DNA from: a virus
Taxonomy: Duplodnaviria; Caudoviricetes
Length of the DNA: 53,386 bases
Reading direction: 5' to 3' (one strand)
Virus record (IMG/VR): IMGVR_UViG_3300040807_002454
Coordinates: 1 to 53,386 of that record
The notes beneath the pieces were generated by a model. That model was not told where the DNA came from. It saw nothing but the letters and a program-made list of their open reading frames with translations, and made no database searches. This document shows positions 1 through 53,386 of the stretch, in pieces. Within the stretch, counting starts at the first letter, position 1. Each line of letters opens with the position of its first letter. Made by a program: the position numbers and the translations under genes.

Positions 1-1109
1 TTATTATAGACAGCTTGCATTTCAGGTGAATTAGCTTTTGGTAATTCTTTAAACATGCCTGTCAAGCCATCAAATTCTAAAGGTAGTATTAGTCCTTCTT
101 TTCCTCTACGATTCTTTCTTACAAATAGGATTCTTTGATTATGCCCTAGTTTATTGATATCATAACCTCTATAATCATCTACTTCATATCTAGCAGGGTT
201 AAATAACATGATAACCGTTAAGGCATCATCTGCTGTTACTTTAATCTTACCTAAGTCTGTAATCTTAGGTTCAATTTTATGAAGTATTTGTCCTCCCTTA
301 TAGTTGTAGGCAGTAGTTTGAGATGCTGCCTCCCGTTGCTGGACTAAAATGGGAGAAGTCTGAAATATCAATGATAAACGTCGTCTAATATAGTATGCAG
401 ATAATTTCTCTGCACTCTCATACCATGTAAGACCTTGTTCAGGTCTCATAAGACCTAAATGATCAAACACTGGTACCACTATATGATTAGGATCATTGGG
501 TACATATGTAAAGTTCTTAGGTATTTCTTTCCAGTTATCATTTTGGATAGGATATTCTATTCCTTTTACATAAACAGTACCCTTCTTATATAATTCTCTA
601 CGACATGCTCTATAAAAGCCTCCAGGAGTAGGTTCATCTATTAAAATAACATGAGACATTATTTCTTGAACCCATTCTTCCCCTTTTAAGGTTAACTTTA
701 TTATCTCCTTATCTAAAGGCCTTTTAGAATAACCATTCAAGTCATTAAGAGTAACTCTCTTTTTATGTACTTGTTCTAGATATAAGACCATTAATCCATC
801 TTTAAACTCTTCTTCACTTTCTTCTAATCTATTCCATATTACTGTGAAGTTAAAATCTAATGTAGGATTATTCTTTTTAAAAAAGAAGGGTACAAATATA
901 CTTAAAAATTTTGTAAGTTTTGTCTTTCCTGTCCCTTTACTCGCTGCAATTACTGTAGAAGATTTAGGAATTAAACCAGGAAAGGCTTCTGAGAATCTAG
1001 GTAAAGATTCATAGAAGGGAATATAGTTAATCTTTCCTTGTAGCTTTTCTTCTCTAGCTTTATTATACCTATCATATAAGGGTGTCTTTTTTGGTTTGAT
1101 CTTGTACAT
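1..1109 (-). CDS. dnaB: DnaB-like superfamily 4 replicative helicase (C-terminus runs off window)
   Basis: Not in ORF track; read manually from ATG at 1109 (MYKIKPKKTPLYDRYNKAREEK...). Walker A AASKGTGKT, PVFDHLGL motif, ILVQQ, DDALTVIMLFNP, KNRRG arginine-finger motif. Confidence 0.8.
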   Translation of the reverse strand, partial: MYKIKPKKTPLYDRYNKAREEKLQGKINYIPFYESLPRFSEAFPGLIPKSSTVIAASKGTGKTKLTKFLSIFVPFFFKKNNPTLDFNFTVIWNRLEESEEEFKDGLMVLYLEQVHKKRVTLNDLNGYSKRPLDKEIIKLTLKGEEWVQEIMSHVILIDEPTPGGFYRACRRELYKKGTVYVKGIEYPIQNDNWKEIPKNFTYVPNDPNHIVVPVFDHLGLMRPEQGLTWYESAEKLSAYYIRRRLSLIFQTSPILVQQREAASQTTAYNYKGGQILHKIEPKITDLGKIKVTADDALTVIMLFNPARYEVDDYRGYDINKLGHNQRILFVRKNRRGKEGLILPLEFDGLTGMFKELPKANSPEMQAVYN

Positions 1110-1659
1110 CGTTTTTATCTGTTAGGTTATCTACCCACATAGCTAAATCAGATTCTACTACTCCATTTTTCTCTTGTAGGATGAAGTTTCCCATACGTTT
1201 TAAAGCACGGTCTGAAGTTTTACAATCATCTATATAAGCTTTACAGGCCATAGGGATTAGCTCTACATCTAAATGAGGATATTTGATTCTCCATTTCCCA
1301 ATTAATTCACTAATACTTTGAGGATCACCATGGTAATGGGAATATCCACTGTATTGTTTCTTAAAATACCCACGAGCTTTCTCTACTACATTGCCTAAGT
1401 TAGATATAAATGTAGCATAAATAGGTTTTATAAAGTTTATTCTGGTATGTTCTCCAGAATATAAATCTATATGTCCTTCGTTATAAAATTTCAAGACAAT
1501 TTCATTAATAACATCATGAAGTTGTTTCTTAAATTGAAATCCATGTTTAGGTTCTGTTATAAAATCATATAGATTTCCTCCTTCTGTACTTGCTAAAATT
1601 ACAAATTTAGCTAACCACCGTCTTTCAGGCGATATACACTCTAATAATTCTTCATTCAT
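1072..1659 (-). CDS. hypothetical replication-module protein
   Basis: 195-aa ORF overlapping the two flanking helicase genes; no motif recognised. Confidence 0.6.
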   Translation of the reverse strand: MNEELLECISPERRWLAKFVILASTEGGNLYDFITEPKHGFQFKKQLHDVINEIVLKFYNEGHIDLYSGEHTRINFIKPIYATFISNLGNVVEKARGYFKKQYSGYSHYHGDPQSISELIGKWRIKYPHLDVELIPMACKAYIDDCKTSDRALKRMGNFILQEKNGVVESDLAMWVDNLTDKNDVQDQTKKDTLI

Positions 1660-3113
1660 AATTTAAAATTAGGGAGACTTAAAGCTAAGGATGGTATTTC
1701 TCTAACTATATTCAAGTCCATTTTTCCTATTAATTTTTTATCTGTGCCATAAATATATTGCATAGATTCAAACCATGCTTCTTCATACGTATTTATAGTT
1801 CTAAATACATATAAATTGGCAGTCTTTTTTAATTTACCATCTGTCCGCCATGTTCGAGCTACTTTCTGACTCATAGGGGTATGTTTAGATCCATATGATA
1901 GTAATATACCATTATCTACATTATCTAGTGTCATACCTCTTCCTATAGCCTTAGACGATGCTATTTCGGTTATTTCACCTCTATTAAACTTTTCAAAGAG
2001 TACCTTAGACTCTACTCTTGTAGTAAGCCAAATACTTTTTGCAGTCTCATACTCTGTTTGAGTAATGAATTTTTCTTTAAGCTCTAGTAAATGACGTTTT
2101 AGATACCTAAACACATCTTGTCCATCCTTTTTTACTTTCTTTTTATTATAAAAGATATTGTCTACTACAAAGGATGATGACGCCTTACTAGTAACTACAT
2201 TAGGAGTAATTAAGTTTAATAAAGCTAATCGTTCAGAAAAAATAATAGTCTTTCCGGGCAGTAACTTAAGTAATTTCTTAGCTGCTACTGCTTTAGATGG
2301 TAAATTATATAAAAATCTACTCATCTGTTGTCCTATTACTTGTTTAGCTCTAGTAGGAGTATATTGGTATTGTATAGCTCCTTTCTTTTTTGCATACCAT
2401 TCCTTTTCAGTATATTTAGGAACAATTTCTTTTTTGGTTTTTTTTCGGGATCTGTACCAAATTCTTTTATGAGTATCATCAAGAGTATGGTTTATGATGA
2501 TTGTTTGCATATCTGCAATAATACCATCTAGAACTGCTTGTTCTCGGGTATACCTATAAGATACAGGTAAATAAATCTCAATCAATTGTCCTTTAGTAAT
2601 TAAATGAGTTACTTTACCCATTCTTGTAGAAGCATCTGATTGAACTAATCCAGTTTGCTCTGCTATATCTTTGAATACATATTCTCCTGCTGATTCTGTT
2701 CCTGTAAGACCTAGTTTGTAACGTGCTGGAGATTGAGTAAGATTTCTCATGTATTCAGGGGTGAGGGTAGCATCAAGCTCATCATAAACATCAAACGTTC
2801 TTGGGTGCCTAGGAATACTTTGATAGCACCAGAACTCAAGGTTAAAATCTTTTAAAGGATTTTTTCCATACACAGATTCAAAGACACTAGCTTCTTTTTT
2901 TAAATTAGAGCCTTGGTCTTTAGTAAAGGAAAAGATAAAAATAGGATCAGTATTAGTAATCCATCCTAATGTTAAAGCTCTGTAAAAGGCTTTATACATT
3001 ATGAAACTCTTACCAACCCCTTGAGAGATGATGAGAGAGGAGTTGCCCCCTCTCTCAATCCAAGATTCAAGCCCTTCCTCTTGAATCTTATTTCTTTTTG
3101 TAGATACTTCCAT
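1656..3113 (-). CDS. superfamily 2 (ResIII/UvsW-like) helicase
   Basis: Motifs QGVGKS (I), YDELD (II), GLTGT (III), IGRGMTL (V), QKVARTWR (VI). Confidence 0.8.
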   Translation of the reverse strand: MEVSTKRNKIQEEGLESWIERGGNSSLIISQGVGKSFIMYKAFYRALTLGWITNTDPIFIFSFTKDQGSNLKKEASVFESVYGKNPLKDFNLEFWCYQSIPRHPRTFDVYDELDATLTPEYMRNLTQSPARYKLGLTGTESAGEYVFKDIAEQTGLVQSDASTRMGKVTHLITKGQLIEIYLPVSYRYTREQAVLDGIIADMQTIIINHTLDDTHKRIWYRSRKKTKKEIVPKYTEKEWYAKKKGAIQYQYTPTRAKQVIGQQMSRFLYNLPSKAVAAKKLLKLLPGKTIIFSERLALLNLITPNVVTSKASSSFVVDNIFYNKKKVKKDGQDVFRYLKRHLLELKEKFITQTEYETAKSIWLTTRVESKVLFEKFNRGEITEIASSKAIGRGMTLDNVDNGILLSYGSKHTPMSQKVARTWRTDGKLKKTANLYVFRTINTYEEAWFESMQYIYGTDKKLIGKMDLNIVREIPSLALSLPNFKL

Positions 3114-3561
3114 TTGCTTTAATTTTCAAAATGGTTCTTGGGTCTACTAATTTAAACTCTCCTTTAGAAGTATATACTTCAATATACCCATTGTTATTCT
3201 TGTTTCGACTTGCTTTCAATGAGTAAGTTCTTTCTCCACTCGCTGCTTTCCATGTTACTGTTTGGAATTTTCCGCTTGGATCCATGAATATCTGTTGTAA
3301 TTTAGTTTTATTAACAGATATTACTTCTTTTTTCTGTTTAGGAATTGTATAAGTACGATACTTACCATTATCCCTAAATTGTAAATTCTTGATAAGTCCA
3401 TTACTACAGAGAAGATCCATAGTACCAGATACAAGTGATTGGTTCCACTTGACAGTATCATAAATACTGATAAGTCGATTCTTGACTTCTAAAGTAGTAA
3501 TTTCTCCTCTTAAAGAGATTAATTCTTTTACCACTTTTCTAATGATCTTAGTTACATTCAT
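3088..3561 (-). CDS. hypothetical protein (possible winged helix plus SH3/WYL-like C-terminal domain)
   Basis: Basic 157-aa ORF; C-terminal GKFQTVTW...ERT...FKLVDPRTILKIKANG pattern resembles phage SH3-like proteins (judged by eye). Confidence 0.5.
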   Translation of the reverse strand: MNVTKIIRKVVKELISLRGEITTLEVKNRLISIYDTVKWNQSLVSGTMDLLCSNGLIKNLQFRDNGKYRTYTIPKQKKEVISVNKTKLQQIFMDPSGKFQTVTWKAASGERTYSLKASRNKNNNGYIEVYTSKGEFKLVDPRTILKIKANGSIYKKK

Positions 3562-3569
3562 AATTAAAT

Positions 3570-4697
3570 TTATTTAAACCAAATAATATAATCAATAACT
3601 ACTTGATCTTCTTTGTAGAAAATTAATTCAGAGGACAGTAAACCATCACCAGAATGTACATACAAAGAATCACAATTACGTTTCTTCATCCCTTGATAAG
3701 ACATTTCACTTCTAGAAATGTCTTTTCCGTCTCTATACCATCCTTTATACTCATATTGTTTGCCTATATGACAATTAGATATGAGAAATAAAGCATCAGG
3801 GTCATTACCTACATATCCTAATGATTTCCCTGTATCCTTGCTCATATAAATACCATCACCATATGCTGCACCTGAAATATACGCAGCATTAGTTGGACGA
3901 ATCATAAGCCCAGATTTAAGAATAGAGAAAATATTAGGACAACGAGTGCCATGAAATAAATGTTCTGTAACAGGATTTTTTTGATCTTTAATCCAATTTT
4001 CAAATCGTTCTAAACGTGGCGTAGCTAGTTTAAAGCATTTATAAATGTCTCTACGCCTATAACCCGTATTGGTTGCTTCTATTTTATCACGTAACCACGT
4101 AGGCGGTTGATCTAACTCTTTAAACTCAATGTTCAAATCTTCATATGGATTAACTGTATTAATGACATTAGCTGAATCCATACCATCTAATGCATTTTGC
4201 TCCCTAGCTAACAAAGTATTTTTTTGAGCTACATCACTAATGAGATAGTCAGATACTTTACCCATTCTTCTAGGAATTACTTTGTATAATTCTTCTAATC
4301 TACTGTTTATCTTTTTTACTTTCTTAAGGGCAGTAATTTCATCAAGAAGTTTTTGTGCTTCTTGTATTTGTTGCGGTGTAGTAGTATCTACTAAATAAGA
4401 AGAGGATACTGATCCTTTAGTGTATTTAGAAAAGACTTGATAAAAGTTATCAAAGTCTGTATTACCTGATTTAGACTGTACAACAGTCTTTACAGCTTTC
4501 AAATCACTAATATCCTTATACCCTTTTCTTAATTTACTAGAGATAGTCCGACCCCATCTAGACATGGGATATGTCTTTGTAGTTTCATGTCCTCCTACTC
4601 GCCCATATTTAACAATAAATTCAGATCCATTCTGAATCATATTATAATATTTATTGTTATTCTTGTCTCCTGCTACAAAAATTAAAAACTTTTTCAT
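3570..4697 (-). CDS. poly(ADP-ribose) polymerase (WGR + helical regulatory + PARP catalytic domains)
   Basis: WGR: NKYY...YGRVG...KLRKGY. Regulatory: LYKVIPR. Catalytic: LFHGT, GAAYGDGIYMS, KSLGY, SELIFY (H-Y-E triad intact). Confidence 0.9.
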   Translation of the reverse strand: MKKFLIFVAGDKNNNKYYNMIQNGSEFIVKYGRVGGHETTKTYPMSRWGRTISSKLRKGYKDISDLKAVKTVVQSKSGNTDFDNFYQVFSKYTKGSVSSSYLVDTTTPQQIQEAQKLLDEITALKKVKKINSRLEELYKVIPRRMGKVSDYLISDVAQKNTLLAREQNALDGMDSANVINTVNPYEDLNIEFKELDQPPTWLRDKIEATNTGYRRRDIYKCFKLATPRLERFENWIKDQKNPVTEHLFHGTRCPNIFSILKSGLMIRPTNAAYISGAAYGDGIYMSKDTGKSLGYVGNDPDALFLISNCHIGKQYEYKGWYRDGKDISRSEMSYQGMKKRNCDSLYVHSGDGLLSSELIFYKEDQVVIDYIIWFK

Positions 4698-4915
4698 AAT
4701 AGGTAAACTTCATATAAATAGCCCCCTCCACTTTTACCATGTTTCCAATGTACTTTAAGTTGTAGTGTATCAACATTTTCTAGTACATCTAATACATCTC
4801 CCGGGAAGTAATGGTTACTATTTAAAAATAGTTTGAAAACATTCCTAGTGGAATCATAAAGAATCCACCAGAAATATACTATAGCATAAATGATTATTAT
4901 ATTTTCTAACACCAT
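4694..4915 (-). CDS. small protein with N-terminal hydrophobic helix
   Basis: 4-nt overlap with the PARP start; hydrophobic IIIIYAIVYFWWIL. Confidence 0.5.
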   Translation of the reverse strand: MVLENIIIIYAIVYFWWILYDSTRNVFKLFLNSNHYFPGDVLDVLENVDTLQLKVHWKHGKSGGGYLYEVYLL

Positions 4916-4925
4916 AGAGTTATTG

Positions 4926-5123
4926 TTATATATTAAAGTAGTTTAAGAAAAAGATTTGAATAGTCCAATAAAATACTTCTAATATAAGAAATATAGTTAC
5001 ACTACCTAATTGTATTTCTAGAAAAGTAGGTACTTCATTACTTTTAAATACCTCAAAACCCCATATTAAACTTAATATTAGACTTATTAGAATAAAGACT
5101 CCAATGTGATTTAATAAAGTCAT
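4926..5123 (-). CDS. small two-TM membrane protein
   Basis: Two hydrophobic segments; co-oriented with neighbours. Confidence 0.55.
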   Translation of the reverse strand: MTLLNHIGVFILISLILSLIWGFEVFKSNEVPTFLEIQLGSVTIFLILEVFYWTIQIFFLNYFNI

Positions 5124-5204
5124 TTTTCTTCATTTGTGATTAGAAAGAAGGAGAGGGGTACTTACTACCCACTCTCCCTCGAAACTAAATACGGATTCTT
5201 AATT

Positions 5205-5432
5205 TTATACTAATGTATACTCAATGTCTATTGTAACTGGCTCATAAATAGTATCTACAATTTTTTCAAATGGATAATTAATATGTCTCAACCATCTAAA
5301 GAAAGCTATTCCAAACATAGACTTAGATATACGTTTACCTTTAACATTCTGTGTATAAAAGGCGTATAACTCTAACATAACTTGCTCTTCTGGAGAACCA
5401 ACTTCATATCCAAAATTTCCAAATTGAAACAT
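5205..5432 (-). CDS. hypothetical protein
   Basis: 75-aa co-oriented ORF downstream of polA. Confidence 0.5.
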   Translation of the reverse strand: MFQFGNFGYEVGSPEEQVMLELYAFYTQNVKGKRISKSMFGIAFFRWLRHINYPFEKIVDTIYEPVTIDIEYTLV

Positions 5433-5448
5433 ACTGTATAGTTTTAAT

Positions 5449-7671
5449 TTAATGTACCCAACAAGATGCTACTTCACAGTCTGCATCCATAGGAACATCG
5501 CTACATAAATAAGTACCAGCTCTCTTCATAGCCTCTTCAATTATAGGAGCATGTTCTTCTAAACCAATACAGTTTAGTTCGTCATGTACAGGAATGACCA
5601 TCTGTAAGTCTAAATCCTCTTCTAATATTCTATTATAAAGAATAGTCATTGCTATCTTTGTCATAGTACTACTTAATCCTTGTACAGGGGTATTAAGACC
5701 ACGCCTTTCCGCTTTTCCTTTATAAGACATATATTCTTTCCATATTTTACTCCACTCAGTTTCTGTTCTAAGTCTTAATTTTTCTTCTGGTGGAATTCTT
5801 TGCCCCTCATGATAAGAGGTAAGCCTATATGCTTGTTTTTTTAATTCCTTCATTCTTTCAAAATAAGGAAAGAAATATCGTTTATCTATAGGTTTTTTGG
5901 GTGACGAGGATATAACTGAATATCCTTTCTCAAGAATAAACTTTTTACGCTTATGGAAAGATCTGTCCAATCCTTCAAAGCCTCCAAAATATGCATTATA
6001 TAATTCTTCAGCCTCTTCTTCAGTAATCCCTAATCGTTTAGCTAACGTAAAAGGGGATCCTCCGAATTGTAAGAGAAAGGAAATAGTTTTACTATGACCT
6101 CGTTCTTTAGAATGTTCATTAGTAAAATCTGGAGAAGACTTAGGAGGTACCATGTAATGAGGGTCTTCCCTCATAATTCGTTGAATATTAGTAGCAGCGA
6201 ATGAATGATAGTCTGAATCAAAAGCATTAGGTACCAAAAAGAAATCTTTCATCTTTTGATTATTATGAACTTCTGCTGCAACTCTAATTTCTTGTTGTGC
6301 ATAATCACACGATAACCACTTCTTACCTTTAGGTGCTATAAAACAATCTCTAAAGTCTTTAGTAGCAGGGATTTGCTGAATATTTGGGGATGTGGAACTA
6401 AGTCGATTAGTAATCATATACTGATTAAATCGACTATGTACTTTTTTGGTTATGGGATGTATATATTTTAGCCAATCTTTACCAAAAGTAGTTACTAATT
6501 GTTCACTACGTTTATATAGTAAATAGGCTAAACATAAAGTATCAGCATCTGTTATAGGTACATCTTTTTGCTTAAAATATGCACCTTTTAATTTAGCAGG
6601 TAATTCATCTAGTAAATGAGTAGCTCCCACTGTCCATTCGAGTCTATTTGTACTCTTAGACTTAACTCGTAATGCCAGATCGTATTTCTTAAATAGAGGA
6701 AGCACCTGTTTAGAAGAACTCCACTGAATTAAACAGTGAGCTTTGTAATTAAATAAATCTATAGTTCCTGTAAATTCAGGGTGATTTTCTTCTACATAAG
6801 TATTAAGTATTTCTAAACGTCTTTCTGCTCTTTTCTTATTCTTTTCATATGTCTCTAACCATCTCTCTACATCTATATTAAAGCCATGGTAAGTAATGTT
6901 TGCTAATACTTGTGTAAAATTAGATTCAAATCTAATGTCAAAATTAGGTTTATATAACCCTGTAGTAGTAAGTCGTCCTCTTCGTTGTATCCCATAAATA
7001 TCCAATACCATTCTACTATCTTCAACTCCATATTTAATTTGTTTAATTGTAAAAGGTTTATCACCCCAATTTACAAACTGCATACGAGTTGATTTATCTA
7101 AATACGAAGATTCTATTAGTTGCATAGCCTCTTCATCTGAATGGAATCTAATAAGTCTTGTAAATTCAGCACTAATAGTATTATCAAATAAACTATTGTC
7201 AGAAATGTCCTTTATATTTAGGTATCTATTAGCTAAAGCTGCTAAGGAATATTTTATAAATAATCCATTATATAATACCTTTTCAGCCAGCATGGTATCC
7301 CAAATGTTTACAATTCTCATACCATAATGGAGAAAGTGTAATCCTTCAAACTGTGCATTATGTATTACTTTTAGATAATTCTGACTCTCTAAAATCTCTC
7401 TAAAAGGTTCTAGATTTATTACTCTTGCATCTATGACATAATCTCTATTACCTGCTGAAAATTGTACCATACATATTCTACTTAGATAAGGATCTAAGCC
7501 AGGTTTATACACCTTAGATACATATTTATGTCTATCAAATTTCCTACTTGTTTCTATATCTAGTCCTATTACCTGATGCCCTCTCAAATATTCAAGACAG
7601 TCATCTACACTAGAAGATTTGATTTCTTCCTCTTCATAATCTATGAGAGTGTTACCTATAAAGTAAATCAT
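5449..7671 (-). CDS. polA: family A DNA polymerase with 3'-5' exonuclease domain
   Basis: ExoI GLDIET, ExoII HNAQFE, TNRLSSTSPNIQQIP, motif A CDYAQQEIR, motif B RGHSKTISF..QFGG, NTPVQG, motif C VHDEL. Confidence 0.95.
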   Translation of the reverse strand: MIYFIGNTLIDYEEEEIKSSSVDDCLEYLRGHQVIGLDIETSRKFDRHKYVSKVYKPGLDPYLSRICMVQFSAGNRDYVIDARVINLEPFREILESQNYLKVIHNAQFEGLHFLHYGMRIVNIWDTMLAEKVLYNGLFIKYSLAALANRYLNIKDISDNSLFDNTISAEFTRLIRFHSDEEAMQLIESSYLDKSTRMQFVNWGDKPFTIKQIKYGVEDSRMVLDIYGIQRRGRLTTTGLYKPNFDIRFESNFTQVLANITYHGFNIDVERWLETYEKNKKRAERRLEILNTYVEENHPEFTGTIDLFNYKAHCLIQWSSSKQVLPLFKKYDLALRVKSKSTNRLEWTVGATHLLDELPAKLKGAYFKQKDVPITDADTLCLAYLLYKRSEQLVTTFGKDWLKYIHPITKKVHSRFNQYMITNRLSSTSPNIQQIPATKDFRDCFIAPKGKKWLSCDYAQQEIRVAAEVHNNQKMKDFFLVPNAFDSDYHSFAATNIQRIMREDPHYMVPPKSSPDFTNEHSKERGHSKTISFLLQFGGSPFTLAKRLGITEEEAEELYNAYFGGFEGLDRSFHKRKKFILEKGYSVISSSPKKPIDKRYFFPYFERMKELKKQAYRLTSYHEGQRIPPEEKLRLRTETEWSKIWKEYMSYKGKAERRGLNTPVQGLSSTMTKIAMTILYNRILEEDLDLQMVIPVHDELNCIGLEEHAPIIEEAMKRAGTYLCSDVPMDADCEVASCWVH

Positions 7672-8021
7672 ATAACTGTAACTATTTTACCATTTTTAAT
7701 AACCAATGTCTGGCCATTTCCATTGGGGAATTCTCCATCATTAGGTAGTACTTCGTAAATATCCAAAAAAGTTCTAGTAATTAAAAAATCTTCAATCTCT
7801 TTTTTACTAAAATTTTTATATCGTACTAAATATTGTACAATAGCATGATCAGTAATATGAATATCTTTATTCTGTCCTTTGTTTATCCTGGTCTGTAATG
7901 TCAACTGCCTTGTTCTAAGTCTATTTAACTTAGTTTTAAGCTGATTTAACTCATAGGTTAAAGCCTCGATACTTGTATTCGTATTTCTTAATTCCTTTTT
8001 TAGAATTGTTATTTTTTTCAT
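7668..8021 (-). CDS. coiled coil plus putative RelE/BECR-like domain protein
   Basis: N-terminal heptads, then ITDHAIVQYLVR...KIVTVI pattern typical of small BECR-fold domains. Confidence 0.45.
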   Translation of the reverse strand: MKKITILKKELRNTNTSIEALTYELNQLKTKLNRLRTRQLTLQTRINKGQNKDIHITDHAIVQYLVRYKNFSKKEIEDFLITRTFLDIYEVLPNDGEFPNGNGQTLVIKNGKIVTVI

Positions 8022-8081
8022 TTTTTTTCATTGTCTCTAGTTAAATAAGGGAGGAAGCATCTATATCTTCCTCCCTATAAA

Positions 8082-8471
8082 TTAAGCTAATAAAGCTAAC
8101 ATTTCTTGCAAACTCAGTATCTCTTTTTCTACTCCTTTTATTTGAGCTTCGAGGTTCAATTGTTCCTCTTTAGCATCATTTATTTTATTTTTTTCCTCTA
8201 ATATATCATCAATCCACTGTTTCGGAGTTTTGATAGTTTTACTGCCAAAAATGTTTACTTTACTACTTACAAGACATTTTGCAGCTTTACTCTCTTTTCT
8301 TTTTACTTTTGTCACCTCTAATTTCAGTTGAGGTATTACAGATGTCTGCCTAATGGCAATTTCCGATTCAAGAAAAATACGTGTATCCTCCTGAAAATCA
8401 GATACTTGATCTTCCAAAATAGCACGTTCACTTTTATTCTTGTTCGCTAGTACTTTGTCTTTAAAGTTCAT
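8082..8471 (-). CDS. coiled-coil protein, paralog of 9399-9806
   Basis: Shares QV.DFQEDT...LE.EI..R.T..IPQLKLE with 9399-9806. Confidence 0.7.
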   Translation of the reverse strand: MNFKDKVLANKNKSERAILEDQVSDFQEDTRIFLESEIAIRQTSVIPQLKLEVTKVKRKESKAAKCLVSSKVNIFGSKTIKTPKQWIDDILEEKNKINDAKEEQLNLEAQIKGVEKEILSLQEMLALLA

Positions 8472-9217
8472 TTGAATTTAATTTTTAACATATGATCCCA
8501 TTTAGTAACACATTTAGATGCTACTACTCTAGGACTCTTATTGAAGGATATTAAAGGTTCTTTATAATATTCTCTATCTATCGTCAATTCTTCTCTTTCC
8601 TGTAGTTGTTCATTATTAGAAGGCGCTAAGTATTTGGCAAAAAAGAAAGACTCAGGCGTACTCTTATATACAGTATCAAATGAACCTCCCGTTGCTCTAC
8701 CTTTATTATTAATGTTATAAAAGGGAAAGTTATATTTAAATGTACTTCCTCCTAAAACATTATAAAACTGTCTAAAAGAAGAATAGATTAGTTTATCATC
8801 CATCCTAATAGATATTGCTTTAGGTACCTCTATTATATCAAAATGGCCATCACTATATACATACTCATACTCATTTAAATAATTGGCAGCATCCAATCTA
8901 AAAGAGTGGAAAGTACCTATCATTTTATCCATTTTCTTAGCCCAGTTGTATTTTGATCTCTTTATTCTACCTATAACTCGATGGGTACAAATATCACTAC
9001 GAAGAGGTATATATTGTAATTTAGATATTAAACCTAAGTTTATCTCCCATACTCTATCATTACCTTCTAGAACAATTTTGCTTTCATCTACACTGAAAGA
9101 TTTTATCTGTACTTTGTAAGGGTAAGTTACACAACTTCCTCCGATTCTACACTTATCTAAATTATGTAGTATCATTACATCCCCAGGACTAACTTTATAG
9201 ATATCATTAATATCCAT
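8468..9217 (-). CDS. hypothetical protein, paralog of 9809-10423
   Basis: Start moved to ATG 9217 (MDINDIY) to avoid overlap; shares YPY and NW.K.MDK.IG with 9809-10423. Confidence 0.6.
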   Translation of the reverse strand: MDINDIYKVSPGDVMILHNLDKCRIGGSCVTYPYKVQIKSFSVDESKIVLEGNDRVWEINLGLISKLQYIPLRSDICTHRVIGRIKRSKYNWAKKMDKMIGTFHSFRLDAANYLNEYEYVYSDGHFDIIEVPKAISIRMDDKLIYSSFRQFYNVLGGSTFKYNFPFYNINNKGRATGGSFDTVYKSTPESFFFAKYLAPSNNEQLQEREELTIDREYYKEPLISFNKSPRVVASKCVTKWDHMLKIKFK

Positions 9218-9219
9218 AT

Positions 9220-9402
9220 CTAATAGTTTAGATTTAGAAATTCTTTGAAGGCTTTCGAGGGATCCTCTGGTAACCTTCTTAATGAGAAATACCAAGCTGT
9301 AAATCTTTTGTTCATTTCTTCTTCTGTTTCAGTATGCTTTACTGATATTTCTACCTGACGCTCTGTTACTGCGTCAACAAAAGATATCTGAAAGGTATTC
9401 AT
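9220..9402 (-). CDS. hypothetical protein
   Basis: 60-aa ORF, ATGA-coupled to 9399-9806. Confidence 0.5.
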   Translation of the reverse strand: MNTFQISFVDAVTERQVEISVKHTETEEEMNKRFTAWYFSLRRLPEDPSKAFKEFLNLNY

Positions 9403-9806
9403 ATTAAGTCTTCTTTGAAAGTCTCTAATGTAATTATCTCTCCTTCAATTTCATCAATCTTTCTTTCAAGAGAGGTTACAAGACTTAATGCATCAGTAAT
9501 TACATCTAATGCATCTTTACGATTAGATATATAACCCAGAGGTGTATATGGGTCTGTACTCCCGGGTTTAAATACAGCAGTAGCTGTCTTTTCGTATCTA
9601 AGTTTAGCTTTATCTAAAGCTCTAAGAGCCCTATCTAACTCTAACTTTAATTGAGGAATAGTAATAGTTTTTCTGCTCATGATTTCTCCTTCTAATAATA
9701 GAAGAGTATCTTCTTGGAAATCCTGCACTTGTTCTAATTGTAAATCGGCATCAGTTTTGTTTAACTCCGTTTTAACACGATTTAAAAATGATATTTTCTT
9801 TGGCAT
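9399..9806 (-). CDS. coiled-coil protein, paralog of 8082-8471
   Basis: Shared DFQEDT and IPQLKLE blocks. Confidence 0.7.
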   Translation of the reverse strand: MPKKISFLNRVKTELNKTDADLQLEQVQDFQEDTLLLLEGEIMSRKTITIPQLKLELDRALRALDKAKLRYEKTATAVFKPGSTDPYTPLGYISNRKDALDVITDALSLVTSLERKIDEIEGEIITLETFKEDLI

Positions 9807-9808
9807 GA

Positions 9809-10423
9809 CTATAGTTTTATAGTTTGATATGCTCTGTTAAGATGAATAACAGGAGTATATCTATTAGATTTAAAAATTATTTTTTGCACTTCTTTTTCAG
9901 ATGGCTTTTCAGGGGATTCTTCAGGTAACTTTTCAACTACACCTTCAGGTAAATCTTCAAGATCCCCGAAAGACATACTCATATCCCACTTTTTAGCGTT
10001 AATTTCATCTTTTGTAGCAGGTCTAAAATGATTATCTACATAACACCATGACCATCCTTCAAACCCATCAAAAGTAATACAATCAAACAAGGGATCTACC
10101 TTAGTTATCTGGACAGTTCTTCCTATAAATTTGTCCATTGCTTTTGACCAGTTACTTCCTTTAGTAATGGTAATCCAGTTACCTACGCTAAAAGAAAAAG
10201 TATAAAAGTCTAAATTCTTTTCATGAAGACTCCATCCATAACCCTTTTCACAAGTAAAACTAGGATAAGGTCCTGTTAATTTTAACTTTGTTATCTTAAG
10301 ATTATATGGATAATCTACTGAATCTAAACCATGGCTACCTGATTCAACATTATAAGAAAGAGGCCTTTCTAAAATAGTTAAACGAGTTCCTACTGATAAG
10401 CTTTCTATTTCTTTTTTTGTCAT
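9809..10423 (-). CDS. hypothetical protein, paralog of 8468-9217
   Basis: YPY and NWSKAMDKFIG blocks; HFRPATKDEI motif. Confidence 0.65.
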   Translation of the reverse strand: MTKKEIESLSVGTRLTILERPLSYNVESGSHGLDSVDYPYNLKITKLKLTGPYPSFTCEKGYGWSLHEKNLDFYTFSFSVGNWITITKGSNWSKAMDKFIGRTVQITKVDPLFDCITFDGFEGWSWCYVDNHFRPATKDEINAKKWDMSMSFGDLEDLPEGVVEKLPEESPEKPSEKEVQKIIFKSNRYTPVIHLNRAYQTIKL

Positions 10424-10897
10424 GATTTTAGATTATTTTTTATATCTGTTAATAAGTTTCCTAGAAGGTTTTTGTCCTTCATTGTCTTTCACACTTACTC
10501 CCCATTTTTTATCATTCCAATTGTTCCATTCTATAATTGGAAGTTTAGCCTTTAACAATTGTGTCCTAAAAGGTCCTTGACTCCACTTATGAAGTAAGGC
10601 TTTTTTCATTACCTTAATAGCCATAGTGTCATCCCAATCTTCTCTTAGTACAAGTTTTCTAGCCTCTCTTTTAGCTCTATGAGGCTCTAATCTAGCTATG
10701 TACAAACGTTTTCTTGCGTCTTTAAATTTCATAGCCTGATAATAGTTCTCAACACTGTAGTAAGCTATATTCTGAACAATAATAGGGGTAGTAAAAGGAA
10801 TCATATTTGAAAACCAATTATAAATCCATTGGCCTTTGTACTCAAATGCTCTAGGTCTATATTCTTCCCAATTTTTTATCTTGTCCATATTTTTCAA
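10420..10897 (-). CDS. NADAR family protein (apparent 1-nt insertion near the 3' end)
   Basis: WFSNM, SVENYYQAMKF, EWNNWNDKKWG. The terminal GQNLLG motif lies in another frame past the T5 run at 10469-10473. Confidence 0.85.
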
Positions 10898-10906
10898 TTT
10901 AAGAAT

Positions 10907-10940
10907 AAAAAAGGGCTCCTGAAATACATCAGAAAGCCCT
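10907..10940 (-). terminator. intrinsic terminator-like hairpin
   Basis: AGGGCT...AGCCCT stem followed by a T tract on the minus strand. Confidence 0.5.
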
Positions 10941-10972
10941 CTAAATGAAAGTCTTTATCTAACTTCTTCTAC

Positions 10973-11449
10973 TTACTCTCCGTGAAATAAATGGTTGTCT
11001 ATAAAAAAAGTATTAGGATATTTCTTATAGACCCATCTTATAAATCTTGTATCAGTAGATGAACAAGGGTTATAAAAGAATAAATACTTGGATACATATT
11101 TCTCCAAGTACCATTGCTTCACTAGTTTATATGTCTCCTCAGTATAGATGAAATACTTTGTACCTACTCCATCAAACTGCCCTTTATCATAAATAACGCC
11201 TAATATAGAATTAGGAAATTTCTTATGTAGGACTCGGGACATAATTACTCCTAGTACTTCTCTTTTACCTAGAAAGCCTTCAGACCAACATTCACTATTG
11301 ATCAATTTGGTAAGTTCTACTAATACTGTATGAGTACTAGGCTTTATATCAACTACTTCTATGCAGGAAGAAGATCCAGCATACATAATGTTAGGGTGTC
11401 TTACTCCTAAGGTAGTAAACCAAAGGAGTAGTAATAGTGTGTATTTCAT
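10973..11449 (-). CDS. SleB/Hydrolase_2 cell-wall hydrolase
   Basis: Signal-like N-terminus; INSEC..E...GK..V..VIMSR....FPNSI.GVIY..GQF, YLFFYNP, IDNHLF. Confidence 0.85.
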   Translation of the reverse strand: MKYTLLLLLWFTTLGVRHPNIMYAGSSSCIEVVDIKPSTHTVLVELTKLINSECWSEGFLGKREVLGVIMSRVLHKKFPNSILGVIYDKGQFDGVGTKYFIYTEETYKLVKQWYLEKYVSKYLFFYNPCSSTDTRFIRWVYKKYPNTFFIDNHLFHGE

Positions 11450-11470
11450 GGGTATCTTATTTATAAGGTA

Positions 11471-11671
11471 TTAACTTCTAATCAATTTTACTTTCTTTAC
11501 AAACTTCCAATCAATACTTTTTTTAGGACTAATAAAATTCGTACAGGCATACCACATGTCGCCATTAGCTAAAGAACCAACAGCAGCGAGTGACTTGCCT
11601 CCTCCAACGGATTGTTTCCAATAAATTGTGTACAGTCCATGATCAAGTTCTTGAACTTTATCCTTTTTCAT
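11471..11671 (-). CDS. hypothetical protein
   Basis: 66-aa co-oriented ORF. Confidence 0.55.
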   Translation of the reverse strand: MKKDKVQELDHGLYTIYWKQSVGGGKSLAAVGSLANGDMWYACTNFISPKKSIDWKFVKKVKLIRS

Positions 11672-11673
11672 AT

Positions 11674-11841
11674 TTAAAAAGTAATGATTTTACTCGTTGC
11701 CATTCTATAAATAGTTAGACTACCTAACAAAATAGCTAAGATCAAGCTTATTAAAGATAATACTTCAATGTTAATTAATAGCATACTTAAAGCAATTAAA
11801 CACAAAAACACTACTATATTAGGTATAGCGTTATTAAACAT
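11674..11841 (-). CDS. small two-TM membrane protein (55 aa, below ORF-track cutoff)
   Basis: Manual translation MFNNAIPNIVVFLCLIALSMLLINIEVLSLISLILAILLGSLTIYRMATSKIITF*. Confidence 0.55.
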   Translation of the reverse strand: MFNNAIPNIVVFLCLIALSMLLINIEVLSLISLILAILLGSLTIYRMATSKIITF

Positions 11842-11898
11842 AATAAAAATTTTGTACTTTAAGATAAAAGTATTAGATACTAATTATAATAAAGTAGA

Positions 11899-12057
11899 TT
11901 AAAGTTTTCTTTTTAATCTTAAAACACGAATATGTGCTTCTAAATTATCAATACGTCGCATATATACTAGTTTCATCTTTTCATTTGTACTAGTACTTAG
12001 TAACGCCTTGTAGTATTCCAGAGCGTTTAGACTCTCTTCTAATGTTTCTGGTAACAT
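11899..12057 (-). CDS. small hypothetical protein
   Basis: Start moved to ATG 12057 (MLPETLEE) because the longer ORF begins inside the tRNA. Confidence 0.45.
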   Translation of the reverse strand: MLPETLEESLNALEYYKALLSTSTNEKMKLVYMRRIDNLEAHIRVLRLKRKL

Positions 12058-12087
12058 AATATTTGATTTAGTGTGTAATATAAATAG

Positions 12088-12160
12088 TTGGCCCATAGGG
12101 ATTTGAACCCTAAATACCGCGTTATGAGCGCGACGTGATAACCAGTTTCACCATGGGCCA
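12088..12160 (-). tRNA. tRNA-CAT (elongator Met or Ile2), no encoded CCA
   Basis: Acceptor TGGCCCA/TGGGCCA, D stem GTGA/TCAC, anticodon loop CT-CAT-AA, T arm TAGGG-TTCAAAT-CCCTA. Lacks the initiator GGG/CCC pairs. Confidence 0.9.
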
Positions 12161-12197
12161 GAATTAGGTCTTTCTAGAGTAAGAAAGACCTAAAACA

Positions 12198-12620
12198 TCA
12201 GATACTCTTTAAGAGTTTTTTCGCCTGCTTACGCAATGCATCGCCACCTTTTGCTTTTAATGCCTCCAAATCAGCTGATTTAGCTAACTCTAAAATCTCC
12301 TGTACTTCTTTCTTTACAGAAGACATCTTAGTCTGTTTTATGTATAAATCTTTTTTATACTCAAAAACAGCTTTCACTACTTCAATTTGTAAAGATAGAG
12401 TAGAATCTTCCCCTACATTAGTCAAAGTTTCTACTTCTGTAGTCTTCCTTAATTTTGAAAGCTCTCTAAGAGCATAGTTAAGGGACGGACGTTGATTCTC
12501 ATTATTATCCATCTCCCTGCTAAAACAGGCATGTAAATCAAATAATTGTTCAGTGCTAACCCAACCTTTAACGGTTGGAAACTTTAACTTTTGTATTAGG
12601 GCTTGTTTGAAAATGTCCAT
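12198..12620 (-). CDS. conserved phage hypothetical protein
   Basis: IF.QA...KLKF.TVKG.VSTEQLFDL N-terminus, recalled as a phage family paired with the upstream gene. Confidence 0.65.
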   Translation of the reverse strand: MDIFKQALIQKLKFPTVKGWVSTEQLFDLHACFSREMDNNENQRPSLNYALRELSKLRKTTEVETLTNVGEDSTLSLQIEVVKAVFEYKKDLYIKQTKMSSVKKEVQEILELAKSADLEALKAKGGDALRKQAKKLLKSI

Positions 12621-14583
12621 TGAACTTAAGTTTTATAACTTTCCCATCTGCTCTCACTGTAATACTATCTTTAGTATTAACAGAGAAACCTAGACCAGCA
12701 AGTTGGTTATCAGAATAAGAAGCTCTTGTTCTAGCTCCCAATGCTTCAAAAACTCTTTTCTCCTGTTGTAATACAGGATTTAAAAATTCATTGTATATTC
12801 CTCTTACAGAACTAGGATTTTTAACCCCATCTATAATGAAGAAGTAATGAGGATTTCCTACTTTATCTTTCCAATAATTAGGAGAGAGCATAAAGGTATC
12901 GACTTTATGATACTTTTGCGTATTAATTCCCCAAATATTTCGAGATTGTGCTTCACTAGGTATATGAGATTTCATACTCATTTTACCATTTTTGCACGTT
13001 ACAGTAGCTACATTTACAAACTCTCCCTGACGTAATCCCTTGTTATAAACAAAAGAGTGAGTAGTCCCTCCAAATACTACTTCGGCTTTAAATCCTTTTT
13101 GAACACCCCTAAGGGCATAATTGTGTACTCTAAACTTAAACTTTGCATCTACTAGTTCAGTGAATACTATATTCTCCACAATATCACTCTTATAACTTTT
13201 GGGAGTTTGTATGTCTACATCTAAGTGTCCATGTTCAGTTCGTTTTCTAGAATAATAAATATGTTTATCTAGATACGAACAATGAGCATCTAAGTCCGAA
13301 TTGTCTTCAGCATTATCAGCCCAAGAAATAGAGAATCTTAATAAACCATCTACATTTCCTCCTCTGTTCTTAACAGATTTAGTAATAGATGATATAGTAT
13401 TCTCTCCATTATAGCTCCATCTGAACCCATTATCCCAGGCCAAGATACTAGGGCCTCGTTCTTGAGCTAACATATTCATAAAGTTACCTTCATGATTGTT
13501 CTCTACTAAAATTTCTAGATCCTTGATAGTAGGAAGAATTTTCATAAAGGCTTGAATATCCATTTCAGTACCATAGGCAGGTTTTTTTTCTACAAGGTCT
13601 TCCAATAGTCCATCCAGAGCTCCTGACATTAGACTCTTTGCTTTGGAACTTGTCCAGAATACATGTTGGATGTTTAAGTCTCCTAACGTTGCATGCCTTA
13701 CAGGAATACTATCCTCAAAGCCTAATGCTTTAAGCTTATTCTCTGCCTCTAGGACTTGTTTTCTTGTAAATATGGCTTTGGGCCTCTTATAGGATACACC
13801 TACTATAGTTCTACCGAACTTAGTAACTGCATCTAATAAAGGTATTCCTTCATTGATTTCAATAAGTAGCGTCCCTATTGCTGTGTTTCTAATGGCTAAT
13901 TTTCTACCATACTTGGCAGTAGCTATCCAAAGTTCTTCTTCAGTACCTTCCCATTCAGATTGGAACCTTTGAAATGTTTCAATAGCAAATCGAAACTGTT
14001 CTGCTCTAGGTAAAGTACCTTCATTAATAAGATCCATTACGCTATCAATGGACTCTTTTGAGAACTCATTCATACTTCTCTTTATTACAGCATAAGTTTG
14101 GAGAAACTCCCCTTTCTTAGTAGCTACATCATTAGAGATACAACTAACTGGTGTTTGAGCTGAGAAGTGCTCAAATCGTTTTTCATACTTTTCAGAACTA
14201 GGGTCAACCCCAAGATTGTAATCAGTACCCATACTGGTTTCTTCAGTAAGGAATACCCCATTAATACTCTTTGTAGCTACTAAAGCATTTAACTTCTCGG
14301 CTACTACATTGTAAGGATGGGGTAAATTCTCATAATTATCCCATAAAGAAATTACTTTATTGTCTATTATCCCCACTACATTACCATAACGTCTTATAAA
14401 AGACTTACAACAGTTACAGGTGTGTACTGTCTCGGAGATGTAAATAGGGTCTGTCCCTGTTGGGAATGAGTTAATATACGTATCCCATAGCTCCTCTTTG
14501 GATACCTCTGTAGTAAAGAGCGTAGACTTGCTTTCTAAGAATTTTACGGCATTCTCCACATGGATTTTAAAGGCTTTAAACAT
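12568..14583 (-). CDS. conserved large phage protein with C-terminal YfaP/TerD-like motifs
   Basis: N-terminal HTCNCCKSFIRRYG; C-terminal LRFSISW..DLDAH..LDVD..VENI..VHNY. Confidence 0.65.
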   Translation of the reverse strand: MFKAFKIHVENAVKFLESKSTLFTTEVSKEELWDTYINSFPTGTDPIYISETVHTCNCCKSFIRRYGNVVGIIDNKVISLWDNYENLPHPYNVVAEKLNALVATKSINGVFLTEETSMGTDYNLGVDPSSEKYEKRFEHFSAQTPVSCISNDVATKKGEFLQTYAVIKRSMNEFSKESIDSVMDLINEGTLPRAEQFRFAIETFQRFQSEWEGTEEELWIATAKYGRKLAIRNTAIGTLLIEINEGIPLLDAVTKFGRTIVGVSYKRPKAIFTRKQVLEAENKLKALGFEDSIPVRHATLGDLNIQHVFWTSSKAKSLMSGALDGLLEDLVEKKPAYGTEMDIQAFMKILPTIKDLEILVENNHEGNFMNMLAQERGPSILAWDNGFRWSYNGENTISSITKSVKNRGGNVDGLLRFSISWADNAEDNSDLDAHCSYLDKHIYYSRKRTEHGHLDVDIQTPKSYKSDIVENIVFTELVDAKFKFRVHNYALRGVQKGFKAEVVFGGTTHSFVYNKGLRQGEFVNVATVTCKNGKMSMKSHIPSEAQSRNIWGINTQKYHKVDTFMLSPNYWKDKVGNPHYFFIIDGVKNPSSVRGIYNEFLNPVLQQEKRVFEALGARTRASYSDNQLAGLGFSVNTKDSITVRADGKVIKLKFNGHFQTSPNTKVKVSNR

Positions 14584-14712
14584 GTTTTATATTTTTTAGT
14601 TTGATATAGTTTTAGAAGAACATATGTCCTTAGCTCTCATGCCACGTCAAGGCAACTATTATATGAGAGATTTCTAGGCTTTTAGCCTAAGGGATTTCAA
14701 CCTTAACTCGGT

Positions 14713-15342
14713 TTATGTATTTACGAACTTCTTGATTCTCTGTATACAGTCTTTTAAGTACCGTTCATTTATATCATAATAGATATATTTTCCATCACGC
14801 CCAGCACCAACTATACTTGTTTCCCGCAAAATTTTTAAATGCTGCGAAGTAATAGATTGTTCCAACTTTAAAGTGTTGTAAATTTTGTTGACATTAATAA
14901 TGTCTTTTTTTCGTATATACTTCAATATTTTCATACGAAGCGGATGACTTAGTGCTCTAAGTACCCTAGCACATGCGTCTAACCCTCCAAAATAGTTATA
15001 GAAGGCTTTATACTGTAAGAGTCTTTCTTTATTAACCGAATAATAGATACTCTTTCCTTTCCTTTCGTAATGTACTAAGTTGGCTCTTCTTAATACTGCA
15101 AGCTCTTGGGACATTTTAGACTGATCAGTACGTAATTTTACATACAGATCAGTTACATTTAAGGTTCCAAAGGCTTCCAATACGTCTAAAATATGGAATC
15201 GCAGTTGGTTATTTAAAGCCCTTATTAACAATACTGCTTGTCGTAAGGTCACATAGTCGATAGTGACTGCATTAACCTTTATTTTGCGATTTTTTGTCTT
15301 TAGCATCTTTTGTCTTTTTAAAGGTGAAACAATTCTTTTCAA
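14713..15342 (-). CDS. tandem double ArsR/SmtB winged-HTH regulator
   Basis: Two repeats: RALNNQLRFHIL...QSKMSQELAVLR...R.GKSIYY and RALSHPLRMKIL...QSITSQHLKILR...RDGKYIYY. Confidence 0.85.
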   Translation of the reverse strand: MKRIVSPLKRQKMLKTKNRKIKVNAVTIDYVTLRQAVLLIRALNNQLRFHILDVLEAFGTLNVTDLYVKLRTDQSKMSQELAVLRRANLVHYERKGKSIYYSVNKERLLQYKAFYNYFGGLDACARVLRALSHPLRMKILKYIRKKDIINVNKIYNTLKLEQSITSQHLKILRETSIVGAGRDGKYIYYDINERYLKDCIQRIKKFVNT

Positions 15343-15601
15343 TGATTACATCCTTATAAATATTATTAGTAGGTATACACCAAAAAGAATCTTTTGGAAT
15401 TGTTTTTACATAGGATATCGAAGAACCTAATCCTTGGCATAGTTCATACATACCTTCTATTTCAGGTAAGTATACTCTATATGTACCTAATACTGATCCA
15501 TACCTTCGATATATAGGAGTGACATTAGGGAACCTCTCTTTTATTATATCTGTAATAAAAGCCTTGTTATATTTCCCATTAAATTTAAAACTAATCATCA
15601 A
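15272..15601 (-). CDS. hypothetical protein
   Basis: 109-aa co-oriented ORF. Confidence 0.45.
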   Translation of the reverse strand: MMISFKFNGKYNKAFITDIIKERFPNVTPIYRRYGSVLGTYRVYLPEIEGMYELCQGLGSSISYVKTIPKDSFWCIPTNNIYKDVIIEKNCFTFKKTKDAKDKKSQNKG

Positions 15602-15666
15602 TAAAAGATGAGAAGGGACAAGCCCTTCTCTGTGTGAGACAACACTCTCTCACGGGGAGTTCAGTC

Positions 15667-15873
15667 CTATGTAACTTTTACTGCTTGAGGAAAGATTTGT
15701 TGAGCAGTGCTCAAGTTTTTCCACGCATCAGGATAATTAGTCCTAATTTTTGCAAGTATGTACATACGGGCTGGAGAGTTTTGCACTTTCACTCCTATCT
15801 CCTTCAATCTCTTAATCTCTCGATCAGAAAAGTGAATGCGCTTCTCAATAGCCCAAATAGTAACGGATTTCAT
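15667..15873 (-). CDS. hypothetical protein
   Basis: 68-aa ORF starting 2 nt after the tRNA-Arg discriminator. Confidence 0.5.
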   Translation of the reverse strand: MKSVTIWAIEKRIHFSDREIKRLKEIGVKVQNSPARMYILAKIRTNYPDAWKNLSTAQQIFPQAVKVT

Positions 15874-15875
15874 AG

Positions 15876-15946
15876 TAACCCCATCAGGATTTGAACCTGA
15901 ACGAACTGCTTAGAAGGCAGTAATGCTTCCATTACATCATGAGGCT
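15876..15946 (-). tRNA. tRNA-Arg(TCT), no encoded CCA
   Basis: Acceptor AGCCTCA/TGGGGTT, anticodon arm ACTGC-CTTCTAA-GCAGT, T arm TCAGG-TTCAAAT-CCTGA. Confidence 0.9.
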
Positions 15947-16021
15947 GTAAAAGGACTAAAAGCCCTAAAAGTCTAAAAGACTCAAGGGCTTTAAGTAAAT
16001 TTTTCCATCCATCCCTCCCTT

Positions 16022-16498
16022 TTACTCTAGTCCTATATCTTTGAAGAATTGCTTCTCTACTTCTGTATCAAAACAATCTCCGCATTCTTCAATAAGGATG
16101 CGATATTCATTGAGGATATACCTTAATTCCTTAAGAGTACATCCTAGTTGATTCTCGTATGTTTGTGTATTAGTGTACGAATATACAACTAATACATTAT
16201 CTTTTTTCTTCGGTTCTAATTGTAGTTCTTCTCCATCTGATGCAATTAATTGCATTTGAATTACACATCTTTTATTATTTTTCATAATAAAAGATTTCTT
16301 TATCTTAGAAGGTAAAATACCTAGAATCTGTTTGCCTCCTACATATAGATTAATTCTATACATAGTATGACTTTTACTCATTTCGAGTACAGATTCTAAG
16401 TCATTACAATAATGAAGTCTTTCTTTACTGTAATAATATTCATTACCTTCATAAGGCAGTATAGCTTCTTCAAGCTTTAGTACTCCATTAAGATTCAT
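16022..16498 (-). CDS. hypothetical protein
   Basis: 158-aa ORF, ATGA-coupled to the upstream gene. Confidence 0.55.
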   Translation of the reverse strand: MNLNGVLKLEEAILPYEGNEYYYSKERLHYCNDLESVLEMSKSHTMYRINLYVGGKQILGILPSKIKKSFIMKNNKRCVIQMQLIASDGEELQLEPKKKDNVLVVYSYTNTQTYENQLGCTLKELRYILNEYRILIEECGDCFDTEVEKQFFKDIGLE

Positions 16499-16863
16499 AG
16501 GTATTCTCTCTTCGGGAGTTTACCATTCTTGAAAACAAATTTACCTTTATCATCCTTAAATATCTCTCTTCCATCTAATGATACCTCATTAGTAGGTTCA
16601 AAATATGATACAGGAATTTTAATTTTATCTGGTGTTGTCATTACCATTGCTAGTTTGACACTTCCATCCTTTTTAATTTTCCTATATGCTTGAAATCTAA
16701 AGGCTTTAAACCCAATGCTTACCTTATAAGGTTGCCCGGATTTATTCTTATCCTTATAAATCACGTTAGTAGTGATCATAGTGGATGTCTTTAAAAGTCT
16801 TTGAGAATGGCAGGAAGTAATCCCTACCATTAAAAAGACGTAAATCAGAAGTCTTTTATTCAT
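16495..16863 (-). CDS. putative lipoprotein
   Basis: MNKR-hydrophobic-ITSC lipobox-like signal. Confidence 0.55.
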   Translation of the reverse strand: MNKRLLIYVFLMVGITSCHSQRLLKTSTMITTNVIYKDKNKSGQPYKVSIGFKAFRFQAYRKIKKDGSVKLAMVMTTPDKIKIPVSYFEPTNEVSLDGREIFKDDKGKFVFKNGKLPKREYL

Positions 16864-16911
16864 CTTTTTAAATTTAGTGGGATTACTTTCCCTTAAGTTA
16901 AGAAAAAAATC

Positions 16912-18297
16912 TTACATAGATTCTTCAATGTGCTCCAATTTATCTATAATTGGAGAAATTACTGGAGAGAATATTCGTGAAACGGCTGTTTCAAGTGAAT
17001 TATCTTCCTCCAAATCCTCTGCCATGTATTGTGCCTGTCTCACCATGGAAGTGAGCGCTACTTGAAGATCATCATGACTGATTATACCTTTAGTATGGCT
17101 TTTGTACGTATTGGCTCTCTTACAAGCTTCTGCAATAACAGAGGCAGAAACATTGTCTACAATATCAAGAGTATCCCAATCAATATCTCTAAGAGCACTT
17201 CCACAGAAGTTCTTAATAATTTGAATACTTTCAGATCTTGATGGGTTGTCAAAAGCTACTACAATATCAATTCTGCCTGGTCTCCGAAGAGCCTGACTAA
17301 TCTTATTAGCATGATTAGTAGTAAGAATAGTCTTGATATTACGACCTTTAGCCGTAACTCCATCAATTTGATTCAGAAAGGAATTCATTTCAGCATCTCT
17401 TTGAGACCCTGAAGCCTTTTGGTCGATATCTTCAGCAAATACCAGAACGCCCTTTTCTGGGGTAGAATACTTCAAAGCTACATCAATCGCATTTTTGACG
17501 TAATCAGTATTCTCTACATAGAAAAAGGTTAAACCCTTTTCAAGAGCTTTTTCAGCTATATTCATAGCTGTTTCTGACTTCCCATTTCCATACGCCCCCG
17601 TAAATAAATAGGTGCGCTTTTTGGGTTGGGTAAGCTCATTGATGATGTAGTTGTTGATCGTCTTTGCAGAAATCTGATTCAGAACAATATTAGGGTTAGT
17701 TTTAACCTCTAATATCTCCAACTCAATTCCATAATTGCGATGGGACTTGACCATAATGGCTTTGTTCAAATAAATTGAATTCTCTTTTATGAATTCATCG
17801 ACAGACTTCAAGAATTTAAGAACTCTTGTTTTGTACCTTTTTTTACAGGTGAGATTAATACCCACCTTCCCTGCTCGGTTGATACTAATGCTCATGTCAG
17901 CATCTTCCCATGAGGAGATCACAGAGTTTCCATAGAAACATTCCTCATAGACTTTCTTACCATCTTTAATATCCGTGCAGATTTGGATATAGGTTGGTCT
18001 TGAAGAGCCAAAGAAGGAATGGATCGTTTTCCCTTGAATCCATCCGAAGGTATTTTCTGATACCTTCTTTATTGCATGCAGGGTATCTTGCCAGTCCCAG
18101 TCATAGGACTGTGATACGTCAACTTCCTCCTCCTCACTTTCATACTGTCTCATTAGTTCCTCTGATGCTGTTTTTTTATCCATATTTTTTGGGATAATGA
18201 TTTTTTCCGAATCATCAGAGAATGTTGTTTCCGTTATTGGAGCAACCTTGTTTAGTTGCTGGGCCATTAAGGCCATCAAATCTTTCTTGTTGAACAT
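16912..18297 (-). CDS. AAA+ ATPase
   Basis: Walker A GAYGNGKS, Walker B VFAEDID, TTN sensor, ALRRPGRID second region of homology. Confidence 0.9.
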   Translation of the reverse strand: MFNKKDLMALMAQQLNKVAPITETTFSDDSEKIIIPKNMDKKTASEELMRQYESEEEEVDVSQSYDWDWQDTLHAIKKVSENTFGWIQGKTIHSFFGSSRPTYIQICTDIKDGKKVYEECFYGNSVISSWEDADMSISINRAGKVGINLTCKKRYKTRVLKFLKSVDEFIKENSIYLNKAIMVKSHRNYGIELEILEVKTNPNIVLNQISAKTINNYIINELTQPKKRTYLFTGAYGNGKSETAMNIAEKALEKGLTFFYVENTDYVKNAIDVALKYSTPEKGVLVFAEDIDQKASGSQRDAEMNSFLNQIDGVTAKGRNIKTILTTNHANKISQALRRPGRIDIVVAFDNPSRSESIQIIKNFCGSALRDIDWDTLDIVDNVSASVIAEACKRANTYKSHTKGIISHDDLQVALTSMVRQAQYMAEDLEEDNSLETAVSRIFSPVISPIIDKLEHIEESM

Positions 18298-18350
18298 GTT
18301 TATATTTTTAGATAGTTAAAAAATTAAGTAAATATTGATTAAAAGGCTTA

Positions 18351-18803
18351 TTATCCTCTTAATCTCTTAAGAATCTCTGCTAAAGGGTTCTTAGAGGCTT
18401 CCATGACTCGTCCAATTATAAAGTGTAAATATGCTAACTCATTGATAGACGTTGTGAGTTCATCAGCTATTTGTAAGGTTCGGAAGCTGACATTATCGAC
18501 ACCATTCTGTTGTGATTCTTCAGCAGTACTTCTGAAGCCAAAAAATAATTCTTTAGACCTTTCCTTTGAGATTCCTAAGCACTCCTCAATAGTGTCACAC
18601 TTTTCATAGGAAAAGTGGTCTTGATCGGTATTTTCTAATAATCCTATTGCGTCTTGTTTGCCTGCTTCATACAGGAAGGCACAATATTCTAATTCATTTT
18701 GTGCAAATTCAAGCACAAATTTAGGACTCTTATCAGAGTCTTTATAGGCTTGTCTAAATTCAAATATTCGACTTTTTTTTACTTCAAATTGTTCGTAATA
18801 CAT
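18351..18803 (-). CDS. hypothetical protein
   Basis: 150-aa co-oriented ORF. Confidence 0.6.
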   Translation of the reverse strand: MYYEQFEVKKSRIFEFRQAYKDSDKSPKFVLEFAQNELEYCAFLYEAGKQDAIGLLENTDQDHFSYEKCDTIEECLGISKERSKELFFGFRSTAEESQQNGVDNVSFRTLQIADELTTSINELAYLHFIIGRVMEASKNPLAEILKRLRG

Positions 18804-18818
18804 AAGTAAGTGGTTTGT

Positions 18819-18851
18819 GAAAAAAAGAAAAGAGGAGCGTTAACTCCTCTT
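18819..18851 (-). terminator. intrinsic terminator-like hairpin
   Basis: AAGAGGAG/CTCCTCTT stem with a T-rich tail on the minus strand. Confidence 0.55.
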
Positions 18852-18939
18852 CACCTATCTTCTTCTTCTGAAAAAATCCAATTTCCTACATCCAATTATA
18901 TTATTTTTAAATGCTAATTGAGATGAATGAAATAATATC

Positions 18940-19200
18940 ACTCTACATAAGTAGAGTCGCACAATTATACTATAAATAGTATATACGACAATAACTTTCA
19001 TTATTGAAGGCACTTAGATAGATCTAAATGCTGCCTCATCTATAACTACTTCAGGAGCTTCACCTGCTTTCTATATACTCTCACCTCTGTATAACAGTCA
19101 GTGAGGAGCTTTTTACTTTGTAATTATAAAATCATACGATTACCTGTTGTCATCAACCAAAGATTTTATGTAAACTAAATACATTCAACGTACGGCATCA
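18940..19200 (-). ncRNA. putative structured ncRNA, copy A (homolog of 24238-24490)
   Basis: ORF-free; ordered hairpins and motifs (GATGAGGCAGCAT, ATTGTCGTA, ATTGTGCG) match copy B. Confidence 0.5.
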
Positions 19201-19329
19201 TATTAAATAAGAGGTAACTCCTCTTTTGGAGTCCCTCTTACCACTCACCTTTATCCAGAACATCAATCCTAAGATTGACCCCTGTGAACAAAGTGAGTAG
19301 TTAATTATTCTTTTGTCTTAGGGTTAAAA

Positions 19330-19362
19330 CCCAGTATCAGGATTTATAGTCCTGATACTGGG
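19330..19362. repeat. perfect 13-bp inverted repeat
   Basis: CCCAGTATCAGGA / TCCTGATACTGGG; terminator or processing hairpin. Confidence 0.7.
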
Positions 19363-19373
19363 ACTAGAAAATT

Positions 19374-19721
19374 TCATTTAACTAAATAGATTTTCCTTAG
19401 GGAAATTCTACCTAAATGATTTGTATGAACCTTTAAGTAAAAATGATCCTTAGTTAAAGAGGCTCTTACTTCCTTGCCATTATGCAAGATTCCAGTATCT
19501 TTTCCTATCCAATAAGGATAAAGATGTCCATTTTTATGAGTCAGCTTGACATACCTGCCATTAGACTCATATACTTGAAAAGTAATACCATCAACTAAGA
19601 TAGTACTACCTGTATTGGTACCACTATGTACATCAAATGATGTACTGGTATTGGCTAAAGTATACTGCCCTTGTACAGGAAGTAAGTATAGCCAAGCCAT
19701 TAATGCTAAAAGTAGTCTCAT
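19374..19721 (-). CDS. secreted hypothetical protein
   Basis: Signal-peptide-like MRLLLALMAWLYLLPVQG-Q. Confidence 0.55.
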   Translation of the reverse strand: MRLLLALMAWLYLLPVQGQYTLANTSTSFDVHSGTNTGSTILVDGITFQVYESNGRYVKLTHKNGHLYPYWIGKDTGILHNGKEVRASLTKDHFYLKVHTNHLGRISLRKIYLVK

Positions 19722-19912
19722 GGTTTTAATTCTTTTTTTAAGTGAACGATGTTATTTGCCAATTTCTTAAGATAGAACTTAAGTCCTATATTTCTAGTAA
19801 GCGTATGCACCTCTTTAATCTTATCGTAATTAGATTGAAGGGTACTAAGTAACTCTTTTTCATCCAGTTTTCCTTCAACATATTCTGCCAGTAAGGTATC
19901 AAAGTCTTTCAT
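19718..19912 (-). CDS. hypothetical protein
   Basis: Short ORF overlapping both neighbours. Confidence 0.5.
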   Translation of the reverse strand: MKDFDTLLAEYVEGKLDEKELLSTLQSNYDKIKEVHTLTRNIGLKFYLKKLANNIVHLKKELKP

Positions 19913-20234
19913 GATTCAGGATATTGATTAAGTTATCAAATGTTTCTAAACTATCACAGTAAAAACTTACACCTTTACCTGATATTTTAGCTACTTTTTC
20001 TTTCGGTAAATATACAAATACATTATAAATACTCATGCTAGTAATACCAGCGTAAGTATATGTCTTATAATAGTACTCACTACTGTCACAAGCTAATGGA
20101 CTTTTACCTATCCCAAACTCCTTATTATACCATGCAGGAGTACCAAAGAAATCATCAGGGAATGTTCTGACTTCTTCTCTAGTTGGGATCCTTGGAGGTT
20201 CTTCATTATATTTTAGTTCTACTACTGGTCTCAT
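19899..20234 (-). CDS. hypothetical protein
   Basis: 111-aa ORF, ATGA-coupled. Confidence 0.55.
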   Translation of the reverse strand: MRPVVELKYNEEPPRIPTREEVRTFPDDFFGTPAWYNKEFGIGKSPLACDSSEYYYKTYTYAGITSMSIYNVFVYLPKEKVAKISGKGVSFYCDSLETFDNLINILNHERL

Positions 20235-20515
20235 ACTAGTAGTTTATACTTATCAACCGTCACATATCCTGTTCTAACAGAACACAGTTTGTTAGTGCTG
20301 ATGATTTTATGTTCTTGCAAAAATGCAACCATACCTGTATTTTCGGAATAATCCTTAATAAAGGCTTCGTTACTTGGTAATCGCTCATCAAAATTAACAG
20401 TAGCAACAGCTATTGGCTCGCCTGAATCGGCGTCGGTTAATTCTAACCTAGTATTACCATTTTGGTATTTACCTACCTTAAGACAACAGTCCCATAATTT
20501 GTATTTCATGTTCAT
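20231..20515 (-). CDS. DUF4313-like phage protein
   Basis: YQNGNT.L.L.D...GEP.A.ATVN......EAFIKDYSEN.G...FL pattern. Confidence 0.6.
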   Translation of the reverse strand: MNMKYKLWDCCLKVGKYQNGNTRLELTDADSGEPIAVATVNFDERLPSNEAFIKDYSENTGMVAFLQEHKIISTNKLCSVRTGYVTVDKYKLLV

Positions 20516-20622
20516 TAGTTTAGATGATTACCTTAACAACATTTACTCTCTATTTGGATTTAACTTCAAGAGAACTATTTCTAGCTGCTGTCCAACCTCC
20601 CTAATTAAAGGGAGGAATTTTT

Positions 20623-21570
20623 TTAACTATACAGATCAATAAGAAATCCGATAGCCATATTCGCATGGCTATCAAATATAATCTCTCCATCAAAATTATC
20701 CCAGAGGGTTTGGTATAGCAACAAACCATTCTGATTTTTTACTCCTTCATCTGCGAGTTGCTTATAGAATGAAGGCTTCTTTAATTGTACATATCGCTCA
20801 TCAACGTTATGAACTTTGTACATATTGTAAGGGAATCCTCCGATTATAAACACTTTATCCTTTCCCACCAGTAATCTGGTACAATTAGATAATTGTTTAA
20901 TCGCTACTGTAGGATTGATATTCAACTTGTGAAATTTTGCTCCAGGACTTTCACAAGATTGGTCTTCAGTGGTAGTTTTACAGTTACCACTGCCTATATC
21001 CTCACTGGCAGAGTTGTTCCTATATAACCTAGGAACAGAAGAAAGAAATGCATATTTCCCTTCTTCATTAGCCTGTACTTCATTAACAAAGTACCCAGCA
21101 GAGGAAATTGCCTGAGATAGCTCTCTCCCATTGTCAGTCTTCAATGCTCCTGAAGAGATGACAAAATGAATATCTGATCCATTTACCCCATAGTTTATAA
21201 ACCATAAGATATACTCTTTTATAGCAGCTAATATTTCTGCCTTAGAGTTAAAGTCGTCAATAACAAATGAAGTTCCCCATCTGTATTTGACTTTTTCCCA
21301 TCTACCTTGGCTATCAAGATTGATGATGAAGGCATTCAAACCTTCTGCGCCACATTCAACTACGGCCTTCAAGCTTCCATCTACAGGCGTATCTACTCTA
21401 ACAGATACTCCCTTATGGAAGTTTAAATCTGTAGCTATAGTGTTAGACATATTCTCAATGCCTTCTGCTGTAGATATATCATCCACGTAAAAAGTTTTGT
21501 AGCAAAAAACAGATACTGCTACAAGTAACAATACTAAGGCGAACTTTGCGCCTGGTTTCATCCTTTTCAT
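20623..21570 (-). CDS. membrane-anchored ASKHA (Ppx/GppA-like) fold protein
   Basis: N-terminal TM; VVECGAEG, ISSGA, EEGKYAF, EDIGSGNCK motifs. Confidence 0.55.
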   Translation of the reverse strand: MKRMKPGAKFALVLLLVAVSVFCYKTFYVDDISTAEGIENMSNTIATDLNFHKGVSVRVDTPVDGSLKAVVECGAEGLNAFIINLDSQGRWEKVKYRWGTSFVIDDFNSKAEILAAIKEYILWFINYGVNGSDIHFVISSGALKTDNGRELSQAISSAGYFVNEVQANEEGKYAFLSSVPRLYRNNSASEDIGSGNCKTTTEDQSCESPGAKFHKLNINPTVAIKQLSNCTRLLVGKDKVFIIGGFPYNMYKVHNVDERYVQLKKPSFYKQLADEGVKNQNGLLLYQTLWDNFDGEIIFDSHANMAIGFLIDLYS

Positions 21571-21697
21571 AATATAGTATTTAGTTTAAAAATTAGTTAC
21601 AAAGATGCTCCTGACACTCCCTCTAAATCTGTTTGTGTCTATCCAGTCAGCTAGTGTTTACTGTGCCAGGAGCGATAAGTTATAACAGACATAAAAT

Positions 21698-21730
21698 AAA
21701 AAAGTAGATGAGGCATCACTCCCCATCTAC
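21698..21730 (-). terminator. intrinsic terminator-like hairpin
   Basis: GTAGATG/CATCTAC stem followed by T6 on the minus strand. Confidence 0.55.
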
Positions 21731-21765
21731 AAAAATCTATCTTGCGCCATGTTAATAAAAATATT

Positions 21766-22242
21766 TTAGCGTAATAAGGAATCGTGATAAAACGCCCTTA
21801 TTAGTGATAATGCTTGGTAATACTCTTTGGTTTCTAAATTGGGTACCATAGCATCTTCATACTCATGATTCTCATCCAGGAAGACAGTATAAGTACTGTC
21901 GAATGGAGAGTAGTACATTTCTGCACACCTCAAATGATCTACTCCAATGCAGACCATGTTGTAGTCTATTCTCTCTATAAACGCTGAAGCTATTCTATTA
22001 GCTTCAATCTGATATAAGTCAACTTCTTCTTCAGCTTCTTCCATTATCATTTCTTCCATTATCATTTCTTGAGGATCAGATTGAGGAGCAAGCACCCCAA
22101 CTAATACAAAAACATAAATTAAAATCCCAATCCCGAAAGGCTCGAAGTTCTTAGTTCTGAATGTCGACATAAGAGATCCTAACAAAAACAAGCACATAAT
22201 TATAAAGATGGTTAATGTCATGACACATTTTAAAAGTGTCAA
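21766..22242 (-). CDS. two-TM membrane protein with acidic linker
   Basis: Two hydrophobic helices; EMIME repeat from a 15-bp tandem repeat at 22036-22070. Confidence 0.55.
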   Translation of the reverse strand: MTLLKCVMTLTIFIIMCLFLLGSLMSTFRTKNFEPFGIGILIYVFVLVGVLAPQSDPQEMIMEEMIMEEAEEEVDLYQIEANRIASAFIERIDYNMVCIGVDHLRCAEMYYSPFDSTYTVFLDENHEYEDAMVPNLETKEYYQALSLIRAFYHDSLLR

Positions 22243-22284
22243 GCTTACCTATTCTTTATAAGAGTAGAATAAGCTTGACATATG

Positions 22285-23610
22285 TTATAAAATCCTTTTT
22301 AAGATATTTTCTTTGTTCCAACCTTCAAGCTGTAACTCAAAAGCTGTATTCAGTATTGTTGTGAACTTAGGCGAAGGAGTCATTCCTGCCTGAATTAAGT
22401 CTCTCCCCTTGACAAGAGGTTCTATCTTCTCTGGAAAAGAAGTATGGAATTGAAAACATCTTTCTGATGGAAGATGCTTGTCACGAATACTTCTACCAGT
22501 TCTCCCAGCACTGTCAGCTTTACTTAACCATCCTAAAAGGTCAAGTCTGCATAAAAGATGTAATCTTTTCCAAGCTGACAATTTGGCATTACCTGAAGAT
22601 AGTTGTCCAGGTCTCATATGTAATCCTACCAACTTAGGTACAAGTTCTAATAAAAATTTATTATCAGTAATCCTTTCCATAAAAGTTTTAGCAAGTGGAA
22701 TACCTGCTGTATCATGTTTAGGACTTCTTAAGTCCTTGTCAGTAGTACTAGGCTTACCAATATCATGCAACAATGCTGCAAACATATAAGCAAGTCTATA
22801 TTCTTCTGGTACATGCCGTCTTAGTTGAGCAGCATTATCTAACACCATTAGAGTATGTACCCATACGTCACCTTCTGGATGCCATTCAGGATTTTGTTCA
22901 CATCCAATAAGATCTAACAACTCTGGAAAATGAACTAACCATCCACATTCCTTTAAAAACTCTAAGCCCATTGAAGGCCTTTCGGCTTTAAGGAGTAATT
23001 TTTTAAACTCCTCAAATACTCTCTCCTTAGATAACTCACTAAAGGAGTCAATTATAGTCGAGCACAATACTTTTGTATCATACTCAACTACTCTCCCTTT
23101 CCTTGGTAAGAGTTGCATAATCCTTAGAACTCTCAACGGATCTTCTACGAAGGTATCAGGATTTGTAGCTCTTAAGATACCTGCATGTAAATCCTTTAAC
23201 CCATTATAAGGATCAATTAATTCCCCAGTATGTAAATCTCTATACATACTATTGATCGTTAAATCTCTCCTTAATGCAGCTTCTTTTGGAGTCATCATAG
23301 AATCTAACTCTATGTTAAATCTTTTGTGACCAACTCCTATTTTATTCTCTCGTCGAGGAACAGATAAATCAATATCTACTCCTCCTATTTTTGTTATAAT
23401 TACTCCAAAGGATACCCCTTCTAACTTAAAGGAATGTCCTAACTCTTTTAAAGTAGACAGTATATCAACTAAAGACAAGCCATAGATTTCTATATCCCAG
23501 TCTTTAACTATGCGAGACTGAATAGTGTCTATTACAGCCCCTCCAATTAATAGACATCTACCTCCTTTTTTGGCAATAGTATCTATAAAAACTTGTAAAG
23601 TTTCATTCAT
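22285..23610 (-). CDS. cca: class II tRNA nucleotidyltransferase (CCA-adding enzyme) with HD domain
   Basis: IGGAVID..KDWDI, RRDLTINSM, EDPLRVLR, ERVFEE, HPEGDVWVHT, LLHDIGK. Confidence 0.92.
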   Translation of the reverse strand: MNETLQVFIDTIAKKGGRCLLIGGAVIDTIQSRIVKDWDIEIYGLSLVDILSTLKELGHSFKLEGVSFGVIITKIGGVDIDLSVPRRENKIGVGHKRFNIELDSMMTPKEAALRRDLTINSMYRDLHTGELIDPYNGLKDLHAGILRATNPDTFVEDPLRVLRIMQLLPRKGRVVEYDTKVLCSTIIDSFSELSKERVFEEFKKLLLKAERPSMGLEFLKECGWLVHFPELLDLIGCEQNPEWHPEGDVWVHTLMVLDNAAQLRRHVPEEYRLAYMFAALLHDIGKPSTTDKDLRSPKHDTAGIPLAKTFMERITDNKFLLELVPKLVGLHMRPGQLSSGNAKLSAWKRLHLLCRLDLLGWLSKADSAGRTGRSIRDKHLPSERCFQFHTSFPEKIEPLVKGRDLIQAGMTPSPKFTTILNTAFELQLEGWNKENILKRIL

Positions 23611-23635
23611 GATTATTATTTTAAAAGTTAATAAG

Positions 23636-23742
23636 CGGAAGTGGTAGGATTTGAACCTACATTATATGACTACTTATAAAAATAAGTGCCAATATACTAC
23701 CAATGTTTGTTTCTCAGCATATAGCTCCACAAACTCACTTCC
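23636..23742 (-). ncRNA. tRNA-like RNA (perfect acceptor and T arm, non-canonical middle)
   Basis: GGAAGTG/CACTTCC + G, GTAGG-TTCAAAT-CCTAC; 107 nt; no canonical D or anticodon arm. Confidence 0.65.
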
Positions 23743-23939
23743 ATGTAATAAATTATTTGAACAGTTCCCATTCTCTAAAGAATAAGCCTACCTTTAACGT
23801 AGCTTCTTCTTTGTTTAAGAAAATGGAAACTAAAGATCTTACTTTTTCCCCCTGTGAGGAGATAAAAGTAAAAGACATAAAAGCAAACCCTTTATTAACA
23901 GAGTCTCCTTTTTCGATTAGTTGCCACATAATTAAAGAT

Positions 23940-24128
23940 TTACAACCAAGGGGATGGAAAATTATACATTTTCCTTAACGCCTTAGTATTTCTATAATAT
24001 TTCACTCCCCAATTAATCTTACCTTCACTGTCTTTATACGAATAGAAGGAGTGTATCCTATTCATATGTATATGTTTAAGGAATGAATTCCTAGAGTGAA
24101 GGCTTCTAAACTTCTTTGTATAAACCAT
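23940..24128 (-). CDS. small basic hypothetical protein
   Basis: Likely start ATG 24128 (MVYTKKF). Confidence 0.35.
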   Translation of the reverse strand: MVYTKKFRSLHSRNSFLKHIHMNRIHSFYSYKDSEGKINWGVKYYRNTKALRKMYNFPSPWL

Positions 24129-24237
24129 GATTAAAGGTTTAAACAAAGATATACTATCCTAGCTCTTATTCAAGGAGCAAACAAGGATTCAAGTCTTGTC
24201 TTTTGGATAGTAATCTTTGAATGAATATCTTTTTAAT

Positions 24238-24656
24238 ACCTACTAACTTAGCTTCTCACACTAACATTAGTAGGTCGCACAATAGCACTTATCTTTGAGA
24301 AGATAAATACTTAGGATAATCGAACGTACACTCGCGGCTGTTCAACTAAACGCAGAAACAATGTTTCATGCTGCCCCAACACATATAATAATCCCAATCA
24401 ACAGGATTATATATACATGCAACTATCTTTTGGATAGTTCCCCTAAATGTGATATCTACATTATCATAAGGGTTGTTATGGTCAGTAACCTGCCAATAAT
24501 AAAATGCTGCTCTCTGACATTGGATTAGAACTAATATAGCCCACTCACCTCATTCTAAGGAGATTATGTCACACACTTCAAGTAGTGCATTGGGTTCATG
24601 TTCTAGCAGCTTGTTCCGTTTGTAAGTTCCTTACTCTATTGTGCCTATTAAACGGA
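24238..24656 (-). ncRNA. putative structured ncRNA, copy B
   Basis: ORF-free; motifs shared with copy A; 9-bp long-range pairing between 24277-24285 and 24636-24644. Confidence 0.5.
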
Positions 24657-25544
24657 AAAATATAGGTCTTATCCTTCTTATTGGCTGGTAGAGTACTATC
24701 CCCCTACCAAGGAATTAAAAAAAGAATCATATTCTAAATTTATCCTTCCTCACTTATTCCTCGTCACTGGTTAAAAATAATTGCCCTTTGTTAACTCAGG
24801 TTTGGCAACTGCGAACACCCGCATAATATTTTAATAGTTTGAGGTATTGTACAAACTAAATAGGCTCTCTAGTGCCTACAATACTACCACCTAATATTTT
24901 ACTTCCCTTATTCAGCTCAATTGGAAGAATGATACACACTGGAAATAATGTCAAGTCTTTTAAGACTGAGCAATGTGCTTTAATCATTAATAGTTGCATT
25001 ATATTTAATACTCCCTATGCAACTGGGATACAAATGAATATTCCTCTGGCTTTTACTTCTGCCACCTCTTTTAGGTATCCTCAAATTTGTCCTGAAGAGA
25101 ACAACGTTCGGAATATTCCTCATAGCACTCTCAAGAGCATCGAAGCTCTTATTGTATGTTCTCAACCTAATTCCTTTGAAATTAATAGATTTATAAAAGT
25201 AATGTACGTTACTTCTATAAACAGATGATATTACTATCATACTCGTTTAACTATTTCCATTACCTTGCTTATTAGACATCCACAAGGTCATCTTTTTGAA
25301 CATACTCAGCAAACCTGCTGAGAGTAAATTAAGTTGTACAGTATATCAACTGTATAAGAAACTATGTTACCATAGAGTCTATTTTACAGAGTGCAACTTA
25401 CACACTCAAACCTATCATTATAAAGCCTCAAGGTTTTGGCTATAACTTTAAATACTTAGTTTAAAAGTATGCCAGGACTTACAAGAACTGCCTGACATAC
25501 TAATTTAACCCCAAAAAACCAATCTTATACGTATATAGGATTGG

Positions 25545-25904
25545 TCATTTGAGAAACTTTGAGTATTGATAATCATTCTCAATCCTTTCTTCAGGAGAAG
25601 TAGGATTGAGATGAGTCTTTCTTTTCTGTAGTTTCCTTAGTCTAGTAGAATACAATCTATAGACAAAGGTGTCAATCGAGACTTGTTGATCATGCCTATA
25701 CTTGGCAATATCAAATAGTCTCTCCAAAGTAAGAACTCTTAGGATATCTTCCAATAACCTAGAGTCCCGCAATGTAGAATGAGCTACTCCTCTTGAAGGC
25801 ATACGCTTTACAAGAAAAGAAGGGAATTCTATTTTACGATAATCATACCCTACTTCCAATTTAGAAGTAAGGTGATTAAAGTATATGCAAGTTTTAGACT
25901 TCAT
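25545..25904 (-). CDS. hypothetical protein
   Basis: 119-aa ORF, ATGA-coupled. Confidence 0.55.
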   Translation of the reverse strand: MKSKTCIYFNHLTSKLEVGYDYRKIEFPSFLVKRMPSRGVAHSTLRDSRLLEDILRVLTLERLFDIAKYRHDQQVSIDTFVYRLYSTRLRKLQKRKTHLNPTSPEERIENDYQYSKFLK

Positions 25905-26143
25905 ACATATTTCTTTTTCAACATCTCCAAGATGGAGACATCTATGTAGCGAGCTTCTCCAACAGCACCTCTTTCCTCAATTGATTGAGATGCATCTGGA
26001 ATACTCCAATCTACCACTTCCTTCCACAACTCTCCCAAAAATGTAGTTTCTCCATCTTTATAGATGAAGAACTGTTCTGGGACAACTCGTCCCATTGATA
26101 AATTAAAAGGCTGTGGATTTATAGGTCTGATATCTTTTACCAT
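25901..26143 (-). CDS. hypothetical protein
   Basis: 80-aa co-oriented ORF. Confidence 0.55.
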   Translation of the reverse strand: MVKDIRPINPQPFNLSMGRVVPEQFFIYKDGETTFLGELWKEVVDWSIPDASQSIEERGAVGEARYIDVSILEMLKKKYV

Positions 26144-26159
26144 GGCTAAAGATTTAAAC

Positions 26160-26900
26160 TAGGATACACAAGTGAATTCACACCTATGTATCCTGCGAGT
26201 ACAAAACTGATGACTGCGAAGGATACTCCCTTCTTTGGCAACGTTAAGCTGTTGCTGCCAAGCTAACCGAAATTAGACTATCTTTGGAGATACAATACTC
26301 CTAGTTATTTTAACTCATCTCTTGCTAGTCTTCTATTATTCCTTAGAGTCCGTAGAGTCTAATAGAATAGAAAAGAAGGTGTATTAGCAAAAGACTCGTC
26401 TCACCCTACCAAGGTGAGATTAAACTGCTTTGGTATGCAGTTAGGTATATTTTCATTTTATACTAGTTATATACTCCTCAACCCAATTGAAGTAAATAAC
26501 CAGTGCCTGATTTTAAAGTCCGCACTAACTTTCCTTTATCGTCTACTAGAACGATTTGATATCATAAACTCCCCTAAGCAGTGTAGTAGTCACTACATAG
26601 TTTGATAAAGAGTTTATAAAAAGGAATAGTAGCCCCACAGGCTTGTCAAGGTTTATCAACCTTAAAGAATTTAAGAGAGTCCTACGCTAATAAGACTCTC
26701 TTAAAAGGTTAGTCGTTATCGTAATCCAGGTAATCCTGATACGACCCGACAGTGCCATCTGGCATAAGAATGTAATCCATGATTGTATGTATTTAGTTTG
26801 AGCGTCGTATAGACCTAAACCTACTTGAAGTAGACCAACCCTTTTAAGGATTTGCACTAAATAGTTATTAGCATGCACAGATTTGATGTGTTGCTAATTT
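26160..26900 (-). ncRNA. putative large structured ncRNA downstream of tRNA-Lys
   Basis: About 750 nt of nearly contiguous hairpins and multi-branch closures with no convincing ORF. Strand inferred from context. Confidence 0.4.
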
Positions 26901-26976
26901 AGGGGAAAGGGAAAAGATGGAATAGGGTAGTTAGGTGAATAGCCCCTTATCTACTCCTTTATTTACCTTACTAAAG

Positions 26977-27049
26977 TTCTCCCACTAGGACTCGAACCTA
27001 GACTCCCTCGATTAAAAGTCGAGTGCTTTACCAATTAAGCTATGGGAGA
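26977..27049 (-). tRNA. tRNA-Lys(TTT), no encoded CCA
   Basis: TCTCCCA/TGGGAGA, D GCTT/AAGC, CTCGA-CTTTTAA-TCGAG, CTAGG-TTCGAGT-CCTAG. Confidence 0.95.
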
Positions 27050-27121
27050 ATATTACACCATATATATATATGGTATAAGAGCATTGTCCTCATAATGACA
27101 CAAGGACAATGCTAAAAGATC

Positions 27122-27484
27122 TTAATGCATATGTACAACTTCCTCATTAGAAGCTATCCACTCTTCCACCTGACAATATGCTATGCCAGTTCCCATTCTT
27201 TCTACTAGCCACTCCCCGTCTACTAAAGAGTGTTTGTAAATATCGTACGAATATTTCACCTCTCGACTCCACTTATCATAGGACTCGAAAGTTCTAAGAG
27301 TATCTCCATCTCCTTGTAATTGAGGTGAACAAGAAGTCTTAGGTAGAGATGGTTCGTGAGTTACTCCGCAGAGTATTTCAGTTGCCACTATAGGATTCGG
27401 AGTTGCGTAAACAATCTCTACCAATGCATTTATATCTATATTAAGAAATTTTTCTTCCAAGATGATTTTTATTAGTTTATCCAT
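27122..27484 (-). CDS. hypothetical protein
   Basis: 120-aa co-oriented ORF. Confidence 0.6.
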   Translation of the reverse strand: MDKLIKIILEEKFLNIDINALVEIVYATPNPIVATEILCGVTHEPSLPKTSCSPQLQGDGDTLRTFESYDKWSREVKYSYDIYKHSLVDGEWLVERMGTGIAYCQVEEWIASNEEVVHMH

Positions 27485-27627
27485 GGCTTAAGATTAAAAA
27501 AATCCTTTATTACACCTACGATACTAATACTGGTATGTATTAATACTCTAAGGAGTAATAAAGAACTTTAAGATTAAAAAGTTTGAAGAGAGGAGTAATA
27601 AGACCTAAGCCCTATTACTCCTTCTTC

Positions 27628-28083
27628 CTAATTCATACCATCCACTACAGGTTCTTTCTCTGCTTCTTTCTCAACTTCTTTCTCAACTTCTGCTTCGACT
27701 GGCACTGGAGCTGGAAGGACTATTATCTTTGGAGTTCCTACAAACCCTTTGGCTTGTAACAATTCCAAAGGAGAAGTAATCTCCATTTGAAGAGTACAAT
27801 CGTACTCCTCTGCTGTTACCTCAACCCCGTCTAATCGTGTGTAGGTACGGTTTGGGGACTTTGTAAATTGAACCAAGGCGGTTGTACCAGCCTTAAGTCC
27901 TTTAAGGATGGCAGATGTTCCATTCACTAAGCCAATGGAACTTGGCTCCCCTTTCTTGTTTAGGTTGACGGGCATAGTGCCGCCTAGACAAGTAAGAACT
28001 AAGGGAAAGTTCTTACGCTTGTCTGATTCAAACGCAGGGGATGTTCCCTGGCTGATCTTGACAATTGCATCATATGTTTCCAT
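27628..28083 (-). CDS. first gene of the leftward arm; acidic repetitive C-terminal tail
   Basis: Likely start ATG 28083 (METYDAIV); tail EAEVEKEVEKEAEKE. Confidence 0.6.
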   Translation of the reverse strand: METYDAIVKISQGTSPAFESDKRKNFPLVLTCLGGTMPVNLNKKGEPSSIGLVNGTSAILKGLKAGTTALVQFTKSPNRTYTRLDGVEVTAEEYDCTLQMEITSPLELLQAKGFVGTPKIIVLPAPVPVEAEVEKEVEKEAEKEPVVDGMN

Positions 28084-28149
28084 AATTAGCAGGTTGCTCC
28101 CCAATAAACCACCTTTTAGTTGGAGAAATGAAACTGAAAACAATTACGG

Positions 28150-28320
28150 AGCGTAAAGCAAGGTGGTACACTACCCTCCAAGTTTAGGTAGTGCGTTATT
28201 CAAAGGGTACCTCAATATATGAGCCTCATACTTTAAAATAATCAACCCATATTTTTTTCAAAAAAAAATTTTTTTTATTCCCCATTTTGTTGCATAAGGT
28301 TTAATTTTGTATTAACTTGC
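28150..28320. promoter_or_regulatory. divergent strand-switch control region
   Basis: Gene orientation flips here; CACTACC/GGTAGTG hairpin; long T-A-T homopolymer tract at about 28252-28276; weak rightward Bacteroidota-like promoter (GTTG...TAACTTGC). Confidence 0.55.
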
Positions 28321-28324
28321 TTAA

Positions 28325-28737
28325 GTCTTTAAATGGTCTGTTTACCCTCGGGAGAGAAGGTCAGAAACCCTAAAGATAAGTAGCAAGGGAACTTTACATA
28401 TCCTGGATGACTTTTCATTGAGATATTTATAGTGTACTACCCACCAGTCTATAAACTGAAAGATGATGATTCTGGTAGAGGAAAGTGGTAGTTTCTAAGG
28501 GATGTTCTTAGAAGGTAAGGTATTAAGGAGGTTAACAACTTCTTAGCTAGACGCCATTATAAGTATTGATAAACTTTACTAAGTATTTACTTAGGATAGT
28601 GTGATAAACTAAATTAATTCAAAGTGGTAATCTTTGTCTATAGGGTCTCCTATAAACTAAAGATTCTCACGAATCTTTCTATGGGATTAATTTTAAAGTA
28701 TATAAGAATTAATGCTAACACCCGAGCTATATTATTT
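28325..28737 (+). ncRNA. putative stand-alone ~420-nt ncRNA
   Basis: No ORF of 60 aa or more; many hairpins; lies between a promoter-like element and a strong terminator. Confidence 0.4.
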
Positions 28738-28770
28738 AAGCAACTTTATTAATTTAAGGTTGCTTTTTTT
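28738..28770 (+). terminator. intrinsic terminator
   Basis: AAGCAACTTTA / TAAGGTTGCTT stem followed by T7. Confidence 0.8.
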
Positions 28771-28778
28771 ATTTAAAT

Positions 28779-28815
28779 TAAACAAGTAGTTATAAACAAG
28801 TAGTTAAACAAGTAG
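28779..28815 (+). repeat. 3x TAAACAAGTAG direct repeat
   Basis: Copies at 28779, 28793 and 28805, ending 2 nt before ATG 28818. Confidence 0.9.
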
Positions 28816-28817
28816 AT

Positions 28818-29162
28818 ATGAAAACAGAATGGCAAGAGATCGCTAAGAGAGTAGCTAAGAATTTAGATATACCAGAGAAGGAGGTTATAGATGAGATTAA
28901 AGAGTATACAAAACATTTAAGAGAAGGGATAAGAAAGTTAAAGAAAGTAGACTTTGACTTCTATATGGTAGGAAAATTAAAACCTTCTTCTAAACGTGTC
29001 AATGAGTTTTATAATAAACATACGTATTATAGGGAACATTATAAACCATCTAAGATAGAAAAGGAGAGGCAAGATGTTTTCTTTAATTTCTTTGAACGTT
29101 GGGAGGCTTTAATGAAAAAGGGACGATGGAAAGTCAAAGGACAGTTTAATCCATTTAAATGA
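28818..29162 (+). CDS. HU/IHF-like DNA-binding protein
   Basis: IAKRVAKNLDIPEKEV helix pair followed by F.F..VGKL, typical of crAss IHF-like proteins. Confidence 0.6.
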   Translation: MKTEWQEIAKRVAKNLDIPEKEVIDEIKEYTKHLREGIRKLKKVDFDFYMVGKLKPSSKRVNEFYNKHTYYREHYKPSKIEKERQDVFFNFFERWEALMKKGRWKVKGQFNPFK

Positions 29163-29212
29163 AAGTTATCCACAAATAATATTTATTATTACTTATAATT
29201 CAATTATAGTAG

Positions 29213-29220
29213 TAGTTTTG
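29213..29220 (+). promoter_or_regulatory. Bacteroidota sigma-A -7 element
   Basis: TAGTTTTG matches TAnnTTTG, 17 nt before ATG 29238. Confidence 0.5.
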
Positions 29221-29237
29221 TCAAAACAAATAGAAGT

Positions 29238-30059
29238 ATGTTAAAAGATTATTCAGAATGTACAGTAAAGACTTTAAAGCCTGATAATTCTAAGATAGCT
29301 AGAGCTATAGGCACTAGATCTAAATATTGGCAAGAGGGTCGCACTATATCTGTAAGTTTTATGGGAGGTACCCAACCACAGATAGATTTAGTTAAACAAG
29401 GTATTAGTCAATTAATGGGGTTCATTAATTTACGTTTTGTATATGTGGTAGATCATGGAGACATTAGAATATCATTTGTAGAAGGAGGGGGTTCTTGGAG
29501 TTACTTGGGTACTGATGCTAAGTATGTACCTAAAAGTAGTCCTACAATGAATTTTGGATGGTTACACCCTAGTACTCCTACAGACATAGGTACTGTTAAG
29601 CATGAGTTAACGCATATGATTGGTGCTAATCATGAGCATCAGTTTCCTAATGGTATTACTTTTATTTTAGAAGAGATTAAGAAAGATCTACAGCATTGGA
29701 CAGATCAAGATATAATTAATAATATAATTAGACAGTCTGATCCAAGTAAAGTAGATACTACAGAAGATTTAGATTTAAATAGTATAATGCTTTATGCCTT
29801 TCCTGCTCGATGGAATAAGGAAGGAATCAGTACTAAGGTGAATACTGATTGGTCTCAGGAAGACAGGAAATTCTGGAGTAATATTTATCCTAAAAAAGAT
29901 AAGTATAAAGAAGCTCTTCAACGGGTTTATGCTGATAAAAATATTGTAGACTTATTAAAATCTACTCATACTGCTGTTGCTAATATTTTAGGGGCATCAT
30001 ATGAAGGTAGAGAACAAGAAGTAATTAAAAATATTAAACATGAAATTTCTAAAGCTTGA
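29238..30059 (+). CDS. M12A/astacin-like zinc metalloprotease
   Basis: DIRISF...GSWSYLGT, TMNFGW, HELTHMIGANHEHQ zinc motif, DLNSIMLY Met-turn. Confidence 0.9.
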   Translation: MLKDYSECTVKTLKPDNSKIARAIGTRSKYWQEGRTISVSFMGGTQPQIDLVKQGISQLMGFINLRFVYVVDHGDIRISFVEGGGSWSYLGTDAKYVPKSSPTMNFGWLHPSTPTDIGTVKHELTHMIGANHEHQFPNGITFILEEIKKDLQHWTDQDIINNIIRQSDPSKVDTTEDLDLNSIMLYAFPARWNKEGISTKVNTDWSQEDRKFWSNIYPKKDKYKEALQRVYADKNIVDLLKSTHTAVANILGASYEGREQEVIKNIKHEISKA

Positions 30060-30270
30060 TGCATTATCAAAGCAGCCTAGATTAAAAGCTGATGACTCTG
30101 CGACTTTAACATTTAGTACTATGTATGAACTTTCGCAAGAAGATTTTACTATGTTAAATGATTGGAGCTATGAGAAAGAAGAAGTTAAAGTTATAGCTGT
30201 AAAGGAGGATGACTATATTGATTTCATTCTATCAGAGGCTAAAAAATTAACCACTAATATTACGGTATGA
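30040..30270 (+). CDS. hypothetical protein
   Basis: Overlap-coupled ORF. Confidence 0.55.
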   Translation: MKFLKLDALSKQPRLKADDSATLTFSTMYELSQEDFTMLNDWSYEKEEVKVIAVKEDDYIDFILSEAKKLTTNITV

Positions 30271-30593
30271 TTTTCGAGATTCCTATTTATGTAATGAAGT
30301 ATGACATAACCTCAGAGGCTCCAACTCATGTAGATGATTATACGTCTATACTTAAGGTATTTACAGAAATGATATCTAATTGGGCGGAGTTAAAGAATGA
30401 AGAGTCATCTCATACTTTTTTAGAAGAAGATAATGCAAATTCAATGACACAGTTAACTATAGGTAATGATGTGTATTTAGTGAATTTGTATACAAAAGAC
30501 TTTGAAGCGTTGTTATTGAAACAAATTAAAGCGTGGAAGGGGCCTTATACAGAAAAGACGTTAGTTTTGAAAAATTATCTAGAAAATATTTGA
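30267..30593 (+). CDS. hypothetical protein
   Basis: ATGA-coupled ORF. Confidence 0.55.
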   Translation: MIFEIPIYVMKYDITSEAPTHVDDYTSILKVFTEMISNWAELKNEESSHTFLEEDNANSMTQLTIGNDVYLVNLYTKDFEALLLKQIKAWKGPYTEKTLVLKNYLENI

Positions 30594-30624
30594 AAATAAT
30601 AATATTTAGTATTATATTATTAGT

Positions 30625-30987
30625 ATGGAACAGTTAGAACAAGAAATTAAACAAGACAATATAAGAATGAGCACTGTTAGAAGTGTCAGTAAGATAGAGT
30701 TAATTAAATTCCAATTGGAATGGATTTTGAGTAATTCTCATGTAGAGATAAATAATACTCAATTACTAACTCTATCTTACGTGTTCTTATATCAGGAAAA
30801 AGCCCCCTTAATGTTAGTTCGAGATGGACATATCAAAAGAGAGAAGTCTATTGAGAATGTTATGAGTAAATTTAGAAAGAGAGGACTTATTCAAGGAAAG
30901 GGACAATCAACACGTCTGCATCCAGGTATAACTCCTACCTTATCTGACATTGATTTCACAATTAAATTTAGGTTAAATGGCAACTAG
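30625..30987 (+). CDS. putative winged-helix protein
   Basis: SIENVMSKFRKRGLI recognition-helix-like segment. Confidence 0.5.
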   Translation: MEQLEQEIKQDNIRMSTVRSVSKIELIKFQLEWILSNSHVEINNTQLLTLSYVFLYQEKAPLMLVRDGHIKREKSIENVMSKFRKRGLIQGKGQSTRLHPGITPTLSDIDFTIKFRLNGN

Positions 30988-31312
30988 TAAAAAATCAGAC
31001 TTTTTCGAGTCTAAAATTGGTAAGACTCAAGGCCTTAGAACAGAAAGTTTCAAATCAGACTTAGGTGTAGCAGGTTGCTTCATTGAGAATGCTGGTGAAG
31101 TCATCCAAACATTTGATGATACCTTTTATGATGTAACAGAAGAAAAGGTAAAAATTAAAGGGGATGATGCTATTAATTTGATTCGTTTGCTTTGGGGTAA
31201 GATTGAAGAATCTTATAGTGAATGTCTAGGTAAACAAGTAGAGATAGAATTTGGAGATTCTGCATCTGCTAATTTATTGGAGACAGTAGTAAAATTCATT
31301 ATTAAAAATTAA
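30977..31312 (+). CDS. hypothetical protein
   Basis: Overlap-coupled ORF. Confidence 0.55.
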   Translation: MATSKKSDFFESKIGKTQGLRTESFKSDLGVAGCFIENAGEVIQTFDDTFYDVTEEKVKIKGDDAINLIRLLWGKIEESYSECLGKQVEIEFGDSASANLLETVVKFIIKN

Positions 31313-31321
31313 GAATTAATT

Positions 31322-31693
31322 ATGAATTTAAAGTTTAATGGGATAGAATTGGAGATTACTAGAGAAAAGGTAATTAATTATCTTTTTGCAAAGTATAATT
31401 CACTTCTATCTCAATTAACGAAACAGGTATTAGGTAGTTCTTGGAGAGATGACCAAGCTAATTGGCGTTTAGAACAAGTAACTAAATTTTCACCTGTATG
31501 TATTGAAAAAGGGTTTTGTATACAATGTGGCTGTGAATGGGCAGATAAAAAGCATTATGAGCAAGAACCTTGTGATAAGAAGTGTTATCCACGATGGCTA
31601 ACTCGCCATGAGTGGGAAGTTCTTCAGACATTGAAGGACGAAACACAGAGATTAGAATTTATCAACCTTATAACAATTAATGACAATGAGTAA
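31322..31693 (+). CDS. Cys-motif (putative zinc-binding) protein
   Basis: C...G.C..CGC.........C...CYP pattern. Confidence 0.6.
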   Translation: MNLKFNGIELEITREKVINYLFAKYNSLLSQLTKQVLGSSWRDDQANWRLEQVTKFSPVCIEKGFCIQCGCEWADKKHYEQEPCDKKCYPRWLTRHEWEVLQTLKDETQRLEFINLITINDNE

Positions 31694-31910
31694 AGTAATT
31701 GGAATGACTCAACCTAATCAAGTGCCTAATCCAACGGCAAATCAAATGCCTAATGTAGATCCTGCTCAGGATGCTATGGCTAGAGCTACACAAATGTTTA
31801 GAGTGCAGTCTTTAGTATTGGCAACGTCTGTATATAATGGGACAGGTGTAGCACCTGCCGAAGTAGAGAAATGTGCAGATTCTTTCTTTAAATATTTAAT
31901 TGGAGCATAA
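31680..31910 (+). CDS. hypothetical protein
   Basis: Overlap-coupled ORF with NQ.PN repeats. Confidence 0.55.
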   Translation: MTMSKVIGMTQPNQVPNPTANQMPNVDPAQDAMARATQMFRVQSLVLATSVYNGTGVAPAEVEKCADSFFKYLIGA

Positions 31911-32188
31911 TGTTACAGTTTGAAAACACTACAGTAGATTTGGGAGTATTTCCTAAGTCTACTGTTATACATTTTGAAGTACCTGGTAAATCTATATCTG
32001 ATAAGGAATTGGATCTAGAGATTAAACCTAGTTGTGGATGTACTAGTGTGAGTAACATTAAAGTAAAGCCTCAATCAGCGTTTAAGATTAAAGGTACTAT
32101 TAGTGGACGGTCTATGTCTGGAGAAAAGAAAATATCAGTTAGACAACCTGAAGTACATGTAATTACCTTAAAGTATACTATCAAATAA
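31910..32188 (+). CDS. DUF1573-like Ig-fold protein
   Basis: DLG...F......L.IKPSCGCT.....V.P signature. Confidence 0.7.
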   Translation: MLQFENTTVDLGVFPKSTVIHFEVPGKSISDKELDLEIKPSCGCTSVSNIKVKPQSAFKIKGTISGRSMSGEKKISVRQPEVHVITLKYTIK

Positions 32189-32217
32189 AGATTAGATAAA
32201 GATTAAATAATGCTTAG

Positions 32218-32418
32218 ATGAAAATCAAGACAAGAAAACAAATGAAGAGGTATCTTAAATATTATGAGCGAATCAATAAAAATTTAAAATATCTCAATAG
32301 ACAAGGCATTAATCCTTTACTACCTGAGTATAGGCTAAAGATCGTTAAGTCAGGAAAGAAAGTATATTTTAAGTTAGAGAAGAGAAATAACCAGTTATTT
32401 TTAATAGGACTTATATGA
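32218..32418 (+). CDS. small basic hypothetical protein
   Basis: ATGA-coupled to the nuclease gene. Confidence 0.45.
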   Translation: MKIKTRKQMKRYLKYYERINKNLKYLNRQGINPLLPEYRLKIVKSGKKVYFKLEKRNNQLFLIGLI

Positions 32419-33281
32419 TTATATATAAAGATGATGACCATACTTATAAGAACAGCTATGGAGATATGTACACCTCTGTTACTACTGTTATAAAAGAATT
32501 TGTACCTGTAGTAGATTGGGTTAAGATGTCAGAAGTGTATTTGAAGAAAAGAACAAATGCACAGGTAGTACTAGATTTAGCGACTAAGTGGGGATTATCT
32601 ACAGACGATATCATTACTAAGTTTGGAGATACTTTTACGCCAGAAAAATTAAGGGGTATATGGAAAGCTGCTGGAACTAGGGCTACTACTGGAGGATCTA
32701 ATTGGCACAACTGGAAAGAGATTCAGGATGCAAAGATGCCTAATACAGTATTAATACCTATGTATGATGGGATTAAAAGTTTTAATCCAGAAAGTATGAA
32801 ACCTAATACTACTTACTTAGAGCCTATACTTAGAGACCATGCTAGTAGATTAGCAGGACAAGCTGATAAGACTATTCTTAAAGAAATCAGCTCTAAGGTT
32901 CGAGATTATAAGACAGTAAATAAAGACTTAGTACCTGATGTAAAAGCTTATTATAAGCCTCAATTACGTAAAAAAGTAGCTCCTACTTTCAAATCACCTT
33001 TGAAGCATCTTAAACATTCTTCCTACTGGGAGTATGCTGTACAACTGTCTTTGTATGGTGTAATGTTATCTGATATTGGGTTTCCACCTGAAGAACTTAT
33101 TATAGATCAAGTTAAGACTGAATGGGTTAAAGAGGAGGATGTTACAAATCATTTTGTAATAGACACTGATGAAGAGATAAATAAAGTTAGGATTGTAACT
33201 GAGGTTATACCTATAGAACTACCTTTTTTAGAAGAAGAAGCTAGGACTATACTTAAGTATAAACGTTCGCAATTAATTTAA
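32415..33281 (+). CDS. PD-(D/E)XK exonuclease
   Basis: H.Y......SVTT, G..WH, E, LAGQAD, DYKT, Y.VQLSLY. Confidence 0.85.
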   Translation: MIIYKDDDHTYKNSYGDMYTSVTTVIKEFVPVVDWVKMSEVYLKKRTNAQVVLDLATKWGLSTDDIITKFGDTFTPEKLRGIWKAAGTRATTGGSNWHNWKEIQDAKMPNTVLIPMYDGIKSFNPESMKPNTTYLEPILRDHASRLAGQADKTILKEISSKVRDYKTVNKDLVPDVKAYYKPQLRKKVAPTFKSPLKHLKHSSYWEYAVQLSLYGVMLSDIGFPPEELIIDQVKTEWVKEEDVTNHFVIDTDEEINKVRIVTEVIPIELPFLEEEARTILKYKRSQLI

Positions 33282-33288
33282 ATAAACA

Positions 33289-33624
33289 ATGAAGCAAGCT
33301 ATTAAAAAAGTTAAGAGTCACGATTATAAAGTCCCTGTATATGATATTACATCAGAGGGACTTGTTAGTATTGGAGAGATTCCATTGAAAATAGTAAAGG
33401 GATCTAAAAATAATGAAGAGAATGATGAATCAAAACAAAAGGGTATAATAGTTGAGAATTTGATAGAACTTTGTATTGACCATTTAATGAGTGTAAATCA
33501 GGGTATTTTATCAACTCGTGATACACTATTAGCAGTAGATTCATTAGAGACAGCATTATTACGTTTAGAGAAGCGCAGTAAGAATCGAAGTAAACGTAAT
33601 GTAATTACTACATATCAGCAGTAA
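33289..33624 (+). CDS. tad1: Tad1-like anti-defence signal-sponge protein
   Basis: KG......Q.GI..E.LI....D.L...N.G..S.RD...A...LE.AL..L..R...R..RNV..T matches the Tad1 family pattern as recalled. Confidence 0.7.
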   Translation: MKQAIKKVKSHDYKVPVYDITSEGLVSIGEIPLKIVKGSKNNEENDESKQKGIIVENLIELCIDHLMSVNQGILSTRDTLLAVDSLETALLRLEKRSKNRSKRNVITTYQQ

Positions 33625-33917
33625 TGTTAGAAGTGAATCATATTGAAATTCTACGATTTATAGAATTAATAAAAGAGTGCTTTCCTAATGCTGAACAGAT
33701 ATGTACACAAGGGTCTTGCATTAGGTTTGCATTACTTTTACAACATCAATATCCTAAAGGAAAGATTTTATACAATATAGATCATGCTATTTTTGAATAT
33801 GAGGGACAGTACTTTGATATAGGAGGTATAGCAATTAAAACTACTCATATCCCTATTGAAGAGTATGGTATATTAGCATTAGATAAACTTTTAAAATTAA
33901 GATATGGCACAGTCTGA
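33624..33917 (+). CDS. hypothetical protein with possible Cys-His-Asp triad
   Basis: TQGSC..FA, DHA, YFDIGG. Confidence 0.5.
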   Translation: MLEVNHIEILRFIELIKECFPNAEQICTQGSCIRFALLLQHQYPKGKILYNIDHAIFEYEGQYFDIGGIAIKTTHIPIEEYGILALDKLLKLRYGTV

Positions 33918-34407
33918 TCACTTTTTTGATCTTGTCAATGATAAGGTGGTATTAAATCCTCATGTTATAAATATACCTGAACTAAAAGAAGTATATACTA
34001 AATATGGAATTCCAGGGATTAACTATGTATATTACATGGCACATCCTGAATCTCCTTATAGAAATTATGAAGAGGATAAGAAACAAGAGGAGGTAAAGAA
34101 AGATCATAAAGGAGATTATAAGCCTGATGATGTTGAAATAGTAAGAGCGATAATAAAAGTGACAGATATTTATTCTACCCCTAAGTTACGTTACTATGAG
34201 GGCCAAAAGGTTATGTTAGATAGGTTAGCTGCTTATTTAAAAAATACACCCTTGGATGATGATAATCAAGATGGTAATTTTGATAAGGTTATAAAGTTAT
34301 TTGAGAAAGGAGATAAGATACTAAGCAGTTTTGATAGTGCAGAAAAAGCTAAAGAGGCTGAACGTAAAGGTAGAGGTAATACAAAATTAGCATATGATCA
34401 AATCTAA
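33904..34407 (+). CDS. conserved pre-terminase protein (possible small terminase subunit)
   Basis: YVYYM....SPY..Y and terminal RG...LAYDQ; located before TerL. Confidence 0.5.
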   Translation: MAQSDHFFDLVNDKVVLNPHVINIPELKEVYTKYGIPGINYVYYMAHPESPYRNYEEDKKQEEVKKDHKGDYKPDDVEIVRAIIKVTDIYSTPKLRYYEGQKVMLDRLAAYLKNTPLDDDNQDGNFDKVIKLFEKGDKILSSFDSAEKAKEAERKGRGNTKLAYDQI

Positions 34408-34621
34408 TTTAATTCAGAGCGTTAATACTACTAGGATAAAAATTCTAGAATCTGTATTAGAAGAGCAAAGTAAAAAGATAGATAATTTAGAAGCTACAGT
34501 AAGTAAACTAGAAGCATGGCAAGAAGAGCAAATGTCCAAGACCTTAAATCAAATATTTTTAAATGGGATAGTAAGAGTAAAATACTTACTAAAGAATCTA
34601 TTACACCTGAAGAAAGACTAG
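34394..34621 (+). CDS. small coiled-coil protein overlapping TerL
   Basis: Heptads LEEQSKKIDNLEATVSKLE. Confidence 0.4.
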   Translation: MIKSNLIQSVNTTRIKILESVLEEQSKKIDNLEATVSKLEAWQEEQMSKTLNQIFLNGIVRVKYLLKNLLHLKKD

Positions 34622-36633
34622 CACTTATTGATAGGGTATATAGGTTACCAGGAGAAATGAATTTAGATGAGAGAATTTCTAGGGCAAACAAAGAAGCTAG
34701 GGATTTTCAAAATAATGGTTACTTCTGTGATAGAGTACCAGGTTCTAGAGATTATAAGATATACTGGGATACTCAAAAGGCACTCATATATGGAGGGCTT
34801 TTAATAGATGATGAATATTATATTACAGGAGATACTTATTGGTATTTGAATTTTGCTGAAATTACGTTTAAGGGCGGTATTACTATGCAACCAGAAATTC
34901 GAGATACGGATATCTGGTTTTTTCAGTTAATAGAAAAGGCGGAGTTACAAAAAGAATTTACAGTTACAGCTAAGGTACGTCAGTTTGGATTTTCTTTAAA
35001 ACTGTTATCTAAATTATTAAAACGATTCTGGTTTGAGCATAAATTTAAGGGAAAATTTTCTGCGTCTGATGATGAATATTTGACATCAGGATGGCAAGTA
35101 TTAGAGGGATATAGAGATTTCTTAAATGCAAATACCGGGTGGCATAGAAACTTAGATCCTTCTGGAAAAGGATATTGGCAGCAACGTTTACAGATGCCTG
35201 ATAAGTCTTACTTAGGAAACTTCTCTACACTTAAAACTGTAAATACAAAGAACAAAGCCTCTCAAATAGTATCAGGAGCTACATCAGAGGCTTTTATAGA
35301 TGAAGCAGGAATTAGTAAAAACTTAGGTGAAGTACTAGGTCTTTTAACACCTGCCTTAATGGATGGAAATATAGTTACAGGTTGTGTACATGTAGGGGGT
35401 GCAGCAGGTAATGTATCTGAGAGTCAACAATTAAAAAGTATTATTTATAATCCTGAAGCTTATAATATGTTGGCGTTACCTAATGTATGGGGTAATAAAC
35501 CACATCAAAAAGTAGGTATATTTGTACCTGCATATTATTCATATGGTAGTTGTAAAGATGAGTTTGGAAATAGCTTAATTGAAGAAGCTAAGATAGCACT
35601 AGAAGAACAGGCTCAAAAGGAGAAGTTAAAATCCTTTGCTGATTATCAGATTTTTAAGGCCCAGTATCCTCAAACATTAGAGGATATGTTCAAAACACGA
35701 TTAGAGAATATATTTCCAACAGAACTTATTGAACCTCATTATGAATGGTTAACACAAAACTATGAGCCCAATGCAGTTACTTTACATCGTAATGAAATAA
35801 AAGTATTTCATAAGTTAGGAAGTAAATATCCTGTAGTAAAAGATTTTCCTGTAAAGCGTAGGACAATAACGCATGGTGCCGTATGTGTAGTAGAACCTCC
35901 ATTATCTAATCCTCCTTTTGGTTTATATTATGCAGGAGTGGATACTGTAACGCCTATTAAAACTACTTCATCGGTATCTCTACAGTCTATTCATATTTAT
36001 AAAGCGTCTCATGAGATTGATGGAGAATATGATCAAGATAAATTAGTAGCTTGGTATACAGGACGTTGTGAGGATCCTTATGAAACATATCAAATAACAC
36101 TAGATTTAATTGAGTGGTATAATGCTAGAGCATGTATAGAGAATAATAATAGAAACTTTATACAATGGATGATAGGCAGAAAGAAAACGGGGTATATGAT
36201 GAAAAAGAATCAGATGCCTTTAATTAAAGATATGGTAGTTAGAGCTTCTACGGATACTTCTGATTATGGTATTACAACTACAACTGAATTTAAGAAGGAT
36301 CTATTTAATATACTAGTAGAATATTGTAGGGAGATTATAGGCTATGAATTTAAAGAGGATGGTACTGAAGTGCCGATATTTGGGGTTACAAGAATAAAAG
36401 ACGAGATGGTTTTAAGAGAGATGTTGGACTTTAATCCTCATCCTAAATTTAACTGTGATAGATTAATTTCATATGGTTTATCCATTTTTGCATCTAAGTC
36501 TAATACTAACCGAGGCATAATAGTTAAGTCTAAAATTAGAGAAGATAACAAAAAAGTTGTAAATTATAGAGAAGAACTCGCAAAAAGTTCTTTACTAAAT
36601 AGAGGCTTTCATAATGTAAAATTAGGATTCTAA
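34516..36633 (+). CDS. terL: terminase large subunit
   Basis: ITGDTYWYLNF, KVRQFGFS (crAss-type Walker A), FIDEAG, YYAGVD nuclease motif, IENN, NCDRL. Confidence 0.9.
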   Translation: MARRANVQDLKSNIFKWDSKSKILTKESITPEERLALIDRVYRLPGEMNLDERISRANKEARDFQNNGYFCDRVPGSRDYKIYWDTQKALIYGGLLIDDEYYITGDTYWYLNFAEITFKGGITMQPEIRDTDIWFFQLIEKAELQKEFTVTAKVRQFGFSLKLLSKLLKRFWFEHKFKGKFSASDDEYLTSGWQVLEGYRDFLNANTGWHRNLDPSGKGYWQQRLQMPDKSYLGNFSTLKTVNTKNKASQIVSGATSEAFIDEAGISKNLGEVLGLLTPALMDGNIVTGCVHVGGAAGNVSESQQLKSIIYNPEAYNMLALPNVWGNKPHQKVGIFVPAYYSYGSCKDEFGNSLIEEAKIALEEQAQKEKLKSFADYQIFKAQYPQTLEDMFKTRLENIFPTELIEPHYEWLTQNYEPNAVTLHRNEIKVFHKLGSKYPVVKDFPVKRRTITHGAVCVVEPPLSNPPFGLYYAGVDTVTPIKTTSSVSLQSIHIYKASHEIDGEYDQDKLVAWYTGRCEDPYETYQITLDLIEWYNARACIENNNRNFIQWMIGRKKTGYMMKKNQMPLIKDMVVRASTDTSDYGITTTTEFKKDLFNILVEYCREIIGYEFKEDGTEVPIFGVTRIKDEMVLREMLDFNPHPKFNCDRLISYGLSIFASKSNTNRGIIVKSKIREDNKKVVNYREELAKSSLLNRGFHNVKLGF

Positions 36634-39224
36634 TGAAAAGTGATGTAAAATTTATATTAAAACAATCGGAAAAATTTAATAAAGATGGCACAGCTAGTGA
36701 TGCAGTAAAGGCAATATTTGAGTATTATGAATCACATGGGTTTGAACAAACATCAGCAAAGAGTACAAAATATACAAAGTTGCATAATCTTGCTCATGGT
36801 AAGATTAATAAGGAAGATTATATAAAAGAATCAGTCCCTAAGGAATTAGAGTTTAATTATCAGGATGCTAATCTTGATGATGTGGGATTGAATTTTTATC
36901 CTATTATTCCTGTATTTAGAAATGCAATTTTAGGAGAGTATGATAAAAAATATATTAAGTATAGTTCTAGGGCTGTAAATCCTGAAAATACTAATCAGGT
37001 TATAGAACGTATGGATGCGGATTTACGAGATAATTTAATAAGACAAGCAGAGAAAGCTTTTTTAGCAGAGAATCCTAATCCTGATGAAGATCAAATAGAA
37101 GCGTTTAAGAATAGTGAGGAAATAAAAAGAATGTATAAGCTAGAATATAGGACTGAAATTGAGAAGTGGGCTATACATACTATGAAGAAAGAGGATATGA
37201 AGTTTGATATGAAAGATATTGAACGTGGTATTTTAGATCAATGTATTATTACTGAGGATCCTGTAGTGCATTGTAACTACCATAATGGAGACTATTTTCC
37301 AGAACGATGGAATGAAAAAGATGTATTTTCTTTAAAGAGTACTGATTTAGATTGTTATTCAGAAAGTTTAATGGTAGGTAAATTTGGGGCGTTAAATATA
37401 GCGTCGATCTTAAATAAATATGCAGATAAATTAAGTGAGGATCAAATTCTTCATTTGGAAACATGGTTATCAAAGTATTATGCTAATGGCTTTACTGTAA
37501 ATGGTATGTATGATAATCTGACTGGAAACAGGAATCAAGATAAAGATTCTATTCAAAACTGGACTACCTTTAAGAGTTTAGAACGAGGTGATAGACGTTA
37601 TGATGATATAAGTCAAGATTTATTTAGAGAAACTACTATTTATTTTCTATTACCTAGAAAGGCAGGATACTTAACGTATAAGAGTAGAGGTGAAGAATTT
37701 AAAACTATTGTTGATGAAACTTTTGTCCCTACATTTCTTCCTAAGTATGACGGAAAGAAACACCTAGATAACCTTATTGAAGGGGAGCATGTAGAATGGT
37801 TTTACTATAATGAATTATGGAGAGGTATTAAATTAGATATAGAAACAAGTAATGAAAATTATTCTACCTCTACGCCTGATGGAGAGTCTATTTGGATAGA
37901 GTTACAGAAACATGATATTCAGTATACAGATCCTAAATATAGATATGGCGTTTTAATTCCTGTATATGGAGGCTCTATATCTAATAGATATAATGAATCA
38001 CAAAGTTTAGTATCTAAATGTGCATCCTGGCAGATATTTTATAATTGGATTTGGAATAGAAACGCACAATTATTAGCAACAGAAGTAGGACGATTTTTTG
38101 CCTTCAACCAATTAGCTATCCCAAGTGAATCTATGGGTGAATCATGGGGTAAGAATAATATCTTAAAATGGGCTCTTACTGGTAGGGATACTTCATTAGC
38201 ACCTTTAGATTTGTCTATGAGTAATATGGGACAAAATGCTATGCAAATGGCAGGAGGTATTGGTCAAGTAGTAGATTTAAATAGAACAGCAGATATTTTA
38301 GAGAAATCTAAATTAGCGTCTATTGTTAAGAATGAATGCTTCCAGATTATAGGAATGACACCTGAATATTTATTTGGGGATATATCACCTAAGCAAACAG
38401 CTACCTCTGTTATTCAAGGTATGCAGCGATCATCTAATCAAGTACAATATTTATTTACTAGATTGCATCAAGTTTTGAGACGTTTAAGAGCAGGTATGTT
38501 ACAGACTGCCCAATATATTGAAAGTCAAAATCCAACTAGTCAAGTAGCGTATTTAACCAGTGATGGTACTAGGCACATATTTTCTACTGCTACGGAAGGC
38601 TTTTTATTACATCAATTAGATATCTTTATAGAATCATCATTATCTGATATAGATACACTAGAACGTATTAAACAATATACCCTTCAAACAAATACGTTAG
38701 GCGCAGATGCGTATGAACTAGGTATAATACAAACTAGTACTTCTACACCTGAATTGATGGGAGTTTTAAAGAAACTGCATGAAGAGAAGAAAGAAGAATT
38801 AGAAAAACAGCAGCAGTTAGATATGAAGAAACATGAAGAAAGTTTACAAGCAGCTAGAGAAGCTCAAGAGAAAGCCTTACAATTTGAAGCATCTGAAAAT
38901 GCTAAAGATAGAGAAACAGAATTAGATAAAGCTGGTATAGTAGCGTTAGGATATGCTAATGATGAAGTAGATGAGATAGTAGCACAAATAGAAAAATTAA
39001 GATCACAATCAGAAGCTTTAAAAGATAAGAACAGAGAATTTGAGTATAAAGAAAGTTTAGCTAAGAGTAAAGATGCACAGACTAAAGCAGGGATTGAGAC
39101 TAGTAAAGAACGTCTTTTATTAGATAGACAATTAAAATTAAAAGCAGCTCAACAAAAGGATAAAGAGCTAGAATTAAGGGAAAAAGAGATAATAGCTAGG
39201 AACAAAAGAACAAAAGTTTTATAA
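36633..39224 (+). CDS. portal protein
   Basis: 863 aa, TAATG-coupled to TerL; YPIIP....ILGE..K, ELWRG.K, C-terminal coiled coil; crAss synteny. Confidence 0.85.
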   Translation: MKSDVKFILKQSEKFNKDGTASDAVKAIFEYYESHGFEQTSAKSTKYTKLHNLAHGKINKEDYIKESVPKELEFNYQDANLDDVGLNFYPIIPVFRNAILGEYDKKYIKYSSRAVNPENTNQVIERMDADLRDNLIRQAEKAFLAENPNPDEDQIEAFKNSEEIKRMYKLEYRTEIEKWAIHTMKKEDMKFDMKDIERGILDQCIITEDPVVHCNYHNGDYFPERWNEKDVFSLKSTDLDCYSESLMVGKFGALNIASILNKYADKLSEDQILHLETWLSKYYANGFTVNGMYDNLTGNRNQDKDSIQNWTTFKSLERGDRRYDDISQDLFRETTIYFLLPRKAGYLTYKSRGEEFKTIVDETFVPTFLPKYDGKKHLDNLIEGEHVEWFYYNELWRGIKLDIETSNENYSTSTPDGESIWIELQKHDIQYTDPKYRYGVLIPVYGGSISNRYNESQSLVSKCASWQIFYNWIWNRNAQLLATEVGRFFAFNQLAIPSESMGESWGKNNILKWALTGRDTSLAPLDLSMSNMGQNAMQMAGGIGQVVDLNRTADILEKSKLASIVKNECFQIIGMTPEYLFGDISPKQTATSVIQGMQRSSNQVQYLFTRLHQVLRRLRAGMLQTAQYIESQNPTSQVAYLTSDGTRHIFSTATEGFLLHQLDIFIESSLSDIDTLERIKQYTLQTNTLGADAYELGIIQTSTSTPELMGVLKKLHEEKKEELEKQQQLDMKKHEESLQAAREAQEKALQFEASENAKDRETELDKAGIVALGYANDEVDEIVAQIEKLRSQSEALKDKNREFEYKESLAKSKDAQTKAGIETSKERLLLDRQLKLKAAQQKDKELELREKEIIARNKRTKVL

Positions 39225-39286
39225 TAATTTGGTATTGTGAACTATTTGTTCTAAATTATAAATAATAAAATTTTTAAAACAAGCTT

Positions 39287-40456
39287 ATGCAACTAGAAGG
39301 TTTTGCAAACATTGATTTCAATAATCCTTTTCAGAATTTGGAAACGACTGAAGGCGAAGAGGATAATTTAGAGTTAAGCTCAGATGAAAAAGATACAGAT
39401 ACTTCAGAAGAAGTAATGCCTTTAGAATCAGATGAGGAGTTATCTACAGATACAACAGAAGAAGTAGACACCGATGCTGATGTAGAAGAAGATGGTACTG
39501 ATACTGATAAATGGGAACTTACAGATGAGCAGGCTCCAGAAATATTGAATGCTTTAGCGCAACTTGGGATGATTACTGAAATTCCTGAGGAGATAGATCA
39601 AGAAAATATTGATGCTAATGCAGCTAAAGAAATTTTGAAATTTAGGGATAACAAACTTGTAGAGGAAGCTAGACTAGAAGGAGCTAAAGCAGCTCAAACT
39701 AGAATAGTAGGCAAATTAAGTACTACTTTACAAAAGGCAGTAATTCAGAATTTGCAGAATCCTAACATGGAAGATAGTGAGCTAATCAGTTATCTTCAAG
39801 GGATACAAAATGCAGGTAAGATTACAAACCTAACGCCTGACAAGAATGCAGAAGAAATAGTTCGAGAAGCATACAAAGCTGAAGGCTATAAACCTACTCA
39901 AATTAATGAGAAGGTAGCGGATCTGATTCAATTAGATAAGTTGACACGAGAAGCAGAGATTCTTAAGCCTAAATTGGATGCTAGAGCACAGTCTATAGTT
40001 CAAGCACAAGAAGAACATGCTCGTAAGATAGCTGACTTTGAAGTGCAAAGACAGACAGAATTACATCAGAGAACTACTAAACTTTTGAATTCAGGGGCAA
40101 TAAGTGGTATTCCTTTATCAAGGGAATTAAGTTCTTTTTTATATACTACACTAATGAATAATGAAGTGCCAGTAGATATTAAAGGAAAGAGAGTAGAGAT
40201 GGGTGCATTAGAAGCACTGGTCATGAATAATAAATATTCTAAAGAACCAGAGGCTTTGGAAAGAGTAGCATTAGCTGCTATTGTACTTAAGGATGGTGTA
40301 GAAGAATTGAATAAACATCTCTCTAAAAGAGTTATCACTAAAGAAACAGAAAAAGCAGTTAAACAATTTAAATTTTCAAATAAAAGAAAGACGAGTTCTA
40401 CAAGTTCACGACCCGTGAGTAAAGAGGAGGATGCGCCTTTCACTATAAGATTCTAA
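39287..40456 (+). CDS. acidic scaffold-like protein
   Basis: Very acidic N-terminus, helical remainder; between portal and MCP. Confidence 0.65.
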   Translation: MQLEGFANIDFNNPFQNLETTEGEEDNLELSSDEKDTDTSEEVMPLESDEELSTDTTEEVDTDADVEEDGTDTDKWELTDEQAPEILNALAQLGMITEIPEEIDQENIDANAAKEILKFRDNKLVEEARLEGAKAAQTRIVGKLSTTLQKAVIQNLQNPNMEDSELISYLQGIQNAGKITNLTPDKNAEEIVREAYKAEGYKPTQINEKVADLIQLDKLTREAEILKPKLDARAQSIVQAQEEHARKIADFEVQRQTELHQRTTKLLNSGAISGIPLSRELSSFLYTTLMNNEVPVDIKGKRVEMGALEALVMNNKYSKEPEALERVALAAIVLKDGVEELNKHLSKRVITKETEKAVKQFKFSNKRKTSSTSSRPVSKEEDAPFTIRF

Positions 40457-40457
40457 G

Positions 40458-42161
40458 ATGAAAATACAACCTTTAGTATTGAATAACGGAGTTTATCTCC
40501 AAACTACTGAGCACAATCATAAGAGTCACTTAGATTCCGCGCATCTAATGCACTTGAATCAAGGTAATAAGAAGGCTACAGACATGGGGATTATTGAACC
40601 ATTTGTAACTTCAGGCTTTTTGAATGCGCCTTACCTATATGGATCATTTAATGTAAACTCACAGCGAGTTTATGTAGACGATGGTTTATTTAAGTGGAGA
40701 TATCCTATTCACGATGAACCTTTATATATTGTAGAGGATTTATCTACACATTCAAAACCAGGTGTTGCTGGTGAGAAATTTCAAATTAAAGTTAATCAAA
40801 ACAAGTATGACAATGGATATGTACTTGCTGCTGATCAACATTCACCAGAGCAACTATTAATTACAGAGGATGAAATTTACCAAGATGGTGATGGATGGAT
40901 TCTTACTGTAAAATATGCAGGTGTAGACCCAGCTAATCGTTGGTTCCCAAAACAATACTTAAAGCCTAACACAAAACTCTTCCCTATTACTACTGTAGCC
41001 ACTGAATATTCTCAAATGTACAGTTCAATTCCACAATTCTCAGGTGGAATGAGAGAGTACTTCCAAACAGTAGGAGAAACTAATACTCAATTACATTACG
41101 AAGTAACTAGAAAGGCAGCATTCTCTATGGTAAATAGAAAATGTTTAGCATCATTGGATGCTCACCGAGAGGTTATTGAGATGTATGTATTTAAACCTGG
41201 TTCAAAAGGGCATGATATGTCTTTGACAGGACAGGATCCTCGTAAATTAGCTAAAGCGTATACTAAAGAGTATGGGTCTAAAGCTATGCAACAAATGCAG
41301 TATGATACTGTACAACGTGCTTGGATTCCTAAGATTGAAGCATTGGGTATGGGTTACTTGAACTATCTGCATGAAGTTGAAGCTATTTTTGGTGCAGGCG
41401 GTCAAGTTTCTTATGATGGAAAAACTAAAGCTAATCGAAGTGTAGGTTTGTTCCACCAATTGAATATGGGGAATCAGTATAATTTCAACTTATACAACTT
41501 CACATATGCTAAATTAGAAAACATCATTGCAGAGCGTCTTAAAGATCGAGTAGAGCCTTTTGCAAGTTCTTACACTACTACTATTAGAGTAGGTATTGGA
41601 ATGTACACTTTGTTACGTAACCAATTGAGTAAGTTGCCAGGAGAAATGGGCGTTCAATTCCATGCTAAAGATGTACTATCTAATTATGGTAAAGACAATA
41701 CAAGTGTAACATACAATCCTATCCAAGTTACTTCTTGGAATATGCTAAACGGCTATGGTAAAATTCAAATGGAGTTAGTACCAGGTTTGGATCCTACTGA
41801 TGCGAATGAGCAAATCAATCCTAAGGTAGCGGTAGCAGGAGGTATTGGTGGACACAGATTGTCTTCTTATATGATTATCATTGAAGATATTACTTCAAAT
41901 GCTCAAAATAATATTTGCGAGCTAGTATGTTCTCATGACTGGGATGTTCAAAAACGAGTTATTACTGGTAAATTGAACTACTTAGGAGCACCTACCTATA
42001 ACAACGGTATGTTTAACTCTGCTAGTCACCACCCTGGATATCAAATGTTCATGGAGAAAAAGAACAAAGCATACTGGGTTAAGGATATTACTAAATCATT
42101 ACTAATTAAGCCAATTAATCCATTGACAGGTACACCTATCTATGATGGATTTTATAAATAA
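40458..42161 (+). CDS. major capsid protein
   Basis: 567 aa; synteny; LDSAHL N-terminus and WVKDITK...I C-terminal motif like crAss MCPs. Confidence 0.85.
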   Translation: MKIQPLVLNNGVYLQTTEHNHKSHLDSAHLMHLNQGNKKATDMGIIEPFVTSGFLNAPYLYGSFNVNSQRVYVDDGLFKWRYPIHDEPLYIVEDLSTHSKPGVAGEKFQIKVNQNKYDNGYVLAADQHSPEQLLITEDEIYQDGDGWILTVKYAGVDPANRWFPKQYLKPNTKLFPITTVATEYSQMYSSIPQFSGGMREYFQTVGETNTQLHYEVTRKAAFSMVNRKCLASLDAHREVIEMYVFKPGSKGHDMSLTGQDPRKLAKAYTKEYGSKAMQQMQYDTVQRAWIPKIEALGMGYLNYLHEVEAIFGAGGQVSYDGKTKANRSVGLFHQLNMGNQYNFNLYNFTYAKLENIIAERLKDRVEPFASSYTTTIRVGIGMYTLLRNQLSKLPGEMGVQFHAKDVLSNYGKDNTSVTYNPIQVTSWNMLNGYGKIQMELVPGLDPTDANEQINPKVAVAGGIGGHRLSSYMIIIEDITSNAQNNICELVCSHDWDVQKRVITGKLNYLGAPTYNNGMFNSASHHPGYQMFMEKKNKAYWVKDITKSLLIKPINPLTGTPIYDGFYK

Positions 42162-42166
42162 TAATT

Positions 42167-43003
42167 ATGCAAAAGATTAAGCAAGCGCCTATAACATCTG
42201 AAAAACTTGGACATAAATTGAGAAGATTTGAAAATTGTACATCAAGATTTGAAATTTTCTATGATGCTGGACGAAAGAAATTTAATCATGGTCTAAGTAA
42301 AGAAGAACAGGAACGTGTTGAAGCTCATTATGGCAGATCCTTTGAAAATCCTAATGATTTAGAATTCTGGTCGAACATAAACTTTGAGATTAAACATGAT
42401 GTGGAACCTGTAGACATGGAAAATCCACCTGACCTCTTAAAAGTAAGAGCGTTCCAAGCTTTGAAATCGCTAGGTAATTTTAATGATATTATAAGCGGTG
42501 ATAGCACATCAGATTTTATGTTGACAGATGAATCTAAGGAAACTGAATTAGAAGCAACCTTATATGAAAAGAGAGATTTAGCTATTGCTAAATTGATACA
42601 GGTTAAACAATCTACTAAGTATTGTATAGGTATTGCAAAGTTTCTATTGCCAGGTTCAATCAAGATTTCCACCTTAGATGATGCGTATACTAAAATACGT
42701 CAATTCTTAGATGGTAAAATTATCAAAGGGTCTAATGAAGCTATTCGTCAATTTAATAACGCCTGTGACTTACCTAAAGATGAGTTATATGTTACAGTCG
42801 ATTTTAATGAGGCATTACGTAAAAATATTATTCGCAAGAATGCTGATGGAAAATTTCATAATCCTTTAACAGGTACTGAATATGGAAAGACTTCCAAACA
42901 ATCTATTATGTATTTAATGCAACCTAGTAATCAAGAGGAGATTGGAGCAGGTGGAAAAAGTGATAAGCCTTATAGTATAAGGTATCAACTTATGAATAAA
43001 TAA
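42167..43003 (+). CDS. conserved structural-module protein (crAss gene-75-like)
   Basis: Follows MCP; GL..EE..R.E, FW, A....IIR motifs. Confidence 0.6.
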   Translation: MQKIKQAPITSEKLGHKLRRFENCTSRFEIFYDAGRKKFNHGLSKEEQERVEAHYGRSFENPNDLEFWSNINFEIKHDVEPVDMENPPDLLKVRAFQALKSLGNFNDIISGDSTSDFMLTDESKETELEATLYEKRDLAIAKLIQVKQSTKYCIGIAKFLLPGSIKISTLDDAYTKIRQFLDGKIIKGSNEAIRQFNNACDLPKDELYVTVDFNEALRKNIIRKNADGKFHNPLTGTEYGKTSKQSIMYLMQPSNQEEIGAGGKSDKPYSIRYQLMNK

Positions 43004-43020
43004 CCTTTTAAATATAAAAG

Positions 43021-45156
43021 ATGAATACTAGTTTTAACAGAAGCTTGCCTACAGTGATGCTCCCACAGAGTATCGTAGGGGCTGGTAAAAGAGCGCATGA
43101 ATTGAAGCCCTTTGAAATTGGGGTATTTGATTGTGATACAGGTTTATCTGTAGATGTGGCTTCTTTTGCTCCAGATAAAACATATGAGATTGTTTACAAG
43201 TCTCCTTCTAAAGGGATGAGTAATTCAATGTTCCCAGATCAATTTGGTACTAAACTACCTATTAGATCTCTACCTATCAATTTGATTGATAAAGTACATG
43301 TATTTGATAGTGCGTCTGATGTACAACAACCATTTGTTGCCTATCTAGGTTATGATGGATTAAGTGATTGTAAGAATTTAGATTTGACGTGTGGTGAAGA
43401 TTATGCATTGGATATCACTGTAAGAAGTGAAGTAGTGCGTAATACTTTTAATCGTAACTTGAGTCAATTGGTTCCTTTCACTTTACCATGTTGTGAAGAT
43501 TGTACTGCGGAAACTAAAGCAGAGACTATTGCGGATGCAATTATCGAAGCTATCCAAGATGGGCCTTTCTATACTAAGAATTATTTTAAAGCAGAGAAAG
43601 TTCTTTCTTGTTGTCCAGTACTTGCACCTTTTGATAAAATCTACTTTAAGACTTATCAATTAGAGGTATGTGATGATGGTTCTTCAAGAGCAATGGCTTC
43701 AGTACAGGCACAATATCCTACTGCTGATGTCTTCCGTGTAAAAAGAGATAACCCTTACAGTACTTATGAAGTATGTATTGAGAATCCTTTTTCAGAAGAA
43801 GATCAAGCATTAGTTGATGCTGATAAAGCACTTTTGGATGCTGAGACTCCAGGTACTAACGACTATGATGCTGCACTTGCTACATGGGAAGCTACTGTAG
43901 CTACCGCAATTACAAATGCAACAGTAGCTAATGCACCTGCTGACTTTACCATGACTAATGTGAAAGCATTAGAATGTGATGAGTGTCCTGATTGCCCTGC
44001 TGGCTTCACAAAAGTTCCTGCTGGTTTTAAATATGTAGTAAGTGTTCTTAATGAAGACAATACTGATGATTGGGTAGGTAATACTGAAGCACTCGCAGTA
44101 GCTTTAAGTATTCCTGATTATGTAGTCAATTCTGCTCAGTTTATCGCATCTGAAGGTAGTACTGTTACTATTCAAGTAGTAACTAGTGTTGCAATTCCAG
44201 ATCCTACTACTATTGCTAATTTGCAATGGGTAAGCTTAGGTCAAACTGCTGGATACTGTTCAGGTTCTTCAACTGTCGAATGGTGTGCTAAAGACGACAA
44301 ATATAAGATTGAGCGTACCATGTGTATGATCATTGCTGATGATGAATGTGGTAATGATTTCTTAGCTGAAATTCAAGCTGAATTAGGTGATGTCGAAAAT
44401 GTCAACTTAGACAGTATTGCTATTACATCTACTAATAACTGTATTACTGAGTACACTGTTACTCAAAGAAACAATGCATGTTTGGAAGATGGGTGTGATA
44501 CGTATGGTAAAGATGGCGCTAAATTTGATAAACTCCCTACATTTAAAACTGCAACATGGACTATGTGTGCATGTGAAGGTTGGACAGTAGATGGAGATGG
44601 ATGTCCTGTTGCACCAGTTACAACTACTGAAGATTGTAGAGCAGGTGTTAAATTTACAGGAGGTTTAATTGACTCTGAAATTTTGGAATGTACTTTTGCA
44701 ATTGATGATAATATCGAAAGAGAACCTATCACATTAGAAATTAGCTTAGTACCTAATTCAAACAATCCAGATGTCAATACATTATGTGCTCCTATCAATA
44801 TTGATTGGACAGTTGTTCAAGAAGGACGTACAGTACAAGGAGATGGACGATATGTAAATCGTGATGAAGTAGTTTCTAGAGGCTATGAGTTGTATTCATA
44901 CTATAACCCTAAAGAGGAATTAGGAAATCTAATGTCTCAACGTAGTGGTTTTGAGTATACAGCTAGACCTGATAAATTCTACAATCACCTTACATTGTTC
45001 CATAACTCTAACAGAAATAGAGTCCACAATTCAACCTCTCATACTAGAGAGTGTATTAAGATTTTTGTGGAGAAAGATAATGTTACTTTTATGGAGGAAT
45101 TGAAAGATTTCTTCAACAAGACTCTATTGAGTCAAGGTAGCGTAAAATTGTTATAA
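43021..45156 (+). CDS. Cys-rich virion protein (capsid auxiliary / gene-74-like)
   Basis: 711 aa; position; many Cys (CCEDC, CDECPDCP, CACEG). Confidence 0.6.
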   Translation: MNTSFNRSLPTVMLPQSIVGAGKRAHELKPFEIGVFDCDTGLSVDVASFAPDKTYEIVYKSPSKGMSNSMFPDQFGTKLPIRSLPINLIDKVHVFDSASDVQQPFVAYLGYDGLSDCKNLDLTCGEDYALDITVRSEVVRNTFNRNLSQLVPFTLPCCEDCTAETKAETIADAIIEAIQDGPFYTKNYFKAEKVLSCCPVLAPFDKIYFKTYQLEVCDDGSSRAMASVQAQYPTADVFRVKRDNPYSTYEVCIENPFSEEDQALVDADKALLDAETPGTNDYDAALATWEATVATAITNATVANAPADFTMTNVKALECDECPDCPAGFTKVPAGFKYVVSVLNEDNTDDWVGNTEALAVALSIPDYVVNSAQFIASEGSTVTIQVVTSVAIPDPTTIANLQWVSLGQTAGYCSGSSTVEWCAKDDKYKIERTMCMIIADDECGNDFLAEIQAELGDVENVNLDSIAITSTNNCITEYTVTQRNNACLEDGCDTYGKDGAKFDKLPTFKTATWTMCACEGWTVDGDGCPVAPVTTTEDCRAGVKFTGGLIDSEILECTFAIDDNIEREPITLEISLVPNSNNPDVNTLCAPINIDWTVVQEGRTVQGDGRYVNRDEVVSRGYELYSYYNPKEELGNLMSQRSGFEYTARPDKFYNHLTLFHNSNRNRVHNSTSHTRECIKIFVEKDNVTFMEELKDFFNKTLLSQGSVKLL

Positions 45157-45177
45157 GCTTGTTTAATTTTTTGTTTT

Positions 45178-45211
45178 AAAGGGGTAGGCATTTCTGCCTG
45201 CCCTTTTTTTT
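45178..45211 (+). terminator. intrinsic terminator after the capsid genes
   Basis: GGGGTAGGCA-TTTC-TGCCTGCCC followed by T8. Confidence 0.85.
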
Positions 45212-45214
45212 ATT

Positions 45215-45853
45215 ATGACTATAAAAGAAACATACCAAACAGTATTAGACAGAGTAAATGAGTTAAATACTAATGTGAATCAACATGTTAGTGAGAGAGC
45301 TTTTATTAATGCATTTAATAAAGTACAATTACATTGGTTAGAAGAACGTATAAAAGTAGCGGAAGCTAATCAAGTACGTCAAGAAGAAATTCAACCATTT
45401 ATTGAAACTTTTAGTAACGGAGCTCAAAAAGTAGGAGATAGTTTAGTATTAAACTTACCTACGGATTACTTTAGGTATTCTAGAGTATATGGGGAATGTA
45501 GTAAGGATTGTGAACAAGTGGTTCATGCCTACCCAAGAGAGGAAGGTAATGCTGGTAGATTATTACAAGATGATCTTCAACGTCCTTCATTTGAATGGGC
45601 AGAAACCTTTTTTACATTAAAAGGAAATACGTTACATTTTTATGCAGATTTTGATTGCTCTACTATTACTTTAATTTATTACAGATGTCCCGTGGTAGTT
45701 GATATGGAAGACGTAGGAGGTTCTAATATTGATCCTGAACTTACTAAAACTAATTTAGAAGAAGTAATAGACCTTACTGCATTGCTAGTATCTGGCGATA
45801 CGTCTAATCCAAGATATCAGACTATTATGAATCACATTCAACAATTTAACTAA
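45215..45853 (+). CDS. head-tail ring protein (gene-73-like)
   Basis: AFNK.Q..W, LP.DY, PSFEWAETF, YYR.P. Confidence 0.6.
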   Translation: MTIKETYQTVLDRVNELNTNVNQHVSERAFINAFNKVQLHWLEERIKVAEANQVRQEEIQPFIETFSNGAQKVGDSLVLNLPTDYFRYSRVYGECSKDCEQVVHAYPREEGNAGRLLQDDLQRPSFEWAETFFTLKGNTLHFYADFDCSTITLIYYRCPVVVDMEDVGGSNIDPELTKTNLEEVIDLTALLVSGDTSNPRYQTIMNHIQQFN

Positions 45854-46311
45854 TGGCTAGTGAATTAACCTATACTATATTGGAACAATGTGACTGTAAT
45901 ATTATAGCAGTTTTAGATACTTCTAAATATGAAGGAGATATTACTAATCCAGTATTAAGAGTATTTCCTCCTGATTTGAATCAGTATGTGAATCTACAAT
46001 ACAACCAAAGTGCTACTACTTTAATTAGACCTGAATTAATTAAGTTTTCATCTTTACCTTCTGGTATCTATAAGTTTGTACAATCTATTTGTCCAAATGA
46101 AGACACTGAAGTAGAGAGTTGTTATTTACAAGTATGTAAGGAGCGCGAAGACATTAAAAAATTAATTTGTGATGATAAAGATATAGAAGAACTTACTGAG
46201 TTATTATATACTTTAGATATAGCACAAGGCGTAGTATCCGAATGTCCTAATAAAGCAACTGAATTACTTAACATAGTAAGACAGGGTATTATAAAATTAA
46301 AAACTTGTTAG
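45853..46311 (+). CDS. putative virion protein
   Basis: D.S.Y......P.L....P and LPSGIY.F..SICP. Confidence 0.55.
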   Translation: MASELTYTILEQCDCNIIAVLDTSKYEGDITNPVLRVFPPDLNQYVNLQYNQSATTLIRPELIKFSSLPSGIYKFVQSICPNEDTEVESCYLQVCKEREDIKKLICDDKDIEELTELLYTLDIAQGVVSECPNKATELLNIVRQGIIKLKTC

Positions 46312-46312
46312 T

Positions 46313-46534
46313 ATGTGTTTACCATGTATGCTAAAGAGACAGTCTCCTTCTACTAGAAATCTTGTACGAAAGGTTAAAAGTAGAAAATATCAAGAGTGTA
46401 AATATACACTAGAAGAATTACAGCGATTAGCTCTTCAGGTAACTGATCCATATTTGACTAGTCAGATTAATATTTATAATGCAGATTGCAATAGGTTTAA
46501 TACTAAGATAGATGAATTATTTAAATCACTCTAA
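46313..46534 (+). CDS. small hypothetical protein
   Basis: N-terminal CxxC; co-oriented. Confidence 0.5.
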   Translation: MCLPCMLKRQSPSTRNLVRKVKSRKYQECKYTLEELQRLALQVTDPYLTSQINIYNADCNRFNTKIDELFKSL

Positions 46535-47091
46535 AGCTATTATAGCTGAGTATTACGGTGTAAAGAATAAATATGGCAACCTTAAACAACTCAAACAAGA
46601 TTTCATCAAGTGCGCTGTTCAGCAATCCTGTGAGTGTGAATCAGCTTGTGGATCTGGATGTAGATCTACAATGCCTACCTACAATAGATTTGACATGTGG
46701 TGGCTTGAACCCATTATTACAAGCTCTAATTGATAAGGTATGTGGTACACCTAATTTTGATTTGGGATGTTTAACAGCATCTCAAACATATGACAGTGTA
46801 ATTCAAGCCTTAATTGATCAAGTATGTGTACTTACAGAAGCGTATATTGAACCTTCTACCCCTTTAGATTTATCTACTGTTAATCTAGCACTAGGTTCTA
46901 CCTGGGCCTGCGGTGAATTAAATCCTATTGTTCCTACAGGAGCAACTAATGAAGAGATCATACAAGCCCTAGTATCTAGAGTAATAGATTTATCAGTACA
47001 GGTTCAGACTAATTGTGATTTAATTGCTGATTTAGAGAATAGATTAACACAGGCAGAAGCTGATATTGCAGCTATTAACTGTTGTCCTTAA
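46512..47091 (+). CDS. Cys-rich repeat protein split over two overlapping frames (46512-46733, 46573-47091)
   Basis: 161-nt overlap; DLxCL...QALIDxVC repeats in the second frame. Confidence 0.5.
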
Positions 47092-47110
47092 TGCTTTAAA
47101 ATAAAACTAA

Positions 47111-48712
47111 ATGTGTAATTGCACTAAAACTATAGAATGTACTACCTGTAATGAATGTACTACATGTTGTACATGTCCAGATACTATCTCTACTACAGCT
47201 ATACCGTTAGATGGATGTGAGGTAGTGGAGTATTGTTCTGATGGATGTGTAGAACTTGTTCAAGATGAATGTGTAGTAACTAGGTGTGGCACGTTAGAAG
47301 AAGTTATAGATGAGTTATTTGATGAGGATTGTAATGCTATTCCAGGATGTAGAACGTTTGGAGAAGCTCCTGTTATAAATGTCTGCCAAAATGAAGAAGC
47401 AGATGTTATGCAGATTTGGTTAGATAGTAACCCTACTCTTACAGAAGGTATTGTTCATCCTATCTTAACGCCAGAGTTTGTAGGTTCAGATGTATTCACG
47501 CCTACTATAGTAGGTACATATCTATTTCAATTTAGTCAGTTTGACCCTTGTTTTAATGGGCAATTGATTACCTTAAATGTTGTAGATTGTGTGGGATTAT
47601 GTCCTGAATCTATTACTATAGCAAATGCTTACAATAGTCAGACTGATATATTTGACTTTACATTAACGTCTCCATTTCCAGAAGATTCTATTTATAGAAT
47701 TAAAGTTACTTTACCTGATACTACTTTAGTAGCAGAAATAGAAACAAGTCCTGGAGATATTACACTAGTAGGAAATCAAATAGATGCTACAAATTGGAAT
47801 AATTTTGATCAGTATTTATCTGCTATTGTTTTAAATGCTGCTAATCTTAATATGGGAATTAGCTTTACGTTTGACAAAGAACAATGGGCTATAGATAATG
47901 GATACACATACAATTCCAATGAAAACACAGATGCTACACAATTAATCTTTGAATTTTCAATTGAGAAACCTAACTGTGATGTAGAGACCGGCACTACTAC
48001 TGTAAACAGAGTAGTTGGAGCTATGTTAGGAGCTGCTTATCCATTATACGATAATGGAACAACGCCAGGTATTTTGAGGTATGTATTACAGACAGGAAAT
48101 ACACTTGTATCTCCAGTTTTTGCAACACATACTGTAAGTGTAGCAACTGAAATACCAGCTACAGCAATTCCTTTAACTACTACTACTGTTACGCCTACCC
48201 AAATAGAAACTACTTATACAGTAGCTCCTTTTGGAACTGTACCTACTACTTTAAATAGATATGATTTAAATGGTACTACAGATTTAGGACATGCCTTTAC
48301 ATCTAGAGGATTTGAAGCATCTGGTTATGACTTTACTATATTACATTTAATAGATAGCTTTACAAAACAGGAAGAAGCTGCTAATTATAATATTGACTTA
48401 TTATTCAGATGCTATTTCCAAGAAGCTCATTGGGATGAAACTACTATAGAAGCTAAGACTCATTTTAATTCAATAGGAGGCATTCCAATAACTACACCTC
48501 TCACACTTACAGTATCAGGATCTACATCAGTCGCATCTACACATATATATGATGCAGTAGAACCTGCCACTTTAGCAGTAGGTACTTATCAATTATATAG
48601 TTCTTTCCTTTGTGACTTTAACTATGATAATGGAGTAGATGGCCCAGAAGGGGCTACAGTACAGAAAACTGCCTTCCAGTTTAGTGAACTGGAATTAAAT
48701 TATATTTACTAA
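47111..48712 (+). CDS. putative fibre/decoration protein with Cys-rich N-terminus
   Basis: Dense Cys in the first ~165 aa, then a Thr-rich beta-type region. Confidence 0.55.
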   Translation: MCNCTKTIECTTCNECTTCCTCPDTISTTAIPLDGCEVVEYCSDGCVELVQDECVVTRCGTLEEVIDELFDEDCNAIPGCRTFGEAPVINVCQNEEADVMQIWLDSNPTLTEGIVHPILTPEFVGSDVFTPTIVGTYLFQFSQFDPCFNGQLITLNVVDCVGLCPESITIANAYNSQTDIFDFTLTSPFPEDSIYRIKVTLPDTTLVAEIETSPGDITLVGNQIDATNWNNFDQYLSAIVLNAANLNMGISFTFDKEQWAIDNGYTYNSNENTDATQLIFEFSIEKPNCDVETGTTTVNRVVGAMLGAAYPLYDNGTTPGILRYVLQTGNTLVSPVFATHTVSVATEIPATAIPLTTTTVTPTQIETTYTVAPFGTVPTTLNRYDLNGTTDLGHAFTSRGFEASGYDFTILHLIDSFTKQEEAANYNIDLLFRCYFQEAHWDETTIEAKTHFNSIGGIPITTPLTLTVSGSTSVASTHIYDAVEPATLAVGTYQLYSSFLCDFNYDNGVDGPEGATVQKTAFQFSELELNYIY

Positions 48713-48715
48713 TTT

Positions 48716-48746
48716 TTTGAAATATTAATTTTTAATTCTATCTTTA
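48716..48746 (+). promoter_or_regulatory. Bacteroidota-type promoter of the tRNA cassette
   Basis: TTTG (48716-48719), 19-nt spacer, TATCTTTA (48739-48746; one mismatch to TAnnTTTG). Confidence 0.6.
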
Positions 48747-48750
48747 TATT

Positions 48751-48804
48751 GTGAAACTAAGACTTACATACCAGCATAGTTCTTTATCGTGGTCAAACAC
48801 GTAA
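48751..48804 (+). CDS. putative 17-aa leader peptide MKLRLTYQHSSLSWSNT
   Basis: GTG AAA CTA AGA CTT ACA TAC CAG CAT AGT TCT TTA TCG TGG TCA AAC ACG TAA; the stop lies in attenuator segment 2. Confidence 0.6.
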   Translation: MKLRLTYQHSSLSWSNT

Positions 48805-48873
48805 GGGATTTGGTATGTTATATTTACAATACTATAAAGTCCCTTACGATTAATTTTGTAAGGGGCTTTTTTT
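48766..48873 (+). promoter_or_regulatory. transcription attenuator (1:2 protector, 2:3 antiterminator, 3:4 terminator)
   Basis: 1:2 = 48766-48818. 2:3 = 48800-48811 with 48837-48848. 3:4 = 48836-48849 with 48856-48869, plus T7. Confidence 0.75.
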
Positions 48874-48874
48874 A

Positions 48875-48947
48875 TTCCAAAGTAGTTTAATTGGTAAAAC
48901 ATCTGTTTGTGGAGCAGAAGTAAGTAGTTCAAATCTACTCTTTGGAA
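48875..48947 (+). tRNA. tRNA-His(GTG) with T-1:A73, no encoded CCA
   Basis: (T)TCCAAAG/CTTTGGA(A), D GTTT/AAAC, TCTGT-TTGTGGA-GCAGA, AGTAG-TTCAAAT-CTACT. Confidence 0.9.
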
Positions 48948-49000
48948 CATTAGGACTAATACATAGAGAGTACACTTTTCTTTTTACTAAATACTAAAAA

Positions 49001-49234
49001 ATGAGACAATTTATTACAGATTTAAAAACAGGAAGAAAATTCATTGTAGAGCCTATTTCTGAACATGCATATAGAAATGCAGATTGGAATAATGGTTTAA
49101 AAGAATCAGATAAACCAAAAGGAGGAGCAATTCATCCTGACGATTCTATTATTACAGAAAAGACCTGTAAAAATATTACTATGACTGATGGAAGTCCTTA
49201 TTCAGTAATTGAAAAATTATTAAAATCTACTTAA
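49001..49234 (+). CDS. small protein inside the tRNA cassette
   Basis: TGRKFIVEPI...W...GAI...DSIITE...KNI....GSP...IE; function unknown. Confidence 0.7.
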   Translation: MRQFITDLKTGRKFIVEPISEHAYRNADWNNGLKESDKPKGGAIHPDDSIITEKTCKNITMTDGSPYSVIEKLLKST

Positions 49235-49261
49235 AGACACTTATATTGGAAAGATTTTAAT

Positions 49262-49344
49262 AGAGAGTAAACTTACAAGGTGTAAGAACATCCTGCTAAG
49301 ATGATTGTAGGTAAAACTATGGGATTCGAGTTCTCTGCTCTCTG
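49262..49344 (+). tRNA. tRNA-Ser(GCT), no encoded CCA
   Basis: AGAGAGT/GCTCTCT + G73, CATC-CTGCTAA-GATG, long variable arm, TTCGAGT T loop. Confidence 0.85.
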
Positions 49345-49350
49345 CAAATT

Positions 49351-49424
49351 GGCTCATCAGCAAGTGGGGTTGCAAACTGATTCCAAACCAGTTGTTTTAG
49401 GAAGTTCGATTCTTCCGTGAGTCG
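49351..49424 (+). tRNA. tRNA-Trp(CCA), no encoded CCA end
   Basis: GGCTCAT/GTGAGTC + G73, ACTGA-TTCCAAA-CCAGT (one mismatch), GGAAG-TTCGATT-CTTCC. Confidence 0.8.
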
Positions 49425-49442
49425 CATATACTCTAATATTTG

Positions 49443-49480
49443 ATAAGGAATAACATTAATTTGTTATTCCTTATTTTTTT
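49443..49480 (+). terminator. intrinsic terminator closing the tRNA cassette
   Basis: 13-bp stem ATAAGGAATAACA/TGTTATTCCTTAT followed by a T tract. Confidence 0.8.
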
Positions 49481-49531
49481 GCGTATCTTATCTATAGAGT
49501 TTTCCAGTAAAAAGTAATAATAAATATTATT

Positions 49532-49954
49532 ATGAATAGACCTTCTACAAAATATACCTTCTTAGCAGATAAAGAATACCCGAGTAATTTTAAGATTTTA
49601 AGAGAATTTGCTAAAGAAGTAGTAAAAGAATTAAGAGCTAATCCTGATGGCGTTCAACTTCCATTAGGGTTTGTTCAGATAGTACGTAGACTGCGTTCTT
49701 CTAATAATGCCACAGTAAAGAAGAAGTATGGTAAGTCTTATAAATTTACTAATGATAATACAGATGGTGCTATCATAACTACTAGAGCTTGGTTTGTAAC
49801 TAATGCATATAACCATGCTAGAGACAAAAGTAATGGTAAATATTATTCTGCGGCTTTTATTAGGCTTTTTAAAGTAGAGTGGTATAAACCTTTAAAGAAA
49901 GTTCAATATGATATTGCTCAAACTATGGAATACTTAAACTACAGAATATTTTAA
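49532..49954 (+). CDS. IHF-like protein of the tail module
   Basis: NPDGVQLP.LG.V.I and FTN..TDG motifs; position before the tail tube genes. Confidence 0.55.
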   Translation: MNRPSTKYTFLADKEYPSNFKILREFAKEVVKELRANPDGVQLPLGFVQIVRRLRSSNNATVKKKYGKSYKFTNDNTDGAIITTRAWFVTNAYNHARDKSNGKYYSAAFIRLFKVEWYKPLKKVQYDIAQTMEYLNYRIF

Positions 49955-49957
49955 ATT

Positions 49958-50551
49958 ATGACTATAGGCACTGCTATTTCTAGAGTAAGGAATGGAATTA
50001 AAGAAGTAAGTAGAGATTCTTATTATACCAATAGATTATTGTGGAATACATTATTAACTAATTATATTAGATTCTTAAATCAAAAGCCTAATATACACAG
50101 TTTAGATGTATTTACTACTATAGATGTAGATACAGAGTCGGTAAATTTGTTAGAGAATACTTGTGTACCTTTAGATTGTTGGGGCTGTAGAATTAAAGTA
50201 GAAGATGTTTTAGAGACAAAACATGGTATGGTATTTAGATACATTACAACTCCAGATAGATCTATTCCGTTTAAATTAGTAAGTCCTAAACTATTTACAA
50301 AAAAAGCGGATAAAACTAAAGGGAATACACATTATGCATTTCTAGAGGGAGAGTATCTTTATTTTAACAAATGTTATCCTTGTATCAAGATTAGCTACTT
50401 AGCTAAAGATGGTGTTACTACATCGTGTTGCAAGTTAGATAATGCGTTAAATATTCCTGACTATCTATTAGATATAAGTATTAAAGGCGCTATTCAAGAT
50501 TTAGCTCCTAGTTTACAGAAACCAGTAGATAGAACATCTGATAAAAATTAA
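49958..50551 (+). CDS. tail ring protein
   Basis: MTIG.AISRVRN.IK....D...TNR; Y.F....YLYF. Confidence 0.6.
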   Translation: MTIGTAISRVRNGIKEVSRDSYYTNRLLWNTLLTNYIRFLNQKPNIHSLDVFTTIDVDTESVNLLENTCVPLDCWGCRIKVEDVLETKHGMVFRYITTPDRSIPFKLVSPKLFTKKADKTKGNTHYAFLEGEYLYFNKCYPCIKISYLAKDGVTTSCCKLDNALNIPDYLLDISIKGAIQDLAPSLQKPVDRTSDKN

Positions 50552-50553
50552 GT

Positions 50554-51471
50554 ATGAAGACTATACTAGTATCCACTATAATTGATAAGGTTAAAGAGAA
50601 ATTATCTGTATATTTTGAAAATGACAGTATAGATGATGCTATTCTTTATAATAAGTTTGACAATTTAAAATCTAATTTCAGGCTAAATGATTACATTTTA
50701 ACCTCTGATGTTTTAGTAGTTGAAAACTCTCAAGCTACATTACCTGAGGATTTTTATAAAGCATGTTTAATTTTAGGCTGTTATGAATATACAGTAGATG
50801 AAGGATATACAGGTACTTGGACAGTAGATGAGGAGAAAATAGATATATGTGAATATAGCTGTAATGTCAATGCATGTAAGGATGAATGTGGAAATTTGAT
50901 TAACTTAGTGCAAAAATTCAATAGATATGCTCCTAGAGTGTATCAAAAATTTGATTTATTAAGTTTAGGTCAAAATATGACTAATTTTTGCAGTGATATT
51001 TGTATAAATAATTCTTCTAAAAGTGGTAATACTATTACTATTAATCATGGTAAAATTACAACAGAATTTGAAGAAGGATTAATTTATGTAGAATATTTTA
51101 AAGATTTAGATATAGGTACAGATTATGAAATACCATATCATCCAAAAGTAGTACAATGGTTGGAAAGTGAATTTATCTTAGAGATATTTGAAACATTATA
51201 TTACAATGGACTTGAAAATATTGTACAACGATATCAAAATGCAAAAGTAAATGCTAATAGAGATTACTGGTCAGCTAAATCAATATTAAAAACTCCAGAG
51301 TTTACTGAGTTATATGGTATTTCAAACGCATTGATAGAACGATATAATAGAATAAGATATAATATTTGGGACGACACTATTCATAGTAAGAGTTATTACT
51401 TATATAATTCAGAAGTGGCTAATTCTCCTAATAGTACTATAGCACCAATAAATAAGAGTTGGAATGGATAA
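50554..51471 (+). CDS. tail tubular protein
   Basis: VEN..A.LP.DF, I.T.FEEG.IY.EY, EIP.HP; synteny. Confidence 0.65.
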   Translation: MKTILVSTIIDKVKEKLSVYFENDSIDDAILYNKFDNLKSNFRLNDYILTSDVLVVENSQATLPEDFYKACLILGCYEYTVDEGYTGTWTVDEEKIDICEYSCNVNACKDECGNLINLVQKFNRYAPRVYQKFDLLSLGQNMTNFCSDICINNSSKSGNTITINHGKITTEFEEGLIYVEYFKDLDIGTDYEIPYHPKVVQWLESEFILEIFETLYYNGLENIVQRYQNAKVNANRDYWSAKSILKTPEFTELYGISNALIERYNRIRYNIWDDTIHSKSYYLYNSEVANSPNSTIAPINKSWNG

Positions 51472-53386
51472 GACGTTAAATAATGATTTACATCCTTTAT
51501 TTCTAAATAAAGGCAGTATGATATATTTGCTTAATGGCGATATATCTAGTCATGATGCGGCTGAACAGACAGGATTTGTTCAGAATACCTTATCTAATGA
51601 ATTATGCTATAGATTCACTAAAGAGTTTATGGGCGCTATACCTCTGGATGGTACTGATGTAGTATTATTTGAAGGTACTGGTGATGATTCCAAAATTATT
51701 CTACTAAATACAGAGACGTGTAAATTTAAGCTTATAGCAAAAGATCCATGTCTTAATTTTCAGGCAACTATAAAAGGCAAGTATAGGAAGACTAGTGAAG
51801 GTCGAGTAATTTATTTTGGGAATAAAAATAGATTTAATTTTCTTAATATCGACTGTCCTCCAAAGAAAAGAAAAAATGACTGTCAAGAATGTTTAGATGA
51901 ATATGAGAACTGTATAGATTGTGATGCATTAAATATCAATCGACATATTAATATACCTTGTGTAGAGTTATCTGAAATATCAGGTAATATGCCTAATGGG
52001 TCATATCAGTTTGCTATAGGCTTTTCTGATGAAAAGTCTACACAGACAGAGTATTTTATATTACCTCAAGTAATTAAATTATTTGATAAGGACAATAGAC
52101 CTGGAGGTATTAATATATCTTTTAACGAATGCTTTACTACGTATTTTGATGAGTTTGAATTAGTACTTATTGCAAATAGAGATTCAGGACAAACATATCA
52201 ACGTCTAGAATATTTAAATACCTCTGTAAAATCTTATGCGGTTACAGAACTAGACTCTCCTAAATATACACCTTTAGATATACAAACGTTATTATCTAGG
52301 GGCTCTTATTATCAAGGCTTTAAGTTTATAGCTGAAAATAATGAATCATTAATTCTAGGGGCTCCATGTACACGAAAGTCTTTTGATTATAGAAGTTTAG
52401 CTAATCAAATAGAGATAGAGCCTGTTATAATGTCTGTACGAAAAGAAGATGCTCATCTTTATCCATCATTATTAAGGGATGAAGTATATCCATTTGATAT
52501 AGAGTGGGTATATCCTGATGGACAGACTTCCCATAAAACGCATATTCCAAACATAGTTTCGGATGTATTTGATATTTATGGAACGTCTTTTAATGCTACA
52601 GTACTAGCACCAGATAATTTAGATCATTACGAACGAAATTCTATAGAATGTAATACTGACTTTAAAAAAGTATTTGAAATCTACAATAATGGTACTATAA
52701 CCTTTAATACAGATAACTGTGCAGATTGTACTATTATAGAAGTAGGTACAGGAACTATGTCTTATTGGGAAAGTCAGGAAGTATATCCTGATGATTATCC
52801 TGATTTAGGCTGTACGCCTATTAAGTACCATAAGATGCCAGATGACTGTATAGCTCCTATTATAGAGAATGGATGTGTAAATATCCTTACTATTCGAGCA
52901 AAGAATGTACAACCTCCTTTAGATTGTGATGGTAATGAGATACCTATGCTAGGGTATAGAATATTAGTAGGAGATAGAACTAATCATAAATCTATTTTAC
53001 ATAAGGGGTTAGTATACAATATGGGGGTTCATGAAACAGATTGTGAAAACATCTTATATCCTAACTTTCCATTTAATGACTTAAACAAAAATAAATTTTT
53101 AGCTACTCAATGGGAGCGAGGTTTATTTAATACTAAATCTACTTTAGATACGTATTCAGATAATCAGTTTACCTATCATTCGCCTGATATTCATTATGTA
53201 AAAGGCCAACAAGGAGAAGTATTAAAAATATACACAGAAGCAATTGGAAAGACTCAAGGTATTTATCATTATACTGAAGATTATCCTAAGTTTCAGATTC
53301 TATCTTCCTTTGGAAACTTAATAACTCAAATAGCAGGCTTTGTAGAAGCTACTATATTATTAAATGGAGAAGAATGTGAAACAGTA
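51464..53386 (+). CDS. tail stabilization/muzzle protein (partial, runs off window)
   Basis: Not in ORF track; ATG 51464 MDKTLNNDLHP...NG...QN..SNELC, CLNF, G.YQFAI, LLRDEVYPF.I, YWES.E.YP, YHKMPD. Confidence 0.75.
   Translation, partial: MDKTLNNDLHPLFLNKGSMIYLLNGDISSHDAAEQTGFVQNTLSNELCYRFTKEFMGAIPLDGTDVVLFEGTGDDSKIILLNTETCKFKLIAKDPCLNFQATIKGKYRKTSEGRVIYFGNKNRFNFLNIDCPPKKRKNDCQECLDEYENCIDCDALNINRHINIPCVELSEISGNMPNGSYQFAIGFSDEKSTQTEYFILPQVIKLFDKDNRPGGINISFNECFTTYFDEFELVLIANRDSGQTYQRLEYLNTSVKSYAVTELDSPKYTPLDIQTLLSRGSYYQGFKFIAENNESLILGAPCTRKSFDYRSLANQIEIEPVIMSVRKEDAHLYPSLLRDEVYPFDIEWVYPDGQTSHKTHIPNIVSDVFDIYGTSFNATVLAPDNLDHYERNSIECNTDFKKVFEIYNNGTITFNTDNCADCTIIEVGTGTMSYWESQEVYPDDYPDLGCTPIKYHKMPDDCIAPIIENGCVNILTIRAKNVQPPLDCDGNEIPMLGYRILVGDRTNHKSILHKGLVYNMGVHETDCENILYPNFPFNDLNKNKFLATQWERGLFNTKSTLDTYSDNQFTYHSPDIHYVKGQQGEVLKIYTEAIGKTQGIYHYTEDYPKFQILSSFGNLITQIAGFVEATILLNGEECETV

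Follow-up and report, generated by a model that had tools for sequence, protein, structure and literature searches.

In the virus record studied here, a short leader located directly ahead of a group of tRNA genes probably works as a ribosome-mediated (leader-peptide) transcription attenuator, which would gate the expression of tRNA-His, a 77-aa open reading frame (ORF), tRNA-Ser and tRNA-Trp. The window, meaning the whole stretch of DNA that was analysed, is a 53,386-bp virus record with an estimated completeness of 40% and a G+C content of 33%. The element lies on its plus strand, as do all features described below, and every feature named in the original prediction for positions 48716-49480 could be located there. 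The core of that prediction, an attenuator, is upheld by the geometry of the leader, by the statistics of its sequence and by 18 analogous units from other phages; the promoter with its leaderless transcript was not supported.

Leader ORF and alternative helices

The upstream neighbour of the leader is a gene coding for a 533-aa protein, with its stop codon at 48712. The leader ORF itself (48751-48804) has 17 codons, opening with GTG (48751-53) and closing with TAA (48802-04), and just as had been claimed it contains a His codon (CAT, 48775), a Ser codon (AGT, 48778) and a Trp codon (TGG, 48790) in that order. These are cognate to the tRNA-His(GTG), tRNA-Ser(GCT) and tRNA-Trp(CCA) encoded downstream. 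Each of the three occurs singly, and there are no codon runs; the leader has three further Ser codons, all TCN, which tRNA-Ser(GCT) does not read, and codon 2 is Lys. Among the 613 small ORFs of 12-25 codons collected from the six frames of the window genome, the His, Ser and Trp codon classes were found together in 17, and in the order of the leader in 6. Six of the 16 leader residues are His, Ser or Trp, where 9.8% would be expected (p 0.003); this p value was reached by 10 of 337 control small ORFs, and by 4 of 337 when all three residues had to be present as well.

Three mutually exclusive helices had been proposed for the leader, and all of them were found, with about equal energies. Helix 1:2, the anti-antiterminator (48766-48818 in the MFE fold), is built from three stacked stems (48766-74/48810-18, 48780-86/48802-08 and 48788-91/48798-48801), and its internal loop contains the leader His and Ser codons. 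Helix 2:3, the antiterminator (48800-48848), joins 48800-11 with 48837-48 over 12 nt with 92% complementarity. Helix 3:4 is an intrinsic terminator (48836-48873) of 14 pairs (48836-49/48856-69) with a 6-nt loop and a T7 run (48867-73). The helices exclude one another and are near-isoenergetic, with isolated energies of -21.2 kcal/mol for 1:2, -19.9 kcal/mol for 2:3 and -19.5 kcal/mol for 3:4. The terminator was also correctly placed just ahead of tRNA-His, since its T7 run ends 2 nt before the tRNA (which starts at 48876), and the leader stop codon does fall inside segment 2, within the 5' strand of helix 2:3.

This folding potential is far from what shuffled sequence offers. For the 128-nt leader the folding energy is -44.1 kcal/mol, compared with a shuffle mean of -20.7 (z -7.4), and none of 200 shuffles was as stable. 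The duplex that the upstream RNA can form with the 5' arm of the terminator, which corresponds to 2:3, has an energy of -18.4 kcal/mol; it was matched by 2 of 2000 dinucleotide shuffles and attained in none of 1203 other 88-nt windows of the genome. The antiterminator partner (48799-48812) lies where the leader ORF ends (48804), and none of 1000 shuffles did as well.

Refolding with a masked ribosome footprint showed which pauses would leave 2:3 able to form. In these folds the nascent RNA extended up to 48855 and the ribosome footprint was assumed to reach from -18 to +12 around the A-site codon. With the A-site codon anywhere up to the TGG at 48790, between 8 and 11 of the 2:3 pairs were kept, and from 48793 on, the stop codon included, no 2:3 pairs were left. 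The His, AGT-Ser and Trp codons are thus all situated in the pause-permissive part of the leader.

The architecture, the register and the match in composition being as observed, the pausing, read-through and feedback that we infer would proceed as follows. A shortage of charged tRNA for His, Ser or Trp would make the ribosome pause on the cognate leader codons, helix 1:2 would be opened and segment 2 left free, and 2:3 would form; the terminator would then be absent and the polymerase would continue into the tRNA genes. With an ample supply, a ribosome at the stop codon would cover segment 2, 3:4 would form and transcription would end at 48873. The tRNAs once made would relieve the pause and, because the products are the very tRNAs that the leader tests, the loop would be one of direct negative feedback on tRNA supply. 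Host anticodon nucleases, the trigger put forward in the prediction, are one candidate cause of the scarcity, beside codon demand and starvation.

The three-helix design is common to protein- and RNA-sensing attenuators, and the element could be a true attenuator that answers to a signal other than the ribosome. The choice between 2:3 and 3:4 would then be made by direct, T-box-like binding of a protein, small RNA or uncharged tRNA to the leader. As judged by eye, the His codon and a purine are unpaired in the internal loop of 1:2, and four bases that closely follow segment 2 on its 3' side might pair with an A-CCA end, the discriminator base of the tRNA-His being an A. Weak Rfam scores are in line with the same idea, with 26.5 bits for PyrR (gathering score 54) and 28.7 bits for the trpB motif (59). 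Nevertheless, no Rfam family reached its gathering score in the leader, Phe_leader having 17.5 bits (55), no T-box row was present among the 22 matches up to E = 10, and the PyrR and trpB-motif rows align mostly on the terminator. Moreover, in the analogues described below it is the amino-acid composition and not a single specifier that tracks the arrays, which argues for translated leaders, and sensing of such a signal is in our estimate improbable.

Another small ORF, running for 12 codons from an ATG at 48815 to a TAA at 48851-53 and including four Tyr codons, would offer yet another mode of control: helix 1:2 hides its start codon, and a ribosome translating it across segment 3 would block the terminator. 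It does begin with ATG and overlap segment 3, but there is no tRNA-Tyr in the window and its layout is absent from all of the analogues, so that we give this ORF hardly any weight as the operative one.

Transcription into the leader

The prediction that the leader has a dedicated promoter and a leaderless transcript found no support, as the promoter-like pattern is not enriched and contigs from RNA libraries run unbroken from the upstream gene. The promoter-like string (48716-48746) comprises a four-base box, a 19-nt spacer and an eight-base box (48739-46), the latter matching at 7 of 8 positions what we take to be the Bacteroidota -7 pattern. Patterns of this class were seen 10 times in the window where 15.1 were expected, and a scan for sigma-70-type promoters was likewise at chance (25 seen, 22.6 expected). 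A perfect -7 box was found inside the terminator loop (48851-58).

Long RNA-library contigs from two studies take in the upstream gene, pass over the promoter-like string and reach 48789 and 48801 in the leader, and one RNA-library contig covers 48818-49369, hence the terminator, tRNA-His, the ORF and tRNA-Ser. The 5' end of an RNA contig at 48818 coincides with the last base of helix 1:2 and stands beside adapter-like letters. These data come from two metatranscriptome runs (X15 and X16) available, like the DNA runs, as contigs only, in which DNA carry-over is possible; depth therefore cannot rank the parts of the locus and contig ends are not transcript ends. Stretches left uncovered (48790-48817 in X15, 48802-07 in X16 and 49381-49474 in both) were not counted as evidence. 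The contigs are compatible with transcription with or without a start at 48750, and neither show nor exclude one. Both RNA runs stop at 49369 where DNA runs continue, which may reflect a transcript end or a reverse-transcription stop inside tRNA-Trp and is at most a weak hint.

Translation of the leader from the GTG at 48751 is a prediction, and the start codon is a weak point in it. A weight matrix was made from 46 gene starts, namely those with an ATG, picked from 58 ORFs (in 46 of the 58 window ORFs of at least 100 aa the first start is ATG). The context of the GTG scored 0.0 on this matrix; 87% of true starts score higher and 14% of all positions equal it, which makes it an ordinary context. 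A Shine-Dalgarno-like core was found in 2 of the 46 ATG-started window genes.

The weak start codon, the contigs that pass from the upstream gene into the leader as far as 48789 and 48801 and the contig that starts at the last base of helix 1:2 (48818) would all suit a plainer interpretation, by which the region is the end of the transcript of the upstream structural gene. Helix 3:4 would then be the operon terminator and 1:2 a hairpin for 3'-end stabilisation or processing, the tRNAs would be supplied by constitutive leak-through and RNase P, and the small ORF would be a coincidence. In the same direction points the setting of the other tRNA genes, as each of the four tRNA loci in the window has a hairpin directly 5' of it, that of tRNA-Arg being terminator-like. 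At the other three tRNAs, the upstream hairpin is present and no leader ORF with cognate codons was found. The plain transcript end, however, leaves unexplained the 12-pair 2:3 complementarity (2/2000 shuffles), the location of the ORF stop within segment 2, the codon match (17/613; 4/337) and the recurrence of composition-matched units in other phages. For these reasons we regard it as unlikely and prefer the attenuator.

The tRNA genes and the 77-aa protein

The genes which the attenuator would control had been listed as tRNA-His, a 77-aa ORF, tRNA-Ser and tRNA-Trp followed by a terminator, and these were found, one of them as a weak call. ARAGORN identified tRNA-His(GTG) at 48876-48948, which also scored 66.8 bits with the Rfam tRNA model, and tRNA-Trp(CCA) at 49351-49425, for which Rfam gave a weak row with the selenocysteine tRNA model (24.1 bits). 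Between them, the ORF list places the 77-aa ORF at 49001-49234, and the closing terminator (49442-49479) is made of 14 pairs (49442-75) and a T run. The weak call is tRNA-Ser(GCT) at 49262-49345, which is sub-threshold: it was missed by default ARAGORN and by Rfam and was returned by ARAGORN at the 90% threshold only.

The 77-aa protein belongs to an uncharacterised family. No Pfam or PHROG match and no atlas match was obtained for it, and its AlphaFold2 model (pLDDT 82.5) had no Foldseek match at E <= 0.001, with a best VIA Z of 2.5. Members of the family recur among the tRNA genes of phage arrays, or follow immediately on a leader-terminator unit, and the protein may be, judging from these gene neighbourhoods, part of a phage tRNA-supply module.

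Search for relatives of the leader

Using the 77-aa protein as bait, 25 loci were collected, with tRNA genes beside the ORF in 16 of them. This approach, which had been advised for finding homologous cassettes, did lead to other phage leader-tRNA units; all copies of the leader itself that came to light were identical. The leader is unchanged in a 57.5-kb metagenome contig (L006) and in two DNA runs (X11 and X6), and all three have zero changes between 48665 and 49161. In a blastn search of the leader against the 25 loci, the near-identical L006 was the only match, and the phage collection contained nothing that matched the leader. In viral contigs, searches with the 77-aa, 140-aa and 305-aa proteins brought up no close relatives. 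A three-piece DNA pattern retrieved 26 viral loci, none of them similar and none with a tRNA following. The closest homologues of the 77-aa protein (58-64% identity) sit in other contexts, and the record holding the closest of all (G001) has two tRNAs and no leaders. Altogether, the 24 other loci, the 26 pattern matches and G001 yielded no diverged homologue of the window leader. In Stenotrophomonas phage DLP_6, a 77-aa homologue lies inside a tRNA array which is not grouped by amino acid.

Leader-terminator-tRNA units in giant phages

Terminator-like hairpins abutting the 5' end of a tRNA were present at 8 of 116 tRNAs from 28 sources, one of the eight being really an arm of the preceding tRNA, and upstream of several of these hairpins short ORFs were seen that mirror the composition of the array. 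In all, 18 units made of a short ORF, a terminator and a tRNA array were found in G002, G004, G005, G006, L013, L016, L021 and L022. Three of these sources are complete giant-phage records (G004, 363 kb; G005, 372 kb; G006, 366 kb), G002 is a fragment and the others are contigs. As working attenuators we consider the giant-phage units, again on the strength of their sequence, a somewhat safer case than the window element.

Most of the 18 units fall into four leader families. One, found in four genomes, precedes arrays consisting solely of Pro, His and Gln tRNAs, and in 4 of 4 of its leaders the aligned 8-residue core is composed only of Pro, Gln and His while the flanks diverge. A second, also in four genomes, is associated with arrays solely of Lys and Tyr tRNAs, and a third (Asp/Leu/Ala/Glu/Met/Val) is present in G004, G005, L013, L016 and probably G002. 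The fourth has long leaders, and its arrays, with as many as 28 tRNAs, cover ten or eleven amino acids; 37 of 41 leader residues in G004 and 38 of 42 in G006 belong to the amino acids of the array. A tblastn search of cultured phages with the longest giant-phage leader gave no match.

Seventeen units were scored, L016 being excluded, and in units with two candidate ORFs (U2, U7 and U9) the upstream one was taken. In 16 of the 17 the leader is enriched (p < 0.05) in the amino acids that its own array serves, the exception being L021 (p 0.10), and 16 of the 17 leaders contain every amino acid of the array, the one in L022 being without a second Met. In 14 of the 17, no control small ORF of the locus scored as well. 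In L016, 12 of 55 residues are in the set (p 0.41); its first-ATG frame is long and its array is cut after four tRNAs, the arrays of L021 and L016 both being cut by contig ends. A permutation test took one leader of each family together with that of the window; the true assignment of leaders to arrays was the best of 720 permutations, in each of two representative sets, and it was the best of 120 when the window was omitted. An unbiased scan of G005 and G006, which looked for an exact box, then the first ATG ORF and then a terminator, returned 7 units, with the array fully represented in the leader in 7 of 7; the scan gave zero units at the array regions L096 and L098.

In 8 of the 10 units examined for it, an antiterminator strand in the 3' part of the leader ORF did better than 95% of the shuffled sequences, the test failing in two (130 and 115 of 1000 shuffles as good). 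In 11 of 14 units, the window counted among the 14, the 70 nt ahead of the leader start contain an exact -7 box, against 3.7% expected; the window is without an exact box upstream of its leader and has instead the 7/8 match at 48739-46. At seven analogue loci, all 53 of 53 Rfam matches were to tRNAs. The 77-aa ORF is the first gene past the terminator in L004, L013, L016 and L022, and in L011/L086 a single tRNA comes before it, just as in the window.

Like the window element, the giant-phage units are composed of leader, terminator and tRNAs; the leader is rich in the amino acids of the array, its ORF ends in an antiterminator strand, a 77-aa ORF belongs to the operon, and codon 2 is Lys in 11 of 13 of their leaders, as it is in the window. 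They differ from it in their ATG start (all analogue leaders are ATG-started, the scans having sought ATG only), their exact -7 box and their untranslated 5' stretch, as well as in leaders of 17-44 codons and arrays of 4-28 tRNAs, and their leaders have no sequence similarity to that of the window. The window unit is the smallest version among those seen.

Relation to known systems and implications

Leader-peptide attenuators are well known from the trp, his, thr, leu and ilv biosynthesis operons. Their leaders resemble that of the window: a short ORF with regulatory codons is followed by an intrinsic terminator, the RNA can fold as 1:2, 2:3 or 3:4, and the stop codon is so placed that a finishing ribosome blocks segment 2. 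The window leader differs from them by its phage setting, its GTG start, its single codons in place of runs and the several amino acids addressed by one leader. It would also regulate tRNAs and not enzymes, so that the species sensed and the product belong to the same class of molecule. The pheST leader (pheM) and the T-box riboswitches couple genes of aminoacyl-tRNA synthetases to tRNA charging and, as is proposed for the window, tie a component of translation to the charging of its own tRNA by means of termination and antitermination. The target of pheM is a synthetase, whereas that of the window element would be tRNA genes, and T-boxes bind the tRNA directly and have conserved sequence elements, whereas the window leader had no Rfam T-box match.

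The logic of the window element matches that of the pheL leader peptide in the attenuation of pheA, as it is presented in PMC3082878, where pheR is also described as a tRNA-Phe gene that affects pheA attenuation. A term search of PMC2965389 gave no mention of tRNA genes or phage. E. coli pheV has no such attenuator, as the approximately 100 nt between yqgA and pheV contain no leader ORF and no terminator. Full-text searches of the openly accessible literature found no description of leader-peptide attenuation of phage tRNA genes. The use of tRNA genes as the target, the multi-amino-acid leaders and the phage setting appear to be new, at least to us.

Phage tRNA genes are usually seen as constitutive patches for codon usage or as decoys against host tRNA nucleases, and to our knowledge the control of their expression is largely unknown. 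The present results make it reasonably likely that phages with tRNA genes, from a class of about 130 kb to giants of 360 kb, have attenuator-controlled tRNA operons whose leaders are made up of the amino acids that the controlled tRNAs carry. With the leader peptide composed in this way, a tRNA group would be transcribed when the decoding of its codons slows, hence on demand, and it would be shut off by its own products, with the 77-aa protein as a conserved, co-regulated partner. No feedback could be simpler, as the pause that induces the product would be relieved by that product. The giant-phage units provide a ready comparative data set of four leader families, every one fitting its array, and they would account for the grouping of arrays by amino acid. 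If the proposal is true, the phage gauges its decoding capacity for each codon separately and replenishes just those tRNAs that are running short.

Results and discussion

The 77-aa ORF located at 49001-49234, downstream of tRNA-His, was found to be a member of a conserved small-protein family. When this ORF was used as bait, 25 loci were recovered, in 16 of which the family member is housed in a phage tRNA array, and at several loci (L004, L013, L016, L022 and, after one intervening tRNA, L011/L086) it lies immediately 3' of a unit made up of a short leader ORF and a terminator. One cultured example is Stenotrophomonas phage DLP_6 (L089), which carries a family member within its tRNA array. 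On a small metagenome contig (L010) the homologue is followed, 196 nt further on, by a tmRNA gene (1625-1943). No family matching the 77-aa ORF was found in Pfam or PHROG, and fold comparison of the protein gave no match. Two copies of a 15-nt direct repeat, 93% identical to each other, flank the ORF on either side (48963-48977 and 49260-49274). Since this repeat brackets the ORF, and its second copy forms the 5' end of tRNA-Ser, the ORF may be an insertion beside, or within, a tRNA-His/tRNA-Ser junction.

Bacterial tRNA-His usually carries a G-1/C73 pair. The tRNA-His of the window differs from this arrangement, as it has a T at position -1 and an A as the discriminator (48875-48948). At position 26 of the same tRNA (48901) the DNA has an A and a contig of the RNA-library run X16, with a depth of 6.8, has a G, a mismatch that might stem from strain variation, from an error or from modification of the base. 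Within the proposed attenuator region a second small ORF was noted (48815-48853), having an ATG start and 12 codons, four of them for Tyr; its start is buried by helix 1:2 and its stop is contained in the terminator loop.

Stable hairpins were also found directly 5' of tRNA-Met, tRNA-Arg and tRNA-Lys (12161-12200, 15947-16021 and 27050-27121 (- strand)), the one ahead of tRNA-Arg being terminator-like. A small ATG ORF also precedes tRNA-Arg, with a Shine-Dalgarno-like purine run 5' of it, in a genome from which such sites are otherwise missing. Upstream of the window's gene starts, positions -13 to -9 are strongly A-rich and positions -13 to -4 avoid G or C, a bias that fits initiation without a Shine-Dalgarno site.

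Sequence near-identical to 48300-49700 was listed for 16 public sequencing runs from 12 studies, counted apart from four possible-source runs, with estuary, seawater, freshwater and marsh as habitats; one further listed run carries an organism label. Contigs from four runs were aligned to this stretch.

Amber-reading tRNAs with a CTA anticodon were identified at L083 (14740-14825), L081, L100 and L089 (4289-4360), and are present in the tRNA arrays of three giant-phage records (G002, G004 and G006) and of DLP_6. These tRNAs may be a sign of stop-codon reassignment or suppression in the phages concerned.
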